Below are positions 1 through 5,029 of a stretch of 5,029 nt of DNA, piece after piece. Made by a program: the position numbers and the translations under genes. Source of the DNA: a virus; IMG/VR virus record IMGVR_UViG_3300015610_000694, positions 1 to 5,029 of that record. One strand, written 5' to 3'. The first letter of the stretch is position 1, and every line of letters starts with the position of its first letter. A model generated the notes under the pieces. It was not told where the DNA came from and ran no database searches. It saw only the letters and a program-made list of their open reading frames with translations.

Positions 1-515
1 ACGTGCGAACCTTCGACGGCAAACCGTGGCGTGGTCTGGTGGATGTCGTATCTGGCGGATTCCCGTGTCAGGCATTTTCCACAGCTTCACGCGGGAGAAA
101 AACCGCAATTGACTTGTGGCCTGAAATGCGACGGGTCGTTAGGGAAGTTGAACCGGCCTATGTGTTCGCCGAGAACGTCACAAAGGCCGCAATTGAACAA
201 GCTGCAAGCGATTGCGCCTCAATGGGTTATAAAACCGAAATGCTTTCCTTGTCGGCGGGAGACCTGGGCGCAGACCATGAGCGGCAAAGGTATTGGCTAC
301 TTGCATACGCCGACGACAAAAGCCAACTATGCAGCACCATCAATGCAAAAGTGGCGGGCATGTCGAAATTTTGTGAGCGTCTTTGGCAAACCTACCCCGG
401 AGAACCAAGAGTGGTTGATGGCGTGGCCGATCGGATGGAGCGATACGAAGCCATTGGCAATGGACAAGTTCCAGCGGTGGCAGCAGCAGTGGCGTCATGC
501 GCCGTTTTTGACTAA
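1..515 (+). CDS. DNA (cytosine-5)-methyltransferase, C-terminal part (5' end lies outside the window)
   Basis: The translation carries C5-MTase motifs in canonical order: GGFPCQAFS (motif IV, catalytic Cys), YVFAENV (motif VI), HERQRYWLLAY (motif VIII, QxRxR) and IGNGQVP (motif X). The ORF is open to the 5' edge of the window. Stop TAA at 513-515. Confidence 0.85.
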   Translation, partial: VRTFDGKPWRGLVDVVSGGFPCQAFSTASRGRKTAIDLWPEMRRVVREVEPAYVFAENVTKAAIEQAASDCASMGYKTEMLSLSAGDLGADHERQRYWLLAYADDKSQLCSTINAKVAGMSKFCERLWQTYPGEPRVVDGVADRMERYEAIGNGQVPAVAAAVASCAVFD

Positions 516-533
516 CAGTGAAGGAGTGTGTGA

Positions 534-773
534 GTGAAGGCCGAATACATCACCTGCCTAGCCATAGCGCTGATCCTTGCCGCCTGTGCGCATCACCAGA
601 CCATCGAAGTCAGCGAGTACCACATCACCAACACCGAGCAGAAATGCGCAGGCAAAACGGCGTGCTCTGAGGTGTACGACACCGGCAAGTGCAATGTGTG
701 GATCAACGCCAAAGCGACGACGGAGCGCGACTACGGCGCGGCGGTGCGGAAATGTTTTGTGGGGCGGGTATGA
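534..773 (+). CDS. small putative lipoprotein (79 aa)
   Basis: GTG start at 534, preceded by AAGGAG (521-526) at 7-nt spacing. The N-terminus MKAEYITCLAIALILAAC has a hydrophobic core and an L-A-A-C lipobox. The mature part contains four further Cys. No family recognised. Confidence 0.6.
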   Translation: MKAEYITCLAIALILAACAHHQTIEVSEYHITNTEQKCAGKTACSEVYDTGKCNVWINAKATTERDYGAAVRKCFVGRV

Positions 774-919
774 ACGAACCGAAATGCAAGCACTGCCAGC
801 ACAGCGAGTTTGACTCGCGATGTGTGGCGCCTATTCTGTGGTGTGCCTTGCACCGAGGGCAAGCTATTGAGCCGTGCGAGAAATTCTCCAGAGAGCCGGG
901 AACAGAGGGCGACGAATGA
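770..919 (+). CDS. Cys-rich miniprotein (49 aa), possible zinc-ribbon protein
   Basis: ATG 770 overlaps the upstream stop as ATGA. Translation: MNEPKCKHCQHSEFDSRCVAPILWCALHRGQAIEPCEKF..., with a CxxC...C...WC...PC pattern. This is the in-frame 3' part of track ORF 689..919. It is short, so coding status is uncertain. Confidence 0.45.
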   Translation: MNEPKCKHCQHSEFDSRCVAPILWCALHRGQAIEPCEKFSREPGTEGDE

Positions 920-1368
920 CGCAGCTAACCCTACAGCGCCAGTCGTTCGGCTTTGTGCCAGCGGACGACGAGACGCGGAAAGCGCTCGCGAAGGTGCCTA
1001 TCGGCTCACTGGTGACGCGCGAATGGCGGAAGGTGCGGAACAGCAAGCACCACCGGATGCGCTTTGCCTGGGTGCCGGAAATCTTCGCCGCTATCGAACA
1101 TCTTGGACTGTTCGGAAACGCCGAATTGCTGCGGGCGCACCTGACGTTACAGACCGAGTTTGTTCACGTCATCGTCAACCCGTCAACCGGCGAAGTGTCA
1201 CGCATTCCGCGTTCGTGGGCGTACTCATCGCTGGACGAAAACGAGTTTGCCAAAATGGCGAAGCAGATTCGCGACTACCTGCTCGGCGATTTCCTCGAAC
1301 TGTGCATCGAGCGCGGCAAATGGGACGAAAACACGGTGCTGCATTTTCAGATGGTGGCGGATCAATGA
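916..1368 (+). CDS. DUF1367-like phage nin-region protein (150 aa)
   Basis: ATG 916 overlaps the upstream stop as ATGA, with GAGGG 6 nt upstream. The N-terminus MTQLTLQRQSFGFVPADDETRKAL..., the KVRNSKHHRMRF motif and SWAYSSLDENEF match my recollection of DUF1367 phage proteins. It sits directly upstream of a YbcO-like gene, as in E. coli DLP12. Confidence 0.65.
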   Translation: MTQLTLQRQSFGFVPADDETRKALAKVPIGSLVTREWRKVRNSKHHRMRFAWVPEIFAAIEHLGLFGNAELLRAHLTLQTEFVHVIVNPSTGEVSRIPRSWAYSSLDENEFAKMAKQIRDYLLGDFLELCIERGKWDENTVLHFQMVADQ

Positions 1369-1661
1369 GCAAGATACGCGAATCCGCGCGAGGCGAGCGT
1401 TGCACGATCCGCGTTATTGGCGTCTGCAACGGCGATCAGGAAACAACGGTTTGGTGCCACGCGAACGGAGTTAGGTTTGGCAAGGGCTTTGCGATCAAAG
1501 TGAATGACTTGCTTGGCGCCTACGGGTGCAGCGCATGCCACGCGGTTTATGACGGCCAGCGAAAACGCCCTGCCGGAATGACGCAAGAGGACGTGGAACT
1601 GGATTTCTGGCGCGGACACGGCGAAAGCTTGATCCGGCTTTACGAAAAGGGGCTGGTTTGA
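1365..1661 (+). CDS. YbcO/DUF1364-like putative phage nuclease (98 aa)
   Basis: ATG 1365 overlaps the upstream stop as ATGA. ARGERCTIRVIGVCNGDQETTVWCH...GCSACH closely parallels E. coli YbcO (ARGRECQVRIPGVCNGNPETSVLAH...ACSACH). This is the 3' third of track ORF 810..1661. Confidence 0.8.
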   Translation: MSKIRESARGERCTIRVIGVCNGDQETTVWCHANGVRFGKGFAIKVNDLLGAYGCSACHAVYDGQRKRPAGMTQEDVELDFWRGHGESLIRLYEKGLV

Positions 1662-1879
1662 CATGCCAATGCTGCGCCAATCGACACAAACACATCTACA
1701 TGGACGGATGCGACCAGTGCAAAGCGCGCTGGATCGCCAGACTGCCGACGAGGTTAGCGCGTGAGCACTTGCAAAGGCTGCCAGAGCTGCGCGACGCAGC
1801 ACGCGCCGAGTACCGAGCAGACATGCGGGAACTGCGCGGAGGCGACGCCGGTAGAGCGGACGACATGGATTCGATGTGA
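1658..1879 (+). CDS. Cys-rich small protein (73 aa), function unknown
   Basis: TTG start overlaps the YbcO-like stop as TTGA, with AAGGGG 5 nt upstream. The N-terminus is CQCC..H.H....C..C and the C-terminal half looks helical and charged. Codon-position GC (high GC1, lower GC2, high GC3) favours this frame in the stretch shared with ORF 1761..1970. Confidence 0.45.
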   Translation: MTCQCCANRHKHIYMDGCDQCKARWIARLPTRLAREHLQRLPELRDAARAEYRADMRELRGGDAGRADDMDSM

Positions 1880-1970
1880 GGCGCGTAGTGTCAGCATCAA
1901 CGGTATTTACCACTACGAGGAAACGCATCAGTCATGGTTACCAGCGTGCGGATCATGGAAGCAAAAGTGA
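1761..1970 (+). CDS. alternative or overlapping Cys-rich small ORF (69 aa)
   Basis: GTG start with GAGG 7 nt upstream. Its stop overlaps an in-frame GTG (1967) of the next gene as GTGA. Its CxxC...WxxC...PxCxxW pattern resembles the 770..919 product. It overlaps ORF 1658..1879 by 119 nt, its GC1/GC2 pattern is atypical there, and GC3 drops after 1880. Confidence 0.3.
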   Translation: MSTCKGCQSCATQHAPSTEQTCGNCAEATPVERTTWIRCEARSVSINGIYHYEETHQSWLPACGSWKQK

Positions 1971-2377
1971 CTCGACCAGTCGTGTCTGACAACCTCATTG
2001 ACTGCCTGCGGGCGCTTGATGATTTCTGGAATTCCGGCAGCAACCCGCTACCGGGCGCTTCCGTTTTGGCATCGGCAGAACGAATGGCGAAATCTGGAAA
2101 GGAGAGCAGTTTGCGGGACGAGGCTATATGGGACGATGTCCGCGACCCCTATCGTGGCGTCCGTGTTGACGACGCCTTTCGCAAGCTCGCTCCGGTACAG
2201 CAGGTTTGCATACGCACGCATTTTTTCTGGTCAGCCGCGACGCCACTGGCAGGAATCCGGTACGTGGATTGGCGCGAGTTCAGGAAGATCGAGGCGGAGC
2301 ATGCCGCACTGCCTGAACAGGTCTATGAGCGAGCGCTGATCAACTCGATTGCCGAGATGGAGCGTGCATGCGCTTGA
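1934..2377 (+). CDS. putative late-gene antiterminator Q-like protein (up to 147 aa; start ambiguous among ATG 1934, ATG 1955 and GTG 1967)
   Basis: It occupies the position of lambdoid Q: after the nin-type genes and before a leader, terminator and lysis cassette. The size and the segments ALDDFW.. and VDDAFRKLAPVQQVCIRTHFFW loosely resemble the short QuuD/PF06530-type Q proteins as I remember them. The coding call is solid. The function is inferred. Confidence 0.5.
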   Translation: MVTSVRIMEAKVTRPVVSDNLIDCLRALDDFWNSGSNPLPGASVLASAERMAKSGKESSLRDEAIWDDVRDPYRGVRVDDAFRKLAPVQQVCIRTHFFWSAATPLAGIRYVDWREFRKIEAEHAALPEQVYERALINSIAEMERACA

Positions 2378-2583
2378 CGCCGGAGGATCAGGCCGTGGTC
2401 GTGCTCGACGCAATCCGTGATTGCATCAATCCAGAATCAGGAATGGCGCACCTGCCGGACGTGGTTGCGGTGTGCGTAGTGTCTGGCATTGAGCGGACTT
2501 TGGCCTACAAGATCATTGACCGATGGAACAACCAGTGCTGGCGCCGGATCGGAACAAGCATAGGATTTGTAAATGCCAAATAA
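2368..2583 (+). CDS. small winged-helix-like protein (71 aa)
   Basis: ATG 2368 overlaps the end of the Q-like gene by 10 nt. GC3 is about 66 percent. EDQAVVVLDAIRD...SGIERTLAYKIIDRW looks HTH-like and parallels the next ORF. Confidence 0.5.
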   Translation: MRLTPEDQAVVVLDAIRDCINPESGMAHLPDVVAVCVVSGIERTLAYKIIDRWNNQCWRRIGTSIGFVNAK

Positions 2584-2800
2584 CGGCTACACGCAAGCCG
2601 TACTTGATGCGCTGAAGGACGGCCCGAAGACATCAATTGAGCTTGTGCGCATCACTGGGCTGACCAAGTTGCAGGTTGGCGAGGTGTTGCGCGCGCTACG
2701 TGGGCGAACAATCAAGTCGCACCCGGTAAGGTACGAGCTGATACCAACAAACTGTGCATTTACAGATGGCAAAAATAGTTGTGAAATACGCGCGGGGTAG
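2573..2800 (+). CDS. small winged-helix DNA-binding-like protein (75 aa)
   Basis: ATG 2573 overlaps the upstream gene by 11 nt. YTQAVLDALKDGPKTSIELVRITGLTKLQVGEVLRALRGRTIKSHPVRYELI has a typical wHTH layout. The last ~18 codons are AT-rich and overlap the candidate promoter. Confidence 0.6.
   Translation: MPNNGYTQAVLDALKDGPKTSIELVRITGLTKLQVGEVLRALRGRTIKSHPVRYELIPTNCAFTDGKNSCEIRAG
2759..2787 (+). promoter_or_regulatory. candidate sigma70-type late promoter (pR'-like position)
   Basis: TTTACA (2759-2764), a 17-nt spacer, then TGAAAT (2782-2787), within the only AT-rich patch of the region. It lies ~175 nt upstream of the intrinsic terminator. The -10 lacks the conserved A at -11, so the sequence match is weak. 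Confidence 0.25.
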
Positions 2801-2859
2801 TGCGCTCTGCAACAACCGAATCATCCCCCTTGCGATCCGGCAGAGCGCGCTATTTCCGC
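2792..2859 (+). other. long imperfect hairpin (13-bp core stem, 29-nt apical loop)
   Basis: TAGTGCGCTCTGC (2798-2810) pairs with GCAGAGCGCGCTA (2840-2852) with one G-U pair. The stem is extendable by GCGG (2792-2795) pairing with CCGC (2856-2859). It begins at the stop codon of the upstream CDS. Confidence 0.5.
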
Positions 2860-2862
2860 CAT

Positions 2863-2930
2863 TGTGGGATAGCGCAGACTGGCAGCGCGTCGGGCTCATA
2901 ACCCGAAGGTCTGATTCGATCCCGCAACCA
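2863..2930 (+). tRNA. initiator-tRNA(Met, CAT)-like element lacking a foldable T arm (68 nt; probable tRNA relic or tRNA-like RNA)
   Basis: The acceptor TGTGGGA pairs with TCCCGCA over 7 bp (one G-U) and is followed by ACCA. U8 is present. The D arm is GCGC-AGACTGGCA-GCGC. The anticodon arm TCGGG-CTCATAA-CCCGA plus AGGTC is identical to the bacterial tRNA-fMet anticodon stem-loop and variable region. Only 8 nt (TGATTCGA) lie between the variable loop and the 3' acceptor strand, where 17 nt are needed for a T arm. Confidence 0.45.
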
Positions 2931-2937
2931 ATTTCAC

Positions 2938-2969
2938 AAAGCTCGCTTCGGCGGGCTTTTTTCATTTTT
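2938..2969 (+). terminator. rho-independent terminator (tR'-like position)
   Basis: AAAGCTCGC-TTCG-GCGGGCTTT forms a 9-bp stem (6-bp GC core, one G-U pair) with a UUCG tetraloop, followed by TTTTTTCATTTTT. It ends 3 nt before the holin ATG. Confidence 0.7.
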
Positions 2970-2972
2970 GCG

Positions 2973-3194
2973 ATGAACATTTTGGAAAAACACGAACTTG
3001 CGACAGAGGCGATCAAGGCTGCGCCGCCGCTCGCTGTTGTCGGTACGTCGCTTGCCGGAGCTGTATCGTGGAGCGACATCGCCTATGCCATGACGGCGCT
3101 ATGGATGCTGGTGCAGACGATATGGTTCGTTGGTGTTCGTCTGTGGCGCTGGAAGCACGGCAAACCGCTGGATACCGTAAAGGGAGACCGGTGA
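2973..3194 (+). CDS. class II (two-TMD) holin, pinholin-like (73 aa)
   Basis: This is the in-frame ATG within track ORF 2754..3194, whose upstream part crosses the tRNA-like element and the terminator. TMD1 AAPPLAVVGTSLAGAVSW is Gly/Ala/Ser-rich (compare GTSAGSAG in phage 21 S). TMD2 is IAYAMTALWMLVQTIWFVGV. The C-tail RLWRWKHGKPLDTVKGDR is basic. It is the first gene of a lysis cassette. No Shine-Dalgarno sequence is evident. Confidence 0.7.
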   Translation: MNILEKHELATEAIKAAPPLAVVGTSLAGAVSWSDIAYAMTALWMLVQTIWFVGVRLWRWKHGKPLDTVKGDR

Positions 3195-3403
3195 AGCTCG
3201 TCCCTCTATTCTGGAAAAGCTGGTCGTTCTGGCTGATGATCTTGACGGCGATCTTGGGCGGCATTGAAGCTGCGCTGCCGTTGTTCACGTCGGTAGTGCC
3301 GCCGCGCTCGTTTGCTGTGGCCTCAATGATTACCGGCATCGCTGCTGCCGTGGCTCGCACGATCCAACAGCAAAGCATGCATCCGAATGAAAAACCTGAT
3401 TGA
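3191..3403 (+). CDS. two-TMD membrane protein (70 aa), holin or antiholin partner candidate
   Basis: GTG 3191 overlaps the holin stop as GTGA, with GGGAG 4-5 nt upstream. The TMDs are FWKSWSFWLMILTAILGGIEAAL and FAVASMITGIAAAVARTI. It sits between holin and endolysin. Confidence 0.6.
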   Translation: MKLVPLFWKSWSFWLMILTAILGGIEAALPLFTSVVPPRSFAVASMITGIAAAVARTIQQQSMHPNEKPD

Positions 3404-3902
3404 GCTTTTCGCTGCATTTTTCTCTGCATTCCGCAGAGAAAACCAGCCAATTGCAGAGAAACCGACTACGCCTGCTGTAGCAGGCAAAGACACGGCGGCG
3501 CAGTTCATCGCCCGTTGGGAAGGCTGCAAGCTATCGGCCTATCAGGATGTCGTCGGCGTCTGGACTATCGGCTATGGCAGAACAACCAACGTTCACCCAG
3601 GCGATACCTGCACACAAGAGCAGGCCGATTCATGGCTCGCCGAAGAGGTCGAACAATTCAAGCGTGGCGTTCGTGGCGCCGTGCTGGTGCCGCTCAATGA
3701 CAACCAGCTCGCTGCCTGTACGTCACTTGCCTACAACATCGGTTTAGCTGCGTTCCGTGGCTCTACGCTGCTGCGCAAACTCAACGAAGGCGACTACCAA
3801 GGCGCTGCCGAACAGTTCCTTGTGTGGAACAAAGCGGGCGGGCGTGTTGTTCAGGGATTGGTTAATCGGCGTGCAGCAGAGCAAAAACTGTTTCTGTCGT
3901 GA
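3387..3902 (+). CDS. GH24 phage lysozyme (endolysin), 171 aa
   Basis: The catalytic triad spacing E-x8-D-x5-T is present in WEGCKLSAYQDVVGVWTIGYG. NDNQLAACTSLAYNIG and GLVNRRAAEQKLF are typical of T4/P21-type lysozymes. About 45 aa of N-terminal extension, starting MKNLIELFAAFFSAFRR, precede the catalytic domain. Confidence 0.9.
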   Translation: MKNLIELFAAFFSAFRRENQPIAEKPTTPAVAGKDTAAQFIARWEGCKLSAYQDVVGVWTIGYGRTTNVHPGDTCTQEQADSWLAEEVEQFKRGVRGAVLVPLNDNQLAACTSLAYNIGLAAFRGSTLLRKLNEGDYQGAAEQFLVWNKAGGRVVQGLVNRRAAEQKLFLS

Positions 3903-4093
3903 TTTGGTTAGAGCGCATCCGCGACTATTTCACGCGGCGGGCTTACGAGCGAGCTAAGCAGTATTGGGAGCCAATGGTGCGGATAACGGCTGCGCAACGT
4001 GACATTTACGAGCACGCATACCTACAGCAACGGCAAATCATCAACCGACTAGAAGCGGAAAAGGAGCGCTGCAAATGCTGCTCATTGGACTGA
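3899..4093 (+). CDS. hypothetical soluble charged protein (64 aa) inside the lysis cassette
   Basis: GTG 3899 overlaps the endolysin stop as GTGA. GC3 is about 64 percent. The sequence is predicted helical and charged (RIRDYFTRRAYERAKQYWE...RLEAEKERCKCC), with no TMD. No family recognised. Confidence 0.45.
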   Translation: MIWLERIRDYFTRRAYERAKQYWEPMVRITAAQRDIYEHAYLQQRQIINRLEAEKERCKCCSLD

Positions 4094-4188
4094 TCGTAGG
4101 CGGAGTGGCGGGCTACCTTGTCTGCCTGAAGCAAGACGCTATCAAGGCGCGCGTTGACGAGAAAGTCGGCAAGTGGTTCAAGCGCTGA
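4075..4188 (+). CDS. 37-aa single-TMD miniprotein (not in the supplied ORF track)
   Basis: ATG 4075 has AAGGAG (4061-4066) 8 nt upstream. Translation: MLLIGLIVGGVAGYLVCLKQDAIKARVDEKVGKWFKR, an N-terminal TMD plus a basic amphipathic tail. GC3 is about 78 percent. Stop TGA at 4186-4188. It overlaps both neighbouring genes by 16-19 nt. Confidence 0.45.
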   Translation: MLLIGLIVGGVAGYLVCLKQDAIKARVDEKVGKWFKR

Positions 4189-4583
4189 TTGTTCTGCTAC
4201 TGCTGGCTGGCCTGACTATCGGCGGACAGCAGTGGTACATCGGCCATCAAAGCGACAAGCACGAAGCCTACAAAGCAAAGGTCATCGCTGCTACGGTCAA
4301 GGCGGAACAGGCAGCAATCGCCACCACAAAGGCCATTGCCAATATCGGCGAACAGCGGGTGACGGTCTACCGAGATCGCCTCAAAACCATCGAGGCATCA
4401 ACCAATGTGCAGATTGATCCTAGCGGCGTGCCTGATTGCCGCGTGTCTGACGGGGTGCGAGACGCTATCAATAGCGCCCGCACAGGGGCCAACAGTGCGA
4501 GTGCCCGCAGAGCTGAAGCAGGAATGCCCGCCGCTACCAATGACGGACGGCAGCCTCGCGAACCTCGCGCGCCTCGCGGTTGA
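4173..4583 (+). CDS. i-spanin (Rz-like), 136 aa
   Basis: It has an N-terminal TMD (ALIVLLLLAGLTIGG), an Ala/Lys/Gln-rich helical periplasmic region and a VPDCRVSDGVRDAINSA segment typical of Rz-like proteins. A lipoprotein gene sits in the +1 frame within its 3' part. Confidence 0.75.
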   Translation: MVQALIVLLLLAGLTIGGQQWYIGHQSDKHEAYKAKVIAATVKAEQAAIATTKAIANIGEQRVTVYRDRLKTIEASTNVQIDPSGVPDCRVSDGVRDAINSARTGANSASARRAEAGMPAATNDGRQPREPRAPRG

Positions 4584-4668
4584 TGATGCCAGGGAATACG
4601 CCAAATGTCGTGAGCGCCACAACGCGCTTGTGGACGTGGTGAACGAAATCGAAAGGCAACTGAAATGA
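4405..4668 (+). CDS. o-spanin (Rz1/LysC-like lipoprotein), 87 aa, overlapped architecture
   Basis: MCRLILAACLIAACLTGC is a lipoprotein signal with an LTGC lipobox. The mature start is Pro-rich (PAQGPTVRVPAELKQECPPLP). The gene starts inside the Rz-like gene in another frame and extends 85 nt beyond it, as in P2 lysB/lysC. GC3 in the overlap is about 73 percent, against about 56 percent for the Rz frame. Confidence 0.75.
   Translation: MCRLILAACLIAACLTGCETLSIAPAQGPTVRVPAELKQECPPLPMTDGSLANLARLAVDDAREYAKCRERHNALVDVVNEIERQLK
4554..4578 (+). repeat. three tandem copies of CCTCGCG at 9-nt period
   Basis: CCTCGCG occurs at 4554-4560, 4563-4569 and 4572-4578. It encodes PRE-PRA-PRG at the extreme C-terminus of the Rz frame and LAN-LAR-LAV in the Rz1 frame. 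Confidence 0.85.
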
Positions 4669-5029
4669 ACAACCGAGTAATCCTCGTCAGTTGCGCTATT
4701 GCCGCGCTGACGGGTTGCGCAACTCCCGACTTCAAGGCGCAGCTCGATACTTACAAAGCCGTGGAAACCAAGCGCGCCGACGAAAAGGCGGAGAAGTACA
4801 AAGCGCTATCGGCCATCGCAACCGGAGCAGATGCGGCTACGAAACAGGTCGCATTACAGGCTTGGCAAGCGGTCGCTATGGTTGATTCCCTCGGGAACGG
4901 ATCAACACAGGCGCAGGCCATGCCGCAACCGCCAGCAACCGCGTTTGACAAGACCTTGCAGGCAATCAGCATCGTGGCACCGGTCGCAGCCAGCATTACC
5001 GGTAGCGTGATGTCCTACAAGCTCGGCAC
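4665..5029 (+). CDS. putative lipoprotein, 3' end outside the window (not in the supplied ORF track)
   Basis: ATG 4665 overlaps the Rz1 stop as ATGA. There is no stop through the window end (121 codons). MNNRVILVSCAIAALTGC has an LTGC lipobox. A hydrophobic stretch, ISIVAPVAASITGSVM, lies near the window end. Confidence 0.6.
   Translation, partial: MNNRVILVSCAIAALTGCATPDFKAQLDTYKAVETKRADEKAEKYKALSAIATGADAATKQVALQAWQAVAMVDSLGNGSTQAQAMPQPPATAFDKTLQAISIVAPVAASITGSVMSYKLG

What the first reader, a model, noticed from the sequence alone, without database searches (positions are those of the whole stretch)
2791..2930. Initiator-tRNA-like element without a T arm inside the presumed late-operon leader
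Positions 2863-2930 have a paired 7-bp acceptor stem ending in ACCA and a good D arm. The anticodon stem-loop plus variable region (GTCGGGCTCATAACCCGAAGGTC) is identical to bacterial tRNA-fMet, including the three G-C pairs that mark initiator tRNAs. Only 8 nt occupy the place of the 17-nt T arm, so no cloverleaf can form. At 2791-2798 there is also CGCGGGGT, which is the exact 5' acceptor of tRNA-fMet including C1. That segment could pair with the same 3' strand (CCCGCA) and reproduce the C1xA72 initiator mismatch. Lambdoid phages such as 933W carry tRNA genes at this position, between Q and the lysis genes, so a decayed phage tRNA is the simple reading. However, retention of a perfect acceptor/CCA and initiator anticodon arm alongside a clean T-arm loss is odd. 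This would also fit a functional tRNA-like RNA, for example an RNase P processing site in the late transcript or a decoy for anticodon-loop nucleases such as VapC-type toxins that cleave tRNA-fMet. The functional ideas are speculation.
Basis: partly seen in the sequence, partly recalled or inferred. Interest (0 to 1): 0.7.

Follow-up and report, generated by a model that had tools for sequence, protein, structure and literature searches.

The report
Decayed phage initiator-like tRNA gene
The T-armless "initiator tRNA" is a recently broken copy of a normal 77-nt phage tRNA-Met gene that sister phages still carry intact at the same spot, so it is an ordinary young tRNA pseudogene, not a new kind of RNA.

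Summary
Window 2863-2930 matches Rfam tRNA above the curated threshold (36.9 bits, cut-off 29) with acceptor stem, D arm, an initiator-type anticodon arm and ACCA, but only 8 nt where the T arm should be. ARAGORN finds no bacterial tRNA there.

Related metagenome contigs settle what it is. Two (L009, L253) carry a clean 77-nt tRNA-Met(CAT) cloverleaf (62.7 bits) in the same slot. The slot lies between the same upstream hairpin and the same intrinsic terminator, ahead of the same holin gene. The other contigs form a stepwise series:
- intact;
- a 7-nt deletion between TCCC direct repeats that removes the 3' T-stem strand (8 contigs);
- a further 2-nt deletion (3 contigs);
- a further G>T, seen only in the window.

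The residual mini-hairpin shrinks from 4 bp to 3 bp to none.

The "perfect" rest of the molecule is what a very young deletion predicts, because the whole leader is 0-2 differences from the intact alleles. The upstream CGCGGGGT belongs to a conserved box. That box also heads leaders that carry a tRNA-Thr or no tRNA, so it is not an alternative acceptor strand.

Verdict: a tRNA pseudogene in a variable tRNA-cassette slot, comparable to the tRNA genes of phage 933W. Interest is low.

The parts
2863..2930 (+). 68-nt relic of a phage tRNA-Met(CAT) gene with an initiator-type anticodon arm. It keeps the acceptor stem, D arm, anticodon arm, variable region, A73 and CCA. The T arm is destroyed.
   Evidence: Rfam RF00005 36.9 bits with the T arm skipped. 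No ARAGORN call in bacterial mode, TV-loop call in mt mode. Alignment to the intact orthologues L009 and L253.
2912..2919 (+). T-arm remnant TGATTCGA. It is what is left of GGAGG-TTCGATC-CCTTC after a 7-nt deletion (TTCTCCC, between TCCC direct repeats), a 2-nt deletion (GG) and a G>T change at 2912.
   Evidence: Allelic series across 14 contigs. ARAGORN structures of the four alleles.
2890..2906 (+). Anticodon stem-loop TCGGG-CTCATAA-CCCGA with three consecutive G:C pairs and CAT at 2897-2899. With its flanks (2889-2911) it is identical to E. coli and other bacterial initiator tRNA.
   Evidence: Alignment A1; E. coli hits.
2784..2806 (+). It may be a regulatory or promoter element, or the 5' strand of the first leader hairpin. 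It is not part of the tRNA.
   Evidence: Present ahead of tRNA-Met, tRNA-Thr, tRNA-like and tRNA-free leaders. Mosaic breakpoints lie just upstream of it.
2790..2859 (+). Long imperfect hairpin of the leader. The core 9-bp stem is 2802-2810 with 2841-2849, extended outward by pairing of the box with GCTATTTCCGC.
   Evidence: Predicted fold of 2786-2968, z = -3.3. L224 shares it up to 2859 and diverges exactly where the tRNA starts.
2938..2968 (+). Intrinsic terminator (AAAGCTCGC-TTCG-GCGGGCTTT followed by a T run), 8 nt after the CCA and ahead of the holin gene.
   Evidence: Terminator scan. Conserved in all leader alleles. The hairpin sequence itself is generic and occurs in many unrelated genomes.
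2973..3194 (+). Holin gene (73 aa), the first gene of the lysis cassette. It is followed by a DUF7940 holin-like gene (3191-3403) and a GH24 endolysin (3387-3902).
   Evidence: PHROG 920 and 1356, PF25612, PF00959.

Best explanation
The element is a young pseudogene of a phage-borne tRNA-Met(CAT) gene. The parent gene encodes a normal 77-nt cloverleaf with an initiator-type anticodon arm. It sits as a discrete cassette in the non-coding stretch between the nin-like early genes and the lysis genes, directly upstream of an intrinsic terminator.

In the lineage of this window, a 7-nt deletion between two TCCC repeats (a replication-slippage signature; this is inference) removed the 3' strand of the T stem. 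A 2-nt deletion and a G>T change then eroded the orphaned 5' strand.

Without a T stem and T loop, the D-loop/T-loop elbow cannot form. That elbow is used by RNase P, by the modification and CCA enzymes and by the ribosome (established tRNA biology, not tested here). The RNA can therefore no longer act as a tRNA. It is presumably still transcribed as a passive part of the leader that ends at the terminator.

The untouched acceptor, D and anticodon arms reflect the short time since the deletion, not selection.
For: 1. Intact orthologues sit at the identical position in L009 and L253, with the same hairpin upstream and the same terminator and holin downstream. ARAGORN calls tRNA-Met(CAT) of 77 nt and Rfam scores 62.7 bits.
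2. There is a nested allelic series: intact (2 contigs), del7 (8 contigs, from at least 3 sequencing projects), del7+del2 (3 contigs), del7+del2+G>T (window only).
3. The residual hairpin shrinks stepwise from 4 bp to 3 bp to none. ARAGORN loses the gene in bacterial mode. The Rfam score drops from 62.7 to 36-37 bits.
4. The deleted TTCTCCC is flanked by TCCC repeats (read from the alignment).
5. The leader outside the T arm differs at 0/148 (L253) or 2/148 (L009) positions from the intact alleles, so the deletion is recent. Within the del7 population the background diversity of 8/431 sites gives P = 0.32 for no change in the 60-nt body, so its invariance carries no signal.
6. The slot is a swap-in tRNA site. 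Other alleles carry an intact tRNA-Thr(TGT), a 108-nt tRNA-like element, or nothing, with breakpoints at 2859/2860 and 2927-2933. A tRNA here is therefore dispensable for the phage.
7. Phage 933W has tRNA genes followed by a terminator in the equivalent position.
Against: 1. Both changes that followed the 7-nt deletion fall in the 10-nt T remnant and none in the 60-nt body. That is p about 0.02 if mutations were uniform over 70 nt (my post hoc calculation). It could mean constraint on the body or selection on the remnant.
2. The del7 form is fixed in a widespread phage population, so it is at least not harmful.
3. The leader as a whole is far more conserved between the window and L009 (1.4%) than fourfold-degenerate sites of the adjacent genes (29%). 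This fits recent exchange of the cassette but also fits constraint on the leader RNA.
4. No expression data exist, so a residual RNA-level role cannot be excluded.
Confidence: 0.85

Rival explanations
1. The T-armless RNA is kept because it still works as a tRNA-like RNA. It could be a decoy whose intact initiator anticodon arm soaks up a tRNA-fMet-cleaving toxin such as a VapC-type PIN nuclease. Or it could be a processing handle (acceptor helix plus ACCA) for RNase P in the leader transcript.
For: - Acceptor stem, ACCA and anticodon arm are unchanged in all 12 deleted alleles.
- The anticodon loop equals the canonical initiator loop, as a decoy would need.
- Later mutations cluster in the T remnant (p about 0.02, post hoc).
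- The del7 form occurs in at least three projects.
- Phage tRNAs are known to counter anticodon nucleases (PMC10264068).
Against: - Intact alleles exist in near-identical leaders, so the deleted form is a recent derivative, not a conserved design.
- The T-replacement segment is not conserved and loses structure stepwise.
- There are no compensatory changes anywhere.
- The invariance of the body is expected by chance at the observed diversity (P = 0.32).
- In the window allele the predicted minimum-energy fold even replaces the D stem with a new CAGACU/GGUCUG helix.
- Other alleles of the slot carry a tRNA-Thr or nothing.
- No toxin or nuclease context was seen in the window.
- The cited paper reports evasion through anticodon-loop mutations, not decoys, and says phages there generally avoid encoding tRNA-fMet.
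Confidence: 0.06
2. The relic has no tRNA-related function, but it is retained as a structural part of a short leader RNA (conserved box to terminator). For example, it could stabilise that RNA or set the folding context of the terminator that gates lysis-gene expression. This would be analogous to the short pR'-tR' transcripts of lambdoid phages.
For: - The leader 2786-2968 folds into three modules (hairpin, tRNA relic, terminator) with z = -3.3.
- The whole leader is much more conserved than neighbouring synonymous sites between the window and L009.
- All alleles of the slot hold some structured RNA or tRNA just before the same terminator.
- Short terminated pR' transcripts can be functional sRNAs (StxS; PMC7547250 abstract).
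Against: - The content of the slot is freely exchangeable and sometimes absent.
- The hairpin loop varies within the population, which argues for recent exchange rather than constraint.
- The promoter and antiterminator are not identified.
Confidence: 0.08

Closest known systems
tRNA genes ileZ-argN-argO of Shiga-toxin phage 933W, between Q/pR' and the stx and lysis genes
   Same: The tRNA genes lie in the non-coding stretch after the nin/Q region and before the holin and endolysin genes. They are followed by a rho-independent terminator. The window has NinB and YbcO homologues upstream and holin, endolysin and spanin-like genes downstream.
   Different: Here there is a single tRNA cassette (Met-CAT, or Thr-TGT in other alleles), and it is broken in the window. 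No Q homologue, qut site or sigma-70 promoter was recognisable. The host is unknown and is not E. coli: the DNA has no close match among GenBank phages.
Bacterial initiator tRNA (tRNA-fMet)
   Same: CAT anticodon, three consecutive G:C pairs in the anticodon stem, and identical 23 nt from position 27 to 49. A73-CCA and G2:C71 are also shared.
   Different: U1-A72 is a Watson-Crick pair instead of the C1xA72 mismatch. C11:G24 replaces A11:U24, and U3.G70 replaces C3:G70. The T arm is missing in the window. Even the intact parent is therefore a hybrid, not a canonical tRNA-fMet.
T-armless (TV-replacement-loop) tRNAs of nematode and other metazoan mitochondria
   Same: The overall shape matches: acceptor stem, D arm and anticodon arm, with a single unpaired stretch in place of the variable region and T arm. 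ARAGORN in mt mode labels the window 'TV-loop mtRNA-Met'.
   Different: Those tRNAs are conserved across species and, from my knowledge, work with specialised translation factors. This one is a recent derivative of a normal cloverleaf. Its replacement segment varies between near-identical phages, and no bacterial system is known to use such tRNAs.
Short constitutive pR'-tR' leader transcripts of lambdoid prophages (lambda 6S RNA, StxS)
   Same: A short non-coding stretch ending in a strong intrinsic terminator lies immediately upstream of the lysis or late genes (PMC7547250 abstract).
   Different: Neither transcription start, promoter nor antiterminator has been shown here. The content of the stretch is a swappable tRNA cassette.

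Membership tests
Canonical tRNA (Rfam RF00005) | Score at or above the curated gathering threshold | tested here: met
   36.9 bits against a threshold of 29, E = 3.1e-5, reached only by treating the T arm as a local deletion. The intact orthologues score 62.7 bits.
Canonical tRNA (Rfam RF00005) | 7-bp acceptor stem, 4-bp D stem and 5-bp anticodon stem with a 7-nt loop | tested here: met
Canonical tRNA (Rfam RF00005) | T arm: 5-bp stem plus a 7-nt TTCRANY loop | tested here: not met
   Only TGATTCGA remains. ARAGORN in bacterial mode finds nothing. The T arm is present as GGAGG-TTCGATC-CCTTC in L009 and L253.
Bacterial initiator tRNA (tRNA-fMet) | CAU anticodon and three consecutive G:C pairs (29:41, 30:40, 31:39) | tested here: met
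   TCGGG-CTCATAA-CCCGA is identical to the E. coli and L010 initiator tRNAs.
Bacterial initiator tRNA (tRNA-fMet) | Unpaired 1x72 (C1xA72), the main formylation determinant | tested here: not met
   T2863 pairs with A2926 as U1-A72. The proposed substitute C2791 belongs to an independent conserved box.
Bacterial initiator tRNA (tRNA-fMet) | A11:U24 in the D stem | tested here: not met
   The D stem is GCGC/GCGC, giving C11:G24.
Bacterial initiator tRNA (tRNA-fMet) | Aminoacylation by MetRS, formylation, and IF2 or P-site use | not testable with these tools
   This requires biochemistry.
T-armless (TV-loop) tRNA | A single unpaired loop replaces the variable region and T arm, while the other arms are kept | tested here: met
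   ARAGORN -mt calls 'TV-loop mtRNA-Met(cat)', 68 bases.
T-armless (TV-loop) tRNA | The architecture is conserved among orthologues | tested here: not met
   Orthologues have a full T arm (L009, L253) or three different remnants.
Lambdoid late leader (Q, pR'/qut, tR') | Intrinsic terminator between the early (nin) genes and the lysis genes | tested here: met
   Terminator at 2938-2959 plus a T run. NinB and YbcO lie upstream and holin and endolysin downstream.
Lambdoid late leader (Q, pR'/qut, tR') | Q-family antiterminator gene immediately upstream | tested here: not met
   The ORFs at 1934-2377, 2368-2583 and 2573-2800, and their counterparts in L003, L005, L009, L233 and L234, have no Pfam or PHROG match to an antiterminator. 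A novel family is not excluded.
Lambdoid late leader (Q, pR'/qut, tR') | Sigma-70 late promoter upstream of the terminator | tested here: inconclusive
   The consensus scan finds none in window 2300-3400 or L009 1800-2400. The conserved box at 2784-2806 could be a non-consensus or activator-dependent promoter.

The most novel reading that the evidence does not exclude
After losing its T arm, the initiator-like RNA was kept, and its T remnant was trimmed by selection, because the remaining acceptor helix, ACCA and canonical initiator anticodon arm still do something in the short leader transcript. The most interesting version is a decoy that titrates a host toxin cleaving tRNA-fMet. That would make it a bacterial or phage T-armless tRNA-like RNA with a function.
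Probability: 0.05. Interest if true: 0.7.

Novelty: new member of a known kind. Interest (0 to 1): 0.15.

Why it matters
As found, it matters little. It is one more phage tRNA pseudogene, although the route of its decay is well documented: a slippage deletion followed by stepwise erosion, visible across environmental contigs.

Two modest points of wider interest:
- The parent gene is an initiator-like tRNA-Met carried by a temperate-type phage in a 933W-like position.
- The stretch just before the lysis-gene terminator behaves as a swap-in slot for tRNA and tRNA-like cassettes.

If the rival reading were true (a functional T-armless tRNA-like decoy), it would be a new tool in the phage-host conflict over tRNAs. 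The evidence does not favour it.

Tried and rejected
1. Exact searches for the window's own T-armless sequence found nothing: the 42-mer in genome contigs and the 28-mer in viral contigs. A 31-mer of the D and anticodon arms found nothing in viral contigs and only L009 and L010 in metagenome contigs.
2. I spent the last genome-contig scan and one viral scan on the terminator 23-mer. It turned out to be a generic terminator hairpin present in hundreds of unrelated genomes. BLAST of the window against all those loci found no relatives. The host therefore remains unidentified.
3. GenBank phages have no close DNA relative. Endolysin identity is at most about 55%, to Acinetobacter phages. The tRNA region hits only generic tRNA-Met genes.
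4. More distant holin homologues (63-72% identity) sit behind tail genes with no leader, so they say nothing about the element.
5. The alternative acceptor strand CGCGGGGT (2791-2798) is rejected. The box is conserved ahead of tRNA-Thr and tRNA-free leaders, changes to CGCGGGAT in the intact-tRNA contigs, and pairs within its own hairpin. Its loose resemblance to the tRNA's 5' part (my count: 10 of 13 positions matching, with a 2-nt gap) is not distinguishable from chance.
6. The ARAGORN 'tRNA-Met' call on the del7 allele is an artefact. The local run shows a shifted acceptor with 3 non-pairs and a 3-of-5 T stem.
7. The search for a Q-like antiterminator and a sigma-70 promoter found nothing.
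8. The long ORF 2754-3194 that runs through the relic in frame with the holin was dismissed. It crosses an intrinsic terminator and a tRNA-derived sequence, and alleles differ there by 7-nt and 2-nt indels.

Full report
**Observation.** The window carries, at 2863-2930 on the + strand, a sequence with:
- a 7-pair acceptor stem (TGTGGGA/TCCCGCA, one pair being U.G);
- a GCGC/GCGC D stem with a 9-nt loop;
- the anticodon stem-loop TCGGG-CTCATAA-CCCGA;
- the variable region AGGTC;
- 8 nt (TGATTCGA) where a 17-nt T arm belongs;
- then A-CCA.

Rfam's tRNA model matches it at 36.9 bits (gathering score 29, E = 3.1e-5) by skipping the T arm. ARAGORN finds no tRNA in bacterial mode. Positions 27-49 are identical to an E. 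coli tRNA-Met with the classical initiator sequence and to a bacterial tRNA-fMet in L010. An intrinsic terminator follows 8 nt after the CCA (2938-2959 plus a T run). The described anatomy is therefore real and well above chance.

**Context.** Upstream lie a C5 cytosine methyltransferase fragment, NinB and YbcO homologues and three small ORFs without family matches. Downstream lie a holin (PHROG 920), a DUF7940 holin-like protein, a GH24 endolysin and spanin-like ORFs. This is a lambdoid-type layout, and phage 933W does carry tRNA genes followed by a terminator in the equivalent place. No Q-like protein and no sigma-70 promoter could be recognised. 'Late-operon leader' is therefore a reasonable inference, not a demonstrated fact. 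There is no close relative among GenBank phages, and the host is unknown.

**Relatives.** Exact-protein look-ups with the window's endolysin, holin, DUF7940 protein and the 75-aa upstream protein returned many short metagenome contigs of the same phage population, mostly 95-99% identical to the window where they align. A DNA-pattern scan and holin homologues added further contigs.

Two contigs from different datasets carry a clean 77-nt tRNA-Met(CAT) in exactly this slot: L009 (OFRO01003147.1) and L253 (ERZ724544). The slot is flanked by the same upstream hairpin and the same terminator and holin start. The T arm there is GGAGG-TTCGATC-CCTTC; ARAGORN gives a cloverleaf and Rfam scores 62.7 bits.

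All the other tRNA-Met-bearing contigs are nested derivatives:

| State | Sequence after GGTC | Contigs |
|---|---|---|
| Intact | GGAGGTTCGATCCCTTCTCCCGCAACCA | L009, L253 |
| del7 (loss of TTCTCCC between two TCCC repeats; removes the 3' strand of the T stem) | GGAGGTTCGATCCCGCAACCA | L002, L007, L008, L222, L223, L225, L231, L260 |
| del7 + del2 (GGAGG becomes GGA) | GGATTCGATCCCGCAACCA | L218, L229, L232 |
| del7 + del2 + G>T at 2912 | TGATTCGATCCCGCAACCA | window only |

The del7 contigs come from at least three projects. A local ARAGORN run shows what this does to the structure. The T-stem goes from 5 bp (intact) to a 4-bp mini-hairpin, then 3 bp, then no pairing. In bacterial mode the del7 form gets only a forced, mis-registered cloverleaf, and the last two forms get no call. 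This is stepwise erosion, not maintenance of a T-replacement structure.

**Is the 'perfect' remainder evidence of function?** It is not, at the available depth.
- Outside the T arm, the leader (148 nt, 2801-2911 and 2920-2956) differs from L253 at 0 positions and from L009 at 2 (2860 and 2861).
- Fourfold-degenerate sites of the two adjacent genes differ by 29% between the window and L009.
- The leader cassette, including unpaired spacers and the 31-nt hairpin loop, therefore shares very recent ancestry with the intact alleles.
- That same loop varies inside the del7 population (2815, 2824, 2825). Recent exchange of the cassette is thus a better explanation than constraint on every base.
- Within the del7 population the background is 8 variable sites in 431 coding nt, which gives P = 0.32 for seeing no change in the 60-nt tRNA body.

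One observation leans the other way. Both post-deletion events hit the 10-nt T remnant (about p = 0.02 if mutation were uniform over the 70 nt; my post hoc calculation). I record this as unexplained. The candidates are chance, a quasi-palindromic hotspot, removal of an exposed GGAGG or misfolding segment, or constraint on the body.

**The slot is a cassette site.**
- L224 shares the window's hairpin up to 2859 and diverges exactly where the tRNA begins.
- L003-L006, L219, L220 and L233 re-join the window at 2927-2933, exactly where the tRNA ends.
- In the same slot, L254 and L255 hold an intact tRNA-Thr(TGT) (ARAGORN; Rfam 60.2 bits).
- L219, L220, L262 and L264 hold a 108-nt tRNA-like element, truncated in L005 and L006. 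It has a 7-bp acceptor, a T arm and ACCA, and neither Rfam nor ARAGORN recognises it.
- L003, L004, L233 and L234 have no tRNA there.

A tRNA in this position is therefore optional for the phage, which fits easy loss.

**The upstream CGCGGGGT.** It is present at 2791-2798, inside a conserved box (about 2784-2806) that heads every leader allele. That includes alleles whose cassette is a tRNA-Thr with an unrelated acceptor, and alleles with no tRNA. In the intact-tRNA contigs it reads CGCGGGAT. In the predicted fold of 2786-2968 it pairs with 2850-2859 as the base of a long hairpin (z = -3.3). It is a separate element, perhaps regulatory, and not an alternative acceptor strand restoring C1xA72.

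**Mechanism.** The best-supported account (confidence 0.85) is as follows.
- The parent is a phage tRNA-Met(CAT) with an initiator-type anticodon arm but elongator-like U1-A72 and C11:G24.
- A slippage-type 7-nt deletion destroyed the T stem, and the orphaned strand decayed further.
- Without the T arm, the D/T elbow needed for processing and for ribosome use cannot form (established tRNA biology, inferred here). The RNA is then a dead tRNA carried passively in the leader.

Shown: the intact orthologues, the nested deletions, the loss of structure, and the cassette nature of the slot. Inferred: the slippage mechanism, loss of function, and transcription from the box to the terminator.

The rivals are a still-functional tRNA-like decoy or processing handle (0.06) and a purely structural role in a short leader RNA (0.08). 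Neither is excluded, and neither has positive evidence beyond the mutation clustering and the leader conservation. The literature on phage tRNAs and anticodon nucleases describes evasion through anticodon-loop mutations, and says phages there generally avoid encoding tRNA-fMet (PMC10264068). Here the loop is canonical.

**Comparison and novelty.**
- It works like, and descends from, an ordinary phage tRNA gene in a 933W-like position.
- It fails the T-arm criterion of a tRNA.
- It fails two of the defining initiator features (the 1x72 mismatch and A11:U24).
- It resembles mitochondrial TV-loop tRNAs in shape only, because the architecture is not conserved among its own orthologues.

It is a new member of a known kind, a phage tRNA pseudogene. 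Interest is low (0.15). One nuance: the first deletion is shared by a whole population, whereas the window's exact state is unique among the 14 contigs seen.

Noticed in passing
L254 1459-1534 and L255 510-585 (same slot as window 2863-2930): Other phages of the group carry an intact tRNA-Thr(TGT) in the slot directly before the same terminator (ARAGORN; Rfam 60.2 bits, with two non-canonical pairs in the anticodon stem). The slot is a swap-in tRNA cassette site with breakpoints at window 2859/2860 and 2927-2933.
   Followed up: partly
L219 about 430-537. Also in L220, L262 and L264; 5'-truncated in L005 (about 745-822) and L006: A 108-nt tRNA-like element occupies the same slot: GTCCCGT...GCACG-TTCGAAC-CGTGC-ACGGGAC-ACCA. 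It has a perfect 7-bp acceptor, a canonical T arm and ACCA, but an aberrant middle. The predicted fold is cloverleaf-like (z = -2.3). Neither Rfam (E up to 10) nor ARAGORN recognises it. L264 has a G>C change in the 3' acceptor strand.
   Followed up: partly
L003 about 775-860, L004 about 585-670, L219 about 350-405, L233 about 9955-10030, L234 about 2905-2990: A conserved leader module (AATTCGTAGCCAATGACAAGGC.GGCTGGGA.TTCCCGGCCAGACGAATGCCG) sits ahead of the terminator in leaders without the tRNA-Met. RNAalifold gives 17 pairs, 2 of them with compensatory changes among 5 sequences. There is no Rfam match. It is a candidate structured RNA of unknown role.
   Followed up: partly
L003 about 660-760; L005, L006, L233 (about 9630-9730), L234 (about 2350-2380): A second shared leader module begins with the hairpin GTTGAGTGCAAT...ATTGCATTCAAC. 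It continues CTCCTGACGTTCGACGAAATG.CGGGTTCATCCGTGTGGCGCAAGCCCTATATCGAGCGGTAGGA. There is no gene call and no Rfam hit.
   Followed up: no
window 2784-2806 and the equivalent position in all leader alleles: A conserved box, AAATAC(G/T)CGCGGG(G/A)TA(G/A)TGCGC, marks the start of every leader variant. Mosaic breakpoints with the upstream genes lie just 5' of it. In the different leader types it can pair with different downstream partners: GCTATTTCCGC in the window, CACTCCCCGC in L003, L005 and L006. It may be a late promoter or regulator site, or the 5' strand of a leader hairpin.
   Followed up: partly
window 2815, 2824-2825 against 2914: The 2-nt deletion occurs on both hairpin-loop haplotypes (L218 against L229 and L232), and so does the del7-only state. 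All four combinations exist within about 100 bp. This implies recombination, recurrent mutation or chimeric metagenome assembly.
   Followed up: no
L010 2262-2312 and 2388-2464: An unrelated bacterial contig has a bona fide tRNA-fMet gene preceded about 75 nt upstream by a partial copy covering the D arm to the variable region. It looks like an integration or duplication scar at a tRNA-fMet gene.
   Followed up: no
L004 46-478, L220 1655-2417, L224 661-924, L227 and L230 (between the nin-like genes and the holin): Some variants carry a reverse-strand insert of 2-3 small genes (58, 87-95 and 76 aa), preceded in L004 and L219 by an AT-rich stretch. It lies between the upstream genes and the lysis cassette and looks like a moron-type insertion. 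No family was assigned.
   Followed up: no
window 2938-2960: The terminator core AAGCTCGCTTCGGCGGGCTTTTT occurs verbatim in more than 120 unrelated bacterial genomes and 87 viral contigs. It is a generic UUCG-tetraloop terminator and useless as a marker for this phage group.
   Followed up: yes
window 1934-2800: Three small ORFs (147, 71 and 75 aa) occupy the place where lambdoid phages encode Q. They have no Pfam or PHROG match, apart from a weak sub-threshold HTH_5 hit for the 75-aa protein. The module is replaced by unrelated ORFs in L003, L005, L009 and L233.
   Followed up: partly
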